This document shows positions 1-64,000 of a DNA stretch of 64,000 bases, piece by piece. The stretch's first letter is position 1. Each line of letters begins with the position of its first letter. The stretch comes from Eledone cirrhosa (Eukaryota): contig OZ024741.1 of NCBI GenBank assembly GCA_964016885.1, positions 120,342,001 through 120,406,000 of the forward strand, written 5' to 3'. The notes under the pieces were generated by a model. That model saw only the letters and a program-made list of their open reading frames with translations. It was not told where the DNA came from and searched no databases. A program made the translations under genes and the position numbers.

Positions 1-536
1 GCCCACATATACACACACATACTCTCCCTCTCTTACACATACCCTAGCACACCCACACCCACATACAGACCACCATATGCCTACTGGCGCCTGCCTAAAC
101 AGCCCCTTACATCCGGTCTCACACGCACGCATACGCGCACACACGCGCAGACTCACACGTACACGCATACAAAGATACATATCGGCGTTCGGGCACATCT
201 GCACATATATACACAAACACTCTCAGACACATACATAGATACACATACGCACATACACGCATATCCTTATGGATAGGCATCAAGGACAGACACACTTCCA
301 AAGACATAAGCACACATACACACACATACACACACCTGTACATATATCTACACACAAGTACATGTATCCGCATATAAACACATAGACAAACCTTGTCCTA
401 TGTGGGTGTACGTACGCACCCACACACACCCCCACTGACAGATACACACCATCTATATATATATGTGTGTGTACATAGACACACACACATACACACGCAT
501 GCAGACATACACACATGCACATATACATATATGTAT

Positions 537-600
<64 letters not shown>
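1..600. repeat. Degenerate (CA)/(TA) microsatellite region
   Basis: Mixed CA/TA dinucleotide runs ending in a pure (TA)n at ~546-600. Confidence 0.9.
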
Positions 601-604
<4 letters not shown>

Positions 605-950
605 ATAATAATAAAATTGAAGACTAAAATCCAAAGAGGGCTCGATAAAGAAAATATATATCAAATATATAAGAACCGTAGAGCAAATATTTATACCATA
701 AACGTGGTTCTGTCTTTGCGCGTAATTGTTTTTCACCGCTCCTATTAATGACGTATTATTCGTTTTTTCCCGTCCTTTGCCAGCGAACGTTACCACGAAC
801 CAAAGTATCGTCTTCCTGTCTTCCTCGGTTGCAACGTTTTTTGAAATATCCAGTTCTGCGTTTACAGATTGACTTTGTTAGTTTCAGAAGATCCCGTTAA
901 GGGTGAAAGCAGCGATTCTTTGCTTAAACTTTAATCTGTTATTTTAATAA
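601..950 (+). mobile_element. Composite non-coding repeat: module A (601-690) plus module B (690-950), likely PLE pLTR/retrozyme-derived
   Basis: A recurs at ~39080-39170 and ~50395-50482. B recurs at ~39170-39418 (inverted), 50944-51006/52524-52585 and 52610-52875. B ends in an HHR-like motif followed by (TA)n. Confidence 0.75.
880..930 (+). ncRNA. Hammerhead-like motif, U4A core variant
   Basis: agttt-CAGAAGA-tccc gttaa gggt-GAAA-gca...tgc-TT-aaact. Stems I, II and III all pair. Copies at 52803-52853 (+) and 39189-39239 (-). Confidence 0.55.
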
Positions 951-964
951 ATATATATATATAT

Positions 965-3900
965 AATGAAAAATTGAACAGGGACAGAACAGAGAGGCAG
1001 TACAATAAATGTTTATTAAATTCACGCTCAGGAGAGTGGAGGGGTAGGTGGGGGACGACGTTTCGGGCATAAGCCCTTCTTCAGGTGAGAAGTGTGTGGG
1101 AACAGAGTTCAAAAGGTGTGTAGGGGAGTGGTGGAGAGACATATAGCGAAAGGAAACGGTGCGAATGAAAAATTAACAAATAAAGACAAAAAATATATAA
1201 TAAATAAAAATAAAGCATGATCAAAATACAAGGAATGAGAAAATTTAAAAATAAAGGCATAATCAAAATAAACTGAAATTAAAAAGGGGGTAAACAGGTG
1301 GTGGAAGGGTGTGGGGTGAGTAGGGGTGGTGGCGGGTGGAGTGGGGAGAGGGAGACGGGGTGTCCGAGCGGGGAGGGCTGAAGGTGGTGTGTGTGGTTAG
1401 GTGTGCGTGTGTGTGTGTATGTGAAAGTGAGGGTTGGGGGAAGAACGGGGTTGCATGTTCAGGAAGGTGTGTGTGGGGGGTGTTTTTGTGGGTCGGAGTG
1501 TCTGTGCGTGTGTGGATAGGGGGTGGGGGAGAGGAATCAGGAGGCTGAGGGTGTAAATATGTGGTGGGAAGCACGTGTGTGTGGTTTAAGCGTGTTGTGG
1601 GTGTGGGTGGCGTGTGGATAAAAAAAAAATTGGGGGGGTGTGTGTGTGGGTGAGTTATATAGGTGATGGTGTAAGAGGATGGTTGAAAAGTTGGTAAGTT
1701 CCACGGATGTTTGGAGATTTGGTTAGAAGTCAATTTCGCGTGTGGGTAATCCAAGAAGCGGTGGTCGGAAGAGGAGAGAAGTGGGGTGCGCGCGCAACAG
1801 GAAGTGGTCAGCAGTGGGAGTGCTGGGGTCAGTTGGTGCTGAGAGGTGGTCGGAAGGGCATAGCAGCAGTCGGTGGAATGGTAGGGAGGCGAGGATGGGT
1901 AGGTGTGAGAGTTGGAGTGAGGAGGGTGTGTGTGTGTGTATTAGTAGGGGTGTTAGTGGGATGAGTGAGTGTGGAGCGGGGAGAGAAGGGTGTGTGTGGT
2001 TCTATGGAGGGAGTGTGGTGTACTGGTGTGTGTGTAGTTTGGTGAAGAGGTGTTAGTGGGTGTTAGTATGCGGGAGGTGGGGAGGGGTGGAATGCAGGTG
2101 TGAGTGGGGGTTAGTGGTGGTAGGGTGTGTAGAGTTGATGGTGTACGAGGGTGTGTGGGTACGTGTGCGTGGGGTTGGGGGTGTTAGTGATGTTAGTTGC
2201 GTGTGGGGTGGGTGGTGTAAGTGGGTGCGTGTGTGCGTGTGATAAGGAGGGGGAGGAGGAGAAGAGGGGAGGGAAGGGATGTTAGTATGTTAGTTGGGGA
2301 AGGGTGGTCAGATGAGGGGTGGAGTGGAGGTGTTAGTATTGTTAGTGTGGGGTGGGCGGTGAAAAGGAGGGGTGTGTTAGTGGTGTTAGTGGGGGGAGGG
2401 GGCGGTCGAACGCTAAAGGAATAAGGGTGGGGAGTTCAGGCCGGGGGGAGTGTGGGTCTGTAAGATGAAGATAGTGCGTTGTTCGACCGTAAGGCGATGG
2501 GCGGGTGTTCCGTGGCACTGGAGTAGGCCACAGACTGTGAGATGGCGTCCGGAGTGTCCAGGGCCACCAAAGTGGCGGGCGATGGGGGAACTGCCCCCGA
2601 GACGAATATCCCGGAGGTGCTCCGTGACTCGGTCCGCCAGGCGGTTGGGAAGATGTGGGAGGTGGAGGGGTCGGACTGGAGGCGTCGGAAGAGGCGGCGG
2701 ATGGTGCGGTGGAGGGGTAAGGTGGAGGGTTGGTAGGTGATGGGGAAGGGGAGACGGTGGGTGGGTGTGCGGTGGCGTGGGGTGAGGGTGGTGGAGCGGG
2801 GGATAGCACGGGCACGGGTGAGAGCGGTGTAGACGAGAGAGGGGGGTAACCTCTGCGGATGAAATGGCTGACTAGGGAAAGGGCCTGGGACTCGAAGTCA
2901 GCATCACGACTACAGAGGCGGCGGATCCTGAGAAGTTGGGAGTAGGGAATGGAGAGTTTAGTGTGGGTGGGGTGGGAAGAGGTGAAGTCTAGGTAAGAGT
3001 GGGAGTCGGTGGGTTTGAAGAAGGCGGAGGTGACGAGGGAGTGGTGGGAGGGGTCTAAGAAGTGGACGTGGGTGGTGGAGATAGAGGTGGTGAAGTGGAG
3101 GGAAGGGTGGAAGGAGCAGAAGAAGGAGAGAAAGGAGTCGAGCTGTACTCGGGTGAGGGTCGTGGCTCCGATACAGTCGTCAATGTAATGACCGTACAGT
3201 TCGGGCGTGGGCCGGTGTACTGGGCAAAGATTTGGGCCTCAACATGGCCAACAAAAAGGTTGGCATAGTTCGGGCCCATTCTTGTGCCCATGGCTACCCC
3301 CGTGACCTGTTGGTAAAACTCACCCGAGAAGGAGAAACAATTTAGGGTGAGGACCAGCTCGGCGAGGCGAAGGAGGGTGGGGGTGGAGGGAATAGGGGAG
3401 GGGCGAAGGTCGAGGTAGTGTTTGAGGGCGCGAAGGCCGTCGGCGTGGGGGATGACGGTATAGAGGGACTTGATGTCTAGGGTGAAGAGGAATGGCTGAG
3501 GGCCGGGTAGGTAGGTGAAGGAGTCGAAAAGGCGCAGGGCGTGGTTGGTGTCGGAGATGTGGGAGGGGAGGGTGGTGACAAGGGGGGCGAGGAGGGAGTC
3601 GAGAAAGGCGGAGATGAGTTCGGTGGGGCAGTTGCAAGCGGAGACGATGGGGCGGCCGGGGTTGTCGGGTTTGTGGAGTTTGGGGAGGAAGTAGATGGTG
3701 GGGGTGCGGGGGGTGCGGACGATGAGGTGGGAAGCGGTGGGGGGAGGAGGGAGGAGGCGATAAGGTCTTTGATGGTGGAGGAGACTTGTTGTTGGTAGAG
3801 GGGGGTGGGATCGGAGGGTAGAGGGCGGTAAAAGAGGGGGTTACAGAGCTGCCTGAGGGCTTCGGCCGTGTAGAGGTCCGGGGGGTGTAGCTTGCGGGCT

Positions 3901-4660
3901 TTGGTGGAGCTGAGGAACGAGAAGAGGTTGTGGTTGAGGTTGTGGATGAAGGAGAGGATGGCTTGGGCGAGGAGGGGGTGGCAGGTGGAGTAAAGGCGGG
4001 GGAGGGTGGGGGTCAGTTGGTGGTCAAGTAGGCGGAGGGTGGAACGGGAGGCGCGGATGGAGTTGCGCATCAGAAGGGGTGAGGATCGGGTGAGGATACG
4101 TTGCGTGGAGGGGGAAGCAGCGGGGGAGGGGTGGAAGTGTAGACGGAAGCCGAGGGGGATAAGGTGGAGGCGGAGGCAGTGGCTGAGGAAATGGATGTGG
4201 CTGGAGTGCCGGGTTTTGGCGAAGAGAAGGTAGGAGAGTTGAAGGGCGGAGGGGAGATAGCAGGGTGGAAGGAGGTGGGGTGAGGAAAAGTTTGAGGCGA
4301 TTGTGGAGTTGGTGGAGAAAGGATCTCAGGTTGGGCATGATGGGCGTTGGGTGAAAGCAGGGGGAGGGATGGGAGGGCAGGGGTGTGAAGCGGAGTGGAG
4401 TGAACGAAGGGGTGAGTGCGAAGGATAGGCAGAGACGGGGAAGGGAAAAAGAAACAGAAAAACGTAGGGAGGGGGGAGTAAACACCGGAAAATTAAAGAC
4501 AAAAAATCATAAAGGCAATAACACAGGCGATCGTGAACAAAAAATCATAGAAATACAATTGTAAGAACACAGGCAAAGAATCTTATACGGAAAAAAAAGG
4601 GTACGGTAACAAAATCAAACAGAGGTAATGCGTGGAAGGAAAGACAAAGTGTGGGAAGGT
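965..4660 (-). mobile_element. Penelope-like retroelement (Neptune-type RT), internally deleted and frameshifted
   Basis: Minus-strand fragments LDIKSLYTVIPH, GVAMGTRMGPNYANLFVG, FKPTDSHSYL...IPYSQLLRIRRLCS and GIY-YIG tail RLADRVTEHLRDI / EQRTIFILQTHTPPGLN. Coding span ~4338 to 2413; HHR in the 3-prime end. Confidence 0.85.
1057..1084 (-). ncRNA. Minimal type I hammerhead core at PLE 3-prime end
   Basis: Reverse complement reads CTGAAGA-a-gggc ttat gccc-GAAAC-GTC; stem I is weak. Confidence 0.65.
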
Positions 4661-5078
4661 GTGCATACTTATAAACACATATATCTATATGTGTGTACAC
4701 ACATATACACACACAAAATACTCATATACACACACATACGCACACACATATACTTACGCATATCCTTATATACATTTATATATATACACATACACATACA
4801 TACAATATACCCATACATACACATAAATACATACACACACACATATATATAACTCTACATGCATACACATACCCACATATATATATACACATATATATAT
4901 ACATATACATATATATTCATACGCACACGGACCCCACATGCACACACATGCACATATGCATATGTACTTACACACACATGCTTATACATATACATATATA
5001 AACAAAACCGTAAAATAAATATACAATATACAATAAAAATACAATATACAATAAAATAACAATATAGTGTACAATATA

Positions 5079-5130
<52 letters not shown>

Positions 5131-5454
5131 AAAATATAATATTTATAATAGATATATGAAAGATATATAATAGATATATGATATATAATATATATATATA
5201 TATATATAATAGACATATGATATATAATATATATATATAATAGATATATGATAAAATATAATAAAATGAATATATAATCCATCCGTACACATTCCTGTCA
5301 GATGTACACACATATATATATATAAATATATATATAGACCTATATATACATATATACACACACACACATACATACATACGCACCCACATATACACACATA
5401 CTCATACATAGCTATATATATATATATATACACACACATTAATCAGTATACACT

Positions 5455-5752
5455 GAGGTTGAAAAACTCAGAGCTGTATGGGAGCATCCCAAAAGTCAGC
5501 TCAAAAGTGACACAGAGGAGACTGAGGTTAGCTGGACATGCTCACCGACATCCACAGTTGACATTGCACTCAGTGCTCCTTTGGGAGCCCCTACATGGAC
5601 ACACTAGAAGAGGAAGACCAAGGTTAACGTATGTTGATGCCCTAAGGACAGACACTGGTCTGTTGGAGACGCAGGACATGGCAGCGATAATGAGGGACAG
5701 AGACCGCTGGAGAGAACTCGTCCATGGATCTCGGGAATTTTACCCGCCTTAG
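5455..5752 (+). mobile_element. 3-prime fragment of RTE-clade LINE
   Basis: ORF with RRLRLAGHAHRH...LLWEP.HG...RGRPRLTYVD...MRDRDRWR, the typical RTE ORF C-terminus. Confidence 0.8.
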
Positions 5753-5949
5753 AGATATACACACACACCCACATATGTACACACATGTACATGTATGCAC
5801 ACACACACATATATAAACTCACGCATATACGTACACATGCACACATATACACACCCACGTATATATATATATATATCTACATACACACACACACACATAC
5901 ATATACATACGCACAGGTCTACACATAAAAACACATATAAAAACAATAA

Positions 5950-7735
5950 GATAATAAAATAAAATAAATTTACAATATGTTAAAATACATTAAAATCTGT
6001 ATATAACTTCACAAAGAGATAAATAAAAAGGGGGGGGGTAAAGGAGAAGGTACGTGTATTCATGTGATATACTACACACAGGTGCAAACTTAGGTCCGTG
6101 TATGGAACAAACAACAATAACAATAACAATAATAACAATAATAATTGTTCCAAAGTGGAACATGTGGAGAGTATATATTCACGATTGACGGGGTACACAT
6201 TCATGGGGACGCTTGGCCCGGTCACCTTGGGGTATGTCACTGTGGGTGGGGTGTGCTGTTCTATATGTTTGGGGTATTTGACTGAACGACCGTGGACTCC
6301 GTGTCAGTCAGTCCCGGCATAGGCGATGTACCTGCCCAATGTTGCGTGCGGGGTCTGGTGTGCACCTTGGTTTATTTAGGTTTGCTACACGAGGCGTATA
6401 ATATCATCTGGGTATGGTGTCAGGTCCCTTAATCCCGTTGGGCCGCTCGAGTCTATGCGTACTCCGTCTCATGCCCTTGGCCTGTGCTACCTGGAGGATT
6501 CCATGCTTCAAATGTGTATCTTCTCTGGTGTCTGCAGGTCATGATAATTTTAGACTTCAGGTTGACCGAGTCATCTTTCAGTCTGACTATCTCCATGGCC
6601 TCGTGTAGGCATAATCGGCACGTTCTACTTCCAGCCGAGTATGCCCTCGCATGCCGAACGATATTCCATTCCAGGGCGTACGGAGTGCCTTGGTCTTTCA
6701 GGTTCCACACCAGGTCCACTAACCTAGTGTAGTGTCTTTTGCTACGGTCCATGAAGGAATTCGTGTGATTATATATCCGCGATTTAAAGGTCGTGGATGT
6801 TGCGTTGATGTAGGTGCGATGTGCATTTTGGGTTCTAACCTCACACTTGTATATCAGGTCCTTCGTCAAGCATTTTCCCTGTAGGGGTCATTGGGTGCCC
6901 GCTCTGCAGTTACAACTTCTGTTGTCAGTTCTTTCGCATCTGATGTCTGGGCTTCGATCTGTTATGGCCCTCTCAGGATTATCAGGGTGTTGTTCCGCCG
7001 ATACCGTGGTCTCCCCTATGCCACTCGTTCCCTCACGGCGTTGGATCATATTACCTTCTACGGGCGTTTCGGCCGCCTCGGGAGCTGGGTTGTCATTTGA
7101 GGGGCGGTCCCCGAGTGGTCCTCTGCGCTCCGATAGACGGTCATTCTGTCGCCGCGGTTGACGGCCAATGTTCGCCATCTTCACCGCGTTAGTTTTAGCC
7201 ATGTAATCGGCCATGTTAGGTGCTGTGGAGAAGGAAAACTTCACCGTGTGGCGGCTGAAGATTTTGTGGTACTTGTTTGTCGGCGGAAAGCACTCATCCA
7301 ACGCTCGGAAAAAAGTCCTGGCACGTTGGTGCGTAGATGTTTGGAGTAAGGCGCATTGAACTAAGTAACGGCCTTAGATCTGTTCCTTCGTGTGCGTGGA
7401 TTCTTGTTGGTGTGTCCTGGACCCGATGTCCGTCCCGTGCTCTGCCCAACCACAATTACATCTCCTGTGTTGTCTCTATCTATGCGCCCGCTGTGGGCAT
7501 TAGTTATTAAGGTAGGTCGTTCTATGTTGTCGGCTATACATCTAGTCCCCTTAGGTCTATGTGATGCTGCTGTCGGTGCTGTACCACTACAACCAGGCCG
7601 GGTGTGCTCTCTGGCGGGTGCCACAGCCGTACGTGTCGTTGTCCTGTCCCTAGTCCTAGTTACCGCGAAGCATGCAGTGTGCGTGCCAGGCCTATGTCTC
7701 CGCGTACTGGGTGGTCTAGCTTCTATGGGTGCCTT
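5950..7735 (-). mobile_element. Penelope-like element, 3-prime part (GIY-YIG region plus 3-prime UTR), degraded
   Basis: ORFs 6888-7301 (FP..NKYHKIFSRHTVKFSFS...SCNCR) and 6453-6869 (TFKSRIYNH...CRLCLHE...CRH), homologous to 17400-18080. Confidence 0.8.
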
Positions 7736-7942
7736 TGCCCTATGTGTGTGTATGTGTATGTATATATGTATATATATATGTGTGGTATTTATCTATACGT
7801 ATGTATGTACACATATATACGTATGTATGTACACATATATATGTATATATGTATATATATATATATGTGTGTATATATATACATATATGTGTGTGTATGT
7901 ATGTGTGTATATGTATTGTATGTATGTATATGTATGTATATG

Positions 7943-8029
<87 letters not shown>

Positions 8030-8179
8030 ATACTTTGGGAGGGTCATGTTGCCAATAAGAAACACACGCACCAGTTGCTTTCACTTCAATTTATTATATA
8101 TATATAAATTTACAAATTTACAAATTTATAAATTTCTGGTTGGTTGGTTGGTTCCACAACCAGATAGTTGTTTATATAT

Positions 8180-8224
8180 AGTCATAGTCCTTTCGTCACA
8201 CACTCTGTGACCTCTTCAGTGACT
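8180..8224 (-). ncRNA. Minimal type I hammerhead ribozyme in 3-prime pLTR
   Basis: agtca-CTGAAGA-g-gtcaca gagtg tgtgac-GAAAG ga CTA-tgact, with canonical core and paired stems. Confidence 0.8.
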
Positions 8225-8434
8225 GGGGATTCCTTTCTTTGTCTCCGTGCCTCTCCTTTGTTCTATCCTACGCCATTTTGTTTCTGTGTGTGTGTTGTGT
8301 GCTCAGTTTGCGCATGCGCCACATCCGGGTGTCTGTGTGTTTATGTTCATTTATCTATTTGTTTATTTATTTATTTATTTACATGTTATTGGTTGGTTGT
8401 TTGTTCTATGTGTGTGTGTGTTTTCATTTTGTCC

Positions 8435-11400
8435 TTAATTGTAAGTTGTGATGTTGCTGTTCCACTCATATTTTCTATTTAATTTTGGTTGTAATTCTTT
8501 TATGTTTATTGCCTCTGTAATTTGTCTAAACATTGCATCTTTTCTGTGTGTAGATTCTATTTTTATTTCTATGTTCTCTAATTTACCCTTGTGTTCTATC
8601 TTAGCATGTTGGTAGAGTACAGATGATTCTTTATTATCTTGAAGGTCTCGCCAGTGTTCATTTAACCGTTCCCCTATACTACGAGCTGTCTCACCTATGT
8701 ACACTATATTTTTGTTTCTACATTGTCCTTCAGTACATCTTATGCTATACACTACATTTCTAGTTTTACAGTTAATATGGGGGCTTATTTTACAGTTAAT
8801 ATGGGGGCTTATTTCTTATCTATACATGAGGGTCTTTGGAAAGGGTATGTCTTGCTAATAAGTGTTTTTACGGAGGTACCTGGTCTTTCTACTATCTTAA
8901 TATTGAGTTTATGTTTATTTAGGGCCCTTCTAAATTTGTAGGATAGTTCGCCTCTAGGGGTTGTATCGATGAACATTACACTCTGGTATTTATTGCTATC
9001 ATACCATGAGTTTATTCTATTAGCCTTGTTCCTAGTTCTTTCTATTCTATTCCAAAATTTGCTCCTATACAAGAGGCAGGTCCCATTTATGTCATTATTT
9101 ACCATTTTTTCCCATTTGGTTCTGGCTCCTCTATACACTCTGATTATATCTCTCTGATTGTAGCCAGAGAACTGCATACGGTGGATGAAGTGTTGTATGT
9201 GTCTCTCTAGTTCTTCGGGGTTGCACATGCGGGACACATTTCTCATCACCCGTACCAAATCCGCAATCAGTATGTTGATTTTGGTATGGTCCGAAATGGC
9301 CGAGTTTCGGTGGATCAGATGTTTGGAAGTCATGGGTTTGGCATAATGGGAATGGAGGATTTGTTTTTGGTTGTTAATGGTATCTAACCAGAGCTCTGTG
9401 TCTAGTACAGGTAATCGATGGTTGGGGTGTCTACTTGGGTAGTCTATAGTAACTCTAATGCTCTTGTGGATGGAGTTTGCTATTTGCTGGATGCTTTCAA
9501 TTGTGTTTTTCTCTAGTTCCTGACTGTTCTCTAGTGGGGGTGTCTTAACTACGATGTTTATATCATCTACGTAGCGGGAGTACATTATCAGGGTTAAGCT
9601 GTCTTCTAATTGTTCTTTAAGTTTAAGTTTAAGTCTACTGTCCCACCATACCATGAATAAGTTAGCTATGTCGCCTGTAATTCTAACACCAATGGCTGCT
9701 CCTTCCTCTTGGGCATATGTTTTACCATTAAATTTGAACATATGTTCCTTAAGGGTTAGTTTTATGCTGGCCCCTACCGCATGTGCAATCATTTTCTTCA
9801 GTTCATCGTGGTTTTCGGGTGTCCGTATGGCTCTGGTCCACCCGTTCCATCTATCTGTGTGGGTTTTCTTGGCCATTGAGGTAATGGTAGGTGGTCTGCC
9901 TCTTGCTGGTCTTGTAGGGCACAGGTTGCTAAGGTCATATGTGCCTAGGTAACTATTACTATAGGTAAGCTTAAGTAAAAGTCCCAGCTCACTGGTATCA
10001 ATCCCACGGAACTCAACCTTGCTCTCGCTGATCATTTCTACGCATTTCTCCACAGCAAAATCCACGTCAATAGATGGATACAGGGACACAACATCCATAC
10101 TGCCTATTATGCAGTTTGTTAGGTCCCCAGATCGGTTACTCACGCCGATTCTGCTGAGGAGGTCCTCCGTGCTGTCACATACATCTGGGGACATTTCAAT
10201 GATGGGGCGTATGATCAGGGAGAAGAAGTAGGACAGTCTGTAGTTACTAGCAATGTTAGCTCCACAGACTGGCCGTGTTGGTGGTCCCGCGACAGGGTCA
10301 CAGCCCGTTTTATGGTCTTTTCGAAGCCCATACAACGCCGGCACGTCATTGTTCCAGGCCTGGAAGTTGTTGGCAGTCCTTTTGTTGGGCTGCATTATAT
10401 TCGTCCACATCACCATATGGGCATTGAGGGCTTTTTCTCTATCCTCATGCTCCTGTGGTGTTACCTCTCTTGTGTTAGTGATGTGGGGTTGCATTGCCTG
10501 GATGTAGTTTGGCAGGCTGTCAACCGACATTCTGCCAGACTTGTCTGTTGGAAAGCATGCTCTCCATCACGCGAGCGCTGCATGAGCTTACGCAAGCCAT
10601 TTGCAGATTTTTCTCCCAGTTGCTGGGCCTCCATTCTATTATGCTTCTTGCTATACTGTTCTATAATATTTCTAAGTTCGGATCTAGCTATACTAAATTG
10701 TGCTTCTGTTTGTTCATCGACCTGCGACGGCAGTTGCGTGCGTTTGTTAAATGGTAAAGTCGTGGCGTGGACTCGTCGCAGGTCGAATGATTTATCGGAG
10801 GGATTATAAAACGGAGAGTTCCAGGCTGCTGCTTTATGTGTGCTAGTGCTATTATAGTTAGTTGTGTTGTTTCTATTTCTATTTCCACCAACAGCCTCAT
10901 GGTTGTTTCTATGTCTCTCATAATTACTCGTGTCTCTTTCCACTGGCTCATTGTTGTTATCTACCCTATTTTGTGTGTCTGTGTGTTCGTCTTGGTTATT
11001 CTCTTTGTCCTTAGTCTCCCTTCTCCTTTTAATCCTATTACTTTCCCTTATTTCTGTGATTTCTGTGCTACTGTCATTACTTGCTTTCTGTGTCTGTGTG
11101 TTTGTTAAGATTGTGGTGGTGGTGAGAGGCATTGAATGCGTGTGTGTTGTTGTTGTTGATGTGTGCTGTTGTTGATGTGTGTTGTTGTTGTCTCCGTGTG
11201 TGTTATTGTTGTTGTGTGTGTTGTTATTGTTGTTTGTGTCTGCGTGTCTGTTGTTGTTGTTTCTGGGGATGTTGTTATTGTTGTTGTTGTTGATGTGTGT
11301 GTTGTTGTTATTGTTGTTTGTGTCTGTGTGTCTGTTGTTGTTGGGATGTGTGTTGTATATGTGTGTGCGTATATTGTTGCTTTTGTTTTTGTTTTTGTTT

Positions 11401-12134
11401 TTGATGCTACAGCGTAGTTTTGTAAATGATTTTTCTATTTCTGACAGACAACTAATCATATTTACCTTCTTGAATGTCGCAAATTTCAGGGGCAAACACA
11501 ACACAGACATTTCGTCATTATCTATTCTTGCGTTCCCATATATATTGGTGTTTTTGTTGTTGAACTCTTCTGTTAATGAGGTGTCGGTCATGTTTATACC
11601 GTCGATTTTGTCGGGATATCTATTGGTATTCTCTATAGTATCCTGATTTAGCTTTATCTGTTTAAGCCACTTTAGTTTCCTGTTAAAGTGCTTATCACAT
11701 TCTTGAGTAATGTACTGTTCTTCAGGGCGTATAAGGCTTATAAATATTAGTTTCTCTCTTGGTGTGGTGATCCTAGCTATTTCTTGTATTAGGTTACGCT
11801 TTTGTTTTTCTTGATGACTTAATTCTCTATAGATCTTCTTTTTTATGTTTAGAATTAATGTTCGTTTTAGCCTATCTGCTTGTTTTTTGGTGAGTTGTAA
11901 TCTTCTAACGTCGGTATTGATGGTGTTGGTGTAGATTCTGGATGAGGCACACTGCTTTATGAAGTATAGTTGTCGAGATGTTATGGTTTTTCGTAGACAA
12001 CAGAACATGGTGGTTTTCAGTATCTTGTTAGCCTGGCTAAGGCTTACGATATTTCGTTTCTGAATTTGTTTAGTAAGATTCTTTATCTGAAATCGTGTGT
12101 TGAAACCGATATTGTTATACTTTGGGAGGGTCAT
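8435..12134 (-). pseudogene. PLE polyprotein (RT + GIY-YIG) split by at least two frameshifts
   Basis: ORFs 10461-12158, 8809-10530 (SMDVVSLYPSI, YSRYVDD) and 8435-8752 (VYSIRC...C...VYIGETAR...RLNEH). The TDKSGRM motif is restored across a frameshift at ~10545; a second lesion lies at ~8764-8815. Confidence 0.88.
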
Positions 12135-12266
12135 GTTGCCAATAAGAAACACACGCACCAGTTGCTTTCACTTCAATTTATTATATATTTATAAATTTAC
12201 AAATTTACAAATTTATAAATTTCTGGTTGGTTGGTTGGTTCCACAACCAGATAGTTGTTTATATAT

Positions 12267-12311
12267 AGTCATAGTCCTTTCGTCACACACTCTGTGACCT
12301 CTTCAGTGACT
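12267..12311 (-). ncRNA. Minimal type I hammerhead ribozyme in 5-prime pLTR
   Basis: Identical to 8180-8224. Confidence 0.8.
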
Positions 12312-13144
12312 GGGGATTCCTTTCTTTGTCTCCGTGCCTCTCCTTTGTTCTGTCCTACGCCATTTTGTTTCTGTGTGTGTGTTGTGTGCTCAGTTTGCGC
12401 ATGCGCCACATCCGGGTGTCTGTGTGTGTTTATGTTCATTTATCTATTTGTTTATTTATTTATTTATTTACATGTTATTGGTTGGTTGTTTGTTCTATGT
12501 GTGTGTTTTCATTTTGTCCTTAATTGTAAGTTGTGATGTTGCTGTTCCACTCATATTTTCTATTTAATTTTGGTTGTAATTCTTTTATGTTTATTGCCTC
12601 TGTAATTTGTCTAAACATTGCATCTTTTCTGTGTGTAGATTCTATTTTTATTTCTATGTTCTCTAATTTACCCTTGTGTTCTATCTTAGCATGTTGGTAG
12701 AGTACAGATGATTCTTTATTATCTTGAAGGTCTCGCCAGTGTTCATTTATCCGTTCCCCTATACTACGAGCTGTCTCATCTATGTACACTATATTTTTGT
12801 TTCTACATTGTCCTTCAGTACATCTTATGCTATACACTACATTTCTAGTTTTACAGTTAATATGGGGGCTTATTTTACAGTTAATATTGGGGCTTATTTC
12901 TTATCTATACATGAGGGTCTTTGGAAATACCATTAATGTACTTTAGGATAATAAATTTAACTATGGAAATCAGCTAGTTACCTCCCCTTACGCATTAACT
13001 CCCCTTACGCATTAACTCCCCTTAATCACACACACACTTCCGGAATATAATACAATGTCATCTCTCACAACAAAAACAACCTGATCTATGAATCGAATTA
13101 AAGAACGACAAGCTATGATTTATAACATGGTTCACCAAGCACCC

Positions 13145-13972
<828 letters not shown>

Positions 13973-14213
13973 ACACGGGTGTGTATGATTGTGTATAGAA
14001 GATTATATTAATAAAAGGAATTCCAACTTTGTCTGATTTACTCGTTTTATTTACAATCCTTTAAAATTTATAATGGTATTAGAATGAAATAGTGTGGTAG
14101 AATATTAAATGTTAAGTGTCAATTGAACAAGTACTTTCATGCTTTCGCAATCTTCAGGTTCATATTCTGTGGTGACAGTCAAGTTTGCAATTTTCGAGTT
14201 ATATATATCTACA

Positions 14214-14253
<40 letters not shown>

Positions 14254-14437
14254 TATATATATACAGTGCATATATATATATATATGTGTGTGTGTGTCTG
14301 TGTGTCTGTGTGTCTGTGTGTCTGTGTGTCTGTGTGTGTGTGTGTGTGCGTGTGTGTAAGTATATGTATATATAGATACTTTGTATATATATAATATATA
14401 ATATATATATATAGTACATATATAATATATATATTAT

Positions 14438-14474
<37 letters not shown>

Positions 14475-15100
14475 CAAGTAGGACCCCGACGGCTGAGCTC
14501 AAGCCGTTTCGACGGCTAATTCTGGACTAAATAAAAAATTTTATCCCGGTAAATGAATAGCCGAACTTCTCAGGGGGTCATTCCATATATGGTAAAAGTG
14601 ATTGTCACAAGGATTGGTCAAAAGTTTGTTGTTGCATGTTCCATTGTCCTGTGTCCCCCCACCATTTGGTCTGTTTACCTGTTTTTTCTCTTTCTTCCTC
14701 TATCCTCACTACTTTTCCCTTTTTTTCTTTTTTTTTCGTTTTCTTTCCCTCCTGGCCTTTTTATCGATAAAAGGCCTTGGGCGCGCCGCTGATCACTCTT
14801 TGATATCCTGTATTAAGCGCCGAAACATCTATGATCTCGGTTTACAGCTGATGAAGGATTTATTCTCTTGTTTCGTCCATATTATCATCTTAAACTTTGT
14901 TTACTGTAACAACACAGCTCGTTTCGTTTCTTATAAATTTGTATTTACCGCTGTGACCCCCTCTACCTGTTTTTCTCGAAAAAACACAAACTCTCCATCT
15001 CAATTCTACTTTTGAAAGGCATAAGAACTGTGAAACCGGTAAAGGAACCAAATAAATATTCTTAAAAAGACTCCAGTTACATTTTCGATTTCATTTTTTT

Positions 15101-15155
<55 letters not shown>

Positions 15156-15195
15156 TTCAAAATATTAACAAAATAGATATTCTTGTGATCAAGTA

Positions 15196-15262
15196 TATTT
15201 TATTATACATATTTCAGAGGTACTGAGTTAAGTTCAACAGTACGTCCTCATCAGATAAAATA
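15196..15262 (-). ncRNA. Minimal type I hammerhead ribozyme
   Basis: tattttat-CTGATGA-ggacgtactg...cagtacctct-GAAATA tg TATA-ataaaata, with an 8-bp stem I. Confidence 0.75.
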
Positions 15263-16707
15263 AGATGATACTGACATACCCTGACATAGTAGATGGTTAA
15301 GATTCAGTCATGGTCGTGAGTAATATATGACAAAACTCAATATTTATACCTTAATATTGAGAACATGAGAAAAATATATAATACATACAATAGTGCGTGT
15401 AATACAGCTTAAAAAATACATGGCATCAATATAACAGTTTAAAAAATGTAAACTACTGAAGAAAGAGGAAACAAAGGAAAGCATAGAGGAAGAAACAGCT
15501 GATGGGATAATATAGTTAGTAGGTGCCTCGAAAGACAAATGAGAGAGGATTAAAGAGAGAGAGAAACAAAGGGGAATAATTTATGTTCAAGTTTATAGAT
15601 AATTATCCATATATGCAATATATATCTAAACCTATTTGGTTGACCGTTAATATTAAAAATATTTAATTTAAGTTAGTTCAGAGTAATGAGTAATATTTTA
15701 GGTTTTAAAAGTTAATAGGTATCTGTATTAATATTATATTATACTATCAAGTTTAATTTCTAAAATTCAAATTTTATGAAATCAAATTTAAAGGATTTAC
15801 GAAACACGAGAAAGAAATTATATAATGTTTTTTATAACCTCAAGAAGGTAATCTTTACCAAAATTATTTATAATATTGACAACAGTTTATATAATATAAT
15901 TTATAAAATAATTATAGTTATAATTATTAAAGAATTTATGATTAACAGTTTGAGTGCCTAAAGGATCAACAGGCCTTATAATTAAACTTAAAGAAGTCTG
16001 AATTTTCAAATTATATATATGTGTTAATCAAAAAATACACAAGGATTATAATGTCTAAAGACTTAAGGTGATACCTTTCAAATATATATAACATAATACA
16101 ATAATACAATATAGTAAATAAGTTACTGAAAATATTGTTAAAAAAATATTGTTAAAAATTAATATTTTATATCAATTATTGTAAAATGTTCATTTAGTTG
16201 ATATATACTATAAATATATAAGTCAAAACTACATGAGTCTTAAGGATAAGGGCTAGATACAAAATAAATATAAAAATAAAATATAAAAAGTGAAAAATAA
16301 TGAATTGTTTGCGAAACTTAAAAATGCCCAATATTAAAAATATAGTATAAAATGTAATAGGGTTTTAATATATAGTAGACAAAAGATACTTCTAAAATAT
16401 CCAGCGAATATGATAGAAAGAGGAGCTAAATACTTGAAAAAACCGAAGGTAATCTAAATTTAATTAAAATAAATTAAATGAAATTATATTAAATTAAGTA
16501 ATAATCATTATATTATTTCGAACATCCAGGGAATATCTAACACTTATAACAATAGAGAGTCATTTGAGTATCTAAATTATTTATAAATGCAACTACGAGT
16601 ATGTTATTACACTAGATAAACATATTTGTACAACTATATAGAGAGAGTATTATAGGTATTAATGAAACGATATACATTTAATAAATAAATAATTATAATC
16701 CTTTTTA

Positions 16708-16897
16708 GCGGTGATTTGGCAGTATCGGTAGAGGGTTGGACGCCATGTTTTCTAGCATAGCTACGTCCCTTTAAAGTCTGAGTTCAAATCCCGCCGAGGT
16801 TAACTTTGCCTTTCATCCTTACAGGGTCGATAAAATAAAGTACCAGTAATGTACTGGGTAATTGCTGGCCTTGTGCCTAAAGTAGAAACAATTATTA
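16708..16897 (+). mobile_element. tRNA-derived SINE family 1 (Meta-domain-like)
   Basis: B box GTTCAAATCC, core gcctttcatcctt..ggggtcgataaaataaagtacc and (ATT)n tail; many copies in the window. Confidence 0.85.
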
Positions 16898-18987
16898 GTA
16901 ATGCTATAATTGTAGTTTTACCTCCAGTTCAGTGGAGAGAGAGACCAATATTTGTCGACTAGTATGGTTTGTTATATTTATACCTAGATATATATATATA
17001 TAAAAATATATAAGTGCAAATCAAACTTTCTGAGTCCCCAAAACATACCCAAAATGAGTAAAATATGCAAATGCATGAATGATCTACAGTTCAATTATAA
17101 CCGGTAAATTTACAAGTTAAATATCCAAATTATATATTTAAAACAGAGACAGATAAAGAAAGATCCGAATCTAAATTATAAATATGTAAAATAATCATAA
17201 GGTGTGCATTTTTATCAAGTAAACAAGTTACCAAATAATATGTTTATATACCTAAAGAGGATATTTCATTCTAACATTAATTCTATCATAAATGATTAGA
17301 AAATAAAGCATTATTAAAGTTTTATAAACTGTTATGACTTTTTAGATCCAACAGTTGACAAGAGAGGTCAAAAATTAAAGCTTGTTTGTTTAGTGTTTTT
17401 TCCTGACTTTTTGCGAGGCTTGGAATGTAGACAAAGCTTTATGAAGGCAGTTTGAGAATAATTCACTTTTTTTGTTAATTAAGTTTTCATAATTAGTAAT
17501 TATTAATAGGGTCTCCTTTGTGCATAGGTTGCAGTTAGTTGATATAGACGAGTTCGAGTATATTTTACTATTACAAAGCTTCGTCCAAAAAATCGAGTAT
17601 TTTAAATTTTTGTCTTTTAATGACCATATAAGTTGTGATAAAGAAGTCGAAGACTTCCTATTAAAATTCGAAAATGAGCATTTGTGATTCGCAAATCTCG
17701 ATTTAAATGTCGAAGAAGTTGCCTCTATGTAACTGTGTTGTTATTTGTTTTTACGGTGCATTTATACACCAGATTTCTATCCAGACAATTATTTTGCAGA
17801 GGGCAATCTGGTTTATTTCTACAATTACATTTCAATTTATTATTATTTATATTAACACTATTATCAACAGCATTATGCTGATTTTGGTTTAGAATTTTAC
17901 TATTTAGTTTAGCGATGTTTTGGGCCATATTCATAGTTGTAGAATACGAAAGCTTAATTGTATGTCTATTAAATATGGAACGGTATTTATGTTGACTAGG
18001 GAAGGAATTATCTAAAGCCTTAAAGAATAGATTAGCTAGTGGTGTTCTTACTGCTACAGAAGCAGGGGGGGGGACCATATAACTGATTTAGTTCTGGTTC
18101 TTTTCCCCGATTTACTCACAGTACAGGTGTTTGAATTATAATTATTAGAATTTTTAGAATTTCGTTTATATATGCCATTATTTTTATCAGGATTAAGACT
18201 CGGATTATTATTGTCTATATATTCTATATTATTTTTATAACCTGCCTTTCTTAGCGCATAGTAATATCCTGCTTTTTCATCAAATATTGATTTATTGGCA
18301 GATATTCTAGTTATGCGTTTCTGTACACTATTTACAATTGCATTTTTCACAGATTTAGGGTGATTAGAGTAATAACTAACGTAATTTAAGTTTTCATTGG
18401 GCTTATGGAAAGGGTAATAAAAACCAGAGTTTAAGTTAAGGGTAACATCAAGGAAATTAACTATTTTGGTACCACTTTCTACCTCTAATTTAAGGTCGTA
18501 ATTTTTAAAGAATTCAATTATATTTTTCTTTACCCTATTTAGTTCTGTATTGTTGTGTTTAACAACCGTAAATAAAATATCGTCCCTATATAAACCACCG
18601 GTAATCTCCGGCAGTTTTCTATTTATCATATTATTTAAGATGAAAATCTCCAGAAGATCAGTGACTTGCGCTGAGTCCGATGATCCCATGGTAATGTCGA
18701 AGTTTCTATTTCTATCTGAGCGGGTCCAATACTCATTGTTGAAATTAATTAGAGTTCTTCTAGCAGTTAATATGATATCGATTTCATCCGCAGTTAGATC
18801 TTCATGTTTTTAAGCGTAGGATAAAGCCTTATTTAGTAGGTTAGGCGTAATGGAAGAGTAATAGCTTGTTATGTCTATCTGGATGAATTCATGGTTTTTT
18901 CTTATCATCTATATTTTACCAATCAATCACTTCATTTGCTAATGTTTAACTTTTAAATATATATATATATATATATGTGGGGGGGGT

Positions 18988-19180
<193 letters not shown>

Positions 19181-19239
19181 CTTTGATAGGTTACTACATG
19201 ACCCAGGTCATGTCTAACTTAATAACACCACCTGGCCAA

Positions 19240-21620
19240 GTCTTTCAAATCACGATTTGGACACCATGGCCCACTCAAGTAGAGAGTCATTGTTTACGGA
19301 AACATATCCGGGTGTAGGAGGTTTATCCGGGATTTCTTGAAGGAATTTGTCCAAAGACTTCGTGAACTTTATGGGGTCTGTTTCCGTTTTAATTTGTTTG
19401 TGTGTAATGTTAAAGAGAGCGGGGCCAATTGAGGTGAAATAATTGTACCGTATTGTTGTTATGAGATGCGAGTATGATTTCTGTCGTGGGCGGATAGCAC
19501 GGGGCCCAAGCCATGAGGTGTACCTTAAAGGGAATGCCAGCATCATTTGGGTAATGCTGATGGAATATTTTCAACATCATGCAGATAATGTACCACTCAC
19601 AGCGACATTGCAGAGAATAAAGGTTGAACTTTTCTAGTTGACTCCAATAGTAAAGGCCTGTCATGCCATCTATCTTTTTTTGTAATTGAACTTTGAGGTG
19701 CTTCAACTTCCATGATACTTTGTTTCGTGGGGGAAGACCAGGTGGACAACAGTATTCAAGGTGGGGGTCGGGCTAAAGGAGAGAAGAGGAGGATAACAGT
19801 GTGGATATCTCTCGACTGGAAGGTTCTGAGAATCCAGGAACACATTCTGCGGGCTATGACAACTTTGCTGTTTATATGAGTGGCCCAGCTTATGTTGTTA
19901 TCCACAATTACTCCCAGGTCTCTGATGTTGTTGGATGCCACGAATTTCGCCTGAAGGAATGGAGTATGTGAGTTTCAGGGCATCCTCTTTTCCAAAGTGG
20001 ATTAACTCAAATTTATATTCGTTCAGCAGCATATTGTTCTTTTCCGCCCATTGGATAACAGCCAGTAGATCTGACTGAAGGCAAGTCCGGTCACCCACCT
20101 CATTGATGACCTTCTGGAGCTTGGAATCATTTGCAAAGATTCTTATGTTGCTGTGCTTGATCATGTCAGTAATGTTATTAATGTAGATGATGAAAAGAAG
20201 TGGGCCCAACACAGTGCCTTGCGGGACACCACTGCTGACTTTCGCTTGGCTTGATTTTACTACTTCGACTACAACATGTTAGGCTCTGTCTGTCAAAAAA
20301 CATTTGATCCACTGTAGTAACTTTTCAGAGACACCAATGTTGGATAGTTTTTTCAATAGAATCTTATGATCAACCCTGTCAAAGGCCTTGTTGAAATCAA
20401 CGTAAATGGCATCAGTGTTGGAGCCCTCTCCCAAGGCTCTCAAAATATCATCAAAGTGATGCAGGAGCTGCGTTAGGCAGTCCCTTCCATTACAGAACCA
20501 ATTTTGGTTGGAGTTCAGCAGGCCGTTGCTTTCAAGAAAGTGGGTTATTCGTGATCTCACCACCTTAATGATATGAGAGGTGAGTGTGATCGGCCGGTAG
20601 TTCACTGCAAGGGACTTGTTTCCCTTTTTGAAAACTGTGACAACAGACTGGGACGGAAAGTTTTCAGGAATATAGCCAGCTTCCAGTAAGTTCCTCCACA
20701 GATTAGCAAGAGGAGATGCAAGTTGGTGTTGATACTCCTTCAGGACACAAGTAGGGAACCTATCGGGGCCTACTGCTGAATTGTGTTTAATTTCGTTTAT
20801 TGCCGCTAAGATATTAGGGGCGCCAAACGTTATGTCCGATATAGTGCGTTGGGGATTAACATCACATCTAGCCCAGATCGGCCATATCAGGATTGCTGAA
20901 AACAGAGCAGTATTGTTTCTGCAGTATCTCACCCATAGTTTTGGCATTATCTTGGAATGTGCCATTTTCATCAATTAGAGGGCCAAGAGTGGAGACAGTG
21001 ACCTTGTGTTTTTTCGCAAATGAAAAGAACACTTTAGAATTCAGTTTGATTTTCTCAATGGCCCATTTCTCCTCAGCTGTTCTTTCGTTTTTTATTATGG
21101 TCTTCATACATTGTTGGGGGTTTATATTTTTTTTCTTTTTGAGCAGTGCCATAGCCGTCGAATGTGTGTGTTGCTGTCGGCAGTATTTTAGTATGTTAAC
21201 TTTTTTGTTTGTTCTTTCTATTTTTCTGATAATAGTTTTTCTGTTTAGGGGGGATACTGCACTTTTTGTTCATAGTTCTTGGTGGGATGTGTTTTGCACA
21301 TATATTTGTGACTGTATCTACAAAGATATTTCGATGTTGGTGTGCGTGTGAAAAAAAACAGTCAGCATGTGATAGCTTGTTCATGATTGCGTCCCAGTTG
21401 GCATTATAGAGATCCATGTTATCAAATGGGTGAGCTGGAGAGATGTCACTAGGATTAGCTTTCGGCTGGTGGAATCTCAAGTTACAAAGACCCTTGTCAT
21501 GGTCTGAAAGAAGGGTTTTTTCCACTGTAATATTATATTAGTGTTAGCGTGGTTACTAAATAGTGGGTCCAAAATCTTCTTCTGATACCTTGTTGGTGCA
21601 AGGTCAAGTTGGGACAAGAA
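19240..21620 (-). mobile_element. Degraded CR1/L2-group LINE (RT region)
   Basis: NYRPITLTS, YVDFNKAFDRVDH, SGVPQGTVLGPLLFIIYIN, FANDSK and RDLGVIVD across frameshifted ORFs. Confidence 0.85.
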
Positions 21621-21644
21621 AAATTCGTTCATAAAGTATATATT

Positions 21645-21723
<79 letters not shown>

Positions 21724-21925
21724 TAATAAACACAGTAAATCGTGTGTCTAAAATTACGAGGGTTGAAATACCTCGTTGGTTTGAGAAATTTAACCAGAAG
21801 CAAACGGAAAATACAGAAAATATACAGACTGTCTCAATAACTATAACATCTCACGGACAGATTAGAGATTTAATCTGTTTCGCCCTGAAATTTTAGACAC
21901 ACGATTTACTGTGTTTATTACTATA

Positions 21926-22118
21926 TAATTGTTTCTACTTTTGGCACAAGGCCAGCAATTATCCCAGTGTATTACTGGTACTTTATTTTATCGACCCCGT
22001 AAGGATGAAAGGCAAAGTTAACCTCGGCGGGATATGAACTCAGACCATAAAGGGCTGTAACTCTTTGCTGCAAAGCATGGCGTCCAACCCTCTACCGATA
22101 CTGCCAATCCACCGTCCA
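21926..22118 (-). mobile_element. SINE family 1
   Basis: Reverse-complement homology to 16708-16897; a partial + copy follows at ~22144-22232. Confidence 0.85.
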
Positions 22119-22478
22119 TTATTATTGTTTATTACTCATTATTATTCATCTTTACGGGGTCGATAAAATAAAGTACCAGTAATGTACTGGGTAATTGCTG
22201 GCCCTGTGCCTAAAGTAGAAACAATTATTATTGTTTATTACTATATAATGCTCAGTATTTATACTTTGGGCTTGTTATTTACAGGGTATCAATATGACTT
22301 ATTAACTCTGCCTTTTATTTGTATTTCGGCTCCCTAACTAGGTGAGCTTATAAGTTGGATGTATTAAGGCTATTGTTTCTAGCCTATCCACTCACACCAC
22401 TTTTGACTTCTAGCACACGAGGTGAAATGTTCATTCGTGTGGCTTTTAGCTTTAGGTGTTTGTCACATTTAATCTAAT

Positions 22479-22560
22479 TCTCGCTGATGATGCCCACGGA
22501 TTATCTGTTTCAAACACAATTCTCAGGGCGAAACAGATTAAATCTCTAATCTATCCGGGA
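22479..22560 (+). ncRNA. Type I hammerhead ribozyme
   Basis: tctcg-CTGATGA-t-gccc...gggc-GAAACAGATT aaatctct AATCTATC-cggga. The inverted copy has AATCTGTC, giving a perfect stem III. Confidence 0.75.
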
Positions 22561-22691
22561 GATGTAATAGTTATTGATACGGTCAGTATATTTTCTGTAT
22601 TTTCCGTTTGCTTCTGGTTAAATTTCTCAAACCAACCCTCGTAATTTTAAACACACGATTTACTGTGTTTATTACTACATACATTATTATA

Positions 22692-22870
22692 TAATTGTCT
22701 CTACTTTAGGCACAAGGCCAGCAATTACCCAGTGCATTACTGGTACTTTATTTTATCGACCCCGTAAGGATTAAAGGCAAAGTCAACCTCGGCGGGATTT
22801 GAACTCAGATCGTAAAGGGACGTAACTATGCTGGAAAGCATGGCGTCCGACCCTCTACTGATACTGCCAA
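22692..22870 (-). mobile_element. SINE family 1
   Basis: Reverse-complement homology; flanked by a ttattatataat duplication. Confidence 0.85.
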
Positions 22871-23022
22871 TTATTATATAATGCTCAGTATTTATACTTT
22901 GAGCTTGTTAATTACAGGGTATCAATATTAATTATTAACTCTGCCTTTTATTTGTATATATATATATATAACGAAGGAAGTGTGGTAAGGAACCAGGTGG
23001 ACCACAACGCCCCAGAGTACAC

Positions 23023-23129
23023 AAGAGTCGGGACCCCGACGGCAGAGCTCAGGCCGTTTCGACAGCTATTTCTGGACTAGAAATAGCTGTCGAAACTGCT
23101 TGAGCTCTGCCGTCGTGGTCCTGACTCTT
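23023..23129. repeat. Fold-back palindrome built on an HHR 3-prime half
   Basis: Arms aagagtcgggacc...tttcgacagctatttct / agaaatagctgtcgaaac...gactctt; single-arm copy at ~14481-14529. Confidence 0.75.
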
Positions 23130-23135
23130 TTCCTA

Positions 23136-23198
<63 letters not shown>

Positions 23199-23777
23199 CT
23201 GGATGTTTTACGATATCTGATCCGGTTTTGTGCGTTCTAAGTCCGAATCCCACCTGCTTCTGCCAGATGTTGCGACCAGCAGATAGTATCAGCTATGGAA
23301 AGACCAGTATAAACATAATTTCCTTGATTCGATCTGACAATCAGCTCTTTTCATCTACAACCCGAAAAATATGATATTAAATTGTAATATACATTGTCTT
23401 ACTCAATTTGATCGGTTAATTCTTATAGCAACCTATTGTTTCTTCTATTGCAGATATGACTTCAAAGATTAACATATAAGCGAAGTCAAGTTGCCGCTAA
23501 TCTGTAATCCAGTATTGCTTGCTTGACAAACTACAATTGGAATATATTGAATATTATTTATGTATCCACATTTTAGCAAAATTTTATCTAAAAAGGATAT
23601 TCAAGCCATACTGTTAGCTATAGAATTTAGTTTAGAGTATTTATTACTCGTTGATGCCTAATCAAATTCAAAAACGAAACAGCCAAAGCCATTAACCAGA
23701 TAATACAATTATCAAACATTAGATATCAAAATATATCCTGGATTTCTCCAAGCCTGTAGTCTGACTTAAAACTTCAA

Positions 23778-25709
23778 ATGGAAATATTTTCAAAATATTT
23801 CTTTTTTATATTATTTCTTAACCTTACGTCAATAAATAATACCATTTCAACATTAAATGGTTTTTGTTTTAGAACTTCAAATTGTGAAGCTTGCTCTTGT
23901 CACCAACACTGTCATATATACGATAGATGTTGTTCTGATGAGGTTCAACAGAGAAATTTTGACAACAAACAGTTGGACCCATCGACATATTATAGCTGTG
24001 GCGTTGATGATACGATGAATTATTATATTTTTCATCGCTGTCCACCTAATCACAATGTTATAAATCATGTGACCAACTGTGAACGTCCTAAAACAGATGA
24101 TCAACTACAGAACATACCTGCGTTCGGTAAAACAAGTAAAAGACTCTATAGGAATTTATACTGTGCTCTGTGTCACGGAGAGGAATACATTTTATGGAAT
24201 CTTCACTATAAGTGCAATAAACATGTAGATGTAACTCCTGACAATTTAATGGATATAGTTAATGGTAGTCAATGTGATGAAGTCAAAAAGCTTCCCTCTC
24301 CCAATTTTAAGGATTATCTGATTCCTTGCACTGCTAATGATATTGAATGCTCGCACCATATTGTAAATAAAACATCAGAAAATATCTATACATATTTAAA
24401 CAAAAAAGAGTTCGACATAATTCCCTGTATATTGCCTAATGATTATAAACTTCCAGACGTCTCATGTTTTCAACGTGGTCCAATGAATAGCAAGATACAA
24501 ACGATTCCACTAACTATTATTTTTGATTATAATAAGAAATATTTTCTCATCGAGGAAATCATTGACGATAAAAAATCTGTCAAAAAATTGCCATTTTGTC
24601 CAGAATACACTAAATACGACAAAAACACTATGCAATGTCGGGTAAATTTTTACCATACTCTTTTAAACTGTACTGCAACGAGATTAAATGAAACTGAATA
24701 TCATATCACTAGTGATGGCCTCCTTTACTTAAATAAGACACAACGTCTGTTGAACCAATCAGAATTCAGTCAAGATTCTCAAGGTGTAAGTATCTGTGTA
24801 AAAAATGGTACGAATGTAATATCAAAATATTCCACTGTTGAGAGTTATATCACACTTATAGGACTAATAATCTCTATTCCAGCTCTAGCCATCACTATTA
24901 TAGTATATCTATGTATACCTAAACTCCGTACCTTACCAGGTAAATTACTCATTAGTCTTTTATCAGCACTATTTCTAGCTGAGCTTCTGTTTCTGATCAC
25001 ACCATATGTTACTACACCTACAGCTGTATGTACATCTTTAGCTGTTGTGATTCATTATACCTTTCTATCTGCTTTCTTCTGGATGAATGTCATGTCATTT
25101 GATGCCTGGTACACTTTCTCAGGACTTACACAACTTCGCAGTAGAGGAAAGGGTAGCAAGAGATTTATATTGTATTCTTTATATGCTTGGATTTCTCCAT
25201 TTGTAATAGTTGCAGTGTCACTTATATTTGAATACTTACCAGGAAATCATGGAATATCTCCAGAATATGGCAAGGGTATTTGTTGGATTACAAATGGAAA
25301 AGGTCTTTTGTACCTCTTTGCAATTCCAGTAATGGTTATATTATGTCTTAATATAACTGCATTTATGTTCACCGCAAGAGGGCTATATTTGGCTAGCAAA
25401 CATTCTTCAAAATATTTATCTAAACATAATAAAAATGAATTCTTCATATATATAAAACTAAGCTTTATCATGGGATTAACATGGATATTTGCATTCCTAT
25501 ATACCTTTACAAAAATTGAAGAATTTTCTCTGCTGTTTTGTATTTTAAACTCCTTTTGTGGATTATTCATTTCTTTATCGTTTCTATTCACAAAGATCGT
25601 CTGCCAGAATTTTCTGCAAGCGTTTCTTAAGATTCGAAAACATGTCAACTTGTCAGACGCTTATATCTTTACAGTTTCTGACAAAATTTCGTCAAATACC
25701 CAAACATGA
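23778..25709 (+). CDS. Methuselah-like / adhesion-type class B GPCR, 643 aa, uninterrupted ORF
   Basis: Signal peptide, somatomedin-B-like CSC...C..Y..CC.D, YRNLYCALC motif, and 7TM with LRTLPGK, HYTFLSAFFWMNVMSFD, YGKGICWI, KLSFIMGLTWIF. Confidence 0.92.
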   Translation: MEIFSKYFFFILFLNLTSINNTISTLNGFCFRTSNCEACSCHQHCHIYDRCCSDEVQQRNFDNKQLDPSTYYSCGVDDTMNYYIFHRCPPNHNVINHVTNCERPKTDDQLQNIPAFGKTSKRLYRNLYCALCHGEEYILWNLHYKCNKHVDVTPDNLMDIVNGSQCDEVKKLPSPNFKDYLIPCTANDIECSHHIVNKTSENIYTYLNKKEFDIIPCILPNDYKLPDVSCFQRGPMNSKIQTIPLTIIFDYNKKYFLIEEIIDDKKSVKKLPFCPEYTKYDKNTMQCRVNFYHTLLNCTATRLNETEYHITSDGLLYLNKTQRLLNQSEFSQDSQGVSICVKNGTNVISKYSTVESYITLIGLIISIPALAITIIVYLCIPKLRTLPGKLLISLLSALFLAELLFLITPYVTTPTAVCTSLAVVIHYTFLSAFFWMNVMSFDAWYTFSGLTQLRSRGKGSKRFILYSLYAWISPFVIVAVSLIFEYLPGNHGISPEYGKGICWITNGKGLLYLFAIPVMVILCLNITAFMFTARGLYLASKHSSKYLSKHNKNEFFIYIKLSFIMGLTWIFAFLYTFTKIEEFSLLFCILNSFCGLFISLSFLFTKIVCQNFLQAFLKIRKHVNLSDAYIFTVSDKISSNTQT

Positions 25710-26792
25710 AACTTCATTCAAATAACTGAAATTTCACACGAAAACAAACTAAAAACGTATGTAGTCTAAAATACTGCTAAATTCTATAAACTATTTTATA
25801 AAAAGTTAATGCAATCCCTGACAGCCTGCATTATATATTAGATTAATTTGTATTGATACTAATAAGAAAAAACGGAAAGATTTATAGTAAAGAAATTGTA
25901 TGTTGTGGTATATTTCAAGGAGATTTATACTATACAGTTATCTCCCCTTTTCATTTTCTACAGTAATCTACTAATTTTCAACAATTTTTAAACCCATTTC
26001 AATGATCTGATTTTTTCTTGAGAACCAATAAATGCTTCAATCATGTACTTTTTGTCAATCACTGGCATCGTAGACCACTGTCAGAAAACTGTCGCCCACC
26101 AAGTGGATAAATCAGCCAACCTTCGCATGTAGTAGCGCTACCCATGCTGCTTTTTTATTGTCCTCTTATCTCCTACTATAAAAAACAGAGGTTGCTGGGT
26201 ATATTCTACATTCATTCGATCTCACTAAATGTTTTGTTCGCTACTTTCAGCGTCTATACTACCCTGTTGATTATTTTTGTTGCACCTACACTCCGAACGT
26301 TACATGTGATACTTTGTTGTGATTACTACTGCCCTCAATGATCGTCCATCAAATTAACATCTACGACTTCTATCTACAAGTTACCAAAAATTAATTCCAT
26401 ACATTCATACAATCTATCTGTTCTGTCTAGAACTTACATCTTCAAGCAATAAACAATACCTTTTTCACTTTGGACACACACATTCAAGAAAACTGACTGC
26501 CATACATGTTGCCGTACCACTAAAATTTCTTGTATTATAGATCATGATTGACGTCACATTTCCTTATATAACAAACAAGACCGTGAAACAATTTAATAAT
26601 AAATACACAAATATTATTTACAATTCGTGAATACCTACATAACACGACATAAATCTTTCTATGACTTGCGATATTGTTTTCATAGATTACACATATCACT
26701 CATATTACATGATTTCGTACATTACGTGGTTGATTATTGTAAATGGTTGGTTATATTATGGAGTCGTTACCTTATATAACAAACTATAGTTT

Positions 26793-27185
26793 ATGGCTGA
26801 TGGCATATGTTTTGTTATATGTTGTTATATGATTACATAACGCTGTACATTTCATGGATGCAGACATTACATGATTGCATACATTACATGATATGTTATA
26901 TTACCTAGCTGCCTACACTGTATAATTGCCTACATTACATGAAATGTCACATTACATGAAATGGCTGATGGCATATGTTTTGTTATATGTTGTTATATGA
27001 TTACATAACGCTGTACATTTCATGGATGCAGACATTACATGATTGCATACATTACATGATATGTTATATTACCTAGCTGCCTACACTGTATAATTGCCTA
27101 CATTACATGAAATGTCACATTACATGAAATGTCACATTACATGAAATGTCACATTACATGAAATGTCACATTACATGAAATATCA
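26793..27185. repeat. Perfect 168-bp tandem duplication inside a degenerate 17-bp minisatellite
   Basis: 26793-26960 equals 26961-27128, followed by acattacatgaaatgtc units. Confidence 0.9.
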
Positions 27186-27636
27186 TGAAAATATCATGAA
27201 ATACAAGGTAAACATGTGAACTATTGTTTTGTTTTTCTTAGTCTACTTTAGTTTCACTCTTTTTCTAATTTACATTGTATTGGCTTACCTCTGTCATAAC
27301 CACATATTTCCCAATGCCTCATCTGAACTATACTACAATACTAAATCCCCTATATCCCTATATTAAGATCCTCTAGAGTGCCAGCTTTCACAAAACAATC
27401 ATAACCACATATCTAACAATACCCATACTGCTTTGTTCAAACAATTTTAATGTTATTTGTTCAATTATTTGAAACAATAAAAGAATAACTTTAAATATTT
27501 TACTGTTTCCTCCATGTATATTTGCAATTTCTTTTTTATTTTAACGAATGTCACAAACAAGATGTGGAGAGGGGATCGTTGTAATCGATTGACTGATACT
27601 CTATATATGACTGGTGCCTATTATATACCATGAAAT

Positions 27637-27935
27637 CGCGAGGCTTGGTTGTTAGAGTGCTCAGTTCGTGTAAGTTCGTTTCCTGACGACACGTTGTGTC
27701 CTTGAACAAGTCATTTTATTTCACGTTGCTCCAGTACACTCAGCCGGCAAAAATTAGTTTGTACCTGCAATTCAAAGGAACAACCTTGTCAAACATTGTG
27801 TCACGCTGTATCTCCCCGAGAACTACGTTAAAGGTGCATGTGCCTATGGAAAGCTCGGCCACTTACATAATAAATTCACGAGCAGACAATTTCGTTGTTT
27901 GAACAACTGGAACACATGTCATCGGAAACGACGGC
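27637..27935 (+). mobile_element. tRNA-derived SINE family 2 (V/CORE-like central domain)
   Basis: gttgtgtccttgaacaag...ttcacgttgctccagtacactcagc; related copies at ~33100-33381 (-), ~45360-45565 (+, partial) and ~55515-55850 (+). Confidence 0.7.
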
Positions 27936-28359
27936 GGTCCAAATACACAATATAGAATTTCTACCAGCCCCGAGGAAATAAAATGCAAAGTCGCCGCCAA
28001 CAGAATTTGAACTTTTATCTCTTGCTTATCTTTCAGGTAATCTATATATATGCGGGAGGGGGGCAGTGTGGGTGTGGGTGTTTGCATCTGTGTGCACTTG
28101 TAAAGAATACTAAAAAGATTATATCATATATTAACATAATAATCGTCTTATCGTATTTCTGCAAGGTTAATTATAAACATATATAATTAACTAATTATGA
28201 TAAGTTCTTACTTGTAAACAAAGTTCGGTTAGAAATAAATGGTTAGTTATTAATGTGTTTTTAAGTAGTAAATGACTAATTCTCCAAATAATATTACCGT
28301 TCATCGTTTTAACTCTTAACGTCCTATACCACATAAAAATGCATTAGTAAGACATCTTC

Positions 28360-28836
28360 TTCTTCCCCCACTTATTCCTGAGAGGGTCATGGGTGTATAG
28401 TCCTCAAACACTCCTTCCAGCGGGTGCTGTCAGAAGTAACCGTCTCCAACTGATCCAGCTGGATCCCCAAGCGTAACCAGCCAAGCTCATGAATGTTATC
28501 CAACCATCTTGCTTCGCGATCATATTCTTTCGGTCATTACCCAAGATTCATGACCATAGGTAAGGGTTGGCACGAATACTGACTTGAAGATAGCGAGGCT
28601 GGCTTTTACTCCTACCTTCCTTCTTCTGATTACTGAATGCTGAAGCTGTCACATTACTGCACCAGCTCCTGTAATTCTTACACTTAATTCAATCTCCTGC
28701 CTTTCAACACTCGTGAACACGGCCCCGAGATACTTGAACTTCTCCACCTGCTTCAGTGGAACTCCATTCACATGTAAAGTGCACTACGCTGGCTTCCTTC
28801 AAAGGACGAGTGTCTCAGTTTTCGCAGCACTGATTT
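28360..28836 (-). mobile_element. RTE-type LINE 3-prime fragment
   Basis: Reverse-complement similarity to 36510-37030 (KISAAKTETLVL, QVEKFKYLG) and to 63020-63200. Confidence 0.75.
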
Positions 28837-29313
28837 TTAATAAGACATTCTATAAAAATATAAAACATCACTGTGGCATCCAATCCAATTCAGGGCATTT
28901 TTACTCTTGATGGAGGAACCCCTCCCTGGTTGACCTCCAACTCTTTCTGTTTGGTTATGGTCATGTGAGGAATGTAGCCATACTCACCATGCTTAGCAAA
29001 TGGTGAGACTATTGGGGTGACTGACCGTTGACTATGAGGAGTTCATCCACCCTTTTAACGGCTTTTTTTATTTTGTGCTGCTGGGCTTCCACTTACCCTC
29101 TTCACCCAACCATTGAAATGAAGTTTAATTCTAATACTGGAGGTTTTCACAACGATATGTCCATCAGACGTAGGCATAGCTGTTTGGTTATGAGGTTCGA
29201 TTCGCAACCTAGCTTCAGTCCAGCTCCGTGTCACCTTGGGAAAATATCTTCCACTATGGCCTTGAGTTGACCAATGCTGGTGGAATTTGGTACACGAAAA
29301 GTGCAGAAGCTCG

Positions 29314-29408
<95 letters not shown>

Positions 29409-29742
29409 CGTGGGGGTGGGTGCAGGCGCATATGTGTATGTTTGTATGTGTGTATGTAAAGAGATCGATAAAATAAGTACCAGACTTGAAAAAATAAGCA
29501 CTAGTATCGATATGATCGACGAAATCACTTCGAAACGGTGCCCCAGCGTAGCTGCTGTCTAATGAGTGAAACCATTATAAGAATAGTAAAGATACTAGGG
29601 ACATTCAACTTAATACATTTTTTAGATGCGTTCTGCAAAATCATTACGAGATGTTAAGCAGTAATACAGTTATCCGATCCCATCTAAATTATTCGTGAAC
29701 GTGTGTGTGTGTGTTCTATAGATCATTATTTAAGTTCTAATG

Positions 29743-29890
29743 CTTTCCAGCATAGTTACGTCCCTTTACGATCTGAGTTCAAATCCCGCCGAGGTTGACT
29801 TTGCCTTTCATCCTTATGGGGTCGATAAAATAAAGTACCAGTAATGCACTGGGTAATTGCTGGCCTTGTGCCTAAAGTAGAAACAATTAT
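29743..29890 (+). mobile_element. SINE family 1, 5-prime truncated, with TSD
   Basis: Flanked on both sides by attatttaagttctaatg. Confidence 0.9.
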
Positions 29891-29929
29891 TTAAGTTCTA
29901 ATGTGGTTTATATTTGTTAATAAATTATT

Positions 29930-30200
29930 TACTTTATTTATTCTCTGTTGCTATGTAAAAGAATCTGAGCACTTGTAGAGGAGGAATATTTTAAAGTTGG
30001 GTAAGTTCGTTCTTGCACATGTTACAATGCTGCTATTTAAAGGAGATTTGTCTGATCCTTTCATCACGGAACTGTTGGCGCTGCATAATCATTCTTCTGC
30101 ATAATGATACTCCCGTCTGTCTTATATAATTTGGCAGACATCCACGGTATGTAATTACATAGATTAGGTTTTCAGAGTTATAAAAGTGAAGTGAGGGGGT
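29930..30200 (-). mobile_element. PLE GIY-YIG remnant
   Basis: NSENLIYVITYRGCLPNYIRQTG...RQQFRD..IRQI. Confidence 0.65.
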
Positions 30201-30757
30201 TTGTTTATGGGCTTTTGCTCCAGTAATAAATAATGTAGACAAAACTAAAAATGGGTCATTTTTGTTTGTTTTTGTTTATTTGTTTTATTTGTTTTTTAAT
30301 CACCCAGTAATTATGTAGATATTCTACAGAGTATGGTTTTAATAGGAAAATATGTTATCAATACCAAACACAGAAATCTATTTTCTTAGGATATTTATTG
30401 AAATTATAACATAGATACAGTTTGTAGCACTGAGTTACATGAACAATAATAACACTTTTTTTACTATACATTTTAATAAAAGAATACACAGAGTAAATAA
30501 ATAATAACTACATATATACAACAAAATATTAATCATTTCACAAAGGGCTGAGCAGATTTGAAATTTTGAAAGTATGTTAGCTTGTGAAAGCTATCACAAC
30601 GCATATTTAAATATCTAACTATGGAATAGTTGAATAAGTTGGGTTCAACTATTTTATAGTTAAATACTTAAATATGTGTTGTTGCAGCTTTCATAAACTA
30701 ACATACTTTTAAAATAAATAAATACAGGTAGATAGAAGTACAAATACACGATGTGTG

Positions 30758-32707
30758 TTATTCTGGTTGATTATTTTTAGTTGTTGATGTTACTTTACAG
30801 GAAAATGTGGTAATATTAGATTTCATTTTTGAGAAGCTCGTAAACTGCTCACATTTTTTAGCTGTTAATCTTGTAGAAAGGAAAGAAAAACTAACAAATA
30901 AACCCAAAAATGAATTGAAGAAACAGAAAAGGAGAGAAAACTCACTGATATTTGTGAACGAATATAGGATTCCCCAAATCCATGTTAAACCCATAACGAG
31001 ACTCAGTTTCAAGAATATTTGGTAGTGAATTGTATGGAAATTTAATAAATATTTTGAAGAACGTTCCATCTGTAAATAGAGACCTCTTGAAATAAATATA
31101 AAAGCTAGAACATTTAACGATAACAATAGTATAACCGGGATTATGAAAACCCATAACAGAATATTTCCATTTGCAATCCAACATACTCCCTGCCCATAAG
31201 CTGGAGAAACAGCCTGATTTATTGGTATAAACTCAAGTATGAGTGACATTATTACAATTATAAGTGGACTGATCCAAGCATATAAAGAATATGACAGAAA
31301 TCTTTTACTGCCCCGATTAGAAATACGAAATTGCTTGAATCCTGAGAAAGTGTACCAGGCATCAAACGACACGACATTCATCCAGAAGAAAGATGCCAGA
31401 AACGAATAATGCATCAAAACAGCCATTGATGTACATAGAACAGTATATGGGGTCACATATTTAGACGTGAGAAACAAAAGCTCAGCTAGAAACAGTGATG
31501 ATAGAAGACTGATTATTAATTTACCTGGTAAGGTACGTAGTTCAGGTATACTGAGATATACTACAATAGTGAAGGCCAAAGCAGGAAGAGAAATTATAAG
31601 ACCCACAAATGTGATATAGCTCTCAGCAATAGCATATCTCGATATATTGTTGGTCTGTTTATCGACACAGATACTTATCCCATGAGCGTCTTGATTGTAT
31701 TCTGATTTATTCAACAAACGTTGGCTAATGTTCAGATAAAGAAGACCATCGTCATTTATGTAATATTCGTCATCGTCTAGTCTAACAGCAATACAATGGA
31801 TTAATGAGTGATAGAAAATTGAACGACACTTGTTTTGATAGACATCAAACAATGAAACATTAGTACAATCAGTAGCATGTATTGTTTTTGTGATCCTATT
31901 TGTACCGTCATTCTTCTGAACAACACTTATATATTGTAATATATTAGAGCTATGATCAAATATTATAGTCAATGGATGGATGATTTGAAATTTCATTTCC
32001 AAACTTTCATTAAATGTATTGTTGAAATCAGTACACAAAGCACAAGGATGAAACGTATGTGCTTCCCTATACGTAGATACCAGCGATGTAGAATTTATTT
32101 TACATATTTCCGGTCTATTTTTACGTTTTTTCCTTATAGAGCAGTTCGAAACATCGTCTGAGCATTCGCGTATATTATTAATGAATGTGATATCTGGGAC
32201 ATCAAATGAAGAAAAGCTACATTTACCGTCTGAAAGATGTTTGGAAAGTTGATTGAATGTAATGCTCTCCATGTTGTTGCATTTATAAATTGATTTACCA
32301 AGAATGTATTCTTGGTTGTTGCACAGAGCACAGAATAAGTTCTTGTACATTCTTTTGTCAGTTTTCCCGAAAGCTGGTACTTTCAAGATATGGTCTTCGT
32401 CAAGGGAATTTTCACATTTGCTCACGTGCTCTCTATTGGTGTAATTAGGACGGCATTCGTCGAGGGAGATGTAATATCCGACCTTCATCTCCGTACAACT
32501 ATGAGTCGAAACATTTCCAATGTAAGAAACTTCACGGTTTTTTAGATCTGGACAACAATTGTTCTGATAGCGACATTCTGTTTGACAGGAACATCTATGA
32601 TACAGCCGCCAGTCTAAACACGAGAATGAACTCGCATCATATTGTTTGAGTTGTAAACATAAACTAACATTTATAAAACTAAAGAATAAAATTGAAAACC
32701 ACTTCAT
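30758..32707 (-). CDS. Methuselah-like / adhesion-type class B GPCR, 649 aa, paralog of 23778-25709
   Basis: Signal peptide, CSCQTECRYQNNCCPD, YKNLFCALCN, DGLLYLN..QRLLN, and 7TM with LRTLPGKL, HYSFLASFFWMNVVSFD, YGQGVCWI, KLSLVMGLTWI. Confidence 0.92.
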   Translation of the reverse strand: MKWFSILFFSFINVSLCLQLKQYDASSFSCLDWRLYHRCSCQTECRYQNNCCPDLKNREVSYIGNVSTHSCTEMKVGYYISLDECRPNYTNREHVSKCENSLDEDHILKVPAFGKTDKRMYKNLFCALCNNQEYILGKSIYKCNNMESITFNQLSKHLSDGKCSFSSFDVPDITFINNIRECSDDVSNCSIRKKRKNRPEICKINSTSLVSTYREAHTFHPCALCTDFNNTFNESLEMKFQIIHPLTIIFDHSSNILQYISVVQKNDGTNRITKTIHATDCTNVSLFDVYQNKCRSIFYHSLIHCIAVRLDDDEYYINDDGLLYLNISQRLLNKSEYNQDAHGISICVDKQTNNISRYAIAESYITFVGLIISLPALAFTIVVYLSIPELRTLPGKLIISLLSSLFLAELLFLTSKYVTPYTVLCTSMAVLMHYSFLASFFWMNVVSFDAWYTFSGFKQFRISNRGSKRFLSYSLYAWISPLIIVIMSLILEFIPINQAVSPAYGQGVCWIANGNILLWVFIIPVILLLSLNVLAFIFISRGLYLQMERSSKYLLNFHTIHYQIFLKLSLVMGLTWIWGILYSFTNISEFSLLFCFFNSFLGLFVSFSFLSTRLTAKKCEQFTSFSKMKSNITTFSCKVTSTTKNNQPE

Positions 32708-33099
32708 TGTTTAGCAAGTCCTATACTAAATGAAACCACATAAGCAAAACATTCTTGAAAAGTATAAAACAGCACTATAACTGTATCGCATTAAAAATTG
32801 AAGTCTTGACTCGGTCCACCAGTAAAGATATTATAAACGTTTCAATTTATAGACCAGTTTTTTTTTATATTTTCTACTAAATCATTACAGGATGTTAAGA
32901 GTTACTATGGGTGTTGTTCAAGTTGTAACTTGAGACAATAGGTTAATATGCAGGCATTTGTTATTATTTTTAAATGTCTTTCCAATCGATCGGCAGTTTC
33001 CATTTCTATTTCTTTCTTTTTCAATAAACATCCGAAAAGCAGCCCTTCTCTCAGTCACATGCGTGTTGGGTCTCTATAGACTCTGGCGACGATTCTTCT

Positions 33100-33381
33100 A
33101 GTTGTTCAAGCAACGGAACAGTCACCCCATTGAATTAACGTGCAGGGATCTGAGCTATCCACAGACACGATGACTCTTAACCTAATTCTCAGGGAAATTC
33201 ATCGTGAAACAGTATGTGATAAGACCGTCCCTTTGAATTACAGGTACAACTCATTTTTGCCAGCTGGGTGGACTGGAGTTGTTTGAAATAAAGGATCTAG
33301 CTCAAGGACACAATGAGACGCCAGCAATCCCGACTTTACGATCGTGAGCTGAACACCTTAATCATTAAGCCAAACACCTTC
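33100..33381 (-). mobile_element. SINE family 2
   Basis: Reverse-complement similarity to 27637-27935. Confidence 0.65.
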
Positions 33382-33399
33382 GTAATTCGATAAGAATTA

Positions 33400-33620
33400 A
33401 TAACGGTTTCTGATTTAGGCACAAAGCCAACAATTTTAGAGGAGAAGAAAGTCTATTAAATCGACCCCTGCGTATTACTGGTACTTTATTTTATCGACCC
33501 CGTAAGGATGAAAGGCAAAGCTAACCTCAGCGAGATTTGAACTCAGAACGTAAAGGGACGTAACTATATGCTGCAAAGCTGTTGTCCGATGTCATCCGAT
33601 ACTGTCAATCAACTGCCGTT
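33400..33620 (-). mobile_element. SINE family 1
   Basis: ggtactttattttatcgaccccgtaaggatgaaaggc...atttgaactcag. Confidence 0.85.
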
Positions 33621-34717
33621 AATAAGCATTGATAATACTGGTTTTTGTTATTCATTGGATCTCTTGTGTTAAAATGTACAATCCAAAATATAATAGAATT
33701 AAATGCGCCTGCTATTTCATACGTTTTCAGACTGAAGTCTCAGGCAATGTTGTGTCGTATAAAAGATGATCGGGATGTCCAGCTTCTAAGTTTTACTCGC
33801 CTGAAATAAAAAATAATAAGAGATAATTACATATAAAATATCAGATAGATAACTTAAAAGTTTAAAATATCAGTTCATTGAATAAACATGAGACAAACAA
33901 ACAAAAAGGTAAAATTCTCTAATTCTTTCTCGAACTCATTCGAATATTTTTATTTACATTTCCTACATCATAGCACTGAAGAAAAGACGGAATCTTTGAA
34001 ACAGAATCTGTCTGTGGTTATAGAAGTAATTAAAGCTAAATTAACTGCTGAGAAATAAATGCAGAAAATAAATATTGTTCTGTGGTTATCGTTAATTATT
34101 TTACAAGACGAAAAAATAGTCACGTTGATATTCTTCACCATGAAACGCCTTCCATGGCCAATGAGAGAGGACTTTACATTAGGAAAGGGAAAGAAAATGA
34201 CCCTTAACTCTCGATGGAGTCTTAGTGGTGCTATCCTGACACACGGAGTGTCTAGGACATTTTAAACCTGGCGGAGCCCATCCCGCCCATGTTCTCAAGT
34301 AATCGCATTATAGCACACACAGACCTTTAACCTGTCAGACTAAACGAGATACCAAGTCCTTTGTTTCAGCTAACAATGTCGTCATTGAGATTTTCTGCCT
34401 TTGTTTTAAAGGAAACTGTCAGATAATTTGTTTAATGTTTTCTGGACATGCAAGAGATTTTGACCCCAGTGAGTTCAGTCTGAAGACAACTGAAGACAGA
34501 ATAGGGCACATAAGGAATAAAAGACAGCTACAAACAATACAATTTGCAAACTCCTACACTCGCACACATACACATGCCAAACACATAGACCCACGCACGG
34601 GTGCAGACGCAAACACAGACAAGGTTATCTAGCACAGAAAGACAAGATGGAATAAACAGAATAAGACCAGAAAGATGAGGAGACGAAAGAGCGTTAAGAA
34701 AAAAACCAACATCTAAT

Positions 34718-34915
34718 AATAATTGCTTCTACTTTAGGCACAAGGCCAGACATTTGAAGGGGAGTGGAAGACAATTAAATCGACCCCAGTGTATTACTGG
34801 TGCTTTATTTATCGAACCCGTAAGGATGAAAAGCAAACCTAACCTCGACAGGGTTTGAACTCAGAACGTAGAGGCCCGTAACTCTATGCCGCAAAGTATG
34901 CTGTCCACCGCCCTG
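34718..34915 (-). mobile_element. SINE family 1
   Basis: Same core and reverse B box. Confidence 0.8.
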
Positions 34916-35136
34916 TGTGTTCACTTTAAAGACCAAAGTATTGAGTTTGGAAACCTGCTGAAGATGTTCAATAGCCCACGTTGCGTAATATCAGCTGATG
35001 TTATGCAATTCTCTACATATAACACTTTTTAATAACTGTTATGAACAGAATTTCACGCAGAAACGAAATCCATCGAGGAGTTTGGCAGGGAGGTATCATT
35101 ACCAAAACACTGCCATCATACTCACTAACTAATTGT

Positions 35137-37225
35137 GTGCACTCTGTGTGATAAAGTGCAGTTCCTCAACTGCAAGCTTATTATCTTTATCTCACTGAGT
35201 GAGTGGATAATGGCCGGAGATCACTGAAATAAATTCAGCTGTTAAATGCTGCAGGCGAATGAAGTTTGGCACCAGATGGCAGAGGATCCCTTGGTTCAAT
35301 TAAGAGGTCAAAAATGCCATCCGAGCAAAGAAGGAGGCATACAAAGCTTGGCTTAGAAATAAGTCCTCCTTCTTACACGTGAGTCACAAGCAGTCACGAA
35401 GAATCGCAGCAGAGACAGTAAAGGCATCCAAAGACATGGGAGGACTTTGGAGTTAAGCAGGAATCTGACTTCAGATCATCAAATAAAGTGTTCTGGCAGG
35501 TCATCCACCGACTTTATAATTTTAAAAAATCCTCCTCGACACCTGCTATCAGAAACGCTCTTGGGTCTCACCCCTCTTCAGGGAGATGCATCCTCGTGAG
35601 GTGGAGAAAATACTTTGCTGATCTCCTGAACCTGATCACAATGGCAACTTCTGCTGTATATGAGGAGCATCTCGGGGCGATGACTTATCTCTCGGGGGCG
35701 GAGCTTACGAGAGCAGTTAAAGAGCTCAAAAGTAGCAAGGCTGTTGGGGAAGATGAAATTCGACCCGAGATATTAAAAGCCTTAAATAGAGAAGGTATTT
35801 TCTGGATGACTCGTGTGTACCGGGTGGCCTGGATCTCAGGAAAGGCACCTAAGCAATGGTAATTAGGAGTGATAATCCCAATTTTCAAAAAGGAAGACAA
35901 CAGAGATTGTTCCAATGATAGAGGGATCTCCTTCTGAAGCCTCCCCAGTAAAATCTATGCTACGTGTCTGGCAAAGAGATATAGGGAGATTGACGAGTCC
36001 AAGTTAACTGATGAACAGTGCGGTTTTCGCTCTGGATACAGCACAGCCGACCAAATATTCACACTGAGGAAGGTCTTCGAGAAATCGTGGGAGTGCTGGC
36101 AAGAGGTGTATTCTTGCTTTGTGGACCTCGAAAGGGCATACGATCGCGTTCCACAGGACCTGCTGTGAAAGGTTCTGCAGGAGTATGGGATCGATGGGCA
36201 ACTTCTTGTTGCACTGATGTCTCTATACGAATGCCCGAGTATTTGTGTTCGGATAAATGGGGCTAAATCAAAACCATTCAATGTGGGAGTCGGACTCCGC
36301 CAAGGGTTCGTACTGTCACCTCTCCTGTTCATTATTTTCATGAACAGGATTGACATACGCAGTCGGGTTGGAAGTGCTATCACAACTGGCAGATGTAGGA
36401 TCAGTCGGCTGAAATTTGTAGACGACATGGTATTACTTAACTCGTCAGAAGGTGATTTCCAACATTCACTTGATATGTTTGATGCCGAGTGCTGTATGGT
36501 TGGAATGAAAATCAGTGGTGCGAAAACTGAGACACTCGTCCTCTCAAGGAAGCCTATGCAGTGCACTCTCAACTGTGCAGTTCCTCAACTGCAGGCTTAT
36601 TATCTCACCGAGGGAGTGGGTAATGGCTGGAGATCACTGAAATAAATTCCGTTGTTAAATGCTGCGGACGAATGAGGCTTTGTGTGACACCAGATGGCAG
36701 AGGTCAAAAATGCCATCCGAGCAAAGAAGGAGGCCTACAAAGCTTGGCTTGGTAAGAAGTCCTCCTTCTTACACGTGCGGCACATGCAGTCACGAAGTCC
36801 CTCTACAGGTGAATGGAGTTATATTGAAGCAAGTGGAGAAATTCAGGTATCTCGGAGCCATATTTACGAGTGATGGAAAGCAAGAATGTGACGTAAGTAC
36901 AAGGGATTGCAAGATCTGGTACAGTAATGCACCAGCTTCAACAATCAGTGATCAGAAGTGAGGTTGGAGTAAAAGTCAAACTCGCTATCTTCAATTCAGT
37001 ATTCGTGCCAACCCTTACCTATGGTCATGAATCTTGGGTAATGATGGAAAAGATACGATCGCGAATACAAATGGCTGAAATGGGGTTCCTCCGAGGAGTC
37101 TTTTGAGTAACGTTACTCGAAGATCAGAGAGTTGCTACAGGTAGAGTCGCTACTTCTTTGAGACATCACAGCTCTGATATTACGGGCATGCAGTGAGACT
37201 GTCTCAGGAAAGAATCGCTGGACAT
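35137..37225 (+). mobile_element. Degraded RTE-clade LINE (RT region)
   Basis: KAVGEDEIRPE, FVDLERAYDRVP, GVGLRQGFVLSPLLF, FVDD, QVEKFRYLG and LTYGHESW, with stops and frameshifts. Confidence 0.88.
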
Positions 37226-37288
37226 TTGATTTGATTTGATCGAGCCATTTGAGAATGCATAATGAAACAGACAGACAAAGAGACACAG

Positions 37289-37392
<104 letters not shown>

Positions 37393-37590
37393 TGATAGTC
37401 TCTGGAACGGCGACCGGGAAGACTACAAATTACAGAAGTACTCGATACATGCTATGATGCAGAGTTGATCCTCTTCTGTCACTGTGTGTGCGCGTGTGTG
37501 TGTGCGCGTGCGTGTGTGTGTGTGTGTGTGTGTGCGTGTGTGTGTGTGTGTGTGCGCGCGCGCGTGTGTGTGTGTGGGTGTGCGTGTGGG

Positions 37591-37621
<31 letters not shown>

Positions 37622-37633
37622 TAATAATAGGTT

Positions 37634-37818
37634 TGGATGAGGTGTCAAATTATCATTAAGTTCATTCAGGTGTGACGCGCGTTTCGTAATTGATCAGCTC
37701 AAGGTGTCGATCTCTATAGATCGGGCCCGACTCTGATAGAGATCGAACCTTCAGCTAATCAATCGCGAAAGGCGCGTCACACCCGAATAAACTTAATGAT
37801 AATTTGACACCTCGTCCA
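37634..37818. repeat. ~185-bp fold-back palindrome containing HHR-type GAAAC-GCGC-GTC
   Basis: Arms tggatgaggtgtcaaattatcattaag... / ...cttaatgataatttgacacctcgtcca. Confidence 0.8.
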
Positions 37819-37823
37819 CACTT

Positions 37824-37995
37824 GCAGTATCGATAGAGGGTCCGACGCCATGCTTTGCAGCATAGAGTTACGCCCCTTTACGGTCTGATTTCAAATCCCG
37901 GCGACGTTAACTTTGCCTTTCATCCTTATGAGGTCGATAAAATAAAGTACCAGTAATTGCTGGCCTTGTGCCAAAAGTAGAAACCATTATTACTA
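37824..37995 (+). mobile_element. SINE family 1
   Basis: Homology to 16708-16897. Confidence 0.85.
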
Positions 37996-38114
37996 TTATA
38001 CTCTGCTGAGTACAACCGGAAAGTACATACTGGAAACTAAGTATCGAGTTCTCATTTTGGTGAACCAACACTAACTTGAAGCTACAATCCCTATTTATAT
38101 ATATATATATATGT

Positions 38115-38898
38115 ATATAGAAATTACATGAATCAAAGTTCTGTTCAAATCATTTATTCGCTTACAATTGTTTCTTCCAAACCAAGGTTTGGAGTCTTCG
38201 GAGCAATTTTTCAATGATTGTTTACATACTTGACCTCCTTTTCAACACAAGAGACATACAGAAACATATGTATATATTGATGCACAGTGGGTTGACATCC
38301 ATTATAATATTTAAGCATGGCAGTTTACATTTAAAGATTAAAGTCATATTAAAAGAAAATTACAACAAAATTAAAGTTATAATACAACATTGGCAGTCTA
38401 TGAAGGTGATGCAGGAGGATAGTTAGAAGTAGTTAGTTACACGTGGGGCATGCACGTGTGTCCTATTTATATAAGATTATAGTGCGGTAAGGTGTTATAT
38501 GGAATATAAGCACTTTAAGCGGGGAAATCAAGAGTATTATGGGGGTTGTATAGTATTTTATATGTATGATATAGAAGCTTGTGTGCAGAGAAATATTTAA
38601 AGTATTAAGAATGAGAAGCAAAACAGTGTTATGGTTTTTCGTATACACCACCATTTTCACAATCCAGGACTTTAATCTTTAAATGTAAACTGCCATGCTT
38701 AAATATTATAATGGATGTCAACCCACTGTGCATCAATATATACATATGTTTCTGTATGTCTCTTGTGTTGAAAAGGAGGTCTAGTATGTAAACAATCATT
38801 GAAAAATTGCTCCGAAGACCCCAAACCTCGGTTTGGAAGAAACAATTGTAAGTGAATAAATGATTTGAACAGAACTTTGATTCATGTAATTTCTATAT
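38115..38898. mobile_element. PLE 3-prime end with inverted pLTR (~230-bp inverted arms, each with an HHR)
   Basis: 38115-38345 is the reverse complement of 38668-38898; homologous to 13190-13818. Confidence 0.85.
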
Positions 38899-39079
38899 AA
38901 CTGCTCTGTAGAACAACTGATGTTATTACATTGAGCTATTTATCTTACTGGTAATAAGGTAGTAATAAATTACTGTCTTTCACTGTTTAGGGTTTAAAAT
39001 ATATATAACTATAAAAGGTTTTACTGTATACATAACCATAAATAGTATCCTTAATACTATATATGTATATATATAATTA

Positions 39080-39940
39080 TAATAATAATAAATTTGAAGA
39101 CTAAAATCCAAAGAGGGCTCGATAAGGATAAATATATATCAAATATATAAGAACCCTAGAGCAAATATTTATTAAAATAACAGATTAAAGTTTAAGCAAA
39201 GAATCGCTGCTTTCACCCTTAACGGGATGTTCTGAAACTAACAAAGTCAATCTGTAAACGCAGAAGTGGATATTTCAAAAAACGTTGCAACCGGAGGAAG
39301 ACAGGAAGACGATACTTTGGTTCGTGGAAACGTTCCCTTGCAAATAACGGGAAAAAACGAATATAATACGTCATTATTTGGAGCGGTGAAAAACAATTAC
39401 ACGCAAAGACAAAACCCTCGCTGTGACTTGTTTTTTTCTATCACCTTACTACTATCCTCTTTTTCTCTCCCCATTCTCTCTCCTTGTACACCCTCTGCTG
39501 GTCACATTCTCTCGGCTGGCCTCTTCCTCACACTTTAACTCACTCACTCTCTGCTACTCCCCCTCTCTCACTTCCTCCCGTCTGACCTGTGCGAAATCCT
39601 TTTCTCGCTCACATTTTGCAGGGTTCGGACGCGTCCTTCTTCTTCTTCTCGTCATTGATTTGCTAGAACTTAAGTTCGCATGTATCATTGACTTGTTTTC
39701 TCAGTTTCCTCTCTTTACGTTGCCTTATCAATTTGTTTGTTTACATGTCTCTCTTTCTCCACCCAATTCTTTTTATCCCAATAACTTATTTTAGTTATTG
39801 CTCGCACTGACTTTGAGGTATCTGGTCTTTAATGCGAAGAAATACCGATGATAGTCTGATGATGGATAGTCCTAGTTTCTTGCTCTATTTTTCATTCATA
39901 TGTATCACATTCGCAACAATGCAGCACGCCATTTTTCATT
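39080..39940. mobile_element. Composite of module A (+), module B (-) and module C
   Basis: Homology to 601-950 and, in reverse, to 49842-50394. Confidence 0.75.
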
Positions 39941-39957
39941 CCTATATATATATATAT

Positions 39958-40359
39958 ATAAGCATCCAACACTAATTATATATATATATATATATATACG
40001 ATATTAAATAAATGGAAACTATATTTATAAAACCATATATATTTTACCATATATATTTCAGGAACATCATATTAAAAATATGGTATGCCTTCATCAGACA
40101 AAATACAATATAAACAGTCTTATAAATAGATAGATTTGACATACCTTACAACTTCAACTTCCATTCAAAAAGTCGATCCGGCAGTGAAAAATGTCAGGGA
40201 CAGTTATAAAAAGAAAGAAAGAAAGAAAGAAAGCGAAGAAAAAGAAGAAATGCATGCAACGAAAAACAGAGAGAGATAGACATAGAGAGACAGATAGAGA
40301 GAAGAAATTCATGCAAAGAAAAAACAGAGAGAGACAGATAGAGAGAGAAAAAAAACACA

Positions 40360-40441
<82 letters not shown>

Positions 40442-42147
40442 AGAGAGAGAGAGAGAAAAAATAGAAAGAGATAGATATAGATAGAGATAGAGAGAAAGAA
40501 AATAGGTAGTTGGGCACCAGTTGAATGACGTAGCAATGATATATTTATTTATTTATTCACCTATTCAGTTCTAGTATCAAGGTAGAGAGAGATATATGTG
40601 GTTAGGAGAGAAAACAGCCGTTACATAGAGAGAAAAGAAAAATATCCAGAGATAAACGAGGCAGACCCAAAACATTATGTTTCATCAATCTAAAAATATC
40701 AACCCGTATGAATTAGGCACCACAATGTAAACATCAGCATTCATGAATGAGACACGCACCAACAATGTGTGAAAAATAATGATCATATGTCCAGTCTAAA
40801 ACTCCTAGGTTTATAATCAGAACTGAGATAAAAAAACTGAGATAAAAAAACTGAGATAAAAAAATTCAAAAAAAATTGAAACACACAAGTATACATGCAC
40901 CCCCACGAAAAAAGAAAAAGAAAATAGAAGGTCACCCCAGATTCGATACTATAGACACCCATGTGAATCCACGTGATCAACTCTGCAAATTCCCACTTCA
41001 CATGAAAACATTCTCACTGTGCCACAAAAATTCCAGTATTCATATATGTGTACATACACATAAATATATATAGAATCTACATCAATTTTAACAATACCAC
41101 TCCTGTCTTTACTCTACATGACCATCGCTCAAGCACAAATAGACAACAGACATCAATATATCAATAAAAATATTAAAAAATTAAAAAATATTAAAAATAA
41201 AACACAGTATGCCCCGCAAATCAACCACAGAAATCAACCCCTCAAAATCAATTGACAACATATTGCCAAGTTCACCACAAGCATCAGAATCAAAAGCAAA
41301 CAAAACCAAAATTACCCACCAAATCCCGTCTAGCAGAAATCATTCCAAAAGTTCAGGATACCCATTCGATCTACAGATGGTCTCACATCCACCATAGAAG
41401 TCCATCTAGTGTAAAATCCATTCGATATATTTGGAGCATCAGCCTTTAGGGCAGCTCAATTATTCATGAAGAATGTTTTAAAAAAAAAAGAAATCGAAAG
41501 ACCCATCGGCGAGTTTCATAAATAATTACAAATCACAAGCAAACACACCACATTTCAAATCTATATTTACATCCAAAAGCCGAGCTCAATCCATGTCTGC
41601 AGCAACCGAACATATTTGTCCGCAAATTAAGGGAACCCCTAGATTTCAGCACAAAGAACATCTCCTCCGCGCAGAGGCCACATGTCCCAGAAGATGAATC
41701 AAAAGGAATCCCTCCTGAGACTACACTCCAAGCCGTCGAACATCCAACGCCATCATGCCCAAGTTGCCAGAGCAAGCCTGACAGCGACGCCGAAGACTCC
41801 CTGCTTGGATCCGTGAAAGAACTCCCGTGGCCACTACAGCGAAGCCCAAACTCTGTCGAGGCGGAACCAACACAGCCAAAAGAATCCAAGTCCGTTCCAA
41901 CATTACAGTTGTATACCATATCTCCAACCAAGCAATTGTCACCCAACGGACACCTAGATCCATCCCCACAGTTACATCCGTCCACCTGGATATTATTTAT
42001 GCCACCATCGGCATTTCGGCCAGGCCCTAAATTCCCACTATTTATTCTATCAATACTGTAAATATACTCCAAATACTTGTTGAGTGCTTTTATATCAGTT
42101 ATAAATATTTACTCGTTGTAACCCAACAATTTAAATAAAACTTTGCA

Positions 42148-42179
<32 letters not shown>

Positions 42180-42197
42180 ATTAGTGTTGGATGCTTA
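39958..42197 (-). mobile_element. PLE 3-prime fragment (GIY-YIG + 3-prime region + HHR), A-to-G hypermutated
   Basis: ORF 41533-42072 keeps the CNC..CPL..CL / C.LC.EE / CRH skeleton of the PLE at 17400-17900; HHR at 40040-40105; short terminal inverted match aagcatccaacactaattata (39960-39980 / 42176-42196). Confidence 0.85.
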
Positions 42198-42255
42198 AAG
42201 CGTCATTAAGCGGTAGGCCGTTTGAGCACTCGATGCTCTTACAGAGTAGAATATG

Positions 42256-42421
42256 ATATCACATAAGAAAGGGAGAATCAGTGTTGTGACGAATAAAATT
42301 TATTAGACATAATACAATCGTTTCTCTGGCGACCAGTGAGCTGGTCGCCAGAGAAACGATTGTAATATGTCTAATAAATTTTATTCGTCACAACACTGAT
42401 TCTCCGTTTCTTATGTGATAT
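42256..42421. repeat. Near-perfect 166-bp palindrome centred on an HHR stem II
   Basis: Centre ctctggcgaccag-tgag-ctggtcgccagag, followed on each strand by GAAAC-GATT-GTA. Confidence 0.85.
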
Positions 42422-42534
42422 ATATATGTGTGTGTGTGTGTGTAAAGAATTCGAAGTTTGAAAGCTACGACAATGTGGATAAATAATCAAGTCGTAATAA
42501 ACGAGGGGTATTTTTTTACCTTAATTTATTCATG

Positions 42535-42572
42535 TCCTGATATTTCGAGATTAATATCTCTTCTTCCGAGGA
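42535..42572 (-). ncRNA. Minimal hammerhead-like motif, U4G core
   Basis: tcct-CGGAAGA-a-gaga tattaa tctc-GAAATATC-agga. Confidence 0.5.
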
Positions 42573-42577
42573 AAAAA

Positions 42578-42613
<36 letters not shown>

Positions 42614-43170
42614 TGAAAGGACAGGGAAGACAACAAACAAAGTAGTATTTCGTGCATGATAAGATACAGAGGGGGTGTAGTTGAGAGGTAATGGGCCAAC
42701 TCGGCTGTTTCAACTTGATTTCCCTTGATAAAAGCTTTTTAAAATTAACTTGCAACAACTATGCTTGCCACTGTGATTCTACTTTTTTCCCATATGCTTA
42801 AAACTACACTTCTATTGTGTTTAAACGCTATCTTAGTGCTACTGCCACCTAATTATAACCAATAATTTCGCACTACATGCACATGAACATTTCCAGCTGA
42901 TGTTTTCTATTTGCTATATGCAAATAAGCATCTCCAAGAAATGTTTATCAAGCAAGATCTCTATGGACTCTAGTCTATTTCCATGTCAGTTTCGGTTGAG
43001 TGAATATCACTGATGAGGGATTAATGAATCTTTAAACGGCGTTGTCTGGCATTCTAGACTGCTACTGACAAATCTGTAACGTGTTCACGGCGAAAAAATA
43101 TTTTTCTATGATAACATGGCTACCATATATTTATCGTATATACATATTGTGTATGCTTTCATATACCCAC

Positions 43171-43259
<89 letters not shown>

Positions 43260-43298
43260 GAACAAAGAATCAGTGTTGCATCATACACATATTTAATT

Positions 43299-43390
43299 GC
43301 ATATTACATACGTTTCACTGTCAATCAGCTCGAGGAACGATCGATTAAGGATCGATCCTGACTCTGGAATTGGAAGCTCCTCAGATATGT
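43299..43390 (-). ncRNA. Type I hammerhead with extended stem II
   Basis: catat-CTGAGGA-gct...agt-GAAAC gtat GTA-atatg. Confidence 0.6.
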
Positions 43391-43775
43391 GTTCACGTGT
43401 AGACTCGCGTCTAAAAGTGGTTCTCTTATATATTATTATTATTGATACTCTGCTCCCCACGAACATCGAGTGCTAATCTTGGCATACCGCCTATGGACTC
43501 AATTAATGTGCACCTTTAATACCTATGTATATATATATATATATATATATAAAGGTTATTTTGAATTAATATATATATGTTATATATATATATATATATA
43601 TATACTTTCCAGGGATAACTTGAACCGTTAAGGTAAATTATCCTTGGTTATGTCAAATATTTATAAAACATTTTGTATTTTATCTGATGATAGCGTACCA
43701 AAATTTTGGTATCCTTGATATATATATAATAGAATAAATATGGTTTTATAAATATTGTTTCCATTTATTTAATAT

Positions 43776-43886
<111 letters not shown>

Positions 43887-44278
43887 GATTAACAAGGATT
43901 ATAATTATATCATTTAATAGATTTACGATCGATTTGTTAGACTAACAACAAGAATAACTCCTCAGAATCGATCTAATTACAAATAAAGACATGTTTTAAA
44001 ATTCCAATGATAGAAAAGAGTGAAAAACGTAAATATATATACATATATATCCAAAATAGCAAACTGAATACGCACGTGTGTATTTTTTTCTCAATTTTTC
44101 CGTTCGTTCCTCTTCTCACTCTTTGTCTTTCTATTTCATCTTTTATTTCTCATTCAATCTTCTGGTAAAGGACTAGTGTCAGAAACCTTAAGACTCTTTT
44201 CATATTATTTCAAGCGTTAAACTAATATATTCTTCATTATACTGTGTCGTTTGCTTTGTTATTTCTCTCTACTTTTTA

Positions 44279-44400
44279 CAGGGTGGCCCAAAAGTCGCAA
44301 TACATAGGACATTTTTAAGTTTCCATATTTATTTATTTTGAATAAATTGTTTCTTATAAAACATTATTTTTTTGTATCTCCCGACTTTTGGGCCATCCTG
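44279..44400. mobile_element. Tc1/mariner-type MITE
   Basis: TIR cagggtggcccaaaagtcg / cgacttttgggccatcctg with TA on both sides. Confidence 0.85.
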
Positions 44401-44459
44401 TATATATGTGTGTACATATTGGCCTCATGAGATAAACACCTCTAATTTAGAATTATTAG

Positions 44460-44940
44460 GGCGTCGGACTAATGCTTTGTGTTATCATTTCTAGCTTTTC
44501 GTATTCTGAGTTCAAATCTCGCCGAGGTCATCATTGATTTTCATTCTTCGGGGATCGATAAAATAATATTACCAGTGAACTGACATGCCGTAGGAACGCC
44601 GTCTATGCCTTGGCCATTTAAACATGGTGCGGTCTATCCCCTCTTTATGCCTGAACAACACAGCTTATTTCTTGGAGGAGTGAGTGTGTGAATGAGAGAG
44701 AGAAATCGGTGCCAGTACTAGACTGATACTTCTTTAACGACCTCGAAAGAATACGAAAGGCAACGTTGACTTCAGTGGGATCTAAATTCAGAGTACAAAG
44801 AGCCGAGAGAGTACCGTAAATTATTCTAGCCGACGTTCTAATGACTCCGGCTATACCAATGAAATACTGGAGTCGATATAAGCGACTTTCTCCTCCTCCT
44901 CATAAATTGCTGGCCTTGTGCTTAAATAAGAAACCCTGTT
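44460..44940. mobile_element. Old nested SINE family 1 copies in opposite orientations
   Basis: + copy pieces at ~44460-44575 and ~44860-44940 surround a - copy at ~44705-44850. Confidence 0.6.
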
Positions 44941-45565
44941 AATAATGTATCAATTGGATTACGAACAGTAATACATGCTTTCTCCATTCTGTAAGCCGGG
45001 GCTGTGGGGCGGCCAAAGCGTGGGACCCCATTTACTCACAACATAGAGAGATGTGGAGGCGATGACAGTGGGTGTTCGGCTCTTCTGTGTTCGAACACAT
45101 TGCACCTGTCATATGGATCATGTGATAATTTCATTTTACTTGTGGTGTTGTTGTTGTTGATCTGTAATTGACATCACCTTCATCGTGCTTTAATGCCCAC
45201 TATACATAGGATATAAACAGATGAGATCCATAGACATAGACAGTGAAGATAAAGATGGGAGTGTTGTGGGGGAGGCAAAGAATTGCAGTTGATAAAAAAA
45301 TTACTATAGCTTTGGGTTGACTCCTGCCTTGTGAGTGAGGCAGGCTAAACAAACTATTTGGAACCATGTCAGATGGACTGTGCTTGTAAATCAAAAGAGC
45401 CACACTTGTCTGCCATACACTGTGTCATGCTGAATCTCCCTGAGAATTACGTTAAGAGTTCACGTGTTTGTGTAATGATCAACAAGATGCACGTTAATTT
45501 CACGAGAAGGCTGTTCCGTTGATCGAATCAACTGGAACACTATTCGTCGGAACCGACGAAAGTCC

Positions 45566-45652
<87 letters not shown>

Positions 45653-46019
45653 AAGCACACACAAACACACACACACAAGACAAATATATAAGCGAAACAT
45701 TAAACTGACCTCAGTTGTTAATTACATTAAATCAACTCGTCCTTAGAGGCTGGTATATTCTCCAGTGTTAATATCATTACCATCCTCTGAATGATAGGTT
45801 AATAGCACCAATCCTCGTGAATATTCATCGCTAGTTTAAAGACACCACCGGTCATGGGAAGGATAAGGGGTGAGACAGGGTATATATTCACCAGTGATCT
45901 ATTACCATTGTTAAATGTGTCAGGAATATCTCTCTTCTATCATAGCATAACCTTTTGTATTATTTTTTTCACGTATTTCGCAAATAATGCATTATAGTTG
46001 TTAATATTGTAGCTATCGT

Positions 46020-46900
46020 AGTGGTTGTGGTGGTGGTGGTAGTGGTGGTGCTAGTGGTTGTGGTGGTAGTGGTGGTGGTGTTGGTTGTGGTGGTGGTGGT
46101 GGTAGTGGTGGTAGTGGTTGTGGTAGCGGTGGTAGTGGTGGTGGTGGTTGTGGTGGTGCTAGTGGTTGTGGTGGTAGTGGTGGTGGTGTTGGTTGTGGTG
46201 GTGGTGGTGGTAGTGGTGGTAGTGGTTGTGGTGGCGGTGGTAGTGGTGGTGCTAGTGGTTGTGGTGGTAGTGGTGGTGGTGTTGGTTGTGGTGGTGGTGG
46301 TGGTAGTGGTGGTAGTGGTTGTGGTGGCGGTGGTAGCGGTGGTGGTGGTTGTGGTGGTGCTAGTGGTTGTGGTGGTAGTGGTGGTGGTGTTGGTTGTGGT
46401 GGTGGTGGTAGTGGTGGTAGTGGTTGTGGTGTCGGTGGTAGTGGTGGTGCTAGTGGTTGTGGTGGTAGTGGTGATGGTGTTGGTTGTAGTGGTGGTGGTA
46501 GTGGTGGTAGTGGTTGTGGTGGTGGTGGTAGTGGTGGTGCTAGTGGTTGTGGTGGTAGTGGTGGTGGTGTTGGTTGTGGTGGTGGTGGTAGTGGTGGTAG
46601 TGGTTGTGGTGGCGGTGGTAGTGGTTGTGGTGGTAGTGGTGGTGGCAGTGGTGGTGGTGTTGGTTGTGGTGGTGGTGGTAGTGGTGGTAGTGGTTGTGGT
46701 GGTAGTGGTGGTGGTGGTCGTGGTGGTGGTAGTTGTGGTGGTGGTGGTTGTGGTGGTGGTGGTCGTGGTGGTGGTGGTTGTGGTGGTGGTAGTAGTGGTG
46801 GTGGTGGTTGTGGTGGTAGTGGTGGTGGTGGTTGTGGTGGTGATCGTCGTGGTGGTGGTGGTCGTCGTCGTAGGGATGGTAATAGAGGTGGTGGGTGGGG
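46020..46900. repeat. (GGT)n-derived satellite with higher-order units
   Basis: Recurring ggtgctagtggttgtggtggtagtggtggtggtgttggttgt blocks. Confidence 0.9.
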
Positions 46901-47900
46901 AGGGGGATGCTGGTGGTGCTTGTGGTGGCGGGAAATATGCACTTCTACCAATTCTTCTATTGATGTGTTATGCTTCTACTTATTTGATTGACTAGATAAT
47001 TAATTAACTAAGTGACTGAGTAATTAATTATAATAATGGATTGACAGGCAAATACGATAACATTAAAGCTTGCCTATAATTATTAATTAGATATGACAGG
47101 TTTATTCATTAAGATAATACTGTTTGTGTGTGTGTTTTACTTTCTATCGTTTATTATACTGGCAACACACGATTGATTTTATATTCAGTAAATTGCTACA
47201 TACCTCACCAACAAAAACCCAGAGCTGTTAAAGGGTGCAAGAATTCCTCAAAGTCAACGGCCATCCACCCCAACTATGGTTTAAATAGCCTCACCAACCC
47301 ACGATTGGCCAAGCTTGGTAAGTACGGCTTCACCGTTGACATGACCAAAACCAAACAGAAAACGGTAGAGGTCAACCACAGTGGGGTTCCTATAACTGGA
47401 GTGAGAAGACCCTGGGCTGGATTGTAAATTGCTACCTATAAGTCGACTTTTAACATCTGAGCGTGTCTGTATATTTGTTTTAAAATGATTCTTTATTACA
47501 ATTGAATTTATATATCATGTAAATACAATTTAATAGAAAAAGAAAAAGAAATTAGATTGAGAAAAAAGAATGGAATATAACAAGAAAATACGGAAAAAAA
47601 AGGGAAATGCAAGGGCTCTAGTGTCACAGAAGAATTGGTAAGGGGTGATTGGGCTCTGGGCCAAGGGCGCGGTGGTAATGGGACTACTCCCCGCAGACAA
47701 GACCGCAAAAACATTCCCGCAGACAATGGCCAGCGACACCCGCTGCAACAGCCACCCTGTCTCGCGGGGCTTCTTCCTCAAGAGCCGCCGGGGAAAACTG
47801 TGGCCCATTTGGCTTTCTGAATGGTATGCCTAATTTCAAAATTGCCATGAATTTGTTTTACTACTGCGGCCATACTATGCGGCTCACTGCTCGTAAAAGG

Positions 47901-48137
47901 TTACCCTTTAGCATTTAAACCGGCCATATCCTGCCAGGATTCTTTCACCTCTTTCTGTTCAACCCGGCTGTAACAAGCTACTCATACTTATGTTAAGGTA
48001 TTGTTCTCAAAATAAATAATATCAAAATCTCATAGATTCGATATTATATGAGATAATTAATTATGTAAGGTAAAGCTTTTACTGTGAAAATATAATAGTA
48101 AATATAGGGTAATGTAAATGCTAAATAAAGGGTTTAA
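47901..48137. mobile_element. Possible piggyBac-like MITE
   Basis: Imperfect TIR ttaccctttagcattta / taaatgctaaataaagggtttaa. Confidence 0.45.
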
Positions 48138-48320
48138 ACAAAAATGAAAGCAACTAAAGCAGGCGTTGACGATAATAACAACAAAGCAACACCCTAGTAA
48201 TCTGTTACTTAGCATCACCGTTACCAGATAATTATAACAGCAATAACAACTATCTATCTATTTACATATCTGTCTATCTATCTACGTACTTATCACTCAA
48301 TCTATCTACCAGCTACCTAG

Positions 48321-48471
<151 letters not shown>

Positions 48472-48570
48472 TGTGCGTGCGTGCGTGTGTATGTGTGTTC
48501 GTGTGTATACAAGATATCCATAGATAAAGGCTAAGAAAAAATGCTCAATCTAGTACAAGAGAGTTTATTT

Positions 48571-48828
48571 AGTTTATATTAAAGTTCCTACAATAAAACA
48601 TGTATACGTAACCTTGGATTTCGGGGTCCAGTTATGGCTAACACTGTATAGTGGAGAAGCGGATCTAAAGCTGGCCTCTCGTCAGGCGCAAGGACAAACT
48701 CGTCGTCCTTGCGCCTGACGAGGGGCCAGTTTTAGAACCGCTTCTCCTCTCTACAGTGATAACCATAACTGGACCGCGAAACCTAAGGTCGCACATACAT
48801 GTTAAGTGCTGGAACTTTAATATAAACT
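48571..48828. repeat. Fold-back palindrome with an HHR on each arm
   Basis: + arm 48710-48795 reads gc-CTGACGA-ggggccagtt...aactggaccgc-GAAACC taa GGTC-gc; mirrored on the - strand. Confidence 0.8.
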
Positions 48829-49493
48829 CTGTGCGTGTGTGTGTGTGTGTGCGCGTCTGTGCGTCTGTGCGTATATCTACAGTTATCTGTTTATGTATCT
48901 ATTTATCTTCGGACAACCACAATAACAACAAAGCCAGCCTTTGACCATATACCGAGTTGTTGTTGTTATTACCCATCTTAGTTGTCTTTGTTGTTGTGGT
49001 GGTGGCTGTCGTCATCAACGTAGTTGTTGCAGCGCTAAGTAAACTATGGAGTATGTGATGGCTAATATTACTGTAATTGATTTAAATGAATATAGAAGAA
49101 GAAGAAGAAGAAGAAGAAGAAGAAGAAGAAGAAGAAGAAGAAGAAGAAGAAGAAGAAGAAGAAGAAGAAGAAGAAGAAGACGACGACGACGCCGAGGAGG
49201 AGGAGAAGGAGAAGGAGGAGGAGGATGATGGGGGGGGGAGGAGAAGATCATGATGATGATACGTATAAAGAAAAGGAAAGCGTCTTTGGATAGAATTACT
49301 AAAGGAATTATTAAATTGAATATTTGTTAACTATACACTCCGTCATTTTTTACGTGCTCTATGCTAATATATATATGTGTGTGTGTGTGTGTTTGTGTGT
49401 GTATGTGTGTGTGTGTATTATTGATGGAAATGAGAAAAAGTACTGAATACCGAAATAGAGTTTAAATATTCATTTAATGGCTAAGTGGTGAGC

Positions 49494-49584
49494 CTTGTTA
49501 ATCTGCAGTTTCACTTGCGCACTCGCATGATCATCAGACGAGACTCTTGTCTTGTTTGATGATCCTGCTAGTGCACATGTGAAA
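49494..49584 (-). ncRNA. Hammerhead-like motif with short fold-back
   Basis: Reverse complement ctcgt-CTGATGA-tca-tgcg agtg cgca-agt-GAAActgcagaTTA-acaag; degenerate mirror at 49550-49584. Confidence 0.55.
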
Positions 49585-49685
49585 TGAAAATATATGCATA
49601 TATATATATATATTGCTATTTCAAGCGTAAACCTAATATATTCCTTCCATATACTGTGCCGATTGTGTTGTTATTTCTGTTTACC

Positions 49686-50394
<709 letters not shown>

Positions 50395-50589
50395 TAATAA
50401 TAATAATAAATTTGAAGACTAAAATCCAAAGAGGGCTCGATAAGGATAAATATATATCAGATATATAAGAACCGTAGAGCAAGTGTTTTGATTGACTTAC
50501 ATATGTGTACTTACATGTAGGTGTGTGTGTACACGCGTTATATACGTATTTATGTGTGTATATTTATATACGTTTATTTAATTATGTAT

Positions 50590-50624
<35 letters not shown>

Positions 50625-51006
50625 TGTATATGTATATATGTTTTTATATATATTTTTATGTGTATTTGGTGTATACGTTCGTATGTGTGCGGGCACAGGC
50701 GTTGCGTGAGTTGCATGTGCGTGCGTGTTTTTTTTTTTGTTTTGGGGGGGTTTTTTGCGTACGTGCTTGTATTTGTATACCTATGGCGAGTGTTTTCGCG
50801 TATGCTTGTGTATGTACGTTTTTGGATGCGTGTATGTGTATATTTAATTTCAATTACCTCTGTATTTTATTTACTTTATTCTTAACTCTGAAGCCGAGAA
50901 TCATTCGGTTTCCTAAATAGAATTTTAGCCTACTACTTCAGTTATACCATTTACGAGGTTTCGTCTTTGCGTGTAATTGTTCTCATTGCTCCACATAATG
51001 ACGTAT

Positions 51007-52523
51007 GGAGCCCCGAGCATGCTCCTAGCTGCTGATACGGTCATACCCTCGGCTACTGGGGTCCAACAGGGCGACCCTTTGGGACCCCTCCTGTTCGCCC
51101 TTGGTATTGACCACATCGTCCGGAGTATCACGGCCCTTCTCAACGTTTGGTATCTGGATGATGCTACGTTGGGCGGTCTGCCATGACCTTCAATCGGTGG
51201 TTCCTGCCCTGGTGGGAATCGGCTTCCAGGTCAACTCTGCCAAGTCGGAGGTGGTGAACGTCAGCCTCGATGCTGCGAGCTTTGCAGCCTCCATTCTCCG
51301 CCAGGTTCAGGTGACCCCAAAGAGGATGTCCTCATCCTCGGGTCACCGATCCACCCGCCGACCATCCATTCCACCATCATGTCCAGGCTTCAACAGATCC
51401 AGACTCTCACGAGCCGACTGGGCTTCTTTGACGGCCACCCAGCTCTCTTTCTGCTGAGGAACTGCTTCGCCATGCCGAAGCTCCTCTATACACTCCGCAG
51501 CGCTCCATGCTACACCCAGACATCTCTCCTCGCTGACCTCGATACTTGTATCCGAGCAGCAGCCGTGGGGATATGCAACGTCATGTTTTACCACATAGGG
51601 TGGCAACAGGCCACTTTACCTGTCAGGTATGGCGGCCTTGGCCTCCCGTCCCCGATCTCACTAGCTTTGCCGGCGTATCTTTCGTCGGTAACCTCGTGCC
51701 GCGTCCTCGTCAGCAAGGTTCTTCAAAACACAACAGAACCCTCTGTGTTCAGAGAACGTGAGGCCGCCTGTGAGACGTGAGACCGGCTGGGACTTAGCCC
51801 AGTAGACGTCCCTCCTCCTTCTCCCCCTGTTGACGTCAAGTCCCCCCAACGCACTTGGAATGCCATCCAGTGCAGCTTGGCCTCAGACAGGCTCACGCAC
51901 CAACTCGACCAGCACCGCCTTGCTTGTTTTCGTGCGGCCTCCAAACCCCACAGTGGTGCCTGGCTCCATGCCCTGCCCTCCTTCTCCACTGGCACGCAGT
52001 TAGACAAGCATAGCCTGCGAATCGGCGTTTCCCTGAGGCTCGGCCTCCGGATCTGCCAGCCACACCAATGTCGCTGCGGTTCCACCGTGGACTCTTTCGG
52101 CCTCCACCCGCTTTTCTGTCTCCACAGTGCCGGCCGCATTCCACGCCATGCTTCCCTCAACGAGGTCATTAAACATGGCTTGGACGCTGCAGGCTTCCCT
52201 TCCCAGCTCGAGCCAGTGGGGCTGGATCGAGGGGACGGCAAAAGGCCAGATGGCATGACCATCTTCCCGTTCCGCGGTGGCAAACCCCTCGTCTGGGATG
52301 CCACTTGCACCAACACTTTCTGCAGCCGCAACCTGGTGCAGTCTGCGACTGACCCAGGTTCTTCTGCACGTCGGGCTGATGGGGCCAAACTCCTCAAATA
52401 CCGGTCGTTCTACGACAGCTTTGCGGTCGTACCCCTGGCAGTGGAGACTTCTGGTGTCCTCGGCCCCAGGGCTACCTCCTTACTCACCACTATAGACGCT
52501 GAGCTGGCCATATGATACATATG
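51007..52523 (+). mobile_element. CRE-clade non-LTR retrotransposon fragment (RT + Zn knuckle + restriction-like endonuclease)
   Basis: GVQQGDPLGPLLFAL, WYLDD, LPVRYGGLGL, CRCG...H...C, RH..LN and GKRPDG...LVWDATC; 11-bp TSD taatgacgtat. Confidence 0.88.
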
Positions 52524-52869
52524 TAATGACGTATTATCTTCGTTTTTTTTCGTTCATTGCCAGAGAACGTCTCCATGAACCACCTAATATAATATTAGTC
52601 TACGACTTCATTTATACCATAAACGTGGTTTTGTCTTTGCGTGTAATTGTTTTCAACGCTCCAATTAATGACGTATTATCTTCGTTTTTATCCGTTCTTT
52701 ACCAGGGAACGTTTCCACGAACCAAAGTATCGTCTTCCTGTCTTCCTTTGGTTGCAACATTTTTTGAAATATTTACTTCTGCATTCACAGATTGATTTTT
52801 TTAGTTTCAGAAGATCCCGTTAAGGGTGAAAGCAGCGATTCTTTGCTTAAACTTTAATCTGTTATTTTA

Positions 52870-52907
<38 letters not shown>

Positions 52908-52914
<7 letters not shown>

Positions 52915-53039
52915 ATATAGAAATGGCTTCTACAGGACTAGAAATGTTTCATTCGGGAGAAATCATCAGGAAGCTTTCTGATGATTTCTCCCGAGTGAAA
53001 CAGTTCTAGTCCTGTAGAAGCCATTTCTATATTAAATAT
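52908..53039. ncRNA. Palindrome encoding two back-to-back complete hammerheads (52926-52974 -, 52973-53021 +)
   Basis: gctt(c/t)-CTGATGA-tttctcccga(a/g)t-GAAAC-a.ttctagtcct-GTA-gaagc on both strands. Confidence 0.75.
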
Positions 53040-53216
53040 TTATACTCTGCTTTGCATTGAGTACCTTACTTATTGTGGTTACCCCCGATTGAACCCGGGA
53101 TAAACTTATATATATATATATATGTGCGTGTGTGTGTGTGTGTGAGTGTGTGAGTGTGTGTGTGTATGTGTGTGTGTGTGTGTGTGTATGTGTGTGTGTA
53201 TGTGTGTGTGTCTGTG

Positions 53217-53278
<62 letters not shown>

Positions 53279-53393
53279 TACATCCGTTTTAAATAAATTT
53301 TTGTTCTAACGAACGATTTCAGACGTCTGTGTCAAGCTCGTCGTGAAACCTTTGGTAAATGAAATAATTGTCTTATGTTGTTTATTACATAAC

Positions 53394-53428
<35 letters not shown>

Positions 53429-53442
53429 TGAGAGAGAGTGAA

Positions 53443-53512
<70 letters not shown>

Positions 53513-53789
53513 GTATATGTGTGTATGTATATGGGCTCATATACAATATATTTATGTACGTATAATAAACATACATATAGTCATGTCTTGAATATTTCAA
53601 GCAATGATCATACCACAGCTCCACAGAAGCCTAAGTAGTTGATATGGAAGGACGATATGATAGGCAAAATCTCTGTGCAGCAGTGCCCCAGTATCGCCGC
53701 CGCAGTAAAAGGCTGAAAGCAGTAAAAGAATAAAGAATACAGTTTATATATCACGAGTTAATCAGTGCACATTCCTATTGAAGAGATAA

Positions 53790-54300
53790 AGTTAGATAGA
53801 GAGGGGGATGAATGAGAGACAGAGTAAGTGACTCAGTGAAAGAAAGAGATAGGGAGAGAAGGAGAGGGGGGGTGAGAGAGTGAATGGGAGAGAGAGACTG
53901 AGTGAGTGAGTGAGAGAGAGAGAGTGAATGAGGGAGTGAGTGTGTGAGTGAGAGAGTGAATGAGGGAGTGAGTGAGTGTAAGAGAGTGAGTGAGTGTGAG
54001 CAAGTGTGTGGGTGAGTGCGTAAGCGAGAGTGTGTGAGTGAGAGAGAGTGTGTGAGAGAGTGGGTGAGAGAGGGCCTGAGTGAGTGAGAGATTGAATGAG
54101 TGAATGAGTGGGTGTGAGCAAGTGAGTGGGTGAGTGAGAATGAGTGAGTGAGTGAGTGAGTGAGTGAGTGAGTGAGTGAGTGAGTGAGTGAGTGAGTGAG
54201 TGGATGACAGTGAATGAGTGAGAGAGTGAATGAGTGAGTGTGTGAGAGAGAGAATGAGGGAATGAGTGAGTGGGTGAAAGAGATAGAGTGAGAGAGAGCA
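53790..54300. repeat. (GAGT)n/(GA)n-rich tract
   Basis: Degenerate GAGT tetranucleotide runs. Confidence 0.9.
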
Positions 54301-54684
54301 TGTCAAAGCATGTTATTAAAAAGTCCTTAGCTTGACTAGAGTTATCTCCCATACCCAATTTGCCAGTCGTCTATGACAACGTCACAGGTGCCATTTATAA
54401 ACAACTTGGGTTGTTTTATATGAAATTAATCGGTAAGCAATCACTTCTATCATAGATTATTGTAATGTTGTTTTTATGTATTTTCTATATTGTATTTGTT
54501 GGTTTTATTGTTATTGACATTTTTTTGTTAATTTGCTTTTTATTTTGTTTGTTTAGATTTATTTAGATTTATATACCCGAATTATTTTTTTTTTAATTAT
54601 TTTAATCGTTTGGGGTTTTTCAGTCATTGGACTGCGGCCATGATCGAACACCGTCTTCAAGGAATTTTAGTCGATCATATCGAT

Positions 54685-55465
54685 CGTGGTGGAGTTAGTG
54701 GTGGTGCTGCTGCTGGTGGTGATTGTAGAGTTGTGGTGGTGGTGGTAGTTATGGTGGTGATGGTAGTGCTGGTGGAGCTGGAGCTGATGCTGGTGGTGGT
54801 GCTGGTGGTGGTGGTGGTGCTGGTGGTGGTGCTGGTGGTGATTGTGGTGGTGTTGGTTCTTGTTGGTGCTGGTGGTGATGGTAGAGTTGTGGTGGTGGTG
54901 GTGGTAGTTATGGTGGTGATGGTAGTGCTGGTGGAGCTGGTGCTGATGCTGGTGGTGGTGCTGGTGGTGGTGGTGGAGCTGGTGCTGATGCTGGTGGTGG
55001 TGCTGGTGCTGGTGGTGGTGCTGGTGGTGGTGCTGGTGGTGATTGTGGTGGTGTTGGTTCTTGTTGGTGCTGGTGGTGATGGTAGAGTTGTGGTGGTGGT
55101 GGTAGTTATGGTGGTGACGGTGGTGCTGGTGGAGCTGGTGGTAGTGGTGGTGCTGCTGCTGCTGCGGGTGGTGGTGGAACTGATGCTGATGCTGCTGATG
55201 ATGCTGATGCTGCTGCTGCTGGGGCTGGTGCCGATGATGTTGGTAGTGGTGATGCTGGTGGTGGTGCTGGTGGTACTGGTGGTGATTGTGATGGTGTTGG
55301 TGCTGGTGGTGCTGGTGGTGCTGGTGGTAGTGCTGGTGCTTGTTGGTGCTGGTGGTAGTGGTGGTGCTGCTGCTGCTGGTGCTGCGGGTGGTAGTGGAGC
55401 TGATGCTGATGTTGCTGCTGCTGCTGCTGCTGGTGGTGGTACTGATGGTGGTGGTGGTGGTTGTG
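54685..55465. repeat. GGT/GCT triplet satellite with internal ~160-200 bp duplications
   Basis: Repeated ggtagagttgtggtggtgg...ttggttcttgttggtgct blocks. Confidence 0.9.
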
Positions 55466-55854
55466 ACTTGTGTAGTGTGAAACAAGATGTGCTCAGTACA
55501 ACAGTGACAATAGTGAAGGCGGCGCCTGGTTCAATGGTTAGTTAGTGTGATCAAGGTCACTATCGTAAGTTCATAAGTTCGATATCTGGTGGCGTGTTGT
55601 GTCATTGAGCAAGAAACTTAATTTCACATTGCTCCAGTTCACTCAGCTGGAGAAAAGAAATGAGGTGTACCTGTAATTCAATGGGGAAGAGTTGTCAAAC
55701 ACATCACGCTGAATCTTCTTGTGAACTACGTTATGGGTACACGTGCGTGTGGAAAGCTCAGCCACTTGCCCGTTAATTTCATGAGCAGGCTGTTCTGGGG
55801 TTCGAAAAACTGGGAACACTCATTGTCAGAACTGACCGAGCTCCAACTTATGTA

Positions 55855-58542
55855 CTCACACACACACTCACACACACTCACACACACTCACACACACTCA
55901 CACACACAGTCACACACTCACACACACACTCACACATACACTCACACACACACTCACACACACTCACACACACTCACACACACACTCACACACACTCACA
56001 CACACTCACACACACTCACACACACTCACACACACTCACACACACTCACACACACTCACGCACACTCACACACACACTCACACACACTCACGCACACTCA
56101 CACACACACTCACACACACTCACACACACTCACACACACACTCACACACACTCACACACACTCACACACACTCACACACACTCACACACACTCACACACA
56201 CTCACACACACTCACACACACACTCACACACACTCACACACACACTCACACACACTCACACACACTCACACACACGCTCACACACACACTCACACACACT
56301 CACACACACTCACACACACACCCACACACACTCACACACACTCACACACACACTCACACACACTCACACACACGCTCACACACACACTCACACACACTCA
56401 CACACACTCACACACACACTCACACACACACTCACACACACTCACACACACACTCACACACTCACACACACACTCACTCACACACACACTCACACACACT
56501 CACACACACTCACACACACACTCACACACACTCACACACACACTCACACACACTCACACACACTCACACACACTCACACACACTCACACACACTCACACA
56601 CACTCACACACACTCACACACACTCACACACACTCACGCACACTCACACACACACTCACACACACTCACGCACACTCACACACACACTCACACACACTCA
56701 CACACACACTCACACACACTCACACACACTCACACACACTCACACACACTCACACACACTCACACACACTCACACACACACTCACACACACTCACACACA
56801 CACTCACACACACTCACACACACTCACACACACGCTCACACACACACTCACACACACTCACACACACTCACACACACACTCACACACACTCACACACACT
56901 CACACACACACTCACACACACTCACACACACGCTCACACACACACTCACACACACTCACACACACTCACACACACACTCACACACACACTCACACACACA
57001 CTCACACACTCACACACACACTCACACACACACTCACACACACTCACACACACTCACACACACACTCACACACACTCACACACACACTCACACACACACT
57101 CACACACTCACACACACACTCACACACACACTCACACACACTCACACACACTCACACACACACTCACACACTCACACACACACTCACACACACACTCACA
57201 CACTCACACACACACTCACACACACACTCACACACTCACACACACACTCACACACACACTAACACACACACTCACACACTCACACACACACTCACACACA
57301 CACTCACACACTCACACACACACTCACACACTCACACACACTCACACACTCACACACACACTCACACACACACTCACACACACACTCACACACACTCACA
57401 CACACTCACACACACACTCACACACTCACACACACACTCACACACACACTCACACACACTCACACACACTCACACACACACTCACACACACACTCACACA
57501 CTCACACACACACTCACACACACTCACACACACACTCACACACTCACACACACACTCACACACTCACACACACACTCACACACACTCACACACACACTCA
57601 CACACTCACACACACACTCACACACACACTCACACACACTCACACACACTCACACACACTCACACACACTCACACACACACTCACACACACTCACACACA
57701 CTCACACACACTCACACACACACTCACACACTCACACACACACTCACACACACACTCACACACACTCACACACACTCACACACACACTCACACACTCACA
57801 CACACACTCACACACACACTCACACACACTCACACACACTCACACACACTCACACACACACTCACACACTCACACACACACTCACACACACACTCACACA
57901 CACTCACACACACTCACACACACTCACACACACACTCACACACTCACACACACACTCACACACACACTCACACACTCACACACACACTCACACACACACT
58001 CACACACTCACACACACACTCACACACACTCACACACACACTCACACACTCACACACACACTCACACACACACTCACACACACTCACACACACTCACACA
58101 CACTCACACACACTCACACACTCACACACACACTCACACACACTCACACACACACTCACACACTCACACACACACTCACACACTCACTCACACACACTCA
58201 CACACACTCACACACACTCACACACACACTCACACACTCACACACACACTCACACACACACTCACACACACTCACACACACTCACACACACACTCACACA
58301 CACTCACACACACTCACACACACACTCACACACTCACACACACACACACACTCACACACTCACACACACACTCACACACACTCACACACACTCACACACA
58401 CACTCACACACTCACACACACTCACATACACTCACACACACACTCACACACACTCACACACACACACACACACACTCACACACACTCACACACACTCACA
58501 CACACTCACACACACATTCACACACATTCACACATTCACACA
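55855..58542. repeat. ~2.7-kb (CA)n-CT satellite with variable 8/10/12-bp units
   Basis: ctcacacaca-type units throughout. Confidence 0.95.
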
Positions 58543-58606
58543 TAATGTCTACACACACATTCACGGTTTAGAGTAGATTTTTTCAGGTGTAGAAATTGAT
58601 ATTATT

Positions 58607-58849
58607 TGGTGGTGGTGGTGGTGGTGGTGCTGGTGGTGGTGGTGCTGGTGGTGGTGGTGGCGGTGGTGGTGGTGCTGGTGGTGGTGGTGGTGGTGGTGAT
58701 AGTGGTGGTTATGGTGGTTCTGGTGCTGGTGCTGGTGGTGTTGGTGCTGGTGGTAGTGGTGGTGGTGCTGGTGCTGGTGGTGGTGCTGGTGCTAGTGGTG
58801 GTGGTGCTGGTGGTGGTGGTGGTGGTGGTGGTGGCGGTGGTGGTGGTAG

Positions 58850-58880
<31 letters not shown>

Positions 58881-59720
58881 GGTGGTGCTGGTGGTGCTGG
58901 TGGTGCTGGTGGTAGTGGTGGTGGTGGTGCTGGTGGTGCAGGTGGTAGTGGTGGTGGTGCTGGTACTGATGCTGCTGCTGGTGGTGGTGGTGGTGGTGGT
59001 AGTGGTGGTGGTGGTGCTGGTGGTGCAGGTGGTAGTGGTGGTGGTGCTGGTACTGATGCTGCTGCTGGTGGTGGTGCTGGTGGTGCTGGTGGTGCTGGTG
59101 GTAGTGGTGGTGGTGGTGCTGGTGGTGCAGGTGGTAGTGGTGGTGGTGCTGGTACTGATGCTGCTGCTGGTGGTGGTGGTGGTGGTGGTGGTAGTGGTGG
59201 TGGTGCTGGTACTGGTACTGATGCTGGTGGTGGCGGTGGTGGTGCTGGTGGTAGTGGTGGTGGTGCTGGTGGTGCTGGTGCTGGTGGTGTTGGTGCTGGT
59301 GGTAGTGGTGGTGGTGGTGGTGGTGGTGCTGGTGCTGGTGGTGTTGGTGCTGGTGGTAGTGGTGGTGGTGCTGGTACTGATGGTGGTGGTGGTGGTGGTG
59401 GTGGTGGTGGTGGTGGTGGTGGTGGTGGTAGTGGTGGTGGTGGTGGTGGTGGTGGTGGTGGTGGTGGTGGTGGTGGTGGTTCTGGTGCTGGTGCTGGTGG
59501 TGTTGGTGCTGGTGGTAGTGGTGGTGGTGCTGGTACTGATGGTGGTGCTGGTGGTGGCGGTGGTGGTGGTGGTGGTGGTAGTGGTGGTGGTGGTGCTGGT
59601 GCTGGTGGTGTTGGTGCTGGTGTTGGTATTGCTGCTAGTGCTGGTGCTGCTGGTGCTGGTGGTGCTGGTGTTGGTGGTAGTGGTGCTGGTGCTGGTGCTG
59701 GTGGTGGGGCAGGGGCTGGT
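58607..59720. repeat. GGT/GCT triplet satellite
   Basis: Continuous ggt/gct/agt triplets with local duplications. Confidence 0.9.
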
Positions 59721-59884
59721 GCAGTATGCGATAACATGTACCTCACTACCTCGGTGCAACATAGTTCTTAATTAAGATGTTTACATTATATTCTTCCAGC
59801 TGTAAGTATTAATAATTATTAATACTTACTTATTAATTTGAATTATACTTCAAAGTTAGTTAGAACATCCGGAGGAAATTCTAC

Positions 59885-60610
59885 CTGAAATGGCTGATAC
59901 AGGTGACATAGCTCTCCTAAAAAACACCAGCAAAGAAATTGAGGAAGTGTTGAGGCTGCAACGCAGTGCACTGAACTCTTCCTCAATGCTGACAAAACAA
60001 AATTCATGCATCTCAATACTTTGTCAAATAAACAAATGCATGCGCTGGACGGTTCGAAGATTAAGGAGGTCAATGACTTCTTGTACCTTGGCAGTTTTAT
60101 GAGCACGATGTGGACAACAGGATAGACATAGCATGGAGGGGGAGGGCTCTCAACTCCCTATCAAATGTGAGGGTGCTTCCGATCAAGAAAACCATAAAAA
60201 TGAGGGTATTCAAAGTAACGGTTGAGTCCATTCTCTGTGGGTACGAGTCGTGGACTCTGACAAAAATAGTCACCAAGAGGATTAATGGCACTTGGATGCT
60301 GAGAAAGGTCCAGAACATATCCTGAAGAACACACGTAGCAAATAAATCACTCTACATCTCACACCTTTGCCTTTCTGACATCATAAGGTGTATGAGACTC
60401 GCATTAGTCGGACATGTGAAACATCACAGTGAACCTGCTGGCAGAGATCTTTTCTGGAAACCTGGTGCATGCAGACGAGTTGGGGGACCAACGACAACAT
60501 GGAAGGATGTTCTTGAAAATATGGAGATAGGGGAAATTGAAAAGGAAATGCTAAACAGAGTGAGCTGGCAGAGGAACTTCATCATGGCATTGGTAACAGA
60601 TTTATAGAAG
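59885..60610 (+). mobile_element. RTE-clade LINE 3-prime fragment
   Basis: ADTGDIALL, VNDFLYLGS, VESILCGYESWTLT and RLALVGH. Confidence 0.8.
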
Positions 60611-60613
60611 AGG

Positions 60614-60652
<39 letters not shown>

Positions 60653-60762
60653 GGAGGTGAGTTTTATTGTAGTACAATAAAGTAATGCAGATATCGGATA
60701 AGAAGCACTCTACAGTTTGTAGGACTGGAGTATACATAATATATAATATATATATTATATAT

Positions 60763-60827
<65 letters not shown>

Positions 60828-61933
60828 CATGATGATATATATACTGTATATACACTTGTATATAAGTCACACCTCTATTTTTGAATTGAGATTTTGTAAG
60901 TCCAGTAGACAAGTCTCATGCTGGTTTCACTTATTTTTGTGGAGAAAGGTGTGAAACATGCAGGAATGAGTATATATAGCAACATTACTTTGGCATAGAA
61001 TTTATTTGTAAAGCTTGAATAAAGAGAAACAATATACAGTAGTTGTGGTGGTGGAGAGTGTGAATTGTCTTCATTTCATTCCCAGCACTGCAGTCAAACT
61101 GTTTCACACCATTCTAGTTTATATCTAGCTGTTCTTGTTTAGCTCCAGATAAGCAATTGACCAGTTGACATAGAATCATTTTTACCTTGTATATATACAT
61201 GTCTGTGTGTGTGTGAAGTGTTCAGAGTTTGAAGACTGTTGAATGCATATTATTGATCAAATCGATTGACAAGACCCCAGACCTTATTCGCTTAATGAGG
61301 GTGAGGTGGGGTGGAACTCATCAAATCGGACCAAGGAAACAATGTTTCCATTGGTCTTTCCATTGCTGATACTATCTACCGGTTGCAACTCCTGGCAGAA
61401 AGAGGAATGTGAAATAAAATGACTTGTTCAAGGTCATAATGCATCACTTAGCCTGGGAATCAAACTCGCAACCTCACAATTGTGCATCTAATTCTCTAAC
61501 CACTAAGTCACGGGCCTTTAATGCATATTATGTTGCAGAGAAAATATGCCCTCTCTCTTCCAGAACATTATCAAGCTTCATCAAAGAGTTGTTTACCTCT
61601 CCAATTCGTCGTGGCACCGGTAACGGGTGTGTAGAAGAAGAAGAAGAAGAAGAAGAAGAAGAAGAAGAAGAAGAAGAAGAAGAAGAAGAAGAAGAAGAAG
61701 AAGAAGAAGAAGGAGGAGGGGGTGTTGTTGTTGTTGCTGCGGTAGTGGTGGTGGTGATTTCTTCTTCTAGCCAGATGAAGCAACTAAGCTGAAACTTCGA
61801 AGTCACTATCACTTTTCTACTTAGAAAATATATTTCTACACTCTACACACAAGTATTAAGTGCCCATTCCGTTTATATTTGTATCTTAAATACTACAGTA
61901 TTTCAAACATATTTTCTTATATATATATATATA

Positions 61934-62017
<84 letters not shown>

Positions 62018-62989
62018 CGCGTGTGTGCGCGCGCGCGCGTGTGTGCGCGCGTGTGTGCGCGCGTGTGTGCGCGCGTGTGTGCGCGCGTGTGTGCGCGCGT
62101 GTGTGCGTGCGTGTGTGCGTGCGTGTGCGTGCGTGTGTGTGTGCAAAAGGCAAACAGAAATACCAAAGCAAACGACACAGTACAGTGTAGAAATATATTA
62201 TTAGTTTTACGTTTGATATAGTAGGAAAAGAGTCTTAACTTAATAGTGGGTGTTGTTGACTTGTATTAGTTACATGTATATTTTGAAATACACCATTGCA
62301 ATATGTGTGGAAATCACATCAAACGGAGAAGTTTTTTTCTGATATTATTTTAGTGTAGAAAAAAATTAAATATCTCCTTGTACTGAAATACACACTAGCA
62401 TCCAAGGCCAACAAGTATGTATTTTAACCCTCTCGGCTAGCGTTACAACGTACACACGCTTCTCACAATTATGCGCCCCGTTTACCCATTAAAATAATTT
62501 TAACTTACAGTTTCGGAGCTGACAAGCCTAGATTTTGACAATATTTGCACTTGCCACACTAAGAAAATTACTAAGCCTGTATTTCCCACTATACATTTTA
62601 CATAACCCAACGTCAAATCTTGTGGCAAGTCAAAATGCGATAGGATGCTCTCCGCCGCTTAGGATATTTCCACAATACTGATACGCGGCAAAATGTTTTA
62701 GTGTCTTGTTTATTGATCGCAGAAAATTATTTTATACTTAATTCAAATTATAGGAATATGTATAAAACTACCATTACTGTTTCCGGTCACATTGCAGTGT
62801 TTTTAGTGGTCCTATTCGCACCAGTCATGAATTTTCTCAAACTCGCGAAGGCTAGGCATTTTTAGAGGTGGTCTTTACTCATCTCGTTGTAGCTACATCA
62901 CTGGGTTGTGAGGGTTTTCTTGAGAGCTAACAGTTTCACCTATTGCTCCATCTCCCTTAGTAATTTACTGGTGTTGGTCCGGGGTTGTT

Positions 62990-63260
62990 TATTCGTCCGG
63001 CAGTAGCCATCATATATGGTGACCGTTCTCTAGCAGGACAGCAAAACCGACAGGAGACCTAAGGGTATTCCCCGAGCAAGATGGTTGGATAACATCCATG
63101 AGCTCATCTTGTTTCGCTTTGGGGATCCAGCCGGATCAGTTGGAAACCTGATGCATGCAGACGAGTTGGGAGACAGACCAGAACACTGAAAGGTGTTCTT
63201 GAAAATGATACCGGGTTGGACAACAACAACAATAACAACAACAACAATAACAACAACAAA
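62990..63260 (+). mobile_element. Short RTE-type 3-prime end with (AAC)n tail
   Basis: RPKG.PRARWLDNIHEL remnant; similar to the reverse of 28400-28520. Confidence 0.6.
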
Positions 63261-63605
63261 CAACAACAACAACAAAAATTACGATCCCTTAACGTTCGGT
63301 AATGCACCTCTCAAAGGCGGCTGTCTAGTTGGTCTTCATAGTAGCGCCGCCATTTTCGCAGTAGCAGTCTATTCACTGATACGTTGAAACCCTGGGTTTG
63401 CGCTGTAGGAAAAGTAATGAATCTCTCACGCTACTACCAAAATTATAAACTGATAGGTCTCTTTATATCATATATATAGTTTGTGGTTGGCGCCTTTTTG
63501 GTGCAATTTTTCTTTCTAGTTTGGCTCGAATATGGTGTATTTTGTATGTGTGTTTGTGTACATATACATTTATTTTATATATATATATATATCCATATAT
63601 TTATA

Positions 63606-63651
<46 letters not shown>

Positions 63652-63720
63652 AGTGTGTGTGCGTGTGTACGTGTATGTGTGTATACATATGTGTGTATAC
63701 ATATGTGTGTATACATATAC

Positions 63721-63791
<71 letters not shown>

Positions 63792-64000
63792 GTCAGCAAC
63801 TCGATTTCAAGTAATGCCATCGCTTGATACTTAAGCATGACGGATGTGACTTTTTTTAGTCCTGCTAGGGACTTGCCTATGGCCAGCAATGTCATGCATC
63901 GCAAAAAATGTCACCTATCAAGCGATACCTGTGCTTGAAGTTTCTTTTTAAGTGAGGAAAGGCTTTGCACGGAGTCAATTACACTCTATGAACATCGAAT

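Follow-up and report, generated by a model that had tools for sequence, protein, structure and literature searches.

Sense-strand A-to-G clusters in Penelope-like insertions of an octopod genome: a probable DNA record of RNA editing

A reading frame on the minus strand at 41533-42072 of the window (the whole stretch of 64,000 nucleotides analysed here, from contig OZ024741.1 of the Eledone cirrhosa assembly GCA_964016885.1) raises the question whether the editing of an RNA can be written into the DNA of an animal. The initial annotation had described the frame as a Lys-poor, Gly-rich endonuclease of a Penelope-like element, and had proposed that a hyper-edited RNA of the element was reverse-transcribed and inserted. 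The frame was indeed open; its 179 codons include 2 for Lys and 28 for Gly. It belonged to a multi-copy family within its own genome.

Substitution spectrum and anatomy of the window insertion

Searched at the DNA level, the genome (3.0 Gb) yielded 1219 candidates. Forty of them were scored and 30 loci compared, and the reference was the per-column majority of 21 near-identical unedited copies, the TC-rich microsatellite being excluded. Two copies within the window (6453-6900 and 17400-17900), which had been taken for unedited counterparts of the frame, belonged to distant families (31% and 29% amino acid identity) and were rejected as a reference. Over 1632 columns, the window copy differed from the majority at 185 places: 177 were A>G, and the remaining 8 comprised 2 G>A, 1 C>T and 5 transversions, with no T>C. 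The changes were confined to the sense strand of the element, and the spectrum was one-way (177 of 185 changes) and not balanced, in agreement with the clustered sense-strand A>G that had been anticipated. Against the five nearest relatives, 190 A>G were counted, and 98 of the 202 adenines within 41533-42072 had become G, with one other change. The 21 unedited copies differed from their own majority at 353 of 49,670 columns, with 59 of these differences being A>G (background about 0.3% per A). The edited stretch that had been traced downstream of the frame through about 40540-41530 did continue there, and reached about 40047, beyond its supposed limit at 40540. Reverting G to A, as first proposed, recovered the parental residues except at the V of FGCVG and the last G of SSASLSG, the parent reading YVG and LSG. 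At the latter position unedited copies have LSG and at least 70% of distant homologues LSK, which could be an old fixed change.

The insertion is composed of a 5'-truncated body and an inverted head (Table 1). The first codons of the frame (42056-42072) derive from the separate inverted piece, and the frame overruns its true stop because TAG became TGG; the true stop was likewise TGG in 6 of 9 edited copies checked besides the window copy. The flank duplication at 39959-39976 and 42180-42197 was inverted and replaced a direct target-site duplication. The head adjoined the body without overlap, the body stopping at the first 3' site and the head being made of the tail beyond that site. Contiguous body and head would be expected if one RNA had been primed twice, and the insertion may fit two primings on one RNA at adjacent start sites, as reported in vitro for a lizard Penelope element (PMC11167929).

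Table 1. Coordinates of the parts of the window insertion (positions in the window) and of the open frames of full-length edited copies (positions in the locus)
Feature	Position	Strand	Remarks
Element body, 5'-truncated Penelope-like	39999..42055	-	Endonuclease end of ORF and about 1.5 kb of 3' UTR/pseudo-LTR; about 190 A>G (42051 to 40047)
Coding region of linker zinc-finger (CxCx5C) and GIY-YIG-type endonuclease	41548..42055	-	94/197 A to G; 56/168 codons recoded; TAG to TGG at 41548-41550
3' UTR	41000..41547	-	46/169 A to G
Distal 3' UTR/pseudo-LTR with TC-rich microsatellite	39999..40999	-	37/137 and 13/97 A to G in the two halves
Hammerhead-like core words CTGATGA ... GAAA, 31 bases apart	40056..40097	-	One A>G inside
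Inverted head: the tail of about 90 bases that follows the 3' end of the body in tandem copies	42052..42147	+	Essentially unedited
(TA)n target repeat at 3' end of body	39977..39998	.	
(TA)n target repeat at 3' end of head	42148..42179	.	
18 bases, reverse complement of right flank 42180-42197	39959..39976	+	
Full-length edited copy with open frame	L033:4216-6435	+	
Full-length edited copy with open frame	L150:3675-5885	+	
Full-length edited copy with open frame	L160	-	741 codons

The window element is a young Penelope-like element with Hydra-type motifs in an octopod genome. Full copies of its family had one ORF of about 740 codons (reverse transcriptase, RT, and C-terminal endonuclease) and a 3' UTR of 1.5 kb, with upstream partial tandems (pseudo-LTRs), inverted 5'-truncated heads and a tail of about 90-100 bases; successive 3' ends were about 3.8 kb apart, and copies were inserted into (TA)n. 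The family ORF carried YRDD and Y.G.T...FK.R..NH motifs, 734 homologues being found, and RWR and DKT, which were carried by 89 and 98 of 100 long homologues. A CxCx5C linker and CxxC and CxH around conserved E and N were present, and CCHH was absent. Pfam scans of the edited ORF and two family ORFs assigned no family and a PDB sequence search gave no match, so that the identity as an EN+ Penelope-like element rests on motifs. By these the family appears Hydra-like: in common with the Hydra clade of C-terminal EN+ elements as described in PMC8557442, it has RWR for RWK, DKT, CxCx5C, CxxC..E..N..CxH, (TA)n targets, pseudo-LTR tandems, inverted heads and a tail. Elements of that clade are, as a tendency, generally below 3 kb (PMC8557442), whereas the octopus element is about 3.8 kb with a 1.5 kb 3' UTR and a tail of about 90-100 bases. 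Rfam scans of five loci gave no hammerhead at the family pseudo-LTR and two sub-threshold hammerhead hits in flanking DNA, and the predicted fold at the hammerhead-like core words was not a hammerhead.

Several other features were observed in the window. At 23760-25709 (+; best hits in Octopus, about 60% identity) and 30758-32710 (-) lay two GPCR genes of the Methuselah/adhesion type, both intronless and about 650 codons long. The two distant Penelope-like copies extended over 6453-7373 and 17400-18809 (-) with the same layout of linker and endonuclease, and a partial tandem at 8435-12900 (-) belonged to another family of Penelope-like elements, with an RT and a GIY-YIG domain recognised by Pfam. 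To the right of the insertion, a near-perfect, MITE-like inverted repeat of 166 bases occupied 42256-42421, where a sub-threshold Rfam match to MIR4208 probably reflects no more than the hairpin. The ORF list also showed pieces of other non-LTR retrotransposons at 19410-21269 (-), 35422-36645 and 51029-52515.

The edited sequence was present in genomic reads, whose comparison covered 41500-42145. A contig from run X1, which may be the assembly's own sample, matched 41688-42087 (400 bases) with 0 differences at a depth of 13.5 and crossed the junction of body and head. Among the X1 contigs listed, a second one, at 41537-41686, had 9 differences and represents another copy or allele, and RAD-seq runs of two other individuals had none or only single reads over the edited body. 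The exact contig makes an artefact unlikely, and the insertion would be inherited through the germline.

The A-rich state was the functional one. Among 120 distant homologues (35-45% identity), the family residue was commoner at 47 of the 56 changed columns and the window residue at 7, with 2 ties, which argues against a functional G-rich family consensus. Residues lost to the edits were conserved in almost all of 119 homologues (Tyr of the YIG-type motif in 119, a Lys in 118, a Thr in 114). Judged by this loss of invariant residues, the edited endonuclease of the window copy is very likely dead.

The same data bear on three further readings: that the changes arose in sequencing or assembly, that they are the work of GC-biased gene conversion, or that G was ancestral and the other copies decayed from a G-rich state. 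Some room for an artefact is left by run X1, in case it comes from the assembly's sample; against this, the contig was assembled independently from short words and was exact over its whole length, and separate edit sets occurred at 19 loci. GC-biased conversion would also raise T>C equally, of which there was none, and an ancestral G would have lacked the residues that the homologues keep. This group of explanations is improbable in the extreme.

Edited loci across the genome

At least 19 distinct hyper-edited loci, each with its own edit set, were found in three subfamilies: five in subfamily A (the window copy, L002, L003, L004, L007), six in subfamily B or B-like (L005/6, L008, L021, L056, L116, L122) and eight in subfamily C (L128, L130, L132, L138, L139, L140, L142, L162), the references of subfamily C resting on few unedited copies. 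A 25-letter A/G-tolerant pattern of the linker gave 503 matches and a 30-letter RT pattern 1000; patterns with G fixed at favoured sites gave 4, 13, 17 and 19 matches, each of which was checked individually. Two matches to the edit pattern that were not hyper-edited (L123, L127) and 17 of the 19 upstream-pattern matches, which were a subfamily variant, were left out of the 19 loci. L161 to L179 except L162 and L167 formed a fourth subfamily, several members of which lay close together on contig C18 (17 matches, 0 hyper-edited). When copies were sampled via unedited upstream DNA, none of 30 from subfamily A and 3 of 28 from subfamily B (query excluded) proved edited.

Edit sets overlapped partially (153 pairs; median Jaccard 0.39, maximum 0.70, between different subfamilies), which matches separate molecules with common site preferences. 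The window copy had 0-2 non-edit substitutions in common with any edited copy, and no daughters of edited copies were visible. Descent from a single edited master was rejected, edit sets overlapping little both across and within subfamilies. Three full-length edited copies had open frames of 737-741 codons with the RT unedited and the endonuclease recoded (Table 1). An A-to-G change cannot create a stop codon.

The sequence context of the edits was that of ADAR. In the window copy, 7 of 78 adenines were changed after G, compared with 13/65 after C, 70/172 after A and 81/177 after T (7/78 after G vs 164/414 after the rest, p = 2e-8), as the initial annotation had predicted for a 5' G; a 3' G preference was weak (25/51 before G vs 146/441 otherwise, p = 0.03). 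Pooled over 18 loci there were 1533 A>G, 24 C>T, 12 T>C, 10 G>A and 33 transversions (A>G 1533/1612), and 14% of adenines were edited after G vs 40-46% after A or T. Editing was lower after G in 18/18 loci, with TAG and AAG the top triplets and GAT the lowest. Upstream-G depletion is reported as the common metazoan hyper-editing motif, with octopus hyper-editing among the strongest (PMC5625713), and squid non-neural editing is described as directed at repeats (PMC9068888). The genome had 12 matches to PF02137 (A_deamin) in about four places, by a model that cannot separate ADAR from ADAT1 or ADAD. The insertion of a hyper-edited element RNA by reverse transcription, proposed at the outset, is thus supported: of the three outcomes that would have refuted it, none was observed, the spectrum being one-way, the A-rich state functional and the sequence present in genomic reads.

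Direction and strand would be identical if, with no editing enzyme, a burst of reverse-transcriptase errors under nucleotide-pool imbalance had placed C opposite template A. The rate of change within a single RT pass would then have to jump at one place, from about 0-1% up to 20-55%, in nine copies of three subfamilies, the neighbour pattern was that of ADAR in 18/18 loci, and other errors were not elevated. Such a burst is most unlikely.

Both the A>G changes and the motif followed the sense of the element at all 19 loci, so that the template, if the enzyme is ADAR, was the sense RNA. A pattern for antisense editing with one site fixed gave 4 matches in the same genome, 0 of them hyper-edited, and the sense pattern gave 15 loci. 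An antisense Penelope template has been proposed by Gladyshev and Arkhipova, in a report that leaves the matter open (PMC3846280).

Edits were identical in both arms of four inverted insertions (L005/6, L056, L128, L138); in L005/6, the two arms had 0 differences over 633 columns and 66 common edits. The simple reading is that both arms came from one RNA or one cDNA, with later gene conversion between the arms being possible. In L056 about 0.7 kb of flank was duplicated too, like the inverted flank of the window copy, which points to a DNA-level step there. An asymmetry of the arms in L138 and L128 was only apparent, due to flanking TA repeats. These arms also weigh on the possibility that, at insertion or later, a DNA adenine deaminase modified the sense strand of the DNA, which would leave the same end product. 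The arms lie on opposite chromosome strands, yet carry identical sense-strand edits; flanks were unedited; the start of editing tracked element coordinates and not insertion ends; and deamination of first-strand cDNA would read T>C, which was absent. To our knowledge, no animal DNA adenine deaminase of such a kind has been described, and this explanation is very unlikely.

Start of editing and the partner RNA

The start of editing was shared among most informative copies (reference coordinates are those of locus L026, 1501 corresponding to 42055 of the window). Twelve edited copies extended upstream of their own edited zone, and editing started abruptly within reference 1360-1460, ahead of the endonuclease, in nine of them, with change-points at 1390-1397 (L003, L004, L008), about 1400-1460 (L056, L128, L005/6, L021) and 1360-1370 (L140, L142); the other three started at about 939, 1595 and 1715. 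One further copy was edited from its own 5' end at about 916, and the window copy was truncated about 105 bases downstream of the boundary. Edited adenines before vs after the boundary were 0/125 vs 112/249 in L003, 2/331 vs 134/249 in L008 and 1/430 vs 82/260 in L142. Upstream of 1360, 10 of 1897 adenines were edited in six A/B copies and 2 of 827 in three C copies; the counts at 1391-1500 were 89/260 (A/B) and 36/123 (C). Between 1360 and 1390, editing differed between A/B (1/89 adenines) and C (6/45; p = 0.006), and three base differences of subfamily C in that stretch abolish, on the antisense strand, an ATTAAA and a GT, and shorten a T6 run by one T. All subfamilies have an antisense GTGAG at reference 1361. 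As short words in AT-rich DNA that were picked after the boundary had been seen, these may be offered as candidate signals of an antisense end. The 3' end of editing was variable, from about 2800 up to about 50 bases from the 3' end (window copy).

A link of editing to 5' truncation was considered and rejected: of 18 edited copies, 6 have their end within reference 1432-1620, as do unedited copies, and the samples were biased. Separately, 5' truncation points seemed clustered at reference 1078-1113 and 1432-1501, in a sample biased by the queries used.

Taken from sequence comparisons, the one-way sense A>G, the ADAR context, the 19 independent edit sets, the shared start and the Penelope insertion anatomy together make ADAR editing followed by reverse transcription the best explanation, and a highly probable one. 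A fixed start with a variable end fits an antisense RNA whose 3' end or splice site is defined, and the shared start is likely to be the end of an antisense partner RNA. No long inverted repeat was found within the element body. A separate antisense RNA transcribed from the 3' UTR and ending just upstream of the endonuclease region is tentatively favoured as the duplex partner, short of being held probable.

The same ADAR editing and reverse transcription could have acted on a duplex supplied by particular source loci: a 5'-truncated copy with antisense transcription from a promoter in its flank, or a fold-back copy with an inverted arm that ends at the boundary. Three copies were truncated at reference 1384-1385 (L183, L187, L188; the search pattern for truncations covered only 1383-1393, in A/B-type sequence), inverted arms were common in the family, and both routes to Penelope dsRNA are described for Drosophila, where siRNAs matched inverted regions in one strain and were spread by bidirectional transcription in another (PMC3681739). 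Partners in three subfamilies would however have to end within about 35 bases of one another; L188 is without a stretch that was edited at 54/159 sites, which excludes it as the sole partner; editing was reduced near the private differences of L183 equally in subfamilies C and A, and hence bore no imprint of that copy; and a T>C-edited arm was seen in 0 of the 18 edited loci compared. Source loci of this type are a possible but rather doubtful origin of the duplex, and a partner other than these or a separate antisense RNA is unlikely.

On the best explanation, ADAR, as the presumed enzyme, most likely hyper-edited the sense RNA of the element from A to I while it was in a presumed duplex with a complementary RNA. 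The edited RNA would likely then have been reverse-transcribed into a (TA)n site, probably in the germline, each inosine being fixed as G. The inserting protein would have come from unedited RNA or have been made before editing, because the edited endonuclease is without invariant residues. Edited copies were a few percent of insertions, and insertion went ahead despite editing.

More speculatively, and with some doubt, the Penelope family may make its own antisense RNA with a sequence-encoded end, and germline ADAR may regularly rewrite the half with the endonuclease and 3' UTR. Retrotransposition would then make the edits heritable and kill the new endonuclease while the frame stays open, leaving a fossil map of germline dsRNA.

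Relation to known systems and meaning

ADAR-type A-to-G hypermutation is reported in Rous-associated virus, avian leukosis virus, HTLV-2 and STLV-3 (PMC12925331). As in those retroviruses, ADAR-edited RNA would be recorded by reverse transcription, the share of changed adenines in the double-stranded region reaching about half. The retroviruses are exogenous and the changes arise in infected cells, whereas the octopus element is an endogenous, non-viral retrotransposon with at least 19 edited chromosomal loci, edited stretches of 1.5-2 kb and a shared start.

APOBEC 'DNA editing' of LTR retrotransposons is described in vertebrate genomes, and as depleted in 19 invertebrate genomes by a screen that filtered for G-to-A and against A-to-G (PMC4866542, PMC2873906). 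The octopus copies resemble APOBEC-edited LTR elements in being hypermutated copies fixed in the genome, with a strand bias, an enzyme motif and damaged coding capacity. They differ in that APOBEC acts C-to-U on cDNA, giving G>A in the sense, whereas the octopus family, in a mollusc, has sense A>G that would be made on RNA. Clusters of sense G>A, the APOBEC hallmark, were absent from the window copy, which had 2 G>A, and A was the ancestral state.

ADAR hyper-editing of repeat dsRNA in animals has the same clustered A-to-I in repeats and upstream-G depletion, and is very high in octopus, in the accounts of PMC5625713 and PMC9068888. These describe it in RNA only, whereas the edits of the octopus Penelope stand in DNA. 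In LINE-1, as here, ADAR meets retrotransposon RNA, and restriction by ADAR1 and ADAR2, the subject of PMC5224506 and PMC8677026, is reported with editing apparently not responsible (PMC12925331). No edited insertions of LINE-1 are described there, whereas in the octopus family the editing would be recorded in the insertions. Searches of the open-licence PMC and bioRxiv literature turned up no account of germline DNA carrying ADAR-hyper-edited retrotransposon copies; data on other mismatch types in the supplement of PMC4866542 could affect this novelty. Screens for edited retroelements sought G>A in LTR elements, and would overlook such A>G copies.

That editing acts as an anti-retroelement mechanism is conceivable: it would ruin the endonuclease of the new copy, yet it touched only a few percent of insertions and did not stop them. 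RNAs destroyed before insertion leave no trace, so that insertions cannot settle a protective role. The identical edits in both arms constrain how inverted insertions form, and the motif polarity at the 19 loci bears, in favour of sense, on the open question of the Penelope template. The shared start of editing predicts where the antisense RNA ends. Each edited copy would read out one RNA molecule from the cells in which the element moves, and the family would be a DNA record of RNA editing as a mutagen, by way of retrotransposition, in an animal of extreme editing.
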